The position numbers and the translations under genes were made by a program. Shown here piece by piece: positions 1-64,000 of a DNA stretch of 64,000 nucleotides. The DNA is taken from assembly GCF_036971445.1 (NCBI RefSeq), contig NC_091469.1:397296001-397360000 (forward strand). The letters run 5' to 3'. Within the stretch, counting starts at the first letter, position 1. Every line of letters begins with the position of its first letter. This stretch comes from Narcine bancroftii. Its lineage: Eukaryota. A model generated the notes under the pieces. It did no database searches and was not told where the DNA came from. It saw only the letters and a list, made by a program, of their open reading frames with translations.

Positions 1-369
1 TTCCCCTCTCTTTTTCTGATGGCATAGCTCGCTTAAGTCCAAAGGTACCTCTATTATATGAAGTTTAACAGCCAGCAACTACAGTTGAGCTTCACTTGAC
101 CTCAGTCACTGACCTTTTATTGTTCTAATTATTTTAACATTATTTAAATCCCACTGAACTGTTTTAAAATGTCTCTGATCATCAAAAAGAGTTCAAGAGG
201 CTTTAAGAGCAGTGAGTTATTATGGTAGTCGAAGATAGGACCTCATGAGATCTAGCCATTGCTCTTAAATCACTACTTTGTAGGATAAATGGGATATAAG
301 TTTTGAGATCGATAGACAACAGAAAATTTGTAACCTTGTACAGTGGGCATTAGGTCATGTTATCACAGA

Positions 370-970
370 CAGAGTCTCAATGACCATTTTGGACACAGTT
401 AGACAGGGTGGTGAAGAAGTCATTTGGCACACTTGCCTTCATCAGTCAAGGCATTAAGTATAGTTGCAGGGATGTCATGTTACAACTCTACAAGATATTA
501 GGGAGACTGCACTTGAAATATTGTGTGCAATTCTGATCACTCAGCTTTTGAAAAGAGACTATTAAGCTGGAAAATGTGCAGAGAAGATTCAGAAGAATGG
601 TACTGGGGCTGGTGGACTTGAGTTAAAAGTAGAAGCTGGATAGGCTAAGACTTTTCTCTCTGGAGTGAGAGATATACAGAAGCATGGGGGACATAGATAA
701 GGTAAATAGTCCTCGTCTTTTTCCCAACGTAAAATCTAAACTATAATGCATAGATTTAAGATGAAAGGTGAAAAGATCAAAAGGGACCTGAGAGTCAATT
801 TCTTTACATAGAGGGTAGTGGTTATATGGAGTGAACTGTCAGAAGTAGTAGTAGATGTGGGCACAGGAGAAAGATTAAATACGGACAAATGGAACTAGCT
901 GGGGTAGACATCATGTTCAGTATGGACAAGATGGGCTGAATGGTCTGCTTCCAGGCTAATGAGTCTATAG
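370..970 (+). mobile_element. Degenerate CR1 LINE 3' fragment
   Basis: Decayed CR1 ORF2 C-terminal sequence (RVVKKSFGTLAFI..., HLKYCVQF* with stops) followed by a CR1-like 3'UTR; homologous to the better-preserved copy at 3853-5006. Confidence 0.7.
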
Positions 971-1270
971 TTGGAAAAGGTCGAGGGATATTTTGCTAGA
1001 AATATTTTCCACAGATCACCCTAGGTTTTGATTGCTTCGGCAAGGAGATCAAATAGTATTGAGCAGGATGGGAAACATATTGGTTGAGATATATTCATAA
1101 TTGTGTCATTAGTGAGATACACAAGAGGATCTTTAACTCTAATGTTGCTTTTGTGTTTTATAGCACAAGTGATGCACACTATATATTAAAATGTTGCAGT
1201 GTGACGTGCTGTCTAAAATTTGTATGCATGTTAATAAGAATAAATAAATCCAAAATGATAAACTCTAAAA

Positions 1271-1635
1271 CAGTGATCCTCAACCTTTTTATTTTCACTC
1301 ACATACCACTTTAAGTAATCCCTATGCCGTCGGTGCTCTGAGATTAGTAAGGGATTGCTTATGGGTGGAAAGAAAAAGTTTGAAAACCACTGTTTTAATC
1401 GTACCTCATTGACTCATTATGTGCATCGTTTCATAACTCCAAAGGAAATGGACCAATGACATTTTTTCTCAAGCAAAATATTTCAGTAACAATTGGGTCT
1501 AGAGCAGTGATTCTCAACCTACCCTTCCCACTCACATATCACCTTAAGCAACCCCTTACTAATCACAGAGAACCAATGGCATAGGGATTACTTAAAGTGG
1601 TGTGTGAGTGGAAAGAAAAAGTTGGAGAACCACTG
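1271..1635. mobile_element. Non-autonomous hAT (Charlie-like) MITE
   Basis: Termini CAGTGATCCTCAACC...GTTGGAGAACCACTG; perfect 8-bp TSD CTCTAAAA at 1263-1270 and 1636-1643; halves 1271-1392 and 1505-1635 are inverted copies of each other. Confidence 0.9.
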
Positions 1636-2055
1636 CTCTAAAAGGCAAGGATGGCAAAAGAAAATAGAAACAAGCAAGGAAAATTGAACAAAAAGGTTAG
1701 GTAAGGTAATGGGGACTACAGGGTTAAATAATCAAGGAAAATAATTTTAAAAATCTACTTATGTAAATCAAAGAAAATCACCAAACGCACAGCAAATTGA
1801 AAGATAATGTTGGAGAAATATTAAGTAGAAATTGCCTCAGCAAGCCTAAAATTGCTTCCAAATTTTAGAAGAAGAAATTTAAAAGATGTAACAACATTTG
1901 AGAATGGATATAGATAATTGATAATCTAATTAGATTTTGAAAATGTTAAACACATTGGCATTGATTAATTAAAAGAGACAGTAGAAACACTATAATTATA
2001 CACACATAAAATAATTAGAAGTGCCAGAGGCCAGTAACAGTGATGGTGATTCTAT

Positions 2056-3023
2056 CTTTGCAGACGATGCCGCTTTAGATGCCCATTCACCGCTTGACGT
2101 CCTGTTTTGCGGAAACTGCCAAAATGTTTGGCCTGGAAGTCAGCCTGAAGAAAACTGAGGTCCTCCATCAGCCAGCTCCCCACCATGACTACCAGCACCC
2201 CCCACATCTCCATCGGGCACACAAAACTCAAAACAGTCAACCAGTTTACCTATCTCGGCTGCACCATTTCATCAGATGCAAGGATCGACAACGAGATAGA
2301 CAACAGACTCGCCAAGGCAAATAGCGCCTTTGGAAGACTACACAAAAGAGTCTGGAAAAACAACCAACTGAAAAACCTCACAAAGATAAGCGTATACAGA
2401 GCCATTGTCATACCCACACTCCTGTTCGGCTCCGAATCATGGGTCCTCTACCGGCATCACCTACGGCTCCTAGAACACTTCCACCAGCGTTGTCTCCGCT
2501 CCATCCTCAACATTCATTGGAGCGCCTTCATCCCTAACGTCGAAGTACTCGAGATGGCAGAGGCCGACAGCATCGAGTCCACGCTGCTGAAGATCCAGCT
2601 GCGCTGGGTGGGTCACGTCTCCAGAATGGAGGACCATCGCCTTCCCAAGATCGTGTTATATGGCGAGCTCTCCACTGGCCACCGTGACAGAAGTGCACCA
2701 AAGAAGAGGTACAAGGACTGCCTAAAGAAATCTCTTGGTGCCTGCCGCATTGACCCCCGCCAGTGGGCTGATATCGCCTCAAATCGTGCATCTTGGCGCC
2801 TCACAGTTCGGCGGGCAGCAACCTCCTTTGAAGAAGACCGCAGAGCCCACCTCACTGACAAAAGACAAAGGAGGAAAAACCCAACACCCAACCCCAACCA
2901 ACCAATTTTCCCCTGCAACCGTGTCTGCCTGTCCTGCATCGGACTTGTCAGCCACAAATGAGCCTGCAGCTGACGTGGACATTTACCCCCTCCGTAAATC
3001 TTCGTCCGCGAAGCCAAGCCAAA
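2056..3023 (+). mobile_element. 5'-truncated RTE-clade LINE (RT C-terminus plus zinc-finger tail)
   Basis: ORF 2185-2961 (FTYLG, RLAKANSAFGRL, QLRWVGHVSRM, GELSTG); FADD motif near 2056; 3' end CTTCGTCCGCGAAGCCAAGCCAAA; 8-bp TSD GATTCTAT at 2048-2055 and 3024-3031. Confidence 0.93.
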
Positions 3024-3852
3024 GATTCTATATTGAAACAGAAAGATCAAACAAGTGTAGTAAAATATAAATAAGTGACTTAATGTGAATTGTAAGACAG
3101 AAATTTAATCTTTACTCAAAGATGCATTAAAGGTATTAGAATATAAATTCATAAAGAAGGGAACTGGGTGTGGATTTCAAATCAATACGCAACTAATATT
3201 TAATTATTTGAACAAATAGCAGAAAGAATTGCCAACGATAATGAATGGATGTTGTGGGGAGGGAGGAGGGTTAGCATCCAGGATCTAAGCTGCTTGTTCA
3301 CCAAAGAAATTAACAGATGTGTCAGAATTCCCTTGAAGGAAACCATGCTTATTTTGGCCTCTCATCATGCGTTTTTATATAGCCCAAAACCTAAATAATA
3401 GACTCTAGTTGTTCACTCGTTAGGCTGACTGGCTGATAATTTCCAGCCTTTTGAAATATTAATTATGTATCAACAGATATACAGAGCACATAATAATAGA
3501 CTTTTTTTAATATGGAAAGTTGATTAATTATGTTATAGCTATAATACTTTGTAATATAAAAAGAAATGGAGACAAACAAACCAAAATCCAAGGTGATGTG
3601 ACTGGGATTTGTACCAAAATCCAATTTTAAAAATGGTATGCCCCTGTTGTTGTGTGCAACTCTCTCAATGCTGAGTTAATGATTTCAATAGCTCACATAC
3701 AGCTGAACATATTCACCATATTATGGAGAAATAGTTCATGCAATGTTCTGTAGTCTTTTGTATTCTTAGCAACACAGGGATAACATAAATGAGGACACTT
3801 TGTACTTAGCGACCAATACAACATGCTAAGTGCAAATAGCTGGTTTTATATA

Positions 3853-5006
3853 ATTCCCACAGGAGGTTAGGAAAAAAGGTGGAGGCATTAGGTATAAATA
3901 AGGAGGTAGTGAAATGGATTCAGCAATGGTTGGATGGGAGGTGTCAGAGAGTAGTGGTAGAAAATTGTTTGTCCAATTGGAGGCCGGTGACTAGTGGAGT
4001 TCCTCAGGGATCGGTCCTGGGTCCACTATTGTTTGTTATATATATTAACGATCTGGAAGTAGGGGTGGAGAATTGGATAAGCAAGTTTGTGGATGATACA
4101 AAGATTGGTGGTGTTGTGGACAATGAGGAAGATTACCGTAGATTAAAAGGTGATTTAGGAAGGCTGGAGGTGTGGGCTGAGAAATGGCTGATGGAAATTA
4201 ATACAGATAAGTGTGAGGTGTTACATTTTGGAAAGGCAAATCTAAATAGGTCATATGCATTAAATGGTAGGCTATTGAGGGATTTAGGAGTGATGGTAAA
4301 TAGTACCCTCAAGGCTGATACTCAGGTAGATGGTGTGGTGAAGAAGGCATTTGGAATGTTGGCCTTCATAAATCGGAGTATTGAATTCAAGAGTAGGGAG
4401 GTTATGATGAAATTGTACAAGGCATTGGTGGGGCCAAATTTGGAGTACTGTGTACAATTTTGGTCACCAAATTATAGGAAAGATATAAACAAAATAGAGA
4501 GAGTGCAGAGAAGGTTCACGAGAATGTTGACAGAATTTCAAGGTTTGAGTTACAGGGAAAGGTTGTGCAGACTAGGGCTTTTTTCTCTGGAGCGTAGAAG
4601 ATTGAGGGGGGACTTGATAGAGGTGTTTAAGATTTTAAAATGGACAGACAGAGTAAATGTGGATAAGCTTTTTCAATTAAGAGTGGGGGAGATTCAAACT
4701 AAAGGGCATGGTTTAAGATTAAAGGGGGAAAATTATAAGGGAACATGAGGGGAAATTTCTTTACGCAAAGGGTGGTAGGGATGTAGAATGAGTTTCCGGC
4801 AGACGTAGTTGAGGCGGGATCATTGGTTACAATTAAGGATAGACTGGATAGTTACATGGAGAGGAGAGGACTGGAGGGGTATGGACCGGGTGCTGGTCAG
4901 TGGGACTAGGAGGGTGGGAATTTGTTACGGCATGGACTAGTAGGGCCGAACTAGCCTGTTCTGTGCTGTAAGTGGTTATATGGTTATATGGTTATATGGT
5001 TATATG
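3853..5006 (+). mobile_element. 5'-truncated CR1 LINE
   Basis: ORF 3879-4748 (VTSGVPQGSVLGP, KFVDDTKIGG, LEYCVQFWSP, SLERRRLRGDLIE); 3' tail of 8-nt TGGTTATA repeats at about 4973-5006. Confidence 0.95.
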
Positions 5007-6864
5007 ACCTGAATGGCAGAAGATGAACTACATTAACTTTGGTCAGTTTTAACAAACTCCTCATTTCTCTTTTCACAGATTCTGCCCAAATATTTTCAGT
5101 ATTCAGAATTCCAGCAACTGCAATGTTTTGCGCATCATTTTTTCAGTAACTTTTCTCTCCAGTGTTTCCATTAACCTTTTTCTATTGGTATTGTTTTCAT
5201 CAGATCATTTGTGATCAACAGACTTCACCAGGCCCTCTCAGCTAGCACAACAATTATACATGCCATTCTATCTCTCTTGGTCACCACTCTATCACAGATT
5301 CTCCTTTGTTCTTTCTTCACCACAACCTTACTGCAACTTAAAAATTGTTTGAATTATAAATTCTCAATGCTCTAATGAAGGTCCTTTGACCAAAATTAAC
5401 TGCTTCTTTCTCCACTGAGCTGTTCAGTACTGACAATAATTTTTCTTTTTAATTGTATCTATCTGCAAGGGCATTTGCATTTCTGCATGCATACATAACC
5501 ATTTTCATGTTCTCAGGATAGCCTTAATGATAAGACGTTACAAACTTAACAGGAGCAGAAATAGTCTATTCAGCTCATTGAATCTTCCCCACCATTTAAT
5601 CATGACCCAATTCAAAATAATTAACAATTGAAGCACTGTAAGATGCCTTCATGTTCACATAAATTGGTCTATTTCTGGTTTTTTATTCTTTCCAAGTTCC
5701 TGTGTACCATGCTTTGAGCCATTCAATATATAAAGGACACTGACCTGGGGAGTTTCTGCGGCATTGTGTTTTTACATTCATTTAATGCCTTGGGTTTTCA
5801 CTTGAATTGGATACCAAAATAAGTATCTTTCAGACTGCAAGATTTTTCTGGACATGGGGGCAGGGGAATCAACAATTTGTAGAAATCTCTGCCAAAAGAA
5901 CAAACAAACTGAGGACCCACTTTTTGTCTGAATGGCGGCATTGTAGAAAGCTCAAAAAATTGAATCAAATGTTGGCAGATATTAACAGAATATTGGAAGG
6001 AGACAGGTTGCATGCTGGATCTCAAGGCTGAGTTTTACTAGTGGCTGTCAAATTGTCACCATCTTCAACTTCTTTGTCTGCAATCCTTCCAGAGCTGTAT
6101 TGGAAGCATATGTGGGATCTCCCAGTTGGCCACAGACAACTGTAGGAACAGGTGTTGATGCCCATTTTCTAGGATAGCCAATTATACCAATTTGGCCCCT
6201 TGCAGGTGCTTCGGTTTGTAGCTCTGACTGGCTTCCCATGGGTGCTGTGTGTTTTACACAATGCCTTTATATTGTGAAGCTCAAATTAATTTGTGTGTAT
6301 TCTTATCACACTCATTCAACCTAATTGTTGGGACACTCCAAAAAAAGCAACTGCATTAACTGTGCTCCTGCTTTCAGGGACTACCAACAAGTACATATAT
6401 TCCATGTCCCCATTTTCTGGGATTGGCTTTATACCCAACTACCAGTTGGCTCCTGCTGGTGTTCATACTGTTTTTTACCCATTGTCCCAGTCTGGAGTCC
6501 AAAGGGTTAAATTGGCACCAACGTACTCATCGTATAAAATTTTGTATCTGATGCCTGCTCTCATGAACCCAGAGGACCCATTAATCCAGCAGCAATAGAT
6601 ATACACCAAGACAAATGGTTACTTAAACAGAAGTTGCTTTTAATTATCTTTAAACATGAAAACAGAATCAAACTTTAAATTATCTCGATTGACTTACTTA
6701 ATCTAACTTAACCCCTTTCTAATTCTAAGTGCACATGTGTGTAATGTGTGTGTAAGTTCAAAAAAGTTCTTTAGTTCACAGTCCAATCTCTCTTCTCATT
6801 CCTCCAAGTTCACTGGTTGCAGGCAATTCTTATAATGTGCACAGAATTTAACATTTATAAAGTT

Positions 6865-7158
6865 ACCATAATATATCTCCCTGCAGGCTCAATAACTAAA
6901 TTTTGTATTTTAACTGAAATATTTATTTATTAACATTGCTACTCCCTTTGATTTTGAATTTAATGAAGAAGCTGAGACAGATTGGTAATTATTAGGTGTT
7001 CCTCGGTCTAAGGAGAGAAAGTGTTAGGTGGTCGTGCCAGTGAATTTTAAGTATTTTAAAAACCTTTTTCTTTCCCCAGGGTTCTAGTGAACCAGTGCGG
7101 ACTTGAAAGGCCAACATGGCTTGTTTCCACTCCGTAAATGGTTATATGGTTATATGGT
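6865..7158 (+). mobile_element. Short CR1-tailed retro-insertion with ~220 nt unrelated 5' part
   Basis: Absent from the other LTR copies; TSD TAAAGTT at 6858-6864 and 7159-7165; ends in (ATATGGTT)n. Confidence 0.8.
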
Positions 7159-7527
7159 TAAAGTTCACCAGGCTTTGATGCTTGAAAGGTAAATGATTAC
7201 TGCTCAGGAAGGTTCTTGTCAGTTTTCAGAGAGAAATTTGTTGTTCCAGGACATCCATAACTAATATACTTCCATCAGCCACTCCAGTGTCTTGCTGACG
7301 AAACTTGCCCCTTCAGGGTTCTCCAGATGATAACCTCATTCTTTCAGGTCACCACAGAGTTCCTTCTTGTTTCACTTATTCCAAGTGAAACATTAGGCAG
7401 CCAATCCTCTCCTCTTGCATGAACCACAAGATCTTTGACCAGGCCATCTTCTAAATGGGCTTTCCAGCTTGTCCTGTTCCAGTCCCAGCTACTTCTGCTG
7501 GCTGTAACACTGTACAAACGATCTCTG

Positions 7528-7530
<3 letters not shown>

Positions 7531-7577
<47 letters not shown>

Positions 7578-7581
7578 CCTC
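7531..7581. repeat. (CT)n microsatellite
   Basis: Seen directly. Confidence 0.95.
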
Positions 7582-8759
7582 TGAGAGAAAGTCTGTTTTA
7601 CTCTCTCTGCTTGCAAAACCACATCACACTCTTACAACACCAAGCTCTCCTCCAGGCAGCAGTGGCTCCAACATGTTCTTTCATCTGTTGCCTTTTGTAA
7701 ACAACAATCCACGAGTGAAGTCTCTTGAGCACTCTTCAAAGCTCTTGGAAAAGCTGCGTAGCCATTACATCTAGCATTGGGCAGAGCTCCAGTATATCAA
7801 ATAAGATCTGTTTTAAAGTGGTTAAACCTGGTCTAACAAACCTTTCCCAATTTATCTCCCAAAAACATTTCTATATACTTTGTCTCTTTACCCACTCAGT
7901 ATACAAAATTCAGAAGACAGAGAAGTTTGGATACATTTCATATAATATCACATTGTGTTTTGGTGAATAATTTCTGATTAAAAATCTTTGTGGAAGTAAC
8001 TACTAATAACTGTATAAAAAAGCAAATAGAAGTTGTTTCATTTAGTTACACCTTTTAACCAATTAGCATTATCTTTTTAAATGGATTATATTTCATAGAA
8101 TATGCAAACGGATTTTTTTTGTTTTTATGTTACATTATAACCCTTTAAAATTGCACGCACACGAATGGATTAAATTTTCATCAGCTATAATCATGAAAAC
8201 TAATTTTAATCCACGGCAAAGCAGTGTTAATATTTATTCAGCTGATATAGTCAAATATTATAATTGAATATCTAAGAAAATGTAAATGCATTCATTTTTG
8301 GTGGGTGAAGATTAATTAAAATGATAAAGAATACATTAGACTGCTCTGCATGAATAAAAGAATGATATCATGGAAATGCTATCCTGACCAGAAGATCAAA
8401 CTGCTTTGAAGAAGCTATCAATTATCCTTTGCAAGATTTTTCTCCAGAGTTGACCACTTGAGTATTGGAACAACATATTCAGAGCAGGTATTAATAAGGG
8501 CATATAATGGTGCTGAAAGTAATTTCACTTTTACAATTGGATTATTCCTCAACCAGTTTCCTTATTTGCCAATTCAGACTTTGAAATAACTTACTTATTT
8601 GGGAAAGTAAAATACAAATTTGTTTATCAAGCTGCAGTCAAACCATGAATGTATTTCTGTCATGATAAACCAACATTGAGTTTATACAGTCAAACAGCCT
8701 GACACAGGCCCATCAGCCCAATTCTTTTAAGATGGAATTCTGAGCTGGTTCCATTTGCC

Positions 8760-9990
8760 TTCAACACTGTCACCCAACAAGGCCAGTGGAGGATCAAGTC
8801 AAAGTTTGGCTGCCCCGCCAAATTCATTCAGATAGTATGCCAGTTCCATAATGGCATGATGGCCTAAGTGCTGCACAGCAGATAATCCAAGGCATTTCCA
8901 ATCATCAATGACGTTTACTGCCATGCTGAATAGTGCCTTTCAGGACGGTGATGCTGGTATCAGCCTCAAGTACAGAATGGATGGGAAGCAGTTGAACCTG
9001 AGGAGACTTCAAGCTATTACTAAAGTGAAGGAGACTGTTCTGAGAGACTTCCTCGTTGTCGATGACTGCACTGTGCATGCTGGCTCAGAGCCAGAGATGC
9101 AAGTCAGTATGGACAACTTCTCCACTGCTTATGTCAACTTTGGACTTGCCATCAATATTAAAAAGACTGAAGTCATGCATCAGCCTGCACCTCATGCTTG
9201 TACACAGAACCCAAAATCACAATCAAAGGGCAGAAACTACAGGTAGTGGATCAGTTCACTTACCTTGGCAGCACCCTCTCCTGAGCATTGACTATTTATA
9301 CAGAAGTTAACTGCAGAATAGCAAAGGCAAGTTCTGCTTTCAGAAGGCTGCGTTGCCCTGTAGAGCCACATTGAGGAATCAGTCCAGCAACAAAAATGAA
9401 GGTCTACAGAGCTGTGGTACTCACTACCCTCTTGTATGCCTGTGAAACATGGACTGTGTATTGAAGTACAAAGTACCAGACACAGATATTCTCTCTAGAG
9501 CAAGTCTACCATCAGTCTACATACTGTTGATGAGAGCACAGACCCAATGGGTAGGTGAGGTCATCTGTATGCCAACAAGTACATACCCAAGCAGCTCTTT
9601 TTTGGGGGACTCTCTGCTGGTTGATGCTCGCATGGTGGGCAAAAGAAACATTACAAAGACGCACTAAATGCCTCCCTGAAGTCATTTGACATAGTCGTGA
9701 CCACCTGGGAAACACTGGCACAAAACCACCCTATCTGGCCATCTTACCCACATGGGTTGCCAAGCTTACAAAGCAAGGCACATAGCTGAAGCACAACATA
9801 AGCATGAGCAGCACAAGTCCAGAGCCACCAGCACAACAACTACAGTGCTTACACGTGTGCCCAAAATATGCCAGGACATTCCATGCCTGCATTGGCTTGA
9901 CCAGGCATTTTCAGACATACCACATCCAATCTTAAAGTGACTAATGATGTCAAGGTCTTCATCGACAATGACGGATGAATGAAGAAGAAG
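8760..9990 (+). mobile_element. Older degenerate RTE LINE (second family)
   Basis: KFGCPAKFIQIV; ORF 8908-9246 (YRMDGKQLNLRRLQA, FGLAINIKKTEVMHQP); frameshifts; (GAA)n tail near 9980. Confidence 0.85.
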
Positions 9991-11124
9991 AGATTTAGAG
10001 AGAAGATGGCCAGAGAGAATGATAAAAACATATTCACCGAGAATATTCGATATTTGAAGTATCTGATGCTGATTGAGAATCTGCATTCGAATTTAAACTC
10101 TAATTCTGAGATTGTAATTGAGAGAGTGGGAGGATCAAAATGTTAAATTAAGCCAGAACCACTAAACCAATCCGATACCCTGTTCTTGACATCTTATCAG
10201 TTTACCTTTCAGTCTCTTGCAATAAATGTTTCAGGATTATAGACAAGAGCTTGAATGATATAAGGTTGAAGACTATAGTGTTGGAAAATTAAATTAAGTC
10301 AAGATATTCAAGTCAAGAATCTGATTATACAAGTATGGTTAGTATGAACAGTTCTTCATTGTCTGTGGGAAGAAGCATATCCACAAGGGCAAGATTGGCC
10401 TTTTTCTGCAGTGTTTGACTTAATGATACAAAACAAATTCACAGAGAAGCAGTATTCCACATTGTATATTCATGTCCTAAACTTTCCGAAATATTCATGT
10501 TCGTTTAGTAGCTTTTCTAATGCTGATAAACCTCCAATTGTTTCTACTGAGTTAATGCCAGAGTTAGCTGCATTGAGGGTCAGAGTTAGAAATCAAAAGA
10601 TGGGAATTGAAGTTATGGTTATAGTAGAGGATCCATAAACTTTTGGGTCTCGGGTTTTTGGAGTTAGGAGATCATGTCAGCACATAGTATTTAGTAATAT
10701 TAATGTCATGCATTCCTCAATTGTTTCTTATGCTATTTATATTATCTGTCATGCTTGCGTTTGACCTCATTTGTTTAATTTGGTCAATTTTAATAGACTT
10801 GACAGAATTGTGGTTGGTGAAATTGTGCTCTGTGAATATTACCTAAATGAAAAGAAAACCCCACAGAATATGGAGTCTGACCTGAAACAATGGGGCCCAG
10901 AGACAGTCTCTTCTCTCTCCTCCATCAAGGAGAAGGCACAAGAATATAAAATTGCACATCAGGCTGAAATTCTACATCTTGCGTTGTGCTAATTGATTAA
11001 AGTAGGTATAGCAGTAGCATTTAAGAGACTCTAGAAAGACACATGAATATGAAGGGGATGGAAGAATATAATGTTTTGCAGTGATCCTGTTCCCATGTTG
11101 AATTGTTCTATGTTATTTAACTTA

Positions 11125-11480
11125 CATCAATAATAGAAGCAGGAAAAGATTGTCGAGTCTGTTTACCATTCAAGAAGATGGTGTTGCATCTTCACTTTCA
11201 CCACCACTGATTTCCTGATTCCTCTGTCAAAAATCTAATGCTCACATCCGATTGCATACGCAATGTCTGAATATCCATACCATTCTGAGGCAAGGAATTC
11301 CAAAGGCTCACAATACTCTGTGGAAGGAAAGTTCCCTTTTCAGTTTCAAATAACTGATCACTTACTTTGAGGCTACTTCCGAGTTTTAATATCTCAAATA
11401 AGATGAAACATCTTCCCAGCAATTACCCGTTACCCCTTTTCAGATTCTTCTGTCCCAATGAACTCACTTAAATTTCAGTT
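11125..11480 (-). mobile_element. Decayed CR1 3' remnant
   Basis: ORF 11198-11422 contains FLPQSIVSLWNSLPQ, a CR1 C-terminal motif. Confidence 0.55.
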
Positions 11481-11656
11481 AGTACACATTAGTCTTGCTC
11501 AGTTTTTCAAATTAGATATCTCCAACATCCTTGGAAAGAAATTCACACATGGTGCTGCTGTACTTGCTCTCAAATTCTGAATATTTTCCATGAGAAAGGA
11601 GAGTTAAATTTAAATTGAGACAATAGCAGTCATATACAATATTAGTATAGCGGATA

Positions 11657-13445
11657 CTCAGCCCTCTGTAAGGTTTGGGACAGACATTTTTTTTCCACTT
11701 TATTTGCCTCTGTTCTCCAGTTTTAAATTTGTAATCACACAATTCACATGTAATTAAAGTGAACAGATTTTATTGAAGGGTATTTGGATACATTTTGGTT
11801 AGAACATATAGAAATTATAGTACTTTTTATACATAGCCCCCTCATTTCAGGGCACCATAATATTTGGGACATAACAATGTTATGTTTATTAAAGTAGTCA
11901 TTAAAGAACTTTGCTGCATATCCCTTGCAGGACTCATAGACATCACCAAGCGCTGAGCATCTTCTCTGGCGACGCTCCCCACAGCCACCTTCAGCTCCTG
12001 TTTGTTTTGGGGGGATTGTCCCCTTATGGTTTCTCTTCAGCATGTGGAAGGCATGCTCAAATTGATTTAGATTGAGTGACAGATTGAACATTCAAGAATT
12101 TTTTTTTCAGTTTTAGGACTGTAAAAATATTTTTGTTGCTTTACCAGTATATTTGGAATGTTACCTGAATACTCACAAACGTCTGTGAAGCTAAATTTCC
12201 CCAACATTATGGTGCGCCGAACTGCGGGAACTATGTACAAAAAGTGTTGTAGGATGAAGCAATGTCTAATGAGTTTGGAGGCATTTGCTCCATCTGGAGC
12301 AGATAAGATGTTTCAGCAAATCTCCGAATTAATTTTGCTACAGTCAACAGCAGTTTTCATGATGATAAATGCGCCGGTAGCTGTGGCAGCCAATACATGC
12401 CCAGGTTATAATACTCCCACCACCCTGTTTAATAGATGAGCTGGTATGCTCTGGATCTTGGGCAGTTCCATTACGCCTCCAGACATTGCTCTTTCTATCA
12501 CTCCGACACAGCTTAATCTTGGTTTCATCTGTCCACAAAGCCTTTCTCCAGAATTCTGCACGATCTTTTAAACACTTCTTGGCAAACTGTAATCTGGCCA
12601 TCCTGTTTCTGTGGCCAACTAGTGGTTTGCATTTTGCCATTCAGCCTCTCTATTTCTGTTCATGTAGTCTTAAGTGGACAGTAAATATTGGGACATCTAT
12701 TCCTGCCTCCTGAAGGGTGTTTCTGATCTGTCGGACAGACGTTTGGGGATTTTTCTTCATTATATAACCATATAACCATTTACGGAGTGGAAACAGGCCA
12801 TGTTGGCCTTTCGAGTCCGTACCGGTTCACTGATTTTGTGCGTCCCGTTCTTCTTCTTCTTAACCAGGGTCTCAATATCTCTTGAAAACCAATGGTGAGG
12901 ATTCTTCTGTCTTCAGCAGTGGAGGTCTTCCTTGGCCCACCAGTCACTTTGTGATGACTGAGCTCACCAGTACGCTCTTTCTTCTGAACGTGTTCCAAAC
13001 AGTTAATTTTGGGAATCCTATGGTTTGGGCGATATCTCTTTCTTTTTATTCTTGTTTTTCAGCCTCATAATGGCTTCTTTGACTTTCAATGGCACAACTT
13101 TGGACCTCACGTTGAAAAATGGCAACTACAGACTCCAAAGGTGATCAAAAGCTTAGAAGCAAGCCTAGCTCTATTATGCCTGCAATTAAACATATCTGAG
13201 TACTCAGAAACATCTGTGAATCCAAATATCCCAAATATCCTGAAGTGGGGGAACTATGTATAAAAAGTGCTGTAATTTCTACATGGTCAAACCAAAATGT
13301 GTCTAAATACCCTTTAATAAAATCTGGAATATGCACCTTAAACACGTGAATTGTTTGATTACAAATTTACAAATTCAGAACTGTGGAGCACAGGGGCAAA
13401 TAAAGGAAAAAGGTGTCTTTGTCCCAGATATTATGGAGGGCACTC
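11657..13445 (-). mobile_element. Tc1-family DNA transposon (long IR/DR-type TIRs), defective
   Basis: ~200-bp inverted ends flanked by TA; transposase pieces 12780-12998 (TGGPRKTS) and 12344-12640 (KPL...RLQFAK...LWTDETK...GGGSIITWAC). Confidence 0.9.
12762..12891 (-). mobile_element. Short CR1-tailed insertion inside the Tc1 transposase
   Basis: Reverse complement shares the ~75-nt 3' tail (AGTGAACC...GAAAGGCCAACATGGC...CCGTAAATGGTTATATGGTTA) with 7086-7158. Confidence 0.8.
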
Positions 13446-14391
13446 TATATCACAAAGCATTCCAGTTGTCAAAGTACAATTGTCATTGAGTTACATAAGG
13501 AGTTGCTAGAATAGATGAAAAAAAAATGCTCAATCAAAGATGAAGATTTTTCTACAAGTTTTAAAGTTGAGTAAGAGGTAGAGAAACAGAAAGGTTTGGG
13601 GAGTGTACTCCAGAGGTTAAAACTTAGAGGTGAAAGCAGCAGCCATCAGTGACAGAGTGATGTCCAAGAACACCTAGATTTTAAAACAAAGTGGATTTGT
13701 GCTAAGTAACTTATGAGATGAAGAGAGTAAACATTTTAAAATCATTTTAATGTTATTTCCCCTAAAAAACAATGGGTCAGTTTTTGAAATAAATGTACCT
13801 CTTACCTCCTGTTTATGTACTTCCATGAATTTGCAAGAGTTATGTGTTCAGGTTGTGAACAGAGAGATCAAACAAAGGCAGGGCGACTAAGAAAGGTTGG
13901 CAATCACATTTTATAACAGGAAGCTCTAAGGACGAGTGATTGCCAACCTCAGAAGGAGAATACAAGAGGGCTGTTATTTTTGGCTCTAAATCCTGTAACA
14001 ATTTTAGAAGAAACATACACTTAAAGATTCCAAGTCAATCATTTTGGAGTGAAAGTGGGAAATCATAATACTGTGCTAATTTGTTTAACTCATTCGTAAA
14101 AAAATCATGACCATTTAATAGTACACTGGAAAATAAAACTTCAGTTCCCAAAGTTATATCAGCTTTAGAAAATATCACATGGACGATGAAACCATATCGA
14201 GCACCAATTATAAGAAAATACTATTTTTTATATTCATGACTTATGCTAATAAATGAAAAAAACCATTGGGCAGAGGCTATCCACTCATTGTAAAGGGCAT
14301 TGAATGGCTCTGATAGTGAGACTGATGTTGCTGAGAAGGTGATTGACTTAGTCTTCCCCCCTCCCCCACCCCCAGGCTTTAATGTTACTTT

Positions 14392-14770
14392 AAATTAATT
14401 CGGAGATGTGCTGAAACATCTTATCTGCTCCAGATGGAGCAAATGCCTCCAAACTCATTAGACATTGCTTCATCCCACAACACTTTTTATACATAGTTCC
14501 CGCAGTTCGGCGCACCATAATGTTGGGGAAATTTAGCTTCACAGATGTTTGTGAGTACTCAGGTAACATTCCAAACATACTGGTAAAGCAATAAAAATAT
14601 TTTTACAATCCTAAAACTGAAAAAAAAATTCTTGAATGTTCAATCTGTCACTCAATCTAAATCAATTGAGCATGCCTTCCACATGCTGAAGAGAAACCAT
14701 AAGGGGACAATCCCCCAAAACAAACAGGAGCTGAAGGTGGCTGCGGTAGAGGCCTGACAGAGTCCTGGAA
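14392..14770 (+). mobile_element. Inverted near-identical copy of Tc1 internal segment 11975-12335
   Basis: ORFs 12158-12439(+) and 14390-14578(-) are almost identical over their shared length. Confidence 0.9.
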
Positions 14771-17099
14771 AGACTTGCCTTTTGCAAGACTGCAAAGCCC
14801 GTAATTAATGAATCTAAATTCAAAAGACATTTCAAGCTGATGACCCATATTTAAAATATTTTCATTACCATATTTGTATTTTGAGCTCTTATAAAATGAT
14901 TTGCACCACTCCAAACCTTTTAAAATATGAATGGCCAAAGTAGTGGAAAATATTTTTTTTCCCCAAAATTACTAGGATGTTAGATGGACATTTCCAGCTA
15001 CAGAAAATAGTTTAATGATTAAAAACTAAACATTGTTTTTATCTATTCAGAAACCACCCCCCAATGATGCAAATAAGAGCAATCAAAGTCGGATAATGTT
15101 TTGAAGATTGATTGGTATGTTAAGAGCCCAGAAAGAAGTATAGCATGCTGAACTCCAAAAAAAAGGTGCAGAATTAATTGAGAGAGAGAAAAAAACATAT
15201 TCTTGTAGAAGTTTTAAGTTAGAAGCTTGAAACAAAAAAAAACTTAACTGATCTGAAAAACGACGTTTTGGTTTAACATTGTCTAAAAGTGCAGTAAAAG
15301 CCACTATCCGAGCCTTACACGAGTTGAGGGTATTCTCAATGTTACAATTCGTCAAGAGCAAAAAAAGATTTTGGCAGGAAAAGAAAACTGAATCTCTTGG
15401 AGACAAACAATTCAGTGGAGAAATAATGGAATTCTTTTTGGAATGGTATGAATTATAACACATAGATCAAGTTTTTATAGTGTCACTTAGATCTTGATTT
15501 ATACGTATAAAAACAAGATTTAAAAAAAAATCTTTCAGTGCATGTAATACAATGTTGGCATTCTATCGCTTAGTTTTCTTGTGGTATTCTCCTTGTTTGA
15601 TAGGAATGAATAAGAAATGTCACCCATGTATGTTAAGTATGTGACATGCAGTGAGGCACCTTAATTACACCTGAGTTGTGCATCTGTCACAAAACACTTT
15701 GGCACCTTCCCATCTGTCTTCCTAATAAACAGACTGTGTGTTATATGATTGCCATTAGCAGGCTGATGTCATTTTCCTTCACATTCTAAATACCATGGAA
15801 TATTATAATGCAGAGAAGACAAATGATTCTGCTCAAATAGGTTAGTTTTTATCTTTTTATTCTGTTATATTGAAGAAACATACAATATTAACAATTGAAT
15901 TAGCTGAGTGGAAAATACTTTTACTTTATATGTCCATGGCCAGCTAACAGTCAAAACAAAATAAAATTTATGTACCTAGTGAGACATAATCACTTGTAAA
16001 GACCATTAGCTGATTAATACTAAGATAAAAACTAACAGTCATATATTAAAATTCAAGAGAACCGATTATTTACACATCAATAATCTTACAATTCAGTCAC
16101 CCAAATTATTATTTTATTGCGGGAAGCATCCTTTAACTATTTAATTTTAACTGGGGATAATGACATGACCCAAGTAGCTACATTGCAATTCAAGTAGACT
16201 TGTTTATTTCATATTATTTTCAGTTTTGAATTTTTATTTCTCAGAAGAATGTCAGAATATAAGTTGCCTTCTGAAATATTTTATCTGTAATTTTCTAAAA
16301 GAAGCAAGTTTTTACTCCAATGTGTGCAGAACCAAAACCTACTTGCAGTTTGCAAGAACTAAGTGCTTAAGAGACTTAAGCTTGTATTCATTTCCAGATA
16401 TTCAGTGGCAGTTAAGCTAATAGAATTGAGCATGAGGCAGGGGGGGGGGGGTCAAGTACAGCCAACACTTTGTTATGCGTTCAGTATTAGAAAGCAGGAA
16501 CAAATTCCATCTTCATGTGGTAGTCACCATCATCAGTTATATGCATTAAAATGGTGATTTTTAAAAGAGTAAAGCTGAAATGTTTCTCTTTACATTTATA
16601 TTTTACATTACTGCCAAACATCATTGTCCATTTTCAAAAATACAAATGCTTTAAAAGGATAAGTTTTGAGGGTTCAAGAATAACCAATATATGGAAACAA
16701 TTAAGGCTACTTTACAATGACTATCTTTTCTGCATACAAGGTCATATAAAAGTTGCCTTTTATTCCCAAGAGTGGCTCGTTACTGATAATGTCAAAGTCT
16801 GAAGAATTTCAACATGTCATATTTCTTTGATGTTCAAGGAGCTGATAAAATGATTCAGCAAAGCGATCTAGATATTTTACAAGTGAACTCTTCTGGGGTT
16901 TCAGAGTCATTATTGAAGCTTGTATGACTATTTTCAGCATGTTTCAATTGAAATAGTGCACCCTGGAGCATTGAATGGATCAACATAAGCAAAATTCTGC
17001 CTTTTATATGCAAAGAACACAATTCTTTCACAGATTGAGTACAGTAAATTTGTCAGGAATTAGGGTGTTTCAAAGAAGAAATGTCATATTCAGGGATAA

Positions 17100-19960
17100 A
17101 ATGCATAACCTTTCTTTTTTTTAATATATTAATATATAATATATTATTATAATATGTTATATATTTTAAACATAATTCTTTTCTTTTTCTTTGGCTTGGC
17201 TTCGCGGACGAAGATTTATGGAGGGGGTAAAAGTCCACGTCAGCTGCAGGCTCGTTTGTAGCTGACAAGTCCGATGCGGGGCAGGCAGACACGGTTGCAG
17301 CGGCTGCAGGGGAAAATTGGTTGGTTGGGGTACGGTGTTGGGTTTTTCCTCCTTTGCCTTTTGTCAGTGAGGTGGGCTCTGCGGTCTTCTTCAAAGGAGG
17401 TTGCTGCCCGCCGAACTGTGAGGTGCCAAGATGCACGGTTTGAGGCGTTATCAGCCCACTGGCGGTGGTCAATGTGGCAGGCACCAAGCATACATAATAA
17501 ATAGCAATTACATAATGAATCAATTGTATACAAGTAAATACATAGCAAAGGGAGAAAAAATGAGTAAGCAATAAAATATGCATATCTACATTAATAGTTA
17601 CTCAATAACTTCATCTAGTAATAAACATAATGAATGCAACAATGTCAGACATTATTAGACTGTTATATCAAAATAATAAGGATTTTTAAAAAGAAAAAAA
17701 AAACTATAGAACTAATCTAATTCCCTCCTTCTAATCAAGGTTACCTTTTTTGAGAGAAAAAAAATTCAATAATGCTGTAGAATCACTGGTGACCCCTGGA
17801 GAACAGAGAAAGAATTGATTCTTCCAATCATAAAAAAAAATTCTAAGAATGGGTGCCATAACTTCATAAATTGAAACTTTTATCTTTAATATTATATCTG
17901 ATTTTTTCTAAACTTAAACACGATATTACATTATATAACCACTGTGTATGAGTAGGGGATACATCTCCTTTCCATTTCAATAAAATAGCTCAACTGGCTA
18001 TTAATGTAGTAAAATCTAAGACTTTTTCTTGCGATGCCAATAAATGTTCTTTTGAGACACAAGAAAAAAAGCAAACAGAGCAATTAATGGACAGGGTTCC
18101 AAGTCAATCTTAAAAATTATTGATAGAGTTTGAAAAATCTCCTTCCAAAATGTCTCTAAATTTGGACATTCCCAGAACATATGAATAAGAGAGGCTTCAA
18201 AAATGTTACATTTCCCACAAAAAGGATTAATGTCTGCATAAAAATGGGATAATTTAAGTTTAGATGCATCAGTTCTGTGCACCACCTCAAATTGTAATAA
18301 GCAATATCTTGCATAAAAGAAGGAATCATTAATCAAGATGAGAATAGATTACCAATCTTCATCTGAAAAAGGTATGTTTAAGTCTCTTTCCCAATATCTT
18401 TTGGGACTGAATTTAAGTCCATTAAATTATTATAAATACATGCTATTTATCCACCATGAAAATAAAAAAGGTACATTAAAAAGCAGATCAAGGCTCCTAG
18501 TATTAGAAATTTGTGGAAAATCTGAAAGCTTGGACTGAACAAATGTCTAATTTGTAAATAACTAAAGAAATTCCTATTGAAAAGATTAAATTTGGCTGAT
18601 AATTATTTGAAAGATGCAAAATTATTTTGAATAAAAAGATCCTTGAAATTTTGAATTCCTTTTCTATGCCATTCCTTGCACCTGCATTTAACAAAGACAT
18701 TTGAAGTAGAAGTTATCTGTGATTGGACTAGCCAGTGAAAAACCCTTAATTCCAAAGAATTTCCTAAGATGAGCCCAAATTCTCAATGTAGTTTTCATCA
18801 ACAGATTATTTGTTAATTTGGAAAAGTTAAAAGGTAAGAAGGTTCCTAAAATTGCCAAAATAGAGGTCTTTTTAGTAAATTATAATCCCATTTTTACCCA
18901 GGAAGGGCAATTCACTGATCTATCCAAATGTAATAATAAAAGTAAATTACATATTAATCACCCAATGGTATAATCTAAAATATGAAAGTGATAATCTTCC
19001 ATTTAATGTAGCTTTTTGAAGATAGGCTTTAATTATACCCAGTTTTTACACCTTGCCAAATATATGCAGAAATGGCCCAATCCAATGAGATGAAAAAGGA
19101 TTTGGGGATAAATATTGGTAACTTTAAAAAAAAAATTACAAGCATGTCCCATCATTATAATAAATAAGGGAGGCCAACCCAATAATGATTGTTTAATCCT
19201 ATCAAACAATACCCAGAAATTCTCTTTCAGTAAGCTTGTGAAAAAAAAATTGTAATCTAATTCCTAAATATTGAAAATGTTCTTTCACTACTTTACACAG
19301 AAAATTGGAATATATTTCAAAAGTACCTTTTGAGGGAAAAACTTCACTCTTTTGTAAATTTAACATAACCTGAAAACTAACTGAATTTATTAAAAAAAAT
19401 AGTTAATATGGTTGGTATAGAAATTTCAGAGTTTGAAATAGAGAGCAATACAACATCTGCATAAAGTGATACTTGATGTTCAATACCTCCTCTAATTATC
19501 TCATTAAATTCCTTACACTGTCAAAGAGCAGCTGCTAATGGTTCTAATACTATATCAAGACAACCCTGCCTTGTTCCACTATTGAGATTAAACATAGTCA
19601 ATGGCTGTAAATTACATCAGGCCAACACTTTGGGACTTGAATATAATAATTTAATCAATTTAATAACAATGCAGCAAATAAATACTCTCATTCAACTCAA
19701 TCAAATACTTTTTCAGCATCTAATGATAGAACATATTAAATTGAGAGTAGAAGGCATATATAAAATATTCAGTAGTTGATGAATATAATAATAATAATAA
19801 TAATGATAATTTTCTTATAAAACAAGCTTTGTCTGAATCTGTAATGGTTGGTACTTTTTTTCAGTCTTCTGATTGATGGCAATAAGTTGTGTTGGTCATG
19901 AACTCCATCTTATACTTAACTCTTTCCACTTCTAGAATTAACTTTTTTGACTAAAGTGTT
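17100..19960 (-). mobile_element. Degenerate L1/Tx1 LINE (ORF2 RT to C-terminus and 3'UTR)
   Basis: ORF 18016-18336 (RYCLLQF.VVHR, C..C, HMFWECP); SGTRQGC near 19560-19580; LYADVVLL near 19450. Confidence 0.8.
17177..17488 (-). mobile_element. RTE LINE 3' fragment (same family as 2056-3023)
   Basis: ORF 17240-17548 C-terminus matches; same 3' end. Confidence 0.92.
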
Positions 19961-20009
19961 CAAAGTTGGGAGAAATGGTTTGTTATTGAAGATTTTACTG
20001 CATCAAGAA

Positions 20010-20880
20010 AATGTCTCCAGAAATTCCTAAGAAAAAGGATATTACTGAATCTGAAGCAGAAGAGGAATCTAATCTTTTGGTAGTCGTTACGAGAATGATT
20101 AATGCACAACTTCAAGATGTTATGCAGAAATTAATGCAAGCTTTGAAAAAGCTGGAGGATAAACTTGACAGATCTATACCATCCTAGCTTATGTTTTTTA
20201 AACTTTATTTAAAATAAAACCACTTAGCAAACATTTTATAATATTTCAAACAATCCAAATACACGTGGTATTTTATAAAAAAGAAAAAGATTTAAAATAT
20301 TAAAAAAAGAAAAACCTCCTATTAATACCCCCACCCCCCTACAAACTAAAAAATGAAGAAAAAGAAAGGTATTTAATTACAAGGACTATTAGGCTAGTTG
20401 AAGATTTATGCTCTGAAATGGTTGTGATGAGAAAGAAATTTCATCCATTCAAAGGGGGTCTCAAACCAGTTATGCAGTATCCGGCACATCTGAGAATTAT
20501 TTGGAGTGATGACCAAAGAATGTATTTCAATTCTGTTAATCAGACCTGTGCAGCGATCCAAAATCTGGTTTCTGCCAGTTCTGGTTTCCCTTTGTCAGGA
20601 ATAAGTTAACTTTGTTTTCTCTAGTTTTACAGAGCAGCTACCATTTCAGACTAGCAGGGGTTTGCTTTTAACTAATGGTATTTTTTTCTGTTTCAACTCA
20701 GAGCTTTGTTTTTTGATGATTAGAAAATTTTCTAATAGTATTGAATAGTTGAAACATGCTACATCCTGAATCCAGAAAGGAATGAGTGCAATCAATGCTT
20801 TTGTGTATAAACCATTTTAATGATCAAATGATGGCTCCAATTAACTTAGTTTCATGGAATGTTAAGGGTCTGAATGGGCA
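20010..20880 (+). mobile_element. L1 ORF1 remnant and ORF2 start, inverted relative to the adjacent L1
   Basis: GLKPVMQYPAHLRI (ORF1 C-terminal domain-like, ORF 20418-20609); MAPINLVSWNVKGLN endonuclease start near 20832; contains a minus-strand L1 3' tail at about 20190-20385. Confidence 0.6.
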
Positions 20881-21077
20881 TTAAGAGGTTAAGAGTTATG
20901 ATTATTGTTAGGAATAAAGGAGTCTTCATTAAGCAGCTGACCAAATTAGGGTCGTCTAAGAAGATGAGGGCTTCATTTGGAGAACAATTGAAGAGATTAA
21001 CAAGGAAAATTATTGGAGTGTCTGGAGGAGGTTGTATACTTCTGCCAAAATGAGCTTTTGAACTCTACGAAACAATT

Positions 21078-21767
21078 TCTTTCTTTCTTTGGCTTGGCTT
21101 CGCGGACGAAGTTTATGGAGGGGTAATGTCCACGTCAGCTGCAGGCTCGTTTGTGGCTGACAAGTCTGATGCGGGACAGGCAGACACGGTTGCAGCGGTT
21201 GCAGGGGAAAATTGGTTGGTTGCGGTTGGGTGTTGGGTTTTTCGTCCTTTTCCTTTTGTCAGTGAGGTGGGCTCTGCGGTCTTCTTCAAAGGAGGTTGCT
21301 GCCCGCCGAACTGTGAGGCGCCAAGATGCACGGTTTGAGGCGATATCAGCCCACTGGCAGTGGTCAATGTGGCAGGCACCAAGAGATTTCTTTAGGCAGT
21401 CCTTGTACCTCTTCTTTGGTGCACCTCTGTCACAGTGGCCAGTGGAGAGCTTGCCATATAACACGATCTTGGGAAGACGATGGTCCTCCATTCTGGAGAC
21501 GTGACCTACCCAGCGCAGTTGGATCTTCAGCAGCATGGATTCGATGCTGTCGGCTTCTGCCATCTCGAGTACTTCGATGTTAGGGATGAAGTCTCTCCAA
21601 TGAATGTTGAGGATGGAGCGGAGACAACGCTGGTGGAAGCGTTCTAGGAGCCGTAGGTGATGCCAGTAGAGGACCCATGATTCGGAGCCGAACAGGAGTG
21701 TGGGTATGACAACGGCTCTGTATACGCTAATCTTTATGAGGTTTTTCAGTTTTTTGTTTTTCCAGAC
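21078..21767 (-). mobile_element. RTE LINE 3' fragment
   Basis: ORF 21135-21875 nearly identical to 2185-2961, ending FPCNRCNRVCLSRIRLVSHKRACS. Confidence 0.93.
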
Positions 21768-23821
21768 TTGTGTATTGCAACATGGAGGACACAGGACAAA
21801 AAAATCTAGTAATAAACTACTGGTACAAACAGATCTGTCATTTTTAAAAATATATTTCCATTGTATTGTTGCCACTGCTTATGTAATTATGGCCCTGCTT
21901 GTTTCTAATTTTGGTTTTAATCTGAGCGCAAACAGCTAAAATAATAGCTACATTTTTACTGAAAAGCTTTTCATTCATTACGCCCTTCTTCTTGAACACA
22001 ATTGTAATCCCATGTTAAAATGGGTTAATTTGAATTATTACTCTCCTTACAGTTTATTTCCTTATCAGCTCTAAATACTTGCCAAGAATTTTATCCCCGA
22101 TTGTTCCATGTGATAACATATTCCATTTTACCTCCAATATTTTGTTCATTGACTTCAGTAAAATTGAATTACAAAGGGACAATCCATTGCACTATCAAGA
22201 CTGAACTGCACATTTAACGCCACTGACTGCTGTTGCACCTCTCGTCAATTATGTTTAAATTTAATTTTATTCATGATTTAGTAACCTTTGCCACGACTAA
22301 ATTAATATAATTCAATGTTTTCCATCATTTTGATTATTGATCTCTTTTTACTCAATTTATTGTTGTTTACTCCATCATTGATTGTAATCCATTTCAATTT
22401 CTGCTACTCTATTTGAAATTTAGTTACTCATGAAACTGAAAGGTTTCAGTGGAGCACAAAAAAATGAAGAATATGTTCATTCCTTTTCCCCCAACATATC
22501 ATCAGAAAGCCAACAAACTTGAGGTAGCTGCTTCAAATATATATACTATAAAATCTTTTCTATACTGATTCTTCACTGTATTAATTAAAACATAATGAAG
22601 TTTCCAGCATTTATTGGTGAGAGTAGCTTTTATTGATTTACATTTTAATATGGATGGAACCTGATTACAGTTAATCAATGATTTAATTGCATTTACTTCA
22701 ATAATTCAATTTGTCATACTGTTTACAAACAGATTAACAGCTGTTTCTTATTCTGATGAGGATGAAATTTATTTTTTCTCAGTTTTATCTGCTGGATAAC
22801 TTGTCTGATTTTTCTTTCTAATCCTTTTGAAGTTTGGTTTAATCATTGCTTTGCTGTTGATTGAACATTATTCTTTTTTGGTCTAACAAACCGTCCTTTA
22901 TTCATTTTGAAACTTTGCAGTTTGTACGGTTACTATGAGGAACACACTGGAAGAAGACAAATGGCTCCTTGACGTAGGTATTTAGTTTACTCGGCTTTGA
23001 ATCAATTAGAAAAATCAGTCATAGAACCAGCTTTAATGGAGGGCTGATGCATGAGGAAAGGCTTCAGATTGGACGAGCTTAGGTGCAGGAGTACCTGGTC
23101 AAGAAGAAAACTTTACACCTGAATAGGGCTCTGATCAAGCTTCTCACAGAGATAGAGTTTAAACTAATTTAGCAGAGGAAGAGTAGAGAGATGAATCAGA
23201 GACAAGGAGAGGATTATATGTACATTAAAAGATGTTACAATATAACCTGATAGATTGATGAAAAAAATTGATAAGAGTGTCTGAAAGTAATCTGGATAAA
23301 TACTTGAAAGGGAAGTATTACATGGCAATGGTAAGCAGCAGGGATACAGAAAAACTATTTTCAAAAGACCTGAACAGTAACAATGAGCTTACCAGCTTTC
23401 TTCTATCCTTAATGTACCATGAAATATTCTGTTTTAATGCATCACTTTATATCAGATCATTATTATTAAATTATAGAATAGTAGAGCACAGAAATCTCTC
23501 CTTATGCCATCTATTACCAGACCAACATTTTTGTTGATCTATACTAAATCCATTTAACAACATTAAGACCTTATCTTTCTTTGCCATAGCTTTTAAGGGT
23601 TCTGCCTAAAGGCCTCTTGAAAGTTGTAATTGTACCTGATTCCACCACCTTCTCTGGCAACATATTCCAGATATCATCCACTCTCTGTGTAGAAAACTTA
23701 TCGTTAGATAACTTTTAAAACTCATTCCTTTCGCCTGAACTAATGCCCTCTCCTGTTATTTTTGATATACATAACATAGAAAATAGAATTTAATGTTAAA
23801 TCCTATCCATGCCTCTTATAA

Positions 23822-25046
23822 AACTTGACAACAATTTTTTTTTCAGAAGGTTTTCTTCCTGAAAATAAAATTGGGGATTATGATAGATAACTTCAAGATG
23901 AACACAAATGATTTCAGTTTTGCTGAAATTAGGAAATGTAGGAAATTGGAGAAAAATTAAACTAACTTTTATTGAATTTAGTATTATCACCACAAATGTA
24001 ACTCACTATGCTATTTCCTGAAGCACATTTGAGCATGTGTTCAATCTATATCAATGTAATATACAAGAGCTGCTTTTAAAGCCTGTCTGCATCTATCCTG
24101 ACTAAGCATATGCTGTGCTCAGAATAGGTTTGACAGGTTCAAAGAGAATCAAGGCTGGACACGTGCTATTAACAAATAATGGTCTTTATTTACACTCAGG
24201 GGAATTCACAAAAGAGGGCACACAGACTAACATACACAGCACACAGGCAAGGTATACTGAGAAACGAGAGTTTAAGTTGTTCAGCAGGCACCACCCACAG
24301 GCACGGTACACCACATATCTAAATGAGTACATATCATGAACCTGATCTCCATTGTCGCCACTCCTCAGGATCTGGGATGGGCCCATGGCAGTTGGCCCTC
24401 TGGACCTGCCTGGAGTTCAGTGATGGTCTCCATGCAGCAGCAAGTTATAGTATATTTATATAGGAGAGAGAAAAAAAATGAACAAATGAACAAACAAACT
24501 CAACATTTTTAATGCAGGACCTGTCCACATGACCTGCAAGGACCAATCTTGCGAAGGCCTCACCTGTGGAGAGAACTAACCATTGATTGGCACCTGGAGG
24601 ATCAATCACTCATCATCTGCCAGGGCCAATCATGAATCAGCCTCGTAGGTGGGCAGATCTAACCCTCAATTGGCAGGTGAGGTGAGTTCTGACTAGGTTC
24701 AAGCCGGAGAGATCACATAACCCTCCACATTGCAACCAGGTTCCAGATAGAGAGGCCACATGACCTTCCACAATCCACACAACAGCATGCCCAGGCCTAA
24801 TAGAATATTTGAATTGTATCTGCACTGAGTGGATGTCCAGGCATGCTTGGTCTGACCAAAACAGCTTGGTTTGTTGGCAATATGCTAGTAGATTTAAAAT
24901 ATAACAAGAAATCACAAAAATTAGTTATATCTAAACATCAGTGCATGATGGGGAAAATTTTAAAGTGATTTTCGTGATCAGCTGCCCAAAGCCCAGAAAA
25001 AATACACCCTAAAGTGTTCGGGAATAAAAATCTTTGTTGTCCAATA
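23822..25046. mobile_element. Probable non-autonomous Chapaev3-like (CMC) DNA element inserted in a CR1 remnant
   Basis: Decayed inverted termini (AACTTGACAACAA / TTGTTGTCCAATA); TAA on both sides (23819-23821, 25047-25049); flanking minus-strand CR1 sequence resumes across it; family assignment from memory. Confidence 0.45.
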
Positions 25047-25333
25047 TAATCAGGTTGCAAATTAGCCTCCTCCGCTCTAGGGAAGATAAACCAAGCCTAT
25101 CCAATCTCACCCCCATAACTAAAGTTCTTCAATCAAGGCAACATCCAAGTGAACCTCTCCTGCACTATTTCCAGTTCAATCACATTCTTTTCACATGCAT
25201 GGTCAATTTATTAAGCAGATGAACAAAAGTCAAAGAATGCATGAAAATAATTGCATGCCTCCAATTACAAGATAATTTTGCTTTTTGCATTTCAGAGAAT
25301 ATTTTCTTATTAAGAATATTAGGTATAAAGGGT

Positions 25334-25563
25334 GACTCATTTAGCATAGTGGATAGCGCAAAGCTGTTACAACGGCAGTGATCTAGGTTCGAATCCAGTG
25401 CCATCTGTAAGAAGTTTGTACATTTTCCCCATGTCTAGGTGGATTTCCTCTAGTTTCCTCCCACCATTCAAAATGTATGGCAGTAATTGGTGTATTTGCG
25501 GGAGCAAAGGCTCATGGGCTGGAAGGGACTGTGACCGTGCTATATGTCAAAATTTAAATTTAA
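25334..25563 (+). mobile_element. tRNA-derived V-SINE
   Basis: A-box-like TAGCATAGTGG; B box GGTTCGAATCC; V-domain-like GTTTGTACATTTTCCCCATGTCT...GTTTCCTCCCAC; LINE-like tail. Confidence 0.8.
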
Positions 25564-25975
25564 TGCACAGAAACAGACTTGTAAGGCTGACAATACATAG
25601 AAGTGTTGGAGAAGCTCATCAGGTCATGCTGAACCAATAGGAAGAAAAGATTAACCAACATTTTGGGCCTGCGCCCTTTATCAGGTATAAGAAAATGCAG
25701 GCAGATGCTTGACCTCCTTAGTTTCTCCAGCATGTTTGTGTATTTCACTGGACTTCAGCATCTACCAACTTTCTTATAGAGCACACAAACAGGCTTTTTA
25801 GCCCACCATATCCATGCTTACTGTTAAATGCCAAGCTTTACATCCATTTACCAGCTCTTTGTCCATTGTAAGTCTTTTCAAATTCACTCTTAAATGTAAG
25901 GTTCTGCTTCCACTTTTACTGCAGGCAGCGCATTTCCAAATCTCATCCACCCTCAGAGCATACAAAACTTTTATT

Positions 25976-25978
<3 letters not shown>

Positions 25979-26048
<70 letters not shown>
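25979..26048. repeat. (CA)n microsatellite
   Basis: Seen directly. Confidence 0.97.
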
Positions 26049-26051
<3 letters not shown>

Positions 26052-26444
26052 TAGATAGGTACTTTTCAATGAGAGAAAGAGTGCAGTAATGAATCACAGG
26101 GATATCTTCAGAATTGGAGGGCTTGAGGCATAAGAAGAGATTGGATAGGCAAGGACCTTTTTTCCCTGGAGTGTAGGAGGTTGATGTGCATAAAATCATA
26201 AGGGATAAACTTAAGCAAAACAGTCATACAGAGGATGGTGAATCTGTGAAGGCTCAATTATTGACTTCACTTAAAGCAGAGATTTAGATTACAAAGGTCA
26301 AGGAAGTATAGCTGGAAAATGGTACTGATGAAATGAATCAGATATGATCTTATGAATGGTCGAGTAAATTTGAAAGGCTGGATGACCTACTCTTGTTCCA
26401 ATTTCCCATGTCATCAGGAATACCTCAGTGCAATTGAATATAGT

Positions 26445-29250
26445 ACATTATAGCACAGTATAAACCCTTTGCCCATCAATGTTGTGCTTAACTATATTCC
26501 TATTAAAAAACAAAACAAAACCATTCCTACCTCATAACCCTCTATGTTTCTTCCATCCATGTGCCTGTCAAGTAGTCTCTTAAATGCCCCTAATGTCCCA
26601 ACCTCTACCACAACCTTTGATAAGGCATTCCAGGCAGCCACAACTCACTGTTTAAAAACAAAACGTGGCTGATGGCTCCCCCAAACTTCTCTCCCTTCAA
26701 TTTGACCAGATGTCCTCTAGTGTTTCCTATCCCTCCACCAGAAAAAATAAGTGCTGGCTGTCTGCCTTATCTATCCCTCTCAGAATATTTTAGACCCCAC
26801 CAAATCTCTTCTCATCCTTCTGTGTAGCAAAGAGGAAAGCCGACTAATCTTGCCTCATAAGACTTATTTTCCAATCCAGGCAACATCCTAGTAAATCTCC
26901 ATAGTTTCCATATCTTTCCTATCATGAGGTGACCAGAAGTGAACACAATATTCTAAGTGAGATCTATCCAGAGATTTGTAGAATTGCAACATGGCCTCTT
27001 GACCTCATCCCTTGACTAATGAACCCCAGCATCCTATAGGCCTTCTTAACTATCCAATTATCCTGCCCAGAAACCTTGAGGGATGTATGGATTTGGACCC
27101 CAATGTCCCTCTGTTCATCCACACTCCTAAGTAACTGACCATTAACCCTGTACTCAACCTTCAGGTTTGTCTTTCCAAAATGCATCACCTCACACTTATC
27201 CAAATTGCCACTTCTCCACCCAAACCTGCATCATCCTGTCTATATCCTTTTGTAACCTATGACAAACTTCAACACTATCCACAACTCCTCCAACCTTTGT
27301 ATCATTCCCAAACTTACTGACCCATCCTTCCACTCCTTCAATTGGGTCATTTATAAAAACCACAAATGGCAAGAATCCCAAAACAGATCCCTGCAGAACT
27401 TCACAAGTCACTCCAGGCAAAATATGTTCTGTCCACTACTACTCTCTCCTTTCTACAGGCAAGCCAATTCTGAATCCACACAGCCAAGATTTCATGGATC
27501 CCATGCCCCTGATTTCTGAATGAGTCTCTCATGAGACCTTATTAAATGCCTAAGTGAAATCCATATACACCACATTTACCACACTACCGTCATCAATTCC
27601 TTTGTCACCTCCTTGAGAGCCAGGTACTTTCCTTCACAAACCCATGCTGACTATTCCAGAGAAGTCTGTGCTTCTCCAAATACTCAGAAATCCTGTTTTT
27701 AAAAATACTCTCCAATAGTTTGAACACCATGACATAAGACTTACTGCCCTATAGTTCCCAGGATTCTCCCTATTACCTTTTCAGATTTCAGATTTATTGT
27801 CCGAGCACATACATACAACCCTGAGATTCCTTTCTCCTGTGGCCGTGGTAGAATTACCACTAATTGGTAGTGCAAAAAAATAAATTGTTTGCAGTGTAAA
27901 CGTAAACAAATAAAGATAACAAATGTAAACAAACTGCAATACAGAGAGAACTAAGAAAATCAATGAAGTGCACAAGAGTCCTTAAATGAGACTCGGATTG
28001 ACTTTGTCATTGAGGAATCTGATGGTGGAGGGGTAGCAGCTGTTCCTGAATCTGATGGTGCGAGTCTTGCGGCAACTATGATGGCAGCAGCGAGATCAGA
28101 GTGTGTGCTGGGCAGTGCAGGTCTTCAATGATTGTTGCTGCCCTCTGTCGTCAGTGTTCCCTGTAGATGTATGCAATAGAGGGGAAAGTTTTTCCTGTGA
28201 TGTCCTGGGCTGTGTCCTCTACATTTGGAAGTCTTTACACTCAGGGGTATTGGCTTTTCCATATCAGAGCATCATGCAGCCAGTCAGCACACTTTCCATC
28301 ACACTTCTGTAAAACTTTCTAGGGTTTCTGGTGTCATACAAACTCCTGAGGAAGAAGGGGTACTGATGTGCTTTCTTCACGATGCCATTGGTGTGTTGGG
28401 TCCAGGAAATATCCTCCAAGATGCCCTCTCCACTTCTGATGCCCCAATGATCACTGGATTGTCTACCTCTGGCTTTCCTTTCCTGAAGTCAACAATCAGT
28501 TCCTCAGTTTTAGTGACATTTTAACAGGTTGTTGTTGGTACAACTGTATGCTGATCATCCCCTTCTTTTATACAATCCACAATCATGGTGTCCTCAGCAA
28601 ATTAGTAGATTGAGTTATTGTCATACTGAGCTACACAGTCATAGGTGTAAAGTGAGTAGAGCAAGGAGCTAAGAATGCAGCCCTGTGATGCTCCGGTACT
28701 GATGGAGATTGTGGAGGAGAAGTTCTGACCAGTCTTCCCTGATTGTGGTCTGGAGGTGAACAGATTTGTCATTCTCCAATCCTCTGACATATCCCCTGTG
28801 GCCAAGAAGATCATCCTAGCTATCTCTTTCCTCCCTGCCCACAGCAACCTAGAGGATATCTGTTCCAGCCAAGGGGACATCAATTTTAATGCTATTAAGA
28901 AGATCCACACTTCCCTTTTTCAAATCTCAACATGGTCTAGCACACAAGCTTGTTCTATTCTGACCTCACTTTGACCAAGGTCCTTTTCTCTGGTGAATAC
29001 GGAAGCAAAATATTCATTTAGGACCTCTCACCATCCTCTGCCTCCAGGCAGATGTTGCAACTTTTATCCTTAAATAGTTCAACCTTCACTCTTGTTATCT
29101 GTTCTTCAAATATATAGACATAGAACACCTTGGGGTTTTCCTTAATCCTACTTGCCAAGACCTTCTCATGCCTCCTTTGAGCTCTCCTAAGTCCTTTCTC
29201 AAGTTCCTTCCTGGCTACCATGTAATTCTCATGAGCTCTTCCTGCTGACA
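26445..29250 (-). mobile_element. Degenerate CR1 LINE split by a nested Rex1-like LINE
   Basis: ORFs 29018-29251 (RIKENPK), 27196-27420 (QGSVLG, KFGNDTKVGG) and 26964-27203; EDWRMTNLF at ~28757 joins GNRENPGNY at ~27778. Confidence 0.85.
27779..28756 (-). mobile_element. 5'-truncated Rex1/Babar-like LINE
   Basis: ISISTGASQGCILSSLLYSLYTYDC (ORF 28602-28910); AATAAA then (TCTGAAA)n tail at about 27779-27799 on the minus strand. Confidence 0.8.
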
Positions 29251-29623
29251 TGCTGGCCTTGCTTGATACTGATTAATTTTTTTTTCATTGTAACTCTATA
29301 TTCTGTAAATTGTGCTCTTCTATTTTTTTTTAATGAATATTGGAACTTACCTATTAGACTTCATACTTCATTAAGTATAATGGTCTAAATAAACTTAAAT
29401 GTAAACACCAAGAGTGAAAAGTCTTTTATTGCTTGGAAATCCTGTATTTAAGGTCATAAGTTGGTTTACTTTAGCTGAGCCCTATGAATATGGCCTCTCC
29501 TAATTTTGTTCAGTTTCAGCCTCAATAGTAAATAATAAACAATTAATAAATTAGGACATTTAACAAAAGAAAAAAAAATCAAGAGAGGAACTTGTTTTTG
29601 TTCCATCTGCTTCCTCAACTTAC

Positions 29624-29700
29624 CCAGTGGCTCAATTTTTACCCTTCTTGACTCAAGCACTGAATGATACTGTACATCTACCAAGTCAATGATGTAGTGT
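29624..29700 (-). CDS. Candidate isolated coding exon of an unidentified host gene
   Basis: Acceptor TTTTTTTCCCATTCAAAG| and donor |GTAAGT; 77 nt with only one open frame (HYIIDLVDVQYHSVLESRRVKIEPL); protein not recognised. Confidence 0.3.
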
Positions 29701-31353
29701 CTTTGAATGGGAAAAAAACTTCATTGAGAAGGCAGATTAAACTAATTCCCTTCTGCTTGCACAGGAACCACATTACTCCATTCCTTGTACATTCATCTGA
29801 CCACCAGGAGCCTGCTTCTTGGCAGGCTGTACTAAACACCGACCACTCTCTGTGTAAAAAAAAACTTGCCATGCACATCTCCATTAAACGTCCTTCCTCA
29901 TCCACTACCCCCCCCCCCCACCCCACCCCATCCCATTTTAAATGCGTGTCCTCTAGTGCTTGACATTTTTACCCTGGGTAAAAGATTCTGATCATCTACC
30001 ATATTAATTTTTTATATTTCAATCACGTCTATCTTTAGCGTCTGACATTCCAGAGAAAACAGTTAAGTTTGTCTAGCTTGAAGCTCATGCCCTCAAATTT
30101 TGGCAACGTTCTGGTAACTCTCTTCAGTACCCTTTCCAAGGCCTCTACTTCATTCGTGTTAAGGGATGACCAGAAATACACACAGTACTCCAAGTGGTGA
30201 AAAGAATTATGCTAATTTAGAATTTAAATCAATTAGAATGTAAATCATGCCTGATGTAAAATAATGATGGAAAGTAAATGCCATATTCCTGTGGTCAATT
30301 TATGCACATCTGCAATAATCCACTCCAAACAGCTAACCAACTTCAGCACTTTCTGTTATTAGAAATTCTTTTGCAAGTTGTTTTCGCTGACTGAATTTGA
30401 CATCGTCATCACTCTTTGTACGGAGCACAATAGAATATTATGTTTGGAAAAAAACATTCACAAAGATAAATAGAATGAAATTTTATCAGTGGGTATGCTC
30501 TTATAATAACTGAATGTTATCTCATGAAACACACAATGCTTTATGTCGTAATGCTCATTTTTTAAGAAATTGTCACGAGAATAGAATGATTGGTCTGTTA
30601 TTTCTGCAATCAAATACAACCATTTAAATGCACACGTGTAGTTTTATTGCTATTGTACAAATATAACAAGATAACATCTCCAAATAAATAAAATATTAAA
30701 CAATTCACTAGCCAACTTCAAGTATGTGTTAGATTGAATTTGTTCAGCTGTCCAATTATTATGTAATTCTTGACATGCCAGGTATCATTTCTATTGAACG
30801 GCTGTTAGTGTTTATGAATGACTTATAATCTATTTGGCAGAAAATAAAGAATATTTCTGTGGTGCATCAGCTGTAACAAAATTCTACATTAAGATAAAAA
30901 TGATTGAATTCTTCTCTGCCTAAGAGTTGATTTGGATTTTTACAATTGTCAGATGATCCATTGTTACCAGAATATTATGGGAAAAAAAAACACATTTATT
31001 CTGTGTTTGCAACTTTGGGACACTCAATGTATTAAGAAAAATTTATTCCTAAATATAATTTTGATGTAGAATGTTGAAAGTTATTACCAACTTAACAATC
31101 CAATAAAGATAAATTTCAAATCTAGTACAAAACCTAATGTCTCAAGCAACAAACAATCTGCTGAAGGAATTCAGTGGATCAAGCAGTATCAGTGCGAGTA
31201 AAAGAATTGTCTATGTTTCAATCATGATGGAGGGGTCTCAATGCTCAACACAATGAATTTCTCTAGCAAATTGTTTGTTGCTCCAGATTCCAGCATCTGC
31301 AACCTCCAGTGTGTCCCTAATATCTCAATGTCTGTTATCCAAAGTGTAATATG

Positions 31354-31529
31354 CACCTCACTGACAAAAGACAGAGGAAAAACACAACACCCAACCCCAA
31401 CCAACCAATTTTCCCTTGCAACTCCTGCAACCGTGCCTGCCTGTCCCGCATCGGACTTGTCAGTCACCAACAAGCCAGATGTGGACATACCCCTCCATAA
31501 ATCTTCGTCTGCGAAGCCAAGCCAAAGAA
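31354..31529 (+). mobile_element. RTE LINE extreme 3' fragment (more diverged)
   Basis: CACCTCACTGACAAAAGAC...GCGAAGCCAAGCCAAAGA. Confidence 0.88.
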
Positions 31530-32520
31530 ATATGCATAAAGTACTGTAGATACAAGATATTCATTATATATATGAGAAATGTATATTTGGTCACAGGCAC
31601 TAATTGGGTGCAAGAGTGTGAGTCACATGTTCTAGTCGACGGAAGACATTTTCCCAGATTCTACAGAAAGCCTTCAAAAATCAGCCTTAATTTTCAGTTG
31701 TGACATATTACAAGAATTTTTACCATGTAAATCTATCAAATGTCATACAAATGCCCACAAAAAAATGTTGATTGAATAAGATTTCTACTCTGAAGGAATG
31801 GTCGATGTACAAAATTGATCCTTTTAAGATGCTGCTGGAGCCTCAGGAAAGGAAAATATTGATGGAGTTATGGATAGATTCAAAACTGATTAAAGTGAAA
31901 TGCTGGAAAGAACAACAGTATTTTAAGGTGAAAAGATTACATGGTGCATTTGGGCTGCATCCTAGATTGGTGCAGAAAGTAAGTGGGGAATTGTGGAGAT
32001 ATCGCCCATGATCTTCCAAAAATTTGTATAAAAGAGGGTGGTCACTTAGGAATGGAAAATTGCAAGTGTTATACCATTGCTCAAAAACAGTTCAAAGATA
32101 AATCCAGCAACCATAAATAACCTCAGTAGCAAGGAAAGTTCAAGAAATAAAACAAGGGCAAAATTGGCAGGCATTTTGATGGGTGTTGTCAAATCCAGCA
32201 TTGATTTGTTGTAAACAACTTGTGATTAATTAATATTAATTAACTCAAGCATCCATGCTGAAGAGTCCATTGTTAAGAAATGGTGGCAAGCAGCTGTCAT
32301 AAAATATGAAACTACAGTTTGCATCTATATTAAGAAAATTGCTGCTATTCACACATGTATATATAAATCACATCTGAGCTGCTCATTGCAGCGTTGCATC
32401 ACCTCTGCAACCAATGGCAGCTTTCTAGAGATAAACAGTAAAAAAATGACTCAGCTAGTAAAACAATATATCAGAAATAGTAAATATTTAAGAAGATATT
32501 TCATAAATCACAGCAAGGGT

Positions 32521-32685
32521 ATATTCTGTATTGGAGGAACAACTCTGTAAGAGGGATGCATCACCCATAGTTCAATATTCTGTATTGGAGGAACAACTCT
32601 GTAAGAGGGATGCATCACCCGTAGTTCAATATTCTGTATTGGAGGAACAACTCTGTAAGAGGGATGCATCACCCGTAGTTCAATA
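32521..32685. repeat. Tandem triplication of a 54-bp unit
   Basis: ATATTCTGTATTGGAGGAACAACTCTGTAAGAGGGATGCATCACCC(A/G)TAGTTCA starting at 32521, 32575 and 32629. Confidence 0.97.
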
Positions 32686-33060
32686 AGATGCTATTAAATT
32701 GAATGAAGAGGCATTCAATGTCGTCAAGATTAGCGAATAGAATTTTTTAACACCAAAAGATTAAATTACAAACAAGTATAAAGTCTATCAGTTCAAGCCA
32801 GCAAATAATATAAAGCAGTGAAAGCTTTTACTGTAAAAAAAACATATTGAAGAAACAATTCTTCCATTTGATGGTGTGACTGGAAAATTAATAGGAAAAG
32901 GGAAAAGATTATAAATCTGATTTTGAAATGGTTTTGACTGTATCGCAAGACTAATAAACTATCTATAGGGAGGGAAGAGCATATCCTCAGAGATGAGGCT
33001 ATACGAGCCAAGATGCTGCCTGATCACAACTCCAGCAACTTGGGCTCCAAACTTCCAGTG

Positions 33061-33580
33061 TGCAGTGAACTGGAATTCACTGTCTATGCATTATTCTGAT
33101 GGCTGGCTCCACCCTCACCTGCCACAATGTAAACCCTGGTTTTTCCTGCTTTATCTCAGATTCATCTGAGGACTATTGAATCTACCAGCTATTGATTGTA
33201 GGCTATAAAAAGCATGTTTGTACTCCTCACTTGTCTCTGAGTTCATTCATTTTTGTTACAATTTTAATCACTTAACTTTGAAATAAGATGGAAGTCCTGC
33301 TGAAGCCAGGCCTGCTCCAGATCAATCCTCTGTCCCCTGAAGCCCCGGACAAATTTGCCTACTGGTGGGAATGCTTCCAGTTCTACTTGATGGCCACACA
33401 AGATGTCCAACTCGGATGGTCTCCAGAGATCAGCACTTCTCTCGAGTGGGGCCCAAAGGTACGCTGTCATCAGAGACTGTGCTACCTACAAGTCAGCCAT
33501 AGAAGACTTGAAGTCCTGCTACCTAAGCCCACAGAATAATGAGTTGGTGAGGCACCGACTCTCTCAACGTCGGCATTTTC
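33061..33580 (+). mobile_element. Gypsy remnant: 5' LTR (~33061-33260) plus gag N-terminus
   Basis: TG...CA segment; ORF 33288 MEVLLKP...SPEAPDKFAYWWECF, similar to the gag at 47831; RHRLSQRR downstream. Confidence 0.7.
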
Positions 33581-34559
33581 CTAGCTTCGCACTCGCACTC
33601 TGCGATGATCCAGGGTATTGTACAGTATATCTAACTGGAAAAGTTGGGTGGGGGGGGGGGGGGGAGATTTTGTAAGTTTCGATTGCATGCATGAGGGATT
33701 TATGTGCTCTGGCGTTACCACACCTGGACTTCCTATATCACCTTAAAAGCATGACCATGGAGTACTCTGGCCCACTCCCTCCAATCACAAAGAGTTTCTC
33801 TCCACAATGTCCCTCCATTGCAAATAATGAAAAATGAAGATTATGTGAACTGTGAGAATGGATCCGAACTGGTTTAGACGCAGCTGTGGAGATGATTGGG
33901 TGAAGAGGAATATGGCTGAGATGATCGTGGAGCAGGGCCTCTGTGGACCATCAATAGCAATGAGCATGAAGCGAGAACACAGAAATAGAAGAAAATGGCA
34001 ATGAGACCTGACTCTTATCTAAAATTGTGGAAAGCTACAACCATCCTAAGATACATACAAAATCTGTGCCATCCAATTTCAGTCAGTAACAGCGAAATAA
34101 GCTTTGCATGCCTCTCTATGACCCTGAGCATGCCCAGTTACCTCCATGCCCATCAAATGCATGTTGGACCCACATCTAACCAGCACACAAAAACATTGTG
34201 CTGCATGAAACAAGTATTAGAATTTCTTTTCATTACCTTTGGTGACAAAATTACCTCTGCTGCTGACAACATCAATTCTACATTTCTGTCATATGTTCGC
34301 AATTATTTTATTTTCTTGCGACTGTGACAAAATCTCTGCTGAAGTGAAGGAGATAAAATGTTTTAATGGATGAATAACATAAATAATTAAGAAAAATTCT
34401 ACTCTCCAGGCTGGTTTTAGAAGTCTGGAGTTAATCAAAATAAAGCTGTACAATCTTGAAAATTTCCTGACGACATGGAAGGAGGCCTTTGGCCATTGAG
34501 TCTGTGACAATCTTCAGAACAGTATCATAAATTTTTCTGCAAATTATGCTCTCTTACAT

Positions 34560-34740
34560 ACCTATTGACCTCATCACAACTGATTCTCCTATCATGCAAA
34601 AGACTAGGGTAATTTACGGTGATCAATTTACACACGACCAACACATCTTTCGGATATATAAGGAAACTGTTGACGCAGGAGGAGCCCACACATTCAAAGC
34701 AAGAATAGGTAAACTCCACACAGATGACACCAGATGTAAA
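34560..34740 (-). mobile_element. Decayed V-SINE
   Basis: Reverse-complement V-domain-like sequence (AAACTCCACACAGA, AAGGAAAC, CCCACACA). Confidence 0.5.
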
Positions 34741-35618
34741 CATCAAATCTTGATAAATTGAAAACAAAAAAAATCTCAATTTTTTCAGGAATAATCTACA
34801 AATGATAAGCATGTCTGATGAGCAGAGAGTTTCTATTTTGGCCTCTCCTGTAGTGTGATCTAATGTAATAATTCTTTCCTCGTTATTCCTTATAATTTAT
34901 AATTATTTTACATTTCTCATGATGGTGGCAAATTTCAATTTTTACGTGCCTCCTTTCCTTCTCAATAGGTATTGTTTGATATGGTGCTTCGTCTCCCTTG
35001 AACTTGCTCTGTTTAATTTGGTGGTGCAGATTAATTGTTTATTGTTCAGACAGCAGAAATATAAAAGAAGAAAAAATAGCCATATGCAAGATTTCAGGAA
35101 GATTTTGTGTGGAGGAATCTCATTAGGTAAAAATCTCTAATAACATACTTCTAATGTGTGCATGCATCCAAATGACATAAACTTTGAAATTAGTTTCCAA
35201 GTGACACATGACAATTTTCAAAATACTATCATATCAACACAACCATATTGTACATTTCTGTGACTTAACTGGCAGTTAATAGCTGAGTGTGACACTTTTA
35301 TCCTTTTTATTGACATTTTATATTGTCCGCTGATAATTACATATTGGTATCTAAATAAAATATAACAAATGACCACAATCACATTTTAGATCCTGGTATA
35401 ATTGAACAATAATACAGATTCCATTTCTTTTCATTCTCACTACACAGCTAAATAAGTATGTTTCTATTAATATGATTAAAACTAATACACTTTAGTAAAT
35501 AATTAATAAGTAAATTCTTTATACACACACACTCACACTAAAAATCAGCAGTGCCTTGAACATTTGAAGAAGAGAGATTTTCTCATATGCTGCAGCCTTT
35601 GCACACACACCAGACCTG

Positions 35619-36559
35619 ACCAGACCTGACCTGACTGCAGCACCTCAAGAAGTTCGTTCTCAGTTTGACAAACTTGCTTCCAAGAACATAGCTGGCTGAT
35701 GTGACTGATTCTGCTTCTCGAAACAATGATGCTCTTCATTTGGCAAAACAAGAAAATAATGAGCATCGCAGGCAAATCCAGACACTGACCTGTGAAATAG
35801 ATGCAATGAAGGGAACGAATGAATCCCTTGAGCGCCAGATGCAAGATATGGAAGACCGGTATAATATGGAAGCTAATAATGCCCAGGAATCCATTTCCCA
35901 ACTCGAAGATGAAATCAGTTGTTTGAAGAATGAGATGACTCGCCATTTGCAAGAATATCAGGAGCTATTGACAGTTAAAATGGCTTTAGATGTTGAGATT
36001 CCAACTTACAGGAAATTACTGGAAGGTGAAGAAAACAGGATTTCTATGCCATTGACCTCATTTGGATTTCTGAACCTCTCTGATGCCATGTTTGAGCAGC
36101 AGCCATTTGAAAATCGAACATCAAAGAAGAAAATTGTCATTAAAACTGTTGAGACCAGCGGGGGAGATGTCATCAGTGAAACTACCCAGAAAATTGAAGA
36201 CTAAACCTGGTGATCTGCCTAAAAATATGCATTGAAGCTGAAGTTCTTCCAAAATAAAGTGCTAGACAAAATTGTTGCTCCTCCTTTTAATCAAGAAGAA
36301 TACTGGCTTTGAAGTGCCTTTCTGCGTCTAATTGAAGAGTGCCAGATTCAATAAAGTTTAGTTGTAAGCTTTATAGAAAAGTAAAAATATAGTAAATGGC
36401 TTCACTGAAGTTATACTACACTCTGTTTATGAAGACAGTCACTAGTTTACAATTGCACAGTGACAACTAGCAATACTTCACCAGTTCTGAATCTTTATTT
36501 ACATTCAGAATCACAATTGTCTGTAAACAAGCTCTAATAAAAAGTTGACCAAAAAAAAA
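35619..36559 (+). pseudogene. VIM: Processed (intronless), 5'-truncated vimentin pseudogene
   Basis: [23 protein letters not shown], then ORF 35701-36204 with coil 2, [10 protein letters not shown] and the tail [26 protein letters not shown]; no introns at the conserved type III intermediate filament junctions; 3'UTR, AATAAA at 36536-36541, A9 at 36551-36559; frameshifting deletion near 35692. Confidence 0.92.
36301..36350 (+). promoter_or_regulatory. Vimentin 3'UTR conserved element (retrocopied)
   Basis: GGCTTTGAAGTGCCTTTCTGC matches the recalled mammalian VIM 3'UTR core AGCTTTCAAGTGCCTTTCTGC. Confidence 0.7.
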
Positions 36560-38599
36560 CGTTTATCAAACTCTCAATTCAGTTTCTTTATGGCCCCAAA
36601 GCTTATTTCCATAAATAAATTTGGGTCCTTAAGTAATTAATCCAATGACATCAATAAACACAGAAACTTGACTGGCATTACTTATCTCCTTCCTCATTCA
36701 TTCTCACCATCATTCCTCCCCCACCCACCAACTCATCCCTCAAGTTTACTTTTCTCCTCTTCCCATCCCACACCCAGTCTATATCTCAATCGACTAGCTA
36801 TTTTATATCCTGGTGATCCCCATTATTCACAATGGGTGACTATTGGAGCATTTGGGGCATGCATTATTAATTTTTTTTTAATGTCATACACAAATTATAT
36901 CAGGCTTGCTTCTCAATATTTTTATTTCAAGACACAGTGAAAGTATTTTTCTTCCAAACTTTCCAATTGACATAAACTCAGTTGATCCATCAAGTTACTT
37001 TAACTGATCATCTTCCATCAAAAGTAATTTTCATCCACTGCCGCTGAATGCTATAACACCAATCTCTTCCCCGACCGTGAGAAATATTCCAATAGTACCA
37101 GAATGATGATACACAATCAGAAATGATCATGTTAAAGTCCCATGTATCACAAAAATACTACCAAACTATTTTTTCAAAGCATAAAACATTATCTAATGTC
37201 AATTGAATAAATATATCTAAGCTTTTACCAACAATTCTCAGCAAAATGTTTTGTCCAAGGTAATATTTTCATCAAACTAGAACACGTTCAGCCATACAAG
37301 ATTCCTATTCAATGGCTGAAGTTCATTAGTCACTTTTATAGACATCTCAAAATTATTTTGTTGTGAAATAAGGATTACCCTTGATTTTTTTTTAACTATC
37401 AATCTATTTTTGCTTCAGGCGAGCTAGAGGAGCAGATGCCAACTATTGATTAGTTTTGCCCTATTGATTCCTTACTCTCCCTTTCCTCAAAATTGTTCCA
37501 GTCTGACATTGATTGTAGTAAGGCTCAAAAGACATATTGCACACCACACATTCTGTCTAATTTAAAGGAAAGAATCATTATTCAAACTTGTCCAGATTTA
37601 TTGGAGAACAGTTTGATAAGTTATGTGCCAAAGACAGACTGTGAAGGGCAAAAACTGAAAATGATTTGCAAGATTTTACTATCTTAGTTACCAATAGATT
37701 CTCTCTCTCTCTACCTCATTCTCATTTCTAATGGAAATCTCGCATTCAAATTTGTGGAAGTTGAAATTTCATTTGATAAAATTACCCCAAATGATATGAG
37801 TTTTGGAAAAATAGAACCGATACATTTTTTTTATGTTTCCTCCTAAATCTCTACTTAATTCTAGGATAATTTAAATACTATATTGCCCTGACACGAGAAG
37901 GAAAAATATTGTGAGTTTCCACAAAATTGGTACCCAGTGAGCCCAGAAAGAACTTAAAATGATATTTTTTATCTGAAGAAAATAATCTTTTCAAATTATG
38001 TCTTAAAATAGAATTTTAGGGTAATGTATGTTCTTCACTTACATCTTAATTTCCAACCTGAACTTTAGTTATGTCAGTACAATGTGGATGATACTATAAA
38101 ACAATGCATGAATATCATGCAAAATGATCAGAGTTTCAGTGAGTGCTGAACACAGGTGGTGAAGCACAAGAACTCAAAGTGTACAATGATGGATAGGCTA
38201 TGTAAATGGGGTACTCAGAATAGTCATCACTTGAATCAAGCTGAGACCAATATTCCAGCAAATTAATAAGTGCTAGAAATAAGCTTCAAACTAAATAGTG
38301 AGCAATGGGGTTCTGGTGAAGTGAACATAGAACACTGCAGCACAGTATTGGCCCTCAATATGTTCATTCAAAAAAAGTACTAAACCTTCCCTACCTAGTT
38401 ACCCTCGATATTTTTTTCATGCATGTGCCCGTCTAAGAGTCTCATAAATGCCCCTGATGTTTCAGCCTCCACCACCATCCCTGGCAAGGTATTTCACCCA
38501 CAACCCTCTGCATAAAATCTTACCCTGATGTCTTCCCTAAACTTCCTTCCCTTTAACTTGCTGAGTTTCTCCAGCATTTGTTTGTTTTTTTTTTCAAAA

Positions 38600-39870
38600 A
38601 GACAAAGTAAATCAGTGTCTGTGGTTCAGTGTTTATTCAGGAATCAGATGGCAGAGGGGACGAAGCTGTCCTTGTGCAGTTGAGTGCTCTTCTTCAGACT
38701 CTTCAGACCTGATGGTAGCAGAGTGAAGAGGGCATGGCCTGGATAGTGGGGGTCCTTGAGGATAGAGGCTGCTTTCTTAAGACACTGCCACTTACAGATG
38801 TCCTCGATGGAGTGAAGACTAGTGACAGTGATATTGCAGGCCAAGTTAACACCCTTTGGAGTTTTTCTAGTCCTGATTATTGCCACCTCCTTACCAGTGA
38901 TGCAACCAACCTGAATGCTCACCTGTAGGTTTTCAAGAGTCTTCGGTGACATACTGAATCTCCTCAAACTCCTCACAAACTATAGGCACTGGTGAGCCTT
39001 CTTTATGACTGTATCAACATGGAGGCTCCAAGACAGATCCACGGAGATGTTGACTCCAGGAATTTGAAGCTCTCGACTCTCTTCACTTCTGACCTTTTGA
39101 TGATGACTGGTTTGTGTTCTCCTCATTTCCTCCTGAAGTCCACAATTATCTCCTTGGTTTTGCTGATGTTGAGTGCAAGGTTGTTGTCATCGCTTCATTC
39201 AATGAGCTGATCTATCTCCCTCCTGTACTCTTCCTTGTTGCCGTTTGTGATTCTGCCGACAACTGTGGCATCATCAGCAAATTTGTAGATAGCATTTGAA
39301 ATTGTCTAGCTAGACAGTCATGGATGTATAGTGAGTAGAGCAGTGAGCCAAACACACATCCTTGAGGTGTGCCGGTGGTAATCGTCAGCGAGGAGATGTG
39401 TTTCCATACTGACTGCGATCTTCTGATGAGGAAGTCTAAAATTGAGTTGCAAAGGTGGGTCCAGAGGCTTAGTGTTTGGAACTTGTTGACCAGCACTGAA
39501 AGAATAATGGCATTGAAGGCTGAGCTCTAGTCGATGAAGAGCAAACGTAGTATGATTTGCTGTTGTTTAGGTGATCTAGAGCTGAGCAAAGACCCAGTGA
39601 TATTGTGTCTGCTGTGGAGTAATTGTGACTGTAGGCAAATTGCAGTGGGTCCAGTCCTTTAATTAGATATGTGTTAATTCTTGTCACAACCAACTTCTCA
39701 AAGCATTTCATCACAGAAGATGTGAGTGCTGCTGGGCAATAGTTATTGAGGCAGCTCACTCTATTCTTCTTGGGTATCCAGATAATTGATGCCCCTTTGA
39801 AGCAGGTGGGAGCCTTTGACTGCAGCAGGGAGAGATTTAAAGGATCGGAGATGATACATCAAGATGTGAC
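38600..39870 (-). mobile_element. Degenerate Rex1/Babar-like LINE
   Basis: LNNYCPAALTSSVMKCFEKL, LDPLQFAY (39469-39759); TGTPQGCV (39212-39496); ILKDPHYPGHALFTLLPSG (38644-38976). Confidence 0.85.
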
Positions 39871-40397
39871 TGCATTTGATGTCTTTAGTTGTGGGGAGAG
39901 ATTGGCTGGTTTTCCTGGAGCAGAGGAGGCTGAGAGGTGACCTGATGATGGTATATAACATTATGAGAGACAAAGATAAGGGAGCTAGTCAGAATCTTCT
40001 TCTCATCATTGGGGTTTCAAACCCAAGAATCCATATGTTTAAGTGAGAGAAAGGAGTTTTAAAGGGTACATTTTTAACAAAAAAATGTGTAGTTGATATT
40101 TGGAATACATTGCCAGAGGAGGATGTGGAATCAAATACAATTACTTTTGAAGAGGTATTTAGATGGGCAATCAAATGAACAAGGCATAAAAGGATAAAGT
40201 TCTAATGTGGGTAAGTGGGATGAGTGTAGATGGTCAGCCATACAGTATAAAAATGGCGAGACAACTCTTTGACTCCAATCTCATGGAAATAGAAAAAAAT
40301 GTTTTGTGACAGGCAGGAAATGGGAAATGAAATGATTTCCATGATGAATTGGAGAATAGGATGCAAGGAAATCATTTGCAAAATCAAACTTAAAAGT

Positions 40398-40617
40398 TGA
40401 TTCTAAGTGCACATGCATGTAATGTGTGTGCAAGTTCGGAAAAGTTATTTGATTCACAGTCCAATCTCAATTCTCATTCCTCCAAGTTCAGTGGTTGCAA
40501 GCAATTCTTATACTGTGCACAGAATTTAACATTTATAAAGTTCATCAGGCTTGGGTGCTTGAAAGGTGAATGGTTACTGCTCAGGAAGGTTCTTGTCGAT
40601 TTTCAGAGAGAGATTTG
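40398..40617 (-). mobile_element. Internal fragment of the same LTR-like repeat as 6559-7888
   Basis: Direct similarity to 44215-44432. Confidence 0.8.
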
Positions 40618-41739
40618 TAAATTTTGGATGGCAGCAGTGGTATGATAGGAAGACAGGATGCAAAATTATAAATGTAATGTACTAATTTTGGTCATGGATT
40701 TGAAATACAACTGTGGTTGGATACTTTAATTGTCTATCTGCTTTGGACTTCCTACACTTTATCAAAGAGGCACAATGTCAACTTGAGTCAAAAAGCTCAT
40801 ATTCTATCTGAACACTTTTCAGCTTTTAGGAGTCAATATTTTATTCTCCAACTTTAGGTAATTCACTCTTTGCCTTTTCCTACATCACAGTCCATCAACA
40901 ATAGAATTTCACCAAAACAGTATTATTGTTTTTCTTTTAAAACTATATACACGTATAAATAACTACTTATAACACATTAGTTACATTAACCCCAACTTTG
41001 CACAAACGTGTGTGTGTGTGTGTGTGTGTATATTTTGGAAAGTCATTGCAAAATTCAGTCTTACAAATCCTGTGTTGAACCACAGACTTTTAAACGGATG
41101 CCAAGAAGTAATCGGAAAGGAGGTAGGAGAGACTGGGCTTTTGAAAACTCATGAATCCTTGTCAAGTTCCTTGGTGAGAAATATCCTTTCAGATAAACGG
41201 TTGTCATAACTCCCCTAATACTCGTGTAGGGGAAATGAAATATGTGACATCCACGATGCTTCCACAACCCAGTTACAGTTCAATCAAAATTATCATTATT
41301 TTGGTCACAATCCATGCAGCAATTCTTCTGCTTCCAAAACCCAGGGTTAGTCAAAGTGACCTTTCCTGTGGTTCAAAAATTCCCCTGACAGGAAGAATCA
41401 GCTGAATGGTCCATTTAACACAGAGTCACTCCACCTCAGTGTTCCATGAGATGGCTGGTGATCAATAATCAATGCTGTTTCCTTTAGTGTCCCATTTACA
41501 TGATTCTCTCACCACCGTGTCCTGGATAAAGCAACAAATGTCCTTGCTCTTCCTGCAAAGTATCAACATTGGGTATAGACAGTACTAGTTGTGGCCACCC
41601 AATCTCTCCACAGCTGTGAATGGTTGCAACTAGTACAAGCCTTTAAAGTGATACTCACATGAAATGAAACTAGAGCATATAATAATGTATCACAACTGGA
41701 TATTCCTGCCTGTCCTTTTTTTATTGAGAAGTAAAACAT

Positions 41740-42670
41740 GAAAATCTGTAGACATTGTGGTTGAAGTAGAAACACAAAGCTGGAGGAACTCAGCAGGTCG
41801 AGCATTGTCCTTTATATAGCAAAGGTAAAAATTCATAACCAACATTTTGGGCTTGAGCACTTCATAAATGTGTGAAAAATGTCAGCAGGAGTGTGAACAA
41901 AAGAGTAGTAGGGGTAGGTGTAGTCACAAAGGCAGGAGGTGATTGGTGGAGAAGAGAGGGAGGAGACTGCAGCAATCAAGGGGAGAAGTGATGGCTCTAA
42001 AGGACTGATTTACTGCATCCGGTGCTCCCTTTGTGGCCTTCTCTTCATCAGAGAGACTGGGCGCAGAGTGGGAGATCGCTTTCCTGAGCACCTTTGCGTC
42101 TTCCGCACCAGTGACAGAGATCTCCCATTAGTCAACCATTTCTGGGTTGCACTCCCACTCACACGTCTGTCTGTACTAACTCAACAAGTCCACCCGCAAA
42201 TTGGAGGAACACCATCTGATTTTCCATCTGGGCACTCTCCAGCCAGAAGGCATTTACCTCAAATTTTCTGGTTTCTTCTAACCTGCTCCCTCCTTCCCCC
42301 TCCCCTTTCCCTTCTCCTTTCCAGTTCTCTTCCGTCCCTTCCCCCTCTATTCACCTAGCTAGCCCTCATAGTTTTCCATCTAAGCTGTGTGCGCGGGCAC
42401 ACACACAAACAGTCTGCGTGTGCATGCCCTCACCTTAGAGGGAAGACTAATCCATCCTCCCCTTGAATGCTGCTATCCCCTCCCTCCCTCCATTTTCCAC
42501 CCATCACCTTCTGCCTTTCCAACCATACTCCCACCACCATTCTTTTGTTCGGACACCTGCTGACATTTTTCCATACCTTGAAGGGCTCAAGCCCGAAGCA
42601 TCGGTTATGTATTTTTACCTTTGCTTTATAAAAGACACTGCTTGACCTGCTGAGTTTCTCCAGCATTTTG
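41740..42670 (+). mobile_element. Penelope-like element remnant with inverted pseudo-LTR
   Basis: GIY-YIG-like LIYCIRCSLCGLLFIRETGRRVGDRFPEHL (ORF 41939-42358); about 41780-41985 is an inverted copy of about 42460-42667; decayed hammerhead-like motif near 42575-42600. Confidence 0.8.
42369..42449. mobile_element. 81-bp MITE inside the Penelope-like element
   Basis: 16-bp TIRs TAGTTTTCCATCTAAG / CTTAGAGGGAAGACTA (14/16 complementary); TSD not clear. Confidence 0.6.
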
Positions 42671-42872
42671 TGCTTTTATCGTTTTTATTTAGTTTTTCTT
42701 TGCCTGTTCATACTGTCTGGGTTCCTGGGCTTGTCCCATAGTTTTAATGTACTCCTAACTAACTGCTATATTTACTCATTTAAGTCTTACCCTCTCAAAG
42801 ATATTCCTTTCAGCCTCACCTTCTTGGTTATCATTGGTAGTAGAAATTCATGGATGACACAATTAACAAGGG

Positions 42873-45101
42873 TGTTATTAATACCCCAAAACCCAGCGTT
42901 TGATAAGGTGCCGCACAAGAGACTTATCAGTAAGTTACAGGAAAGTGGAGTCTGGGGAAGTATATTGGCCTGCATTGAAAATTGGTTGTCTGACAGGAGG
43001 CAGAGAATTGGGATAAATGGGAGTTTTTCAGGTTAGCAGAGAGTGGTAAGTGGGGTGCCGCAGGGGTCAGTGTTAGCCCCACAACTGTTCATCATTTATA
43101 TTGATGACTTGGAGGAGGGAACAAAATGTGGTGTAGCCAAGTTTGCGGATGACACCAAATTGAGTGGAAGAGCAAATTGTAATGAGGATGTGGAGAGTCT
43201 GCAGAGGGATAGAGTTAAGCTGGATGAGTGGGCAAAGGTCTGACAGATGGAGTACAATGTTAGTAAGTGTGAGGTTATCCACTTTGGTAAGAAAAATAAA
43301 AGAGCTGAATATTATTTAAAAGGTGAAAAACTACAGGATGCTGTTGTGCAGGGGGACTTGGGAGTGCTTGTGCATGAATTGCAAAAAAGTTAGGTTGCAG
43401 GTGCAGCAGGTTATTAAGAAGGCAAATGGAATGTTGGCCTTCATCGCTAGAGGAATTGAATTCAGGAGTAGAGAGGTAATGTTGCAACTGTATAAGGTAC
43501 TGGTGAGACCGCACCTGGAGTACTGTGTCCATTTCTGATCTCCATATTTGAGGAAGGATATACTGGTTTTGGAGACAGTCCAGAGGAGGTTTACTAGGTT
43601 GATCCCTGGGATGAAGGGGTTGACTTATGATGAAAGCTTAAATCGTCTAGGATTGTATTCGCTCGAGTTCAGAAGAATGAGAGGAGAACTTATAGAAACA
43701 TATAGGATTATGAAGGGTATGGATAGAATAGATGTAGGAAGGTTTTTTGAGCTGGCCGGGGAAACTAAAATGAGAGGACACAGTCTCAAGATTCGGGGGA
43801 GTAGATTTAGGACAGAGATGAGGAAAAATAGTTTTTCCCAGAGAGTTGTGAATGTTTGGAATTCTCTAACCAGGGAAGTGGTTGAGGCTGCTTCATTAAA
43901 CATATTTAAAATTTGGTTAGATAAATTTTTACATGATACTGGAATTAGGGGATATGGGGAGAAGGCAGGTAGGTGGAGTTAGGTCATAAATTAGATCAGC
44001 CATGATCGTATTGAATGGCGGAGCAGGCTCGATGGGCCATTTTTGGCCTACTCCTGTTCCTACTTCCTATGTTCCTATGTTCCTAGAAATAAATATTCAC
44101 CAAAACAAATGGTTACTTAAACAAAAGTTGGTTTTAATTATCTTTAAACATGAAAACAGAATCACACTTTAATTTATCACTATTGACTTAACTAACCTAA
44201 CTTAACCCCCTTCTAATTCTAAGTGCAAATGTATATAATGTGTGTGCAAGTTCAGAAAAGTTCTTTAGTTCACAGTTCAATCTCACTTCTCATTCCTCCA
44301 AGTTCACTGGTTGCAAGCAATTCTTATACTGTGCACAGGATTTAATATTTATAAAGTTCATCAGGCTTTGGTGCTTGAAAGGTGAATGGTTACTGCTCAG
44401 GAAGGTTCTTGTCAGTTTTCAGAGAGAGATTTGCTGTTCACTGGATGCACACAACTGATTTCTTTTTAATCAGCCACTTCAGTGTCTTGCCAAAGAAACT
44501 TTCCCCCTTAGAGTTCTCCAGATGATAACCTCTTTCTTTCAGGTCACCACAGAGTACCTTTTTGTTTCTCTTATTTCAAGTGAAACGTTAGACAACCAGT
44601 CCTCTTATCTTGCATGAACCACAAGGGCTTTGACCAGAATGAACTAAGCACTCACAACCCGTCTTCCAAATGGGGTTTACCACAAGCTTTCCAACTTGTC
44701 CTGTTTCAGTCCCAGCTCTGCTGCTGACTGTATAACTACAGAACTGAATTCCCTCTCTCTCCCTCTCTCGCATTAAGAAAACCTGTTTTACTCTCTCTGC
44801 TTGCAAAACCACTTGACCCTCTTAGAACAGCAAGTTCCACTCCAGGCACTCTGCAGATCCGACAAGTTCTTTCATATGTTGCCTTTTTGTAAACAACAAT
44901 CCATTAGTGAAGTGACTTGGGCACTCTCCAAAGCTTTTGCAAAAGCTTTTGGCCCCGGCCTGTCTAGCATGAGCAGAGCTCCTGTATTTTAAATAAGATC
45001 TGTTTTAAAGTGTTTGTATGTGACCTACACTAAAAATTCTTCCCCAGTTTATCCCCAAAAACCCATCTATATACAATACAAACTCCACATAATCTGTCAC
45101 A
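42873..45101 (-). mobile_element. Solo LTR-like repeat, copy 2, interrupted by CR1
   Basis: TGTTA...GTCACA termini; 44086-45101 colinear with 6596-7888; first ~25 nt lie left of the CR1. Confidence 0.7.
42898..44085 (+). mobile_element. 5'-truncated CR1 LINE (family with (TTCCTATG)n tail)
   Basis: AFDKVPHKRL, SGVPQGSVL, KFADDTKL, RPHLEYCV; ORF 43548-43982; tail TTCCTATGTTCCTATGTTCCTA. Confidence 0.95.
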
Positions 45102-45509
45102 GAATAATAAACAAAGGAAGTTTTAATTGTTCAATTCTTCCCATAACTCCTGATAAAAACCTAAACAGTGAAGCACCTGATGTCTAGGACACTGCTTCTG
45201 ATTAATTTTTATATTTGACTGAAGAAGAAGACAACTTTTTTTTAATCCATTATGCAAAATTTAACAAATTCAGGGCTCAGGCCCATAACATTGGTTATGT
45301 ACCTTTATCTTTGCGACATCAAGAACAGTATTTGACCTGCTGAGTTTCTCCAGCTTTATGTGAATACTGCGAAAGCTAGGAACAGAATCTGCTGGCTAAC
45401 ATGCTTTGCATTATCTATTCATAATATAATTGATGTGAATAGTACGAAATCTTGTTTTCATAAAATCATTCATTTCCTTCATTTGGCCAAATTAGACCAT
45501 TCCAAGGTG

Positions 45510-46080
45510 AAACATGAAAGTCTGTATGTACTGTGATTGTGGTAAAAACACACAGTAAATGCTGGAGAAACTCAGCCAGTCTTGAAGCATCTATAAGAGG
45601 TAAAGATGATCCCTTCTTCAAAGTACAAGCAAAAATCAGACAGGCTTCTGAATAGAGACTGGTAGAGAAAGGGGAAATGGGGTCCAAACCAACAGTTAAA
45701 AGAAGTTAATTGGATTTGATGAGGAAAGGTGAGAATTGAGAATTGATTTTGGCTCTGTGAAAGGAGACAGAGAAAAAAAGGAAAAGAGAGAGAGACAGGA
45801 CTAGAGAAAAGGAGACAGGGACAAAGATGATGGCTTAAAGGAAACTGGAGGAGTCGATGTTAATGCCATCCAGTTGGAGAGTGCCCAGATGGAAGATGAG
45901 TTATTCCTCCAATTTGCAGGTGGTCTCAGGCTGGCAATGCATGAAACCATGGACAGACATGTCAGCAAGGGAATGGGACAGGTAATTGAAATGGGTGTCA
46001 CTGCTACTGTGGTGGACAGAGCTGAGGTGCTCAACAAAGCAATCTCCCAGTCTACATCTCCATTGTAGAGGGGACCACTT
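45510..46080 (-). mobile_element. Penelope-like element remnant
   Basis: RLGDCFVEHL...HFNYLSHSLADMSVHG...CKLEE (ORF 45901-46089) and a pseudo-LTR containing GCTGAGTTTCTCCAGCA. Confidence 0.7.
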
Positions 46081-46865
46081 CTCAGGCAATTATCATTTTT
46101 TGACTGACAATCATTATTCCAACCTCTATATTTGAAAAAGGGAGCATATTTTTGTACTTTTGCATGCAAATACGTATAAAAAGTTCATATCTTCTACAGT
46201 AAGAAATTCATAACTTACTGTCAAACTAAATTGCTATGACATTTTTGTCAAAGTTCTGCAACTAAATAGTATGCTGAAAAAAAATGTTCATTCACTGTTA
46301 TTTGATATTAAAAGGCTCTCAGTAGGCATGGGTCTGACATTGGGTGGAATAGCCGGGATATTGAAGGTTCTCATTAAGAGGATTCCATGCTGTTTTTTCA
46401 GTCAGTGATTTATCTGCATTGTATCCAGTAGGAGGAGGTCAGGTGAAAAGGGGGAAGCAATTCATCTGAGATGGCATTTTCCTTTTTACAGCATTACCAG
46501 TTAGAAAATAGTAATTCATATCTAATTTGTTGCCTGTAATGGCTGTTTAAATAAATTCATGAGCTTCATGATAAAACTTGTTCTGTTATATATTTGACAC
46601 AATTAACCATCAAAGAACAGTGAGTGTCACAGAATGAAGCAGCTTTTCAATGTATCTACTCATAAATCAACCTTGAGTGTCATTGCAGTGATGAGGGAGG
46701 GTTCCTGAATGATGGTTATTTTTCACTGATTGCATATGTTATGTATTCTTATTATATTTATCAAATATTTACTTAGAAGTTATTAATGTAAATCTAAACA
46801 TACATTGCAATTTAAATTCGTTTTATAGCACAGTAACAGGCCCTTCCAGCCCACAAGCCTATCCC

Positions 46866-47207
46866 ACCTAAGAAGAGGTACAAGGACTGCCTAAAGAAAT
46901 CTCTTGGTGCCTGCCACATTGACCACCGCCAGTGGGCTGATATCGCCTCAAACCGTGCATCTTGGCGCCTCACAGTTCGGCGGGCAGCAACCTCCTTTGA
47001 AGTAGACCGCAGAGCCCACCTCACTGACAAAAGACAAAGGAGGAAAAACCCAACACCCAACCCCAACCAACCAATTTTCCCCTGCAACCGCTGCAACCGT
47101 GTCTGCCTGTCCCGCATCGGACTTGTCAGCCACAAACGAGCCTGCAACTGACGTGGACGTTTACCCCCTCCATAAATCTTTGTCCGCGAAGCCAAGCCAA
47201 AGAAGAA
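46866..47207 (+). mobile_element. RTE LINE 3' fragment inserted in a SINE/CR1 tail
   Basis: Matches 2697-3026; flanked by minus-strand SINE-tail sequence. Confidence 0.92.
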
Positions 47208-47344
47208 AACACCCAACTGACCTGAATTGCCAGCTAAAGAACTCAACCTTACATTTAACTAGGGCAACTGTGTGTTCAAAGCGGACCTGAACTTAAACAT
47301 CCAGGAGTGCTGGAAGCCCGAAGGAAAGTAAAGGGCAAACTCCT

Positions 47345-48081
47345 GAAAATTCTGTCAAGTGACTTAATGATAGATGCTGACGAGACATCAGGACAGCGTA
47401 TCGCAAAGGGAAATCTGGAATATTCATCAATTACAGTAAGGAAATATACATTTTTGTTGTTGCACAATGACTGTCCTGACATCACATTAATTTGCCAGTG
47501 AGTCGAGGGCCAGTGCATAGGCAGCATCACTTTCCCTGGGTTTCTGGCGTCTAGTCAGCAACTGGTGTCGAGCAAGCACCACATTCCATGGCACTGCATA
47601 GTAAGCAGTCAGACGTTCCCGGGCTATAGCCAGAGTGGTAGCTCCTTGTGTTACGGTGAAAGGGACCTCACCCAGCAGAGAGTTCAGGTGGCCCCACTGT
47701 ATCGCCTCATCAACCACTTTGTTTCGAGCCATGTAGTAATCGAAACAAGCAATCCAGTGGTTGAAAATTTCTCTGGCTCTCAGGGCAGACTGGTCGATTA
47801 TCAGCCGCTTTTGCTTGAGTGCTGCATCCATTTCTGCTAATATAATTGAAGTGCCAGTTGATGAAGTAGACCAAGACGATGTGGTCAAACAATAATCATG
47901 GCTTTTATTAACAGAAACTCATGGTACAATAATGAAAGACAATAGGTGCATACACAGTTATATCCAAGGGGAGTGTCCTTAACAGTAGAGATAATGCACA
48001 GCCAATGTTAGTAGAGCAAGGCTCGCCAGAGGTGGGGTGGTGATGGGGGGGAGACAGACATCTTGGCAGACATTCACCACA
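47345..48081 (-). mobile_element. Internally deleted Gypsy: 5' LTR 48081-47847, gag from ATG 47831, integrase fragment
   Basis: LTR TGTGGTGAATG...GGCACTTCA; gag MDAALK...REIFNHWIACF...LARHQLLTRRQKP; integrase YFLTVIDEYSRFPFAI. Confidence 0.9.
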
Positions 48082-48179
48082 GTCTCAATCCTATTTTGCT
48101 TTTGAACTGCATTGTTTAACATCATTCAAAAGTTCTTTTTGAAAAAAGATACTATCAAGCCCAATGTTCTTTTTTCAGT

Positions 48180-48183
<4 letters not shown>

Positions 48184-48230
<47 letters not shown>
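48184..48230. repeat. (TG)n microsatellite
   Basis: Seen directly. Confidence 0.97.
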
Positions 48231-48232
<2 letters not shown>

Positions 48233-48299
48233 ATGGGTACTATATAGCTAACAGTTACAAATTGCTGTAAACAACCTATGAGACAAAAACAAAATGTAT

Positions 48300-49010
48300 A
48301 TAAAGTAAAAACTACTCAAATAATCTAAACCTCTCTTGTGAAGTTATTATTAAACATACCATAAATATTCCATTAATGCATGAATGCAAGGATAACCAAA
48401 CCATAAAATGAAATCCAATCATCTTATATATTCTGAAAATAATTATGAAAAGGACCTCATAAATTTAGAAAATTAAGATTCATTACAATAGTAGAGCATC
48501 ATTTTTTTCCCCCAGAGTCAAGCATCAGATAACCATTGGGTACGTGCAGAAGGGCAGGTACGTCCTTCCATCCCGTAAGTATAGCTTTCTGGCAATAAGA
48601 AGAGCAAAGGCAACTACATGGGACTGGTAGCCCAGACACATTTAAATCAGCTGACTGATTGTTCCAAATAGGGCAAGAAAAGGATTAGGAGCCAAATTAA
48701 CATGAAGAACTAAAGACGGGTACGGAAGATACTTTGCCAATAATTGGAAAGTGAGGAACATGACCAAACATATGAAATGATGAATGTTCTTCAGTCTTAT
48801 ATCTATCACATTTTGATGAGAAATTAGAATAAAATTTAGCCAATTGAACTTTGAAAAAGTAAGCTCCATGTATTACTTTAAATTGTAATAATGAATATTG
48901 GGTGCATAAAGAAGATGAATTAACCAATTTCAAAATAGAATTTCATGTAGCATCGGAAAATTCTTGTTAAAAATATTGCTCCAGTGTTCCTTGACAAAAT
49001 ATTTAATTAT
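48300..49010 (-). mobile_element. L1 ORF2 C-terminal remnant
   Basis: SSLCTQYSLLQFKVIH...KCDR (ORF 48697-48933). Confidence 0.75.
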
Positions 49011-49865
49011 ATTTTTATGGCTTCTCCATAATCTTTGATTCTTCTGATCTATCGATACTAATGTAATTTCCAACAGAAAAGATATAATCTACCCAGGTTT
49101 TTCTTGCCTTGCTTGTGATAACCAAGTTGGTCTTGCAGAAGTGATTGGTTTGCCTTCTTTTTAACGCTATTGGACACATTGGGCAGTGCCTTAAGAGAGA
49201 AAGCAGGTGGAAGTTCATTTGGGGAGATATCTATTGTGTACTGACAAATAGGAAAATACTGGTGCATATCTGAAGTAATTTTTTTGATTTTTTTTAAATT
49301 TTAGAAATACTTTTGCATTACCCTCTTACTTCTTTCTGGTGATGTGTGGAGAGGAAGCCAAGGAATATGTTCAAATGCTCAACTCTCATCAGGAATCCTG
49401 ACCTTGTGCTCTGAGCCTTCATCACTGCAGTGTTCAGTACGTAACTTCCTTGGACTTCAGCAGCAAAGATTCATGAGGGACATTTTCTGGGATATAGCAA
49501 ATGTGGATTTTGGCAGATAGTGTATGTGATAACTTCTACTTTGAAAAAGGACCACTCAACAACTTCCAATTCTAAAGAACAGCTTTATCTGGGACAGCAA
49601 AACTATATATCTATATCTCTCTATATATCTCTTGATATCTATATATAGATATAGATACACCTCACTTACTGCAGAATAAGCCTCACTTTCAAATCAGCTC
49701 ATATTACAACACTTCTTGCTCTGTAAAATCCAGCATCCCCCAAATATAAAAGAACAATGGTATCAATAGCTTGCGTATTAAAACTTATAATAAACGTGTC
49801 AACAACAATTTAACAATACAAAAACATCCGATAAACATGGCAGATTCGATATTCAATCTACTAAA

Positions 49866-50083
49866 TGTGGTGAATGTCTGCCACGCTGCCTGCCTCCCCT
49901 CTGGCGAGCCTTGCTGTACTAACATTGGCTGTGCATTATCTCTACTGTTAAGGACACACCCTTTGGGTATAATTGTGTACGCACTTATTGTCTTTCATTA
50001 TTGTACCATGAGTTTCTGCTAATAAAAGCCATGATTATTGTTTGACCACATCGTCTTGGTCTACTTCATCAACTGGCACTTCA
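49866..50083 (+). mobile_element. Solo LTR (same family as 47847-48081)
   Basis: TG...CA termini; 5-bp TSD CTAAA at 49861-49865 and 50084-50088; TATAA and AATAAA inside. Confidence 0.92.
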
Positions 50084-50531
50084 CTAAAAAACTGTACAAT
50101 CAAAGATTCAGTCTGTCAGGAAGTTTGCGAGCGTATTGTGATCTGCGCACTACCCCCGATGACTCAGCAGCCACTGCTGTCAAAGGTGTTTTGTGAAGAT
50201 CTGGTGTTGGGGGCATTAGAGGGGTCTGTGAGTCAGTGTCGGAAGGTCCATCCTCTTCAGGGGGCCCAGACACCTCTGACAGCGACTTTTTCTCTGGGAA
50301 ACTCACTGGGGAACACATTTCCACAAGTCTGTTGGACCATAGGAAAATCCATGGATCAGTCCGCCTCTGAGAATGTAACATGATTTAAGTGCACATGGTC
50401 CTGATGTCTGCAGAAAACATGTCTGTCAGTCAGCTTTACAATGTTGGAGACAGGCCACTATGCTTAAGAATAACCCCAGGTAGCCATTGCTGATTGTCAT
50501 CTGGTTTTAACTGTCTTTCTCCTGCATGTTG

Positions 50532-53500
50532 TTTTTTCAAACTTTATTTAAAAGATAGTGAAAAAAAAACCCATTAAAACAGTATAGAAATAATCAAGAA
50601 AAGATTTTACAATAATACCCCTCCCACCCCTATAGCCAACTTAAGTGGAGCAACAACATAAAAATAGATTATATATATAAAAATTTAAAAATTATGAATA
50701 TTAATAACATTTCAAAGTATATCTAAATGCATATATTTCAAATACAGACACCACTTACTAACAAAAGAAGAATTATCCTGTAAATTATAAGTAATTTTTT
50801 TCCATGACAATACATACATTGTCATGTTGTGCCAACATGATATATTAATCTCAGTATCATCTTTCCAAGTACTAGCAACACATTTACGCGCTACTGATAT
50901 CACCAAATATACAAAAGCAATTTGAATTTTGTCCATTCCCATTCCCCTGAACGAATACAAATTTCCGAATCAAAAATATCGTTGGATCTAACAGTAATAT
51001 AAAATTATATAATTTTCCCAAAACTACTTTGATTCCTTGCCAAAATTATTGAACTTTAATGCAAGTCCAAACGGCATGTATAAAAGTTCCAATACATGAA
51101 TCACATCTAAAACAAGAATCCGAATTACTAAATTCATTTTTTAAGCTTTTCTGGGGTCAAATATAATTGATGTAAAAAATTATAATTAGTCAATTTAATT
51201 ACATTGTCCTGACACATATTCGCCCAATTATCTTTGGGAATAATAAATAATAAATCACTCTCCCATTTAAGTTTAGATTTCTCCCAATCTGACTTATCCA
51301 TACTATCTTGTAACAAATTATACATCACTGAAACATAACCCTTTTTCGGTATAGAGGAAATCAAAGATTCAAATCTCGACAAAGTAGGTAAAATCATCTC
51401 TCTACCATAATTATCTTTTATCAAAGCTCTAAGTTGATAATACACAAACAAAAAATTTATAAGTATATCAAATCTTTCTCTCAATTGATTAATAAAAGAA
51501 ATTCCCCTCTACAAAACAATCTTGTATTGTCTTTATACCTTTAGAATCCCAAATCTTTAAATGATTATTAAACATTGAAAAAGGAATAAGCTGATTATTA
51601 TATAATGGAGTTAAAATAGATAATTTATCTTTTGACCCTAACACCCTATTTTTTTTATCCAAATCTTTAGCAAATGTTTCAATATCGGCATATCATATTG
51701 CTGTAACAAAATCAAATTTCAACAAAATATAAATTCATGTATCTCAACCCTGGAAATATACACCATCTCCACTTTAGCCCAGCTAGGAGGCTGATCTAAA
51801 TCCACCAATCTACTAACAAACTTTAACCGGGCCACTTCATAATAGTTTTGAAAATGTGGCAATGGTAATCCGCCCAATGCACACTTCCATGTAAGTCTAT
51901 GCAACGCCACTCGAGCTAATTTACCTTTCCATAAAAACTCTCGCAATGCCTTATTCAAATCTTGAAAAAAGCCCTTAGAAAGTAAACAAGGTATTGACTG
52001 AAATGAATATTGAATTCGAGGAAAAATATTCATTTTAATACAATTAACCTGACCAATCAAAGTTAATGAAAGATCTTTCCACTTAATCAAATCTGCTTTA
52101 ATCTATCTTAATATAGGTACATAATTTAATTGATATAATGATTGATAATTAATATCCATAAACACACCTAAATATTTAATTTTACTTGCCCACCTTCTTT
52201 TATCCCAATTAACTTTATATCCCGATAATTCTCCAAATTTCAACAAACACTCTTGCAATTGTTTCAACGACCATTCCGGTTCCGTCAAATATACCAACAC
52301 ATTGTCCGCAAATAAATTAATTTTATATTCTTCATTCTTAACCCTCATCCCTCTAATTTCTTAATTTTGTATAATAGCCTGAGCTAACAGTTCAATAACC
52401 AATGCAAATAAGGCTGGTGACAATGGGCAGCCCTGTCGAGTTGAACAAGTTAATTTAAATGGTGAAGAAATCTGTCCATTTGTCATCACCCTAGCAATTG
52501 GGTTTGTATATAAAGCCTTAACCCAACCAATAAAAAAAGGGCCGAATTTAAATTTCTCTAACACTCTAAATAAAAAATCCCACTCAACCCTATCAAAAGC
52601 TTTTTCTGCATCTAATGCAACCTGAAGGTAATTAATCGAAATATATTGTCTGATGCATTTCTATTCTTAATAAAACCTGTTTGATCAATGTGTACCAATT
52701 TGGGTAAATATCTAGCAAGTCTATTAGCTAATACTTTCGGAATAATTTTATAATCTAGATTTAATAAAGAAATAGGTCTATATGAAGTTACTTTTAATGG
52801 AACTATCTTTTTTTGGAATGACAGTTATTAAAGCATTTTAACATGATTCTAGTAACTTCTGATCTTCAGTAACTTGATTCAACACTTCTCCAAATTCATT
52901 AGAAAAATCATCATAAAAGAGTTCATAAAATTCCACAGGGAATCCATCATCCCCTGGGGACTTTCCATTAGGCATTTCCTGAATAGATTCTTTAATTTCA
53001 AAATATATAAATGGAGATTCCAATTCCTGAACATCATTTCCATCTAATACTGGTAATTTTAATTTAGATAAGTAAGAATCAATTATCCTGTTTCCCCTCA
53101 GAAGTATATAATTTTTGATAAAATGAATAAAACTGGTCATTAATTTCCTGAGGTTTGTAAGTAACTTTTTAATTCTTCTTAACAGCATTAATAGTTTGAG
53201 ATGTCTGTTCAGTTTTCAATTGCCAAGCAAGTACCTTATGAGCTCTTTCCCGAACTCATAATAACGTAGTTTAGATCAATTAATTAAGTGCTCAAACTGA
53301 TAAGTTTGTAAATTATTATAATGTAATTTCAACCTCGCTAATGCAACTTTTTTTAAATCTTCTGTTACACCTTTCTGAAAATCTTTCTCTAACTCAGCAA
53401 TCTTATTTTTGAACTGTAACCTTTCTGCCATATATTGTTTCTTAACTTTTGTAGAATAATTAATAATCTTCCCCCTCAAATAAACTTTTAAAGCATCCCA

Positions 53501-56341
53501 TATTACAAAATGACTATCCACAGAATTAACATTTTCATTGAAAAATAAAGAAATATTCTCTTTAACAAAAGTAACAAACTCTGTTTTTTTTCAATAACAT
53601 TGCATTAAACCTCCATCTAAACGAACCTCCATCTCAGAACTTTTACAAGAAAAAAGTAATAATGAATGATCTGATATAACTCTATTTTTATATTCAGCTC
53701 ATAATACTCTACCTTGTAAATGTGCTGATACCAAAAATAAATCAATTCTAGAAAACAAATCATGACTTGAAGAATAAAAAGAGAAATCTTTCTCTAAAGG
53801 ATTAACTTTTCTCCAAATGTCAACCAAATTTAAATCTTTCATTAACTCATTAATTTGTGTTGCCATCTTTGATTTCCTTATACTTTTTGGATTTCTGGTC
53901 AATAAAGGGTCGAGAACACAATTAAAATCACCACAAACTAAAACATTTTCATTAGTTTGAGTTAACAGTAAAAAAGCTTCTGAAATAAACCGTTCTTCAT
54001 CTATATTAGGGACATAAAGATTCAGCAAAAATTTTACAGTTCACTCTTAATACTCTGCCAGCATACCCCTCTGAAGATTCCAATTCAAATGGTATTTTTT
54101 TATGAATCAAAATCGCTACTCCTCTTGCCTTAGAATTAAAAGAAGAAGAAAAAATATGACCAACCCAATCTCTTTTCAATTTCAAATGTTCTTTTTCAGT
54201 CAAATGTGTTTCTTGTAAAAAAGCAATATCAATTTTATTTTTTTTAAATATAAGACAATATTCTCTTTCTCTTAATTGGATTATTTAATCCCTGTACATT
54301 AAAAGTTGCAAAATTCAATTTAGACATCTTTTTTAACTACTAATATATTTACACACTATAAAATAATGCTCCCCTCTATAATTCTTCGGAAAAAAAAACC
54401 CTCAAAAACAAAAAAAAACCCAAAGGTAGTAATACCCTAAAAATTTGGGTGTGGTAAACCCACTAGCGGCAGATGACTGTCAAAGTTCTCAGTGTCACCC
54501 ACCCCCCAGCCAGATACATATTTATTATTTAATTAAACACAATAAAATATAGTCCATATATTCAGCCCAATGATTCCATGCCCAACGACTGCTCTGGATC
54601 TTCAACATCAAGAAGACTTAGTGTCAATTCTTCTTTCTTTCCATACCCATGTCCATTTCCATTTCCATTTACTCTCCTCTTAGGAGACAACGGAGAAGAA
54701 TGCCCATTTCTTTGCAGTTCCAGCAAAGAATTAGCAAAAACCAAAGCATCATGATCATTCTCAAAGATTTGAGATTGAAAGTTTCCATAAAAAACATTCA
54801 AAATTGCAGGATAACCAAAAGCAAACTTATAGCCTTTTCGCCACAAAACATCTTTAGCCATATTAAATTCTCGTCATCTTGCAAACCTCTTGGCTCAAAT
54901 CAGCATGAAAAAACACACTGTTATTTTGAACCATTAATGGAGATTGATTCTACTGTGCTTTCTGTACCACCATACGTAGAATCATTTCTCTATCTTGGTA
55001 TTTTAAACAATGAACCAAAACTGCTCTCGGTGTTTGTCCTGGAAGTGATTTTCTTCTCAGAGCTCTATGAGTCCAATCCAATACCGAACCTTCAGGAAAA
55101 AACTCTTTACCCAGCACCTCTGGGATCCAATGCTTAAAAAATGTTATAGGATTGGAACCTTTAATGTCCTCTGGAAGACCAACTATTTTCACATTATTCC
55201 TTCAGCTTTGATTTTCCAATGAATCAATCTTCTTCAATAAATCTCTTCTTTGAATCCCCCAATCTACAAAAGAACCTTCCACTTTTTCCATTTTTTCTCT
55301 ATTACGTTCCACCTGGTTTTGACACTCAGAAAAAGCTGTTTCAATTTTCTTAAAATTATCTTGCACAGTATCAACTGATTTTATATATCTATTAATATCA
55401 CTATTAACTAGTCATTTCCTGTTTCACAGTTGACATTTCATCACACAGGTTATTCATTTTTATTTTCATCTCCATAAATCCTTGATTCACCTGGGTTGAT
55501 ATTTGTTTTGACATATTGTGCATTTGACAAGCAATCCCTTCCAAAATAGTAAACACTGAATCCATTCCAGATTCCACCTCCACTTTTTGAGGTCTACCTC
55601 CTTTAACTACAGGCTCCTCCTCCTGGAAAAATTCAAATAAGGCAAGTTGCTCTTCTTCCTCAGTCATCGTAGATCATTTAAGTGAACGGCTGCGGGTCTG
55701 AACACTCACCGCCGGCATCCCGACCTCATCGGGACACCGGCGTTTGGGCTCCCCCAGAGCCCATACTTTGTTGAGCAATTCTCGGACTCGGGATGCCCCA
55801 TGCAAGCCAGGCAAAGCCGCCAGACACGCCGGAGCATCCTCCGATGCTACACTGCGGACCAGGCCGCCCAGCGAGATCACCAGTTCGTGGGTCCCCTTTT
55901 TGGCTGTGCTGCCCATGCACACTGCCTCACATGAATGTGGGACGGCAATAGCCGAGCTCACCAAAGAGCCGGCGCCATCTTGCGGAGTCAGGATCAGCGC
56001 CGAGGTCAAACTCGAACAGGCTGGAGTCCTCCTAGGCTTGGAGACTCCCAACAATGATTCCGTGGATTCCGCTATGCAGGTAGGCCTCAATTCTTCCGTA
56101 CTTTTGTAAGGTAATTTTTTCTGAAGTTGAGGTTTAAATTTTTTTACATTTGATGCCATCATAAACCACTGTTATTTAAACAGCTATAAATATTATTTTT
56201 AACCACTTTTATACTTTTTAAAAACTGGGTATATAGTAATCCAGCTGGCGGACCAGGCTCGATGGGCCATTTTTGGCCTACTCCTGTTCCTACTTCCTAT
56301 GTTCCTATGTTCCTTTCTTCTACGCCATCTTGCCACAGCTC
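50532..56341 (-). mobile_element. Full-length but decayed L1 LINE (~5.8 kb)
   Basis: 5' AAGATGGC; ORF1 pieces 56162-54562 (KIVGLPE, HRALR, GYPAIL); ORF2 pieces (KARGVAILI, GDFNCVLD, SRIDLF, KSPGDDGF, TRQGCPLSP, LFADN); AATAAA and A-tail; 17-bp TSD at 50515-50531 and 56342-56358. Confidence 0.93.
56246..56313 (+). mobile_element. ~70-nt CR1 3' tail inserted in the L1 5'UTR
   Basis: Nearly identical to 44016-44084 (GGCTCGATGGGCCATTTTTGGCCTACTCCTGTTCCTACTTCCTATGTTCC). Confidence 0.88.
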
Positions 56342-56778
56342 CTTTCTCCCACATATTGATCATGTCCCTACTTCTGCTTTTCCTGCTTTCTCTCCACTCT
56401 TGTCTTCATGCAGCAGGTCCAATATCTGTCTACTGCTTCATCTTAGTCACCTTTACAGGTGTCTCTTGCCTACACCTCAGCAGCATCTTCGCTGAAGTGC
56501 ATATAGTTGTAGTCTGTGGCATAAGGTGTTATTTAAACAAGACAAGTGAAAGCCTGATGCTGTCATCCTCTTTAGGCCGTCCTTCACTGTCAGAACAGGC
56601 CGCTCCGCCAAACCATTTGAGGCTGGGTGGAAATGGGCTGTCCAAATGTGATGAATGCCATTCTACTGCATGAACTCACTGAACAGCTCACTGGCAAATG
56701 TCGGGCCATTATCAGTGACCAGAGTGTCAGGCAATCCCTGGATCACAAACACTTGCCAGAGTTTGTCTATGGTTGAGT

Positions 56779-57092
56779 GGGCTGTAATGTTGCCTGGAAG
56801 TTTCCTCTCACTACGTCTGACTGCAAGTTTCCAACATTCAACCTCTTTCTGGGGCCACCATTGTTCTTGAACTTTGGCTTGAAGTGAAGGTTGAGCTTGC
56901 AGCGAACAAGCTGGTGGTCAGTGTGGCATTCCGCGCTAGGCATGACCCTGGTGTGGAGCACATCTCGTTTGTCTCTTCCTTGCACCAGAACGTAGTCCAG
57001 GAGGTGCCAGTGTTTGGATCGGGGATGCATCCAGGTAGTCTTCAGGCTGTCTCTCTGCTGGAAAAGGGTGTTAGTAATGACACCCCCTGCCA
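56779..57092 (-). mobile_element. Internal RTE endonuclease-region fragment
   Basis: ITNTLFQQ..KTTWMHPRSKHWHLLDYVLV...CHTDHQLV (ORF 56767-57099). Confidence 0.88.
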
Positions 57093-57469
57093 TCTCCATG
57101 CCTTAGGCAATCTCTAGGGCTTTCTTTGACAGCAGTGGTTTTTCCCCCAACAAATGGTGTTGTATGGCATCATTATACCAATCTATCATGGAGCAAATCA
57201 TCCAACGCTGCCTTTAAATCACAATCCTATGATAGCTTCCAAAGCTCGGCTACAAAATTGGCCACAGACTGACCTGGCTTCCAGAAAAGGCTGTGTAACT
57301 TAAACCGTTGGACTATCACAGAAGGTTTTGGGTTGTGGTGGTTTCCCACGAGGTTGACCAGTTCAGCAAATGGAATTTCCCCATTTCCATGGTAGGGCTA
57401 AGTTCCTTATCAACTTGTAAGTCTTTGCCCCACACACACTGAGGAGATTAGAGTGCTTTTTAGTCTCCT

Positions 57470-58426
57470 CAGAAATTCCATTAGCACAGAAAAAGTGTCC
57501 CACTCACTGATGGTGGACTTAAAATGGCACCCGTTGGTGAACACCACAATGTTCCAGACTTGGAAAAACCATATTATCTGCCTCGCACCTCGACAACGTG
57601 GAGTACTCGAACAACAAATCCCCAAACGTCTTGTGGAGTTTCTGGACATTGTCAGTCCCCAGTTTTCCACTGCCACACCCAAATATGATGATGCACACTA
57701 CATCCTCACCCAAGAACCTCATCTACATGCCTAAGCCTGACACCTGCCATCCAACAAGTTGTGGCTTGCACCACAAGAGTTTCATAAAATGAAGGAACTT
57801 GGAATCATACACAGGCTAATAGCCCATGGGCATCCTCGCTACATGTGATTCCCAAAGCCACGGGAGTCAGAGAACTTGCGGGATTATAGGCATTACAACT
57901 ACACTACCACTGCAGACCGCTACCCTGTGCTCCATATACAGGACTTTATAGCTAATCTTCATGGGGCCAGGATATTTTTAAAAATTGACTTAGTGCATAG
58001 AGGTGCACTGGGTCACCGTTACAGAAGCCCTACAAGGGCCCCTTCAGAGTGCTATGAAACAATCATACAACTTGTGCATGAGACGTTGGGAGGCATCTAG
58101 AGACATTTACGATTGACCGACCAAAGCCTGCTCATCTCGACCTTGATCAGCTCTTCCCGTGACCCCCAATGCGAAGGTGCGGATGACTGCCCCAAAGCGA
58201 TGGTCAGTAATGGCACCAGAGCTTAGCGGTTCACAGGAGGCTTAATCAAACCAGCCAGGCGGTTCGGAATGACGTCATGACGTCACAATGCGATGACATC
58301 ATTTGGAACGCGTGGGGTTTTAAAAAGCTGCATGTGACAGTTTAAGTAACGACTTTTAATGAATTGACTCGACTACATCAGATCATTTCCTTGTCCTTTA
58401 TTTCGCACTGCAACACAGTTGCTACA
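57470..58426 (+). mobile_element. Internally deleted Gypsy (RT N-terminus fused to integrase end) with 3' LTR ~58223-58426
   Basis: SPWASSLHVIPK; DRYPVLHIQDF.ANLHGARIFLKIDLV; PYKGPFRVL; KPAHLD; LTR ends GCTACA. Confidence 0.8.
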
Positions 58427-60329
58427 ATATCAACTTTAGAATCGTACCTATATTGATTAATTATCAGCGAAAATCTTTAATTCACATCAATGAAAAATTA
58501 CATCAGAAATTTATACACATTTGAATCCTGCATAAAAATGTAATTCACACACATTTAGTAGAAAATAAAACAAATTAAGTGATTAAAAACACAATCTGCT
58601 GGAAGAACTCAGCAATTTGATGGTGTGAATCCAACTGAATTCCTCCAGCATTTTTCAGTGTGTTTCTGAACACAGAAATTTGAACAGCATCAATAGGAGA
58701 TAAATAATTGTTGACCCACATTTATGCTGTTTGAAAATTATTATTTTGTCCCACATTAAATTGGCAAAACCATCTATTTTAGTATTATTTAAGAATGATA
58801 GCAACAGAAGGAATTCAGGCGTTTGTATCAAAATGGTGACCTAAAGCTGGGCCAGTTTGCATCAGATGTATATTTTCTTCAACACTCAGGAAAAACCTGC
58901 AGTAAATACTAATATCCTCATTTTGATATCTACATAAAGTTGCAAACAATGCAAGATTGTTTCTTCAGTTATTGTACTGAACAGCAACTGAATAATATCA
59001 GAGAGAAAGCTCGAACTGGGCTTCATTCCTAGCCACTACAGTTCTCTTTGTAGGCTGCTATTTTTATAGCAATCCATAGAATCCGAACAGTGAGCTCCTT
59101 TCAGACGTTAAGCACTTCAGAGTTACCAGCATGGTTTATGTTCGGACTTGTGAAAGAAAACCCATCAATTTCTGTCAAGATTAGAAAGCTTGTGCTATCT
59201 TACATCATATTTCAATGGAATACTCCAAGAAGCCCTTCAATTAAAGACTTAATCCATGGTTTGATGACAGGAACCAAATAGCACTGAGCAAGCCAGCTGG
59301 CAATTTACGAGGCCAAATTCGAATTACTTGAGAATTTAATATGGAAGGTCCGACTTTCAGTAATTTACACACATGCTAGATTCTAAAAGGGAAGTTATAA
59401 AACAAACAAGGAAAACACGGGAGACTAAGAAAAGCTCCCATTTATAGTTTGTGGTACAGCTGACATGTGATATGCTCATAAATTAAATAGAAGTCTGGAT
59501 CTTCTTCACAACCAGGTTATTTTTGCACAAATAAAATATTAAACATAAACATGTAATTTACCATTAATCTTGTTACAATGTAAAACTGGACCCACCTCTC
59601 TGCTCCCTCACAAAAGCTCTGCAAATGCTTTTCTTTGATTGTATCTGACTCCTTTACAACCTCATACAGTTCATCCCAAACTACTAACCACTCATTGCTT
59701 AAAGATCTTTCTTTCCTCATACACTGTTTCTTTTGCCCATCAGCTTCATTTGTGTGCCTGGCTTCAGATCCTTACTCCAGGTTTGGCCCATATACTCTCT
59801 CGATATATTTCAAGGTTTTAAATTTCTCAATCAGATCCATGTTCTTAGGAGAAGTCAGATTATCTCGTCTATCTAAATAATAATAAAAGTGCATTAGCCC
59901 TTAAATGACTTTAAAGCCCTTCAATTTTTCTTAGCATGTTATATTCATAATGATATAATACTGCAATTGTTGGTTGAATCTATATTTAATGAATATTCTC
60001 CAAAAATTCTGGCACTTGAAGCCCAGGATCCTATGTACTTTATCAACCTTTTTTTCTAACTGTCCTACATAAGCTCAACAACCATGGACATACCCCTAGA
60101 TCTCTCTTATATTGTTGCCTCTTATACTCTTATAACTGTGTCCTTTGGTTTAAATTGAATCTTCTCATTCTTATTGTTCCTACCAAAATGAAACACTTCA
60201 CTTATCTCAGTTTTGAATTTTTACTGCTAACTATCCATCAGCCTGTCACTTTCTGAGTCTGTTACTATATTCCTCACAGTTGAAGCATTGTGTTATCTGA
60301 ATATCTGAATGTTTTGCCCAACATAGCTA

Positions 60330-62960
60330 GGTCTACATTTCCCCATATCTGAAATTCCATTAACCAAACATTTCTATTAACCCATTTTTTTTTTTCAGTG
60401 CCAACATCACAAGTTGAAAAAATGTATCACCCAATTTTCCCATGTGTGACTCTGGTACTCTGTTGGCACCATTTTGAATCTAATAGTGCTCTCGTGTATT
60501 GAGATACAGTTGCAATGGCAAAAAGGTTTGCGAATAGCACTGTCGATATCAGTGAAAAGAAAAGGAGGATGCGTTTATATTTGTCTATAAAACAGAAAGT
60601 CAAGCTGCTAGTGAAATTGGACAGTGGTGAAAATGTGACATGTCTTACAGAAGAGTATGGTATTGGAACGACTGCAATTTGTGACCTGAAGAAACAGAAG
60701 AATAAATTGTTGAAGTTTTTCCTAAGAGTGATGAAAAGAAATTAATGAAAGATAGAAAAACACTGCTGTAAAGGTAAAAATGAAGAACTCTATTGTGTAT
60801 TGATGGAGTGGATCCAATAGTATCACAGTGAACACATGCCACTTAATGGCTTGCTGATCATGAAACAAGCAAAACTCCATCATAATGATCTGAAATTTGA
60901 ATGGAAAGGTAAATATTCAGCAGGCTGGTTGAGTAAATTTAAGAAAAGGCACGGCATTAAATTGTTAAAGATTAGTGGCAAAAAAGCATCTGCTGATCGT
61001 GGAGCAGTGGAGAAATTCATTGACGAGTTTGCGAAGATCATCGCTGATGAAAATCTGACATCAGAACAAGTCTATAATGCTGATGAAACATCACTGCTTT
61101 GTCGTTATTGCCCCAGAAGAAGACTGGCTACAGCTGATGAGAAAGCCCATACAGGAATTAAGAATGCCAAGTACAGAATAACTGTGCTGGGATGTACTAA
61201 TGCAGCAGGCAAGCATAAGTGTAAACTTGCTGTGATAGGCAAAGCTTGTGTCCTCATTGTTTTAAAGGAGGGAATTTCTTACCAGTCCATTATTATGCAA
61301 ACAGACAGGCATGGGTCACCAGGGACATCTTTTCTGATTGGTTTAACAAACATTTTGTGCCAGTGGGTCGTGCTCACTGCAGGGGAGCTAGATTGGATAC
61401 TAACTGCAAGGTGTTTTTTTTTTCAATTTATGATGCTGCCAATGCTTGGAACAAAGTGACTCAAGACACAATCTCTGACCTGCAACTATGTTCCTTAATG
61501 GTGATGATTTGGAAGGATTTCCATGGGCAAGTGAGGAAAAAAAAATCTTGTGTGACCTCCTTACATACAATATGCAAAAAATAAACATTCAGAGTCCATC
61601 AGTCAGCTGGAAGAAGAAGATATTGAAGAAGTTTTATAACATCGATAATGAGGCTCCAGTTGTTCATTCTATTACATGTTTGTAGTTCACTTTAAATCGA
61701 ATGAGACTGTTACCTTAAGAGAACAAATCAAGCTGCAAGTTTGGGAGTTTGACTGTGAGCTGGCAGGCTGAGGACAGCATGTACTAAATTGGACACATCT
61801 GAAGAGAGAGGAAGTGCAGATGCAGAGATTATGTGACCAATAGATTAAAGATAGTACTGAGTTTGCTCTGGGGCCATTTTAAGGAACCACTACTTGAGGA
61901 AGCATCTTTTGAAGGGATGCTGTGCTGAAGTGGTCTTGTGTAATAATAGACAATCTGTCTGATTTCCCCATGTTATCGGGGAATGAGTGTGGCCATTTTA
62001 AGGAGTCAATACTTGGAGAAGCATCCTTTGAATGGTTACTGTGCTGAATGCAGCCTCGTGTGATAATAGACATTTGTCTGATTTCTCAGTGTTATAGGGG
62101 AATTCTGGGACCAAAAGGTAGAGGTCATTTTGATCGGCTGACCCATGGAAAGGGTTCTACAAGCAGAGAAATACTGCGCTTGGGTTGCGACCATTGTGAG
62201 GGTCACATGGAACGGCTGACCCACAAAAGGGTTTCTGGAAGCTTTGTGAAGATCACTTGCTTGATATCTCCTATGCTAAAGAAGAGGGGAGTTTTGGTCG
62301 CCACTCATCTGAAAAGGACATTGGTCTGGAAGCACCTCGACAAGGATTTCATAAGTTAATAAACATTCTGTCACTTGGTCACTCCCACTTACTTTGTGAT
62401 CATTTCTGCACCCATCTAAAGCCTGTGTGTCATATCCATCTAAAGCCTGCATATCACATTGATTCAAGACCCACGTGTCAACATTGGATGTTCTGAGACT
62501 GAACTGCCTCTCCAGAATTAGGCCTGAGTTGTAGTGGCATAGGCAAATAAGTAATTTACATATAGTTGGGAGTTAAGTATAGATAAGTTTAAATAAGTGT
62601 AGGTAAATTAGATGAGGTGTTATATTATTGTTAATTGTTGAAATATTACTTTAAACATAACACTGTCTGGCCTCATTTATATTGCTGCTGACTGGTACAT
62701 AGCAATTCACTGACCGACGGTGAAATAGCTGAAATTGTTCTGCATCAAGGTGAGCACATGTTGACACTGCATAAAAATTGCCCATAGACGACATGGTGAA
62801 AATGTTGATGGGCTTATTGATGCACAAGAGCAGTGAGCATTCAGAACTGAACAAGAAATCATGTCAGTGCATAAAATCAAAAAGAGAGAACTGCTGACAA
62901 AAGCCATTGTTAATCAGGCAGACGACACTGGAGGAAATATTTGAAAAAGCTGTCGAGGTG
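60330..62960 (+). mobile_element. Tigger/pogo (Zombi/jerky-like) DNA transposon, defective, split by an LTR
   Basis: CENP-B-type HTH (ORF 60515-60745); GWLSKFKKRHGI...VYNADETSL...RITVLGCTNAAG (ORF 60836-61459); coding sequence resumes at 62705. Confidence 0.88.
61670..62704 (+). mobile_element. Solo LTR-like insertion (~1 kb)
   Basis: Interrupts the transposase; 4-bp TSD ATTC at 61666-61669 and 62705-62708; termini TATTACA...TAGCA (decayed TG...CA). Confidence 0.7.
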
Positions 62961-63079
62961 AATTTCTAATGTTTGGTGTTGCATTTATCTTTGTTTTAAA
63001 GCAGAGATCACATTGTTTCTTGGTATGTATTAAAACATTATTTCATACTGGAAAAGCCTTCCATTTAAAAAAAAAACAC

Positions 63080-64000
63080 TGATACAAGTATTTGTTGATA
63101 TTAGATATTAGAACTGTCTGTATTTATGTACTGTATGGATTAGCCCGCCCCCTACACCTGTGACTCCTCCCCTCAGAATCCCCATGAAAGCTGTTACGCA
63201 CAAACTCCTCCCTCTGTACCTGACTTGGAACCGGGCCAGCAACATGTGAGATGTGTTGATGTCTTATGGTGATTAAAGCCTATTAATCACAACTCTCAGT
63301 CTAATGTGGTTGATCAATTTAATCACCATAATTTTTGTGCCATAGTCAAGGCAATAGGGAGGGAATAAACTAGACACTGACCCTAAAGATCTGGAGGCTT
63401 CCTTCAAAGTTGATCAATGACAACCCCTTCATGAGACACAACGTGTAGAGTGAGGAATATAAACAAGACCACTCAGGTCAGCCATCATGTGTTATCAGAT
63501 GATCGAGCACTGCAATACTTACTCAGCCACAATGGAACTCCTGTAAAGAGCATATAGGACTCTGACGAATGTCATCTATGCTAGGGACCTTCTGGGCAGT
63601 TGTAGACAACTGCCTGCTGAGTTCGTGGATGAATACATGTGGGTCCTGTGGGAGCTGGAGTGAACCTGCAACTGCAGAGATGTCTCTGCTGCTGTCCACT
63701 TAGAGGAACTGATACATGATGCATGTGTGGCTGGATACAAGTCTGATCACATCAGACGGACACTCCTAAAAAAGGGTGATCGGAGCCTGCAGAAAGTTGT
63801 TGACCTGGCAAAAACGCTTGAGACAGCACAGCTGCATCTGGAAGTTTTCTCCTCAGGAAACATGGCCGCCATGTGGGAGCCCTGTTGGAATGTGTGGCCC
63901 CAGGTCATGCCACCACCATCAAGTACCCAAAGGGCTACTTCCGCAGCCATGCTAAAAGGTGCCCATCCTGAAATGCCACATGTTCCACCTGCGGAAAGAA
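63080..64000 (+). mobile_element. Gypsy 5' LTR (ends 63316) plus decayed gag, running off the window
   Basis: NVIYARDLL, TCNCRDVSAAVH.EELIHDA.VAG.KSDHIRRTLL; same gag type as 33288 and 47831; LTR start uncertain. Confidence 0.8.

Follow-up and report, generated by a model that had tools for sequence, protein, structure and literature searches.

Organization of the locus and of its retrotransposon family

The analysed window, a 64,000-nt stretch of the Narcine bancroftii genome (contig NC_091469.1, positions 397,296,001 to 397,360,000 of the forward strand), was found to carry on its minus strand the 5' LTR of a decayed Ty3/Gypsy retrotransposon, here assigned to family B, together with remnants of its internal region (Table 1). 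The LTR of this family measures 218 bp in most copies, the window copy being enlarged by a C-rich insertion. A further family B LTR lies on the plus strand and is flanked by its own 5-bp target duplication, which identifies it as a genuine solo LTR. It sits antisense at the end of another Gypsy pol gene: the sequence at 50084-50540 (minus strand), together with about 49700-49860, belongs to another Gypsy family, of which it represents the pol 3' end and 3' untranslated part, and the solo LTR was inserted a few bases past the stop codon of that family. The pol segment has no match to family B copies. An inverted-LTR (DIRS-like) architecture, prompted by the opposite orientation of the solo LTR beside this pol end, was ruled out, as sibling copies have LTRs in direct orientation and a separate target duplication flanks the solo LTR.

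Among 39 family B siblings, 29 have a second direct LTR downstream within 10 kb. Complete copies are ~4.2 kb long, with direct TG..CA LTRs, a polypurine tract, 5-bp duplications and host DNA following the 3' LTR. Pfam analysis of four natural frames from sibling copies gave the order gag-protease-RT-RNase H-integrase, with gag and RT sharing one frame; the closest solved relative is the Ty3 RT.

The surroundings within the window are rich in LINEs. An intronless frame at 35692-36204 (plus strand) was recognised by eye as the end of the rod plus the tail of an intermediate filament protein of type III and is probably a processed pseudogene, while the frame at 60821-61459 (plus strand) resembles, by eye, a Tigger/pogo transposase. 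A tandem array of three near-identical 54-bp units is found at 32521-32685. Long nested inverted arms span 11764-14720 (12006-12335 and 14392-14720 being about 97% alike) and may represent a DNA transposon with long terminal inverted repeats.

Table 1. Features of the family B and family C elements in the window.
Feature	Position	Strand	Basis or remark
5' LTR, Ty3/Gypsy family B	47847..48080	-	Sibling direct LTR pairs, polypurine tract, 5-bp target duplications
TATA-like box (putative), 29 nt before predicted start	47957..47962	-	Sequence and motif scan; putative function
Predicted transcription start, A of initiator-like TCATT	47933..47933	-	31 nt before arm end; predicted from motif and read-through stops
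LTR arm, paired 3' part of the proposed self-primer	47903..47917	-	Predicted cut between 47903 and 47902; cut-off LTRs heap here
AATAAA poly(A) signal within arm	47904..47909	-	A-tailed LTR fragments, 8 loci, LTR positions 178-183
Poly(A) site, bounding short R	47882..47887	-	Sibling A-tailed fragments projected onto window copy
Primer-binding slot (predicted), arm complement	47831..47845	-	1 nt behind LTR; ends on the A of the gag ATG
gag remnant	47490..47831	-	Interrupted by a stop and a large internal deletion
Integrase-core remnant	47372..47462	-	Beyond the deletion; ended by a LINE fragment
Solo LTR, family B	49866..50083	+	Target duplication 49861-49865 / 50084-50088; arm 50013-50027
LTR arm, family C	63264..63277	+	Ends in ATTAAA
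Primer-binding slot, family C	63318..63331	+	Complement of own arm

Complementarity between the LTR and the predicted primer-binding slot

The initial annotation had described an LTR ending at 47847 and separated by only 15 nt (47846-47832) from a gag ATG at 47831, with no TGG in between, and this layout is borne out by the sequence. The 12-nt pairing of this leader with 47917-47906 of its own LTR (one G:U) and the 12/12 match in the solo LTR at 50013-50024 were likewise found as claimed. The duplex is longer than first described, however, extending over 15 bp between the arm at 47917-47903 and the slot at 47845-47831, which starts one base behind the terminal CA of the LTR. In the window copy it contains one A:A mismatch, at 47843, in addition to the G:U pair. 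An exact 15-nt complement of the solo-LTR arm (50013-50027) is present in 30 of the 39 family B copies, which were retrieved by similarity to a query that itself contains the slot. A canonical tRNA primer-binding site retained by intact relatives and deleted here was considered and ruled out: no slot starts with TGG in any of the 39 family B copies or in any of the 28 pairing families described below. A search of positions 47700-48200 against Rfam gave nothing at threshold.

The comparison was extended to related families drawn from 89 metagenome or MAG loci. Forty-five of these lacked a gag start by profile, one lay too close to a contig end and three (L122, L135, and L161) had no candidate LTR end; the remaining 40 had both a gag start and a candidate LTR end and, together with families B and C, gave a set of 31 families. 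With candidate LTR ends picked independently of the arm, by a rule that favours T-rich slots and with a paired LTR available to confirm the end in just 10 of the 31 families, a perfect complement of 11-19 nt to the own LTR was found in the slot of 28 families, always at an offset of 1 behind the CA. The three misses are L116, in which the LTR is cut by the contig end, and L173 and L179, with one early mismatch each. Among the controls, a length of 11 nt was reached by 6 of 930 cross-family pairs and by none of 6200 shuffles, which argues that the pairing is not due to chance. The arms are conserved as complements, a point on which the earlier interpretation depended. The same geometry with different letters had been noted for family C as an argument against chance, and it is seen both there (Table 1) and across the 28 families.

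Over these 28 families pairing is complete through position 11, is retained in 26 at positions 12-13 and falls to background by position 17. A G at position 10 is conserved in 25 families and an A at position 11 in 20, and a purine-C-C (R-C-C) directly follows the arm in about 26. A stem of at least 4 bp directly behind the arm, a possible counterpart of the helper stem within the loop in Tf1-type priming, is present in 21 of the 28 (p ≤ 0.05 in 10) and absent from families B and C. It had also been suggested that the duplex, by reaching the start codon, could couple priming to translation. No general rule of this kind emerged: the duplex extends to the gag ATG in 6 of the 28 families, with leader lengths of 16-47 nt, and a conserved reach to the ATG was consequently ruled out.

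Compensatory changes were also found among close relatives. At position 11 of family C, 13 of 29 copies have T-A, 13 have A-T and 3 have other combinations (r2 0.73), and this pair ranks second of 3710 column pairs; the covariation tracks mostly the subfamily tree and may reflect a single event. In a sister subfamily of B, 16 of 17 copies combine an arm A at position 10 with a slot T. No sign that the arm templates the slot copy by copy was detected at position 9, where the arm agreed with the sporadic variants in just 1 of 22 copies, as would be expected if most of them arose after insertion. The family C copy in the window lacks, at 63300-63317, ~10 bp of the LTR end that is present in its siblings.

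Polyadenylation, promoter motifs and reversed LTR copies

The position of the poly(A) site is given by A-tailed LTR fragments. A search for A-runs at 0-30 nt past the arm returned four loci, all ending at LTR positions 178-181, and a narrower search added four more with ends at 178-183; a tail directly at the arm end was found in none of the four loci of the 0-30 nt search. Since the fragments terminate 16-21 nt past the arm, its AATAAA functions as the poly(A) signal of family B, leaving a stretch of R of this length beyond the arm for the first strand transfer. The overlap of the pairing with a poly(A) signal, which the initial annotation had emphasized, thus holds for family B and recurs as AATAAA in nine and ATTAAA in another nine of the 28 families; as the remaining 10 have neither hexamer in the arm, it is common and not obligatory. 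Five fragments (L346, L348, L356, L359, and L360) run from within two bases of LTR position 1 to an A-tail at the poly(A) site and lack U5. They are likely by-products of reverse transcription that ran into the tail.

A second type of DNA product was suggested by a public-run contig in which the slot is prolonged by 16 further bases of reversed LTR. The four public-run sets used consist of contigs whose RNA origin is only guessed and which cannot show transcript starts or ends. When the genome was searched with an exact 27-nt pattern, 51 such read-through junctions were obtained against 512 normal ones (about 9%), and the set rose to 91 loci when two mismatches were allowed. In these genomic copies the arm and the LTR sequence upstream of it lie in reverse in the slot; the start of the reversed run at the arm end is fixed by the search, so that the set is no independent test of the register. 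By length, the 91 runs comprise 4 of 16-25 nt, 14 of 26-35 nt, 17 of 36-158 nt, 26 of 159-168 nt (the LTR start) and 30 of more than 168 nt, the last reaching up to 3.7 kb across the polypurine tract into pol. The same approach in family C gave 27 pattern matches, of which 22 were ordinary LTRs in reverse, one was a normal junction and four were read-through copies, all of them long.

The short peak has its mode at 31 nt. This corresponds to the A of the initiator-like TCATT, 29 nt after the TATA-like box, and the peak suggests, from DNA products, a transcription start 16 nt ahead of the paired part in family B. After removal of one duplicate, the 26-35 nt class contains 13 loci and occurs at 4.9 times the rate of the 36-100 nt range (p 9e-5), with an equal supply of microhomology in both ranges. 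This TATA/initiator spacing was not seen in the other 27 families, which may have shorter primers; the conserved G at position 10 and A at position 11, and the decay of pairing after position 13, would fit a shorter primer there.

The full 5' LTR is kept in 13 of the 14 short (26-35 nt) read-throughs, and many read-through copies later return to forward internal sequence and finish in a normal LTR. Target duplications were tested in 22 copies and matched in 4-5 of 5 letters in 15 of the 18 that could be scored, so the rearrangements look to have preceded integration. Shortened upstream LTRs start at positions 161-165 in 8 of 31 cases, the arm ending at 162. This heap may reflect a cut directly behind the arm, and a DNA hairpin opening at the loop could be an alternative source of it. 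Several of the cut-off LTR loci join internal pieces through short shared words, and at least two of the 91 loci (L228 and L282) look like plain inversions of the inter-arm loop. Locus L277 is a mini-element in which one LTR and an inverted U3 are joined by a single base; it has a perfect 5-bp target duplication, which indicates that the inverted LTR start acted as an integrase end.

Predicted self-priming and its relation to known systems

Reverse transcription in this clade is very probably primed by the LTR arm without a tRNA. The proposal of tRNA-free priming by an LTR-derived sequence, made in the initial annotation, is supported by the complement to the own LTR and by the read-throughs, the start and the cut being deduced from DNA products. 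Judging from these sequences, the primer of family B is probably a fragment of ~31 nt cut behind the arm from the 5' end of the element's own RNA, giving a Tf1-like but partly unpaired primer. Transcription would start at 47933, and the arm at the capped 5' end would fold onto the slot over a 57-nt loop. An RNase H-type cut past the arm would then yield a 3' OH, as in Tf1. Minus strong-stop DNA would copy U5 and R back to the cut, and the 16-21 nt of R that separate the cut from the poly(A) site would serve for its transfer. Plus-strand synthesis would subsequently copy the retained primer, the unpaired 16-nt 5' part of which would have no partner in the minus strand; about a tenth of the surviving junctions would therefore have jumped inwards (26-35 nt) or switched to the 3' LTR copy, where the run would go on as far as the LTR start or enter pol. 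An end of this kind on the plus strand, unable to pair with the minus strand yet identical in register to the 3' LTR, would explain both the short stops and the long runs. The 5' AATAAA, lying in the piece that is paired and removed, would thus stay silent in the 5' LTR, with the signal of the 3' LTR left free.

Against a primer from the 5' end stands the observation that 56 of the 91 runs reach the LTR start or go beyond it, which requires the 3' LTR as template, and a 3'-derived primer explains these runs equally well. Such a primer would arise if the arm of the 3' LTR were cut behind its AATAAA and the resulting long RNA primed the slot of the same or a co-packaged RNA, the long read-throughs being direct copies of it. 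This appears unlikely. The 30 runs that cross the polypurine tract into pol and the 26 that stop at the LTR start agree with it, as does the cut-off LTR of L235, which starts at 131, as would be expected had strong-stop DNA extended to a 5' end that was not cut. However, the A-tails lie behind the arm and never at it, so that a cut is required anyway; the 26-35 nt peak and the LTR starts at 161-165 are left unexplained, and a template switch via 31 nt of identity yields the same long products. Primers from the 5' and 3' ends may also coexist.

It is distinctly less probable that the primer is a short capped LTR transcript acting in trans, arising by pausing or early termination at any LTR, even a solo one, and not cut from genomic RNA. 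Promoter-proximal RNAs have a length range that includes 31 nt, which counts in favour of this source, and the 26-35 nt peak fits it equally well; but an exact 3' end would be needed in 28 families, the LTR starts at 161-165 suggest that the template itself was cut there, and the R-C-C behind the arm looks like a recognition site in cis. Slightly less probable again is priming by a host tRNA fragment or another small RNA, in which case the duplex would have no function other than masking the 5' poly(A) signal or regulating translation. Although the working signal in the arm of family B and the canonical hexamer in 18 of 28 families would suit such a role, the other 10 pair without one, slots vary freely between families and yet follow their own LTR, no slot begins with TGG, and the short read-throughs consist of LTR letters and not of tRNA. 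Least probable is that DNA-level template switching of close inverted repeats maintains the complementarity with no role in priming, the read-through copies being chromosomal rearrangements: loop inversions do exist (L228 and L282), but the element would be left without a primer site, the register is fixed over 28 families, target duplications are intact in 15 of 18 copies, and the long runs copy the tract and pol and not host flank, which largely refutes this explanation.

The preferred reading, a self-primer cut from the 5' end, can be compared with known systems. In Tf1 the primer consists of the RNA's first 11 bases, released by an RNase H cut between bases 11 and 12 (PMC7175516), and a single-stranded copy of the primer is retained in about half of the cDNAs (PMC11042837). 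Self-priming has been reported, or predicted, in Tf1/sushi, Tj1, Tcn1 and the TAR group of copia (PMC6317226, PMC4600332, PMC5341516); further papers used for comparison were PMC3601003, PMC6934838, PMC3670739, and PMC13524379. Like Tf1/Tf2 of Schizosaccharomyces pombe, Tj1 of S. japonicus and the Tf1/sushi group, the present clade has the Ty3/Gypsy domain order and no tRNA site (PMC7175516, PMC4600332, PMC11042837, PMC5341516). As in the Tf1/sushi group, the slot adjoins the 5' LTR and complements a stretch upstream in the LTR, and a primer copy is here predicted to be kept in the cDNA; a complement to the own LTR of at least 10 nt directly behind the LTR, which marks Tf1-type elements, was found here. 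Tf1 pairs 11 bases at the start of its RNA. In family B, by contrast, 15 bases pair, a further 16 on the 5' side appear to stay unpaired, and the poly(A) signal lies within the arm. The clade would work like Tf1 but differs in the chromodomain, as neither a chromodomain nor a chromovirus-type integrase tail was found in the precomputed domains of the 76 best relatives or in the four natural frames. For the Tcn1 clade of mosses and fungi and for TAR/Houba/Osr-1 of Ty1/copia, self-priming was predicted from at least 10 bp of complementarity linking the 5' LTR to the bases that immediately follow it; these are other lineages in other hosts, and the accessible part of that study gives no read-through evidence or primer length (PMC6317226). 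In fungal GalEa a conserved hairpin replaces the tRNA site; unlike the pairing in this clade, it lies inside the leader and, according to its authors, has no LTR complement (PMC5445492).

About 75 proteins share 33-43% identity with family B across most of the query and form a group that lies far above the remaining Gypsy hits. Those few that have a name belong to a sea anemone, a woodlouse, and a ray, the nearest being from a cartilaginous fish; no relative was found among viral contigs. Members of this clade of animal retrotransposons also occur on contigs L181-L189, which are binned in bacterial MAGs, and this points to the presence of host DNA in the bins. In an IQ-TREE analysis of RT-RH the clade forms one long branch of its own (100/100), in an unresolved fork near chromodomain rows, with which grouping was not rejected (AU test p 0.07). 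FastTree placed it with Mag-like rows, a sister relationship that was not upheld in IQ-TREE; the row sets of both trees were without Tf1 and sushi themselves. Cigr-1 is an element of about 4.2 kb with short LTRs and one ORF of ~1200 codons. The proteins of the present clade have a similar length, 1070-1290 aa for most relatives, and by size and layout it may be the Cigr-1 clade; one of MolGy1-16 would be a further candidate. The Cigr-1 clade, known from Ciona intestinalis and also from molluscs, is filed under Mag in one supplement of a paper whose accessible part makes no statement on priming (PMC6238403). A literature search, covering few subscription journals or repeat-database reports, found neither self-priming in such a clade nor read-through copies.

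Taken as a whole, we tentatively propose that a Gypsy clade of aquatic animals evolved tRNA-free priming apart from Tf1/sushi, using a capped, partly unpaired 5' primer (at times a cut 3' genome end) that contains the poly(A) signal, and that its overhang throws plus-strand transfer off course in about one insertion in ten. Outside one yeast element in which it was worked out, self-priming is predicted from complementarity alone. It would here be extended to a widespread animal clade without a chromodomain, with copies of the primer recorded in the genome. If this is true, host genomes keep a readable map of the start, cut and poly(A) sites of each family, and the prediction would take the form of exact coordinates: a start 31 nt before the arm end, a cut directly behind it and poly(A) addition 16-21 nt behind. 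Counts of read-through junctions would offer a general test of any predicted self-primer from assemblies only. Self-primed elements would also evade control by tRNA fragments and be overlooked by annotation based on primer-binding sites.

What the first reader, a model, noticed from the sequence alone, without database searches (positions are those of the whole stretch)
63264..63331. Gypsy family with no tRNA PBS: post-LTR sequence is a perfect 14-nt complement of the LTR poly(A)-signal segment
Seen: the LTR ends ...GATCA (63316) and is followed not by TGG but by A-TTTAATCACCATAA (63318-63331), the exact reverse complement of TTATGGTGATTAAA (63264-63277), which contains ATTAAA. Established: most LTR elements prime reverse transcription from a tRNA PBS starting TGG, whereas Tf1/sushi-group elements self-prime by pairing the PBS with the transcript's own 5' end. 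Inference: this gag type, which I do not recognise as Tf1/sushi, uses tRNA-independent self-priming anchored on the poly(A) signal. The same duplex can form only at the 5' LTR, so it could also mask 5' polyadenylation. I cannot tell whether this has been described.
Basis: partly seen in the sequence, partly recalled or inferred. Interest (0 to 1): 0.85.

Follow-up and report, generated by a model that had tools for sequence, protein, structure and literature searches.

The report
Self-priming Gypsy retrotransposon, long internal primer
This old jumping gene and its relatives carry a primer site that pairs with their own end-repeat instead of a tRNA, and mis-copied insertions left in the genome suggest the group likely starts copying itself from a roughly 50-80-base piece cut from the front of its own RNA, a variant of a trick proven only in the yeast element Tf1.

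Summary
The 14-nt complement is real (63264-63277 / 63318-63331). It is the primer site of a decayed Gypsy element whose 3' LTR lies 7.6 kb on. The pairing is kept in the family, with one compensatory swap, and in 12 related families. RT places them in one long-branched clade without chromodomain, apart from sushi-like chromoviruses.

The genome also holds a young sister family with 111 integrated mis-copies in which the LTR end runs through the primer site into the reverse complement of the LTR leader. Most mis-copies whose two ends could be checked carry 5-bp target duplications. Their breakpoints put the end of strong-stop DNA at the arm's 3' end (median 193; arm ends 192) and the end of the primer copy near the predicted transcription start (137-146). 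The window's family has 4 such copies.

Best reading: the RNA is cut after the arm, and the whole leader, not an 11-nt 5' piece as in Tf1, primes. The nuclease and the RNA ends are inferred. Poly(A) masking is untested and not universal (hexamer in the arm in 8 of 14 families). The scan noted this clade before on two other genomes; those notes show no by-product mapping.

The parts
63093..63316 (+). 5' LTR of a decayed Gypsy element. The start is approximate (first ~20 nt decayed); about 11 nt are missing before the terminal CA.
   Evidence: 183 of 210 aligned nt identical to the 3' LTR 7.6 kb downstream; alignment with 30 copies
63183..63190 (+). TATA-like box (predicted)
   Evidence: About 31 nt upstream of an initiator-like site; same spacing in the young sister family; motif reading is recalled knowledge
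63213..63219 (+). Initiator-like site; predicted transcription start near 63215 and predicted 5' end of the primer
   Evidence: Motif inference here. In the sister family primer-copy ends pile up at the equivalent site. Not mapped directly in this family.
63264..63277 (+). Self-primer arm in R; its 3' end is the predicted priming end; contains ATTAAA
   Evidence: by-products L264, L265, L266, L268 of this family join exactly at the arm's 3' end
63277..63280 (+). Predicted cleavage site between 63277 and 63278 (AAA^GCC)
   Evidence: Strong-stop-like segments end at median position 193 in the sister family, whose arm ends at 192; at 195 in L264, whose arm ends at 195
63282..63314 (+). Predicted inner R/U5 hairpin (63282-63291 with 63305-63314) inside the primer loop
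   Evidence: Predicted folds only; different in the sister family
63317..63331 (+). One-base spacer (A) and 14-nt primer-binding site complementary to the arm
63342..64000 (+). Broken gag remnant (start and frame broken); the element continues beyond the window with a LINE insertion, broken pol, polypurine tract and 3' LTR

Best explanation
This is the primer site of a chromodomain-less Gypsy retrotransposon clade whose post-LTR sequence pairs with its own LTR, and which likely primes reverse transcription with its own RNA leader, predicted to be cut off right after the paired arm. Steps: (1) transcription starts about 40-50 nt upstream of the arm (inferred from motifs and by-product ends); (2) the arm pairs with the site one base past the LTR (complementarity shown, pairing predicted); (3) the RNA is cut at the arm's 3' end (inferred), most likely by the element's RNase H as in Tf1 (by analogy only); (4) the whole leader, 52-55 nt in the young family and about 63-65 nt in the window's family, is extended across the spacer and U5; (5) minus strong-stop DNA therefore ends just after the arm, which would leave only a short R for the first jump; (6) the primer is often not removed, so plus-strand synthesis copies it, and mis-jumps give integrated fold-back and chimeric copies (the copies are shown, their route is inferred).
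For: Complementarity at the same register in 12 related families with different arm sequences (exact 9-17 nt, 0-3 of 1000 shuffles in 17 of 18 loci; the 18th was mis-cut and re-read). Three TGG controls give 4-7 nt. Young sister family: 111 genome hits of LTR end + primer site + reverse complement of the leader, control 0, against 764 normal junctions and 0 plain U5-U5 inverted joins. Of 101 hits in 97 loci: 29 are 433-bp-type fold-back minis; in 50 the U5 segment stops at median 193 (43 within 179-212, 1 within 131-150); in 21 the leader copy stops early, 9 of them at 137-146, where the initiator predicts 141; 1 fits neither. Exact 5-bp target duplications in 22 of 29, 22 of 24 and 11 of 13 checkable copies, so these are integrase products, not assembly artefacts. 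Four such copies in the window's family and one in a distant relative, L111, RT 51% identical, no TSD seen. Best complement to 28 tRNA genes is 5-7 nt.
Against: No RNA end, cleavage or priming was observed. Fold-back minis could form from any plus-strand end that carries the primer-site sequence. Leader copies ending near the start could come from annealing to a second, uncut RNA, which would map the start without proving a long primer. 19 of 50 U5 segments run 1-14 nt into the arm and 5 run further; 6 of 21 leader copies run well past the predicted start (positions 14-131). Some breakpoints are repeats of one event (L234, L263, L211/L212, L169/L179, four at a GATC palindrome), so distinct events are fewer. 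In the window's own family no copy maps the primer's 5' end. The tRNA test covers only 14 anticodon types.
Confidence: 0.75

Rival explanations
1. Plain Tf1-type self-priming: the RNA starts at the first base of the arm and the primer is about 14 nt; longer copies in the by-products come from later fold-back onto LTR DNA.
For: Duplex length is near 13-15 nt in most families, as a start-bounded primer would give; fold-back onto DNA clearly occurs (29 minis run to LTR position 1).
Against: Early stops pile up at 137-146, about 40 nt upstream of the arm, at a CCAAT/TATA/initiator-predicted start (9 of 21; about 1e-6 if uniform). No TATA-like box was seen 30 nt upstream of the arm in either family in this genome.
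Confidence: 0.1
2. A host RNA (tRNA fragment or other) primes, and the inverted repeat serves RNA structure or masks the 5' poly(A) signal; the by-products are DNA fold-backs made possible by the repeat.
For: The arm overlaps a canonical hexamer in 8 of 14 families; the tRNA screen was partial (28 genes).
Against: The site differs between families yet always matches its own LTR. U5 segments stop at the arm end, not at the predicted start (1 of 50 near it), which an uncut template would not give.
Confidence: 0.07
3. Self-priming by the arm of the 3' R copy (the RNA's 3' end trimmed to the arm) or by a cut leader from the second packaged RNA in trans.
For: Five by-products copy past the LTR start into the polypurine tract (L234, L242, L257, L259, L263), as a 3'-derived primer could give.
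Against: The 5' template would then be intact and strong-stop DNA would reach the start; it stops at the arm end. Trans priming in which both RNAs are cut is not excluded.
Confidence: 0.08

Closest known systems
Tf1/Tf2/Tj1 and the Tf1/sushi group of chromoviruses
   Same: Gypsy LTR element; primer site just after the 5' LTR complementary to its own R region; a cut is needed to make the primer; primer-site sequence is copied into cDNA ends (passages of PMC7175516, PMC10085805, PMC4600332, PMC11042837).
   Different: [quoted passage not shown] Here the arm is predicted to lie 40-50 nt inside R, often over the poly(A) hexamer, the primer is predicted to exceed 50 nt, no chromodomain or SH3_Tf2-1 domain is found, and RT is 31-36% identical to fish chromoviruses on a separate branch.
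Plant Copia TAR lineage (Houba, Osr-1) and Tcn1 clade
   Same: Self-priming predicted from LTR/primer-site complementarity (passages of PMC6317226).
   Different: TAR is Copia and Tcn1 is a chromovirus; this is a non-chromovirus Gypsy clade with relatives in rays, sharks, coral, insects and a crab.
Troyka / Kuafuorterviruses
   Same: Long-branched animal LTR lineage once filed under Gypsy (PMC12440569 abstract and first part; PMC11673190 first part and passages).
   Different: Troyka has CG..CG ends and 3-bp TSDs; this clade has TG..CA ends and 5-bp TSDs.

Membership tests
Ty3/Gypsy (Metaviridae) | LTRs TG..CA, PPT, 4-6 bp TSD | tested here: met
   Young sister family: 240-bp LTRs, 5-bp TSD in 20 of 20 (read). 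The window copy has LTRs and a PPT; no TSD was recognisable.
Ty3/Gypsy (Metaviridae) | Domain order protease-RT-RNase H-integrase | tested here: met
   5 of 5 intact clade proteins; the nearest solved RT is Ty3.
Tf1/sushi chromoviruses | Chromodomain (and SH3_Tf2-1) at the integrase C-terminus | tested here: not met
   No hit in 5 of 5 intact proteins at E<=0.01; neither domain is listed for the 84 relatives.
Tf1/sushi chromoviruses | RT groups with chromoviruses | tested here: not met
   41 clade rows on one branch (SH-aLRT 100, length 1.42), 16 fish sushi-like rows on another (100); quick tree, few outgroups, no fungal Tf1 row, so a sister relation is not excluded.
Tf1/sushi chromoviruses | Primer site complementary to own LTR | tested here: met
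Tf1/sushi chromoviruses | Self-primer is the first ~11 nt of the RNA | tested here: inconclusive
   By-product ends and motifs put the start about 40 nt upstream of the arm; no direct RNA mapping.
Tf1/sushi chromoviruses | Three-duplex 'pretzel' structure | tested here: inconclusive
   Folds give the central duplex and an inner hairpin that differs between the two families.
Tf1/sushi chromoviruses | RNase H of RT cuts the RNA duplex | not testable with these tools
   An RNase H domain is present; activity needs an assay.
tRNA-primed Gypsy | Site starts TGG or complements a tRNA | tested here: not met
   Starts A-TTT; best complement 5-7 nt among 28 tRNA genes of 14 anticodon types; partial set.
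Troyka | CG..CG ends and 3-bp TSD | tested here: not met
Named animal Gypsy clades (MolGy1-16, Cigr-1, Tor, Tag, Repbase groups) | RT groups with the reference elements | not testable with these tools
   No reference sequences on hand; passages of PMC6238403 and PMC2871265 name such clades and hold no 'primer' text. This clade may already bear one of these names.

The most novel reading that the evidence does not exclude
A widespread animal Gypsy clade evolved tRNA-free priming independently of Tf1/sushi: it cuts its RNA internally right after the poly(A)-signal region, primes with the whole capped leader of more than 50 nt, jumps on a very short R, and so spawns integrated palindromic minis that look like DNA-transposon MITEs. 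These fossils map the primer's ends from genome sequence alone, and the same duplex doubles as a 5' polyadenylation switch in many families.
Probability: 0.4. Interest if true: 0.82.

Novelty: new variant of a known kind. Interest (0 to 1): 0.68.

Why it matters
Self-priming is proven only for fission-yeast Tf1 and predicted for its chromovirus kin and one plant Copia lineage. A separate animal clade that does it with a long internal primer would show the trick arose again or was reworked, and would be free of the host tRNA supply and of silencing by tRNA fragments at the primer site (recalled background). The integrated by-products give a sequence-only readout of primer ends and strong-stop ends, usable in any genome with a young family. 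They also show that an LTR retrotransposon can make TIR-bearing, TSD-flanked minis that annotation could mistake for DNA transposons.

Tried and rejected
RNA evidence: no holder on record as RNA was listed. Four contig sets whose RNA status is a guess were laid on the young family and showed no start or end peaks; contigs cannot show them. Two contigs with a loose end matching the leader's reverse complement gave the lead for but are explained by the genomic by-products. Two contigs with an A-rich tail behind LTR position 203 (agreement 0.65) are too weak to map the poly(A) site.

The primer-site survey rests on metagenome and MAG contigs whose hosts are unknown. Of 94 related loci, 66 were screened for LTR pairs and 18 clade loci (12 families) were usable. 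For L051, L054 and L085 the LTR end was placed by eye because the 3' LTR is cut by the contig end. The careful tree did not finish; the quick tree is used. A search for SH3_Tf2-1 elements in the genome gave mostly decayed non-sushi elements; one sushi-like copy (L277) served to find comparators. L267 was a false hit (a normal copy). L099 has an unrelated internal inversion.

Literature: ten full-text searches showed no description of this clade's priming or of such by-products; only listings were seen for most hits. The primary Tf1 papers (PMC1369541, PMC231564, PMC109269, PMC1563812) were not held. Repbase Reports and most subscription journals are not searched. I have an unverified recollection that Repbase annotates some animal Gypsy families as self-priming (the recalled name 'Selfy' gave 0 papers). 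No supplements were read; those of PMC6238403 may name the clade.

Full report
Observation. The two 14-mers are exact reverse complements at the stated coordinates, with one A between the LTR's CA and the second arm. The window lies in a 3.3-Gb genome whose Gypsy relatives are named from rays and sharks. The element continues past the window: broken gag, a LINE insertion of about 3.7 kb, broken pol, a polypurine tract and a 3' LTR; 183 of 210 aligned LTR bases are identical. This copy lacks about 11 nt just inside the LTR's 3' end; other copies and its own 3' LTR have them.

Family. Among the 30 best-matching 5' LTRs the duplex averages 12.9 of 14 Watson-Crick pairs. One position is T-A in 14 copies and A-T in 14, with 2 discordant decayed copies. 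This counts as one event, and self-priming itself would copy arm changes into the site.

Clade. An RT frame of the family found 84 relatives. Five intact ones have protease-RT-RNase H-integrase and no chromodomain. A quick ML tree of 64 rows puts the window's family, a young sister family and the relatives on one long branch (SH-aLRT 100), apart from 16 fish sushi-like elements and 7 other Gypsy rows. The tree cannot say whether priming arose independently. Of 94 related loci, 66 were screened for LTR pairs and 18 loci in 12 families were usable. All have a post-LTR sequence complementary to their own LTR: 9-17 exact bases, 0-3 of 1000 shuffles in 17 loci, with L056 re-read. The match usually starts one base past the LTR (two in L063 and L064, three in the mutated L057). 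Three TGG elements give 4-7 nt. The arm holds a canonical poly(A) hexamer in 6 of the 12 families and in both families of this genome; L053 and L054 have a hexamer downstream of a non-canonical arm.

Young sister family. The genome holds at least 150 RT-identical copies. Twenty fetched have 240-bp LTRs 99.2-100% alike and 5-bp TSDs. The arm is LTR 179-192 and the primer site follows one A. A CCAAT-like, a TATA-like (108-115) and an initiator-like site (139-145) predict a start at 141 (motifs recalled; sequence). The window's family has the same layout, with the start about 50 nt before the arm.

Fossils of reverse transcription. A pattern of LTR end, primer site and the reverse complement of the bases upstream of the arm occurs 111 times, control 0. 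Normal junctions occur 764 times and plain U5-U5 inverted joins 0 times. The tool listed 100 of the 111 places; 97 loci around them gave 101 hits. Class 1 (29 hits): a whole LTR, A, then the reverse complement from 192 back to the LTR start; 22 have exact TSDs, and a few run on into the PPT or other sequence. Class 2 (50): read on the other strand, U3-R to the arm end, T, reversed U5, then mostly a jump into the internal region. The U5 piece stops at median 193, 43 within 179-212 and 1 within 131-150; TSD in 22 of 24 with both ends in view. Class 3 (21): a whole LTR, then a leader copy that stops at 14, 80, 103, 118, 119, 131, 137, 138, 138, 140, 140, 141, 142, 143, 146, 149, 151, 155, 158, 163 and 164; TSD in 11 of 13. 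One hit fits none. Several breakpoints repeat one event. The window's family has two class 2 copies (stops at 195, where its arm ends, and about 206) and two class 1 copies, against 95 normal junctions. A distant relative, L111, shows the class 2 form; its reversed U5 runs 8 nt into the arm, over a match to RT sequence.

Mechanism. Class 2 says that minus strong-stop DNA usually ends at the base after the arm, not at the RNA start, so the template is likely cut there. A cut there gives the 3' end that sits on the primer site. Class 3 says that sequence contiguous with the arm is copied up to about 138-141 and seldom further, which fits an unremoved leader primer of 52-55 nt, though annealing to a second uncut RNA would look the same. 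A cut at 192/193 would leave only the stretch up to the poly(A) site for the first jump, which may explain why mis-copies are about 13% of exact-pattern hits. The nuclease is assigned to RNase H by analogy with Tf1 only. Masking of the 5' poly(A) signal is plausible where the hexamer lies in the arm, but it is untested.

Known context. Tf1 pairs its first 11 bases with the primer site and RNase H cuts between bases 11 and 12 (PMC7175516, passages). Tf1/sushi elements are chromoviruses with the self-primer at the RNA's 5' end (PMC10085805, PMC4600332, passages). Primer-site sequence is copied into Tf1 cDNA ends (PMC11042837, passages). Self-priming is also predicted for Tcn1 and Copia TAR (PMC6317226, passages). 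Passages of PMC3601003, PMC6934838, PMC4402516, PMC6238403, PMC2871265, PMC7472051 and PMC12859917, and the first parts of PMC12440569 and PMC11673190, gave no description of this clade's priming. Ten searches found none, but Repbase and subscription papers are outside the library, so prior annotation is quite possible. Two earlier notes of this scan describe the same complementarity on other genomes; they are not independent support, and the lines shown do not mention by-products or primer length.

Verdict. It works like Tf1 but is not a member of the Tf1/sushi group by the tests made. It is a new variant of a known mechanism, with unusually direct genomic support and no RNA or bench evidence.

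Noticed in passing
G000, e.g. L145-L164: A very young sister family: at least 150 RT-identical copies, many with long open frames, LTR pairs 99.2-100% identical, 764 exact 5' junctions.
   Followed up: yes
G000, e.g. L167, L168, L170, L180, L181: 433-bp palindromic minis with two U3 ends and 5-bp TSDs; they look like MITEs but appear to be reverse-transcription by-products, and arise in more than one LTR subfamily.
   Followed up: partly
L145-L164, base after the 14-nt primer site: This base varies (G 11, A 8, T 1 of 20) in otherwise near-identical copies; it may mark the plus-strand jump point.
   Followed up: no
L234, L242, L257, L259, L263: By-products whose reversed copy runs past the LTR start into the polypurine tract and internal sequence; not explained by the simplest model.
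   Followed up: partly
L188, L232, L243, L249: Small (266-bp in L232 and L243) or tandem products that turn round at a GATC palindrome in U5, as if two strong-stop DNAs had annealed end to end.
   Followed up: partly
L063: Divergent clade member with a two-base spacer and an arm ending GAA, with no hexamer: a different register of the same design.
   Followed up: no
L132-L136, L138-L141, L143: Contigs filed in bacterial MAGs (Ekhidna, Rubritalea and others) carry Gypsy elements, several with LTR pairs: likely eukaryotic host contamination.
   Followed up: no
L031 ~1560-5265 (just beyond the window): An L1-like LINE on the minus strand is inserted in the element's protease region.
   Followed up: no
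window 61000-61460: Looks like a decayed Tigger/pogo-type transposase on the plus strand (recalled motif, not tested).
   Followed up: no
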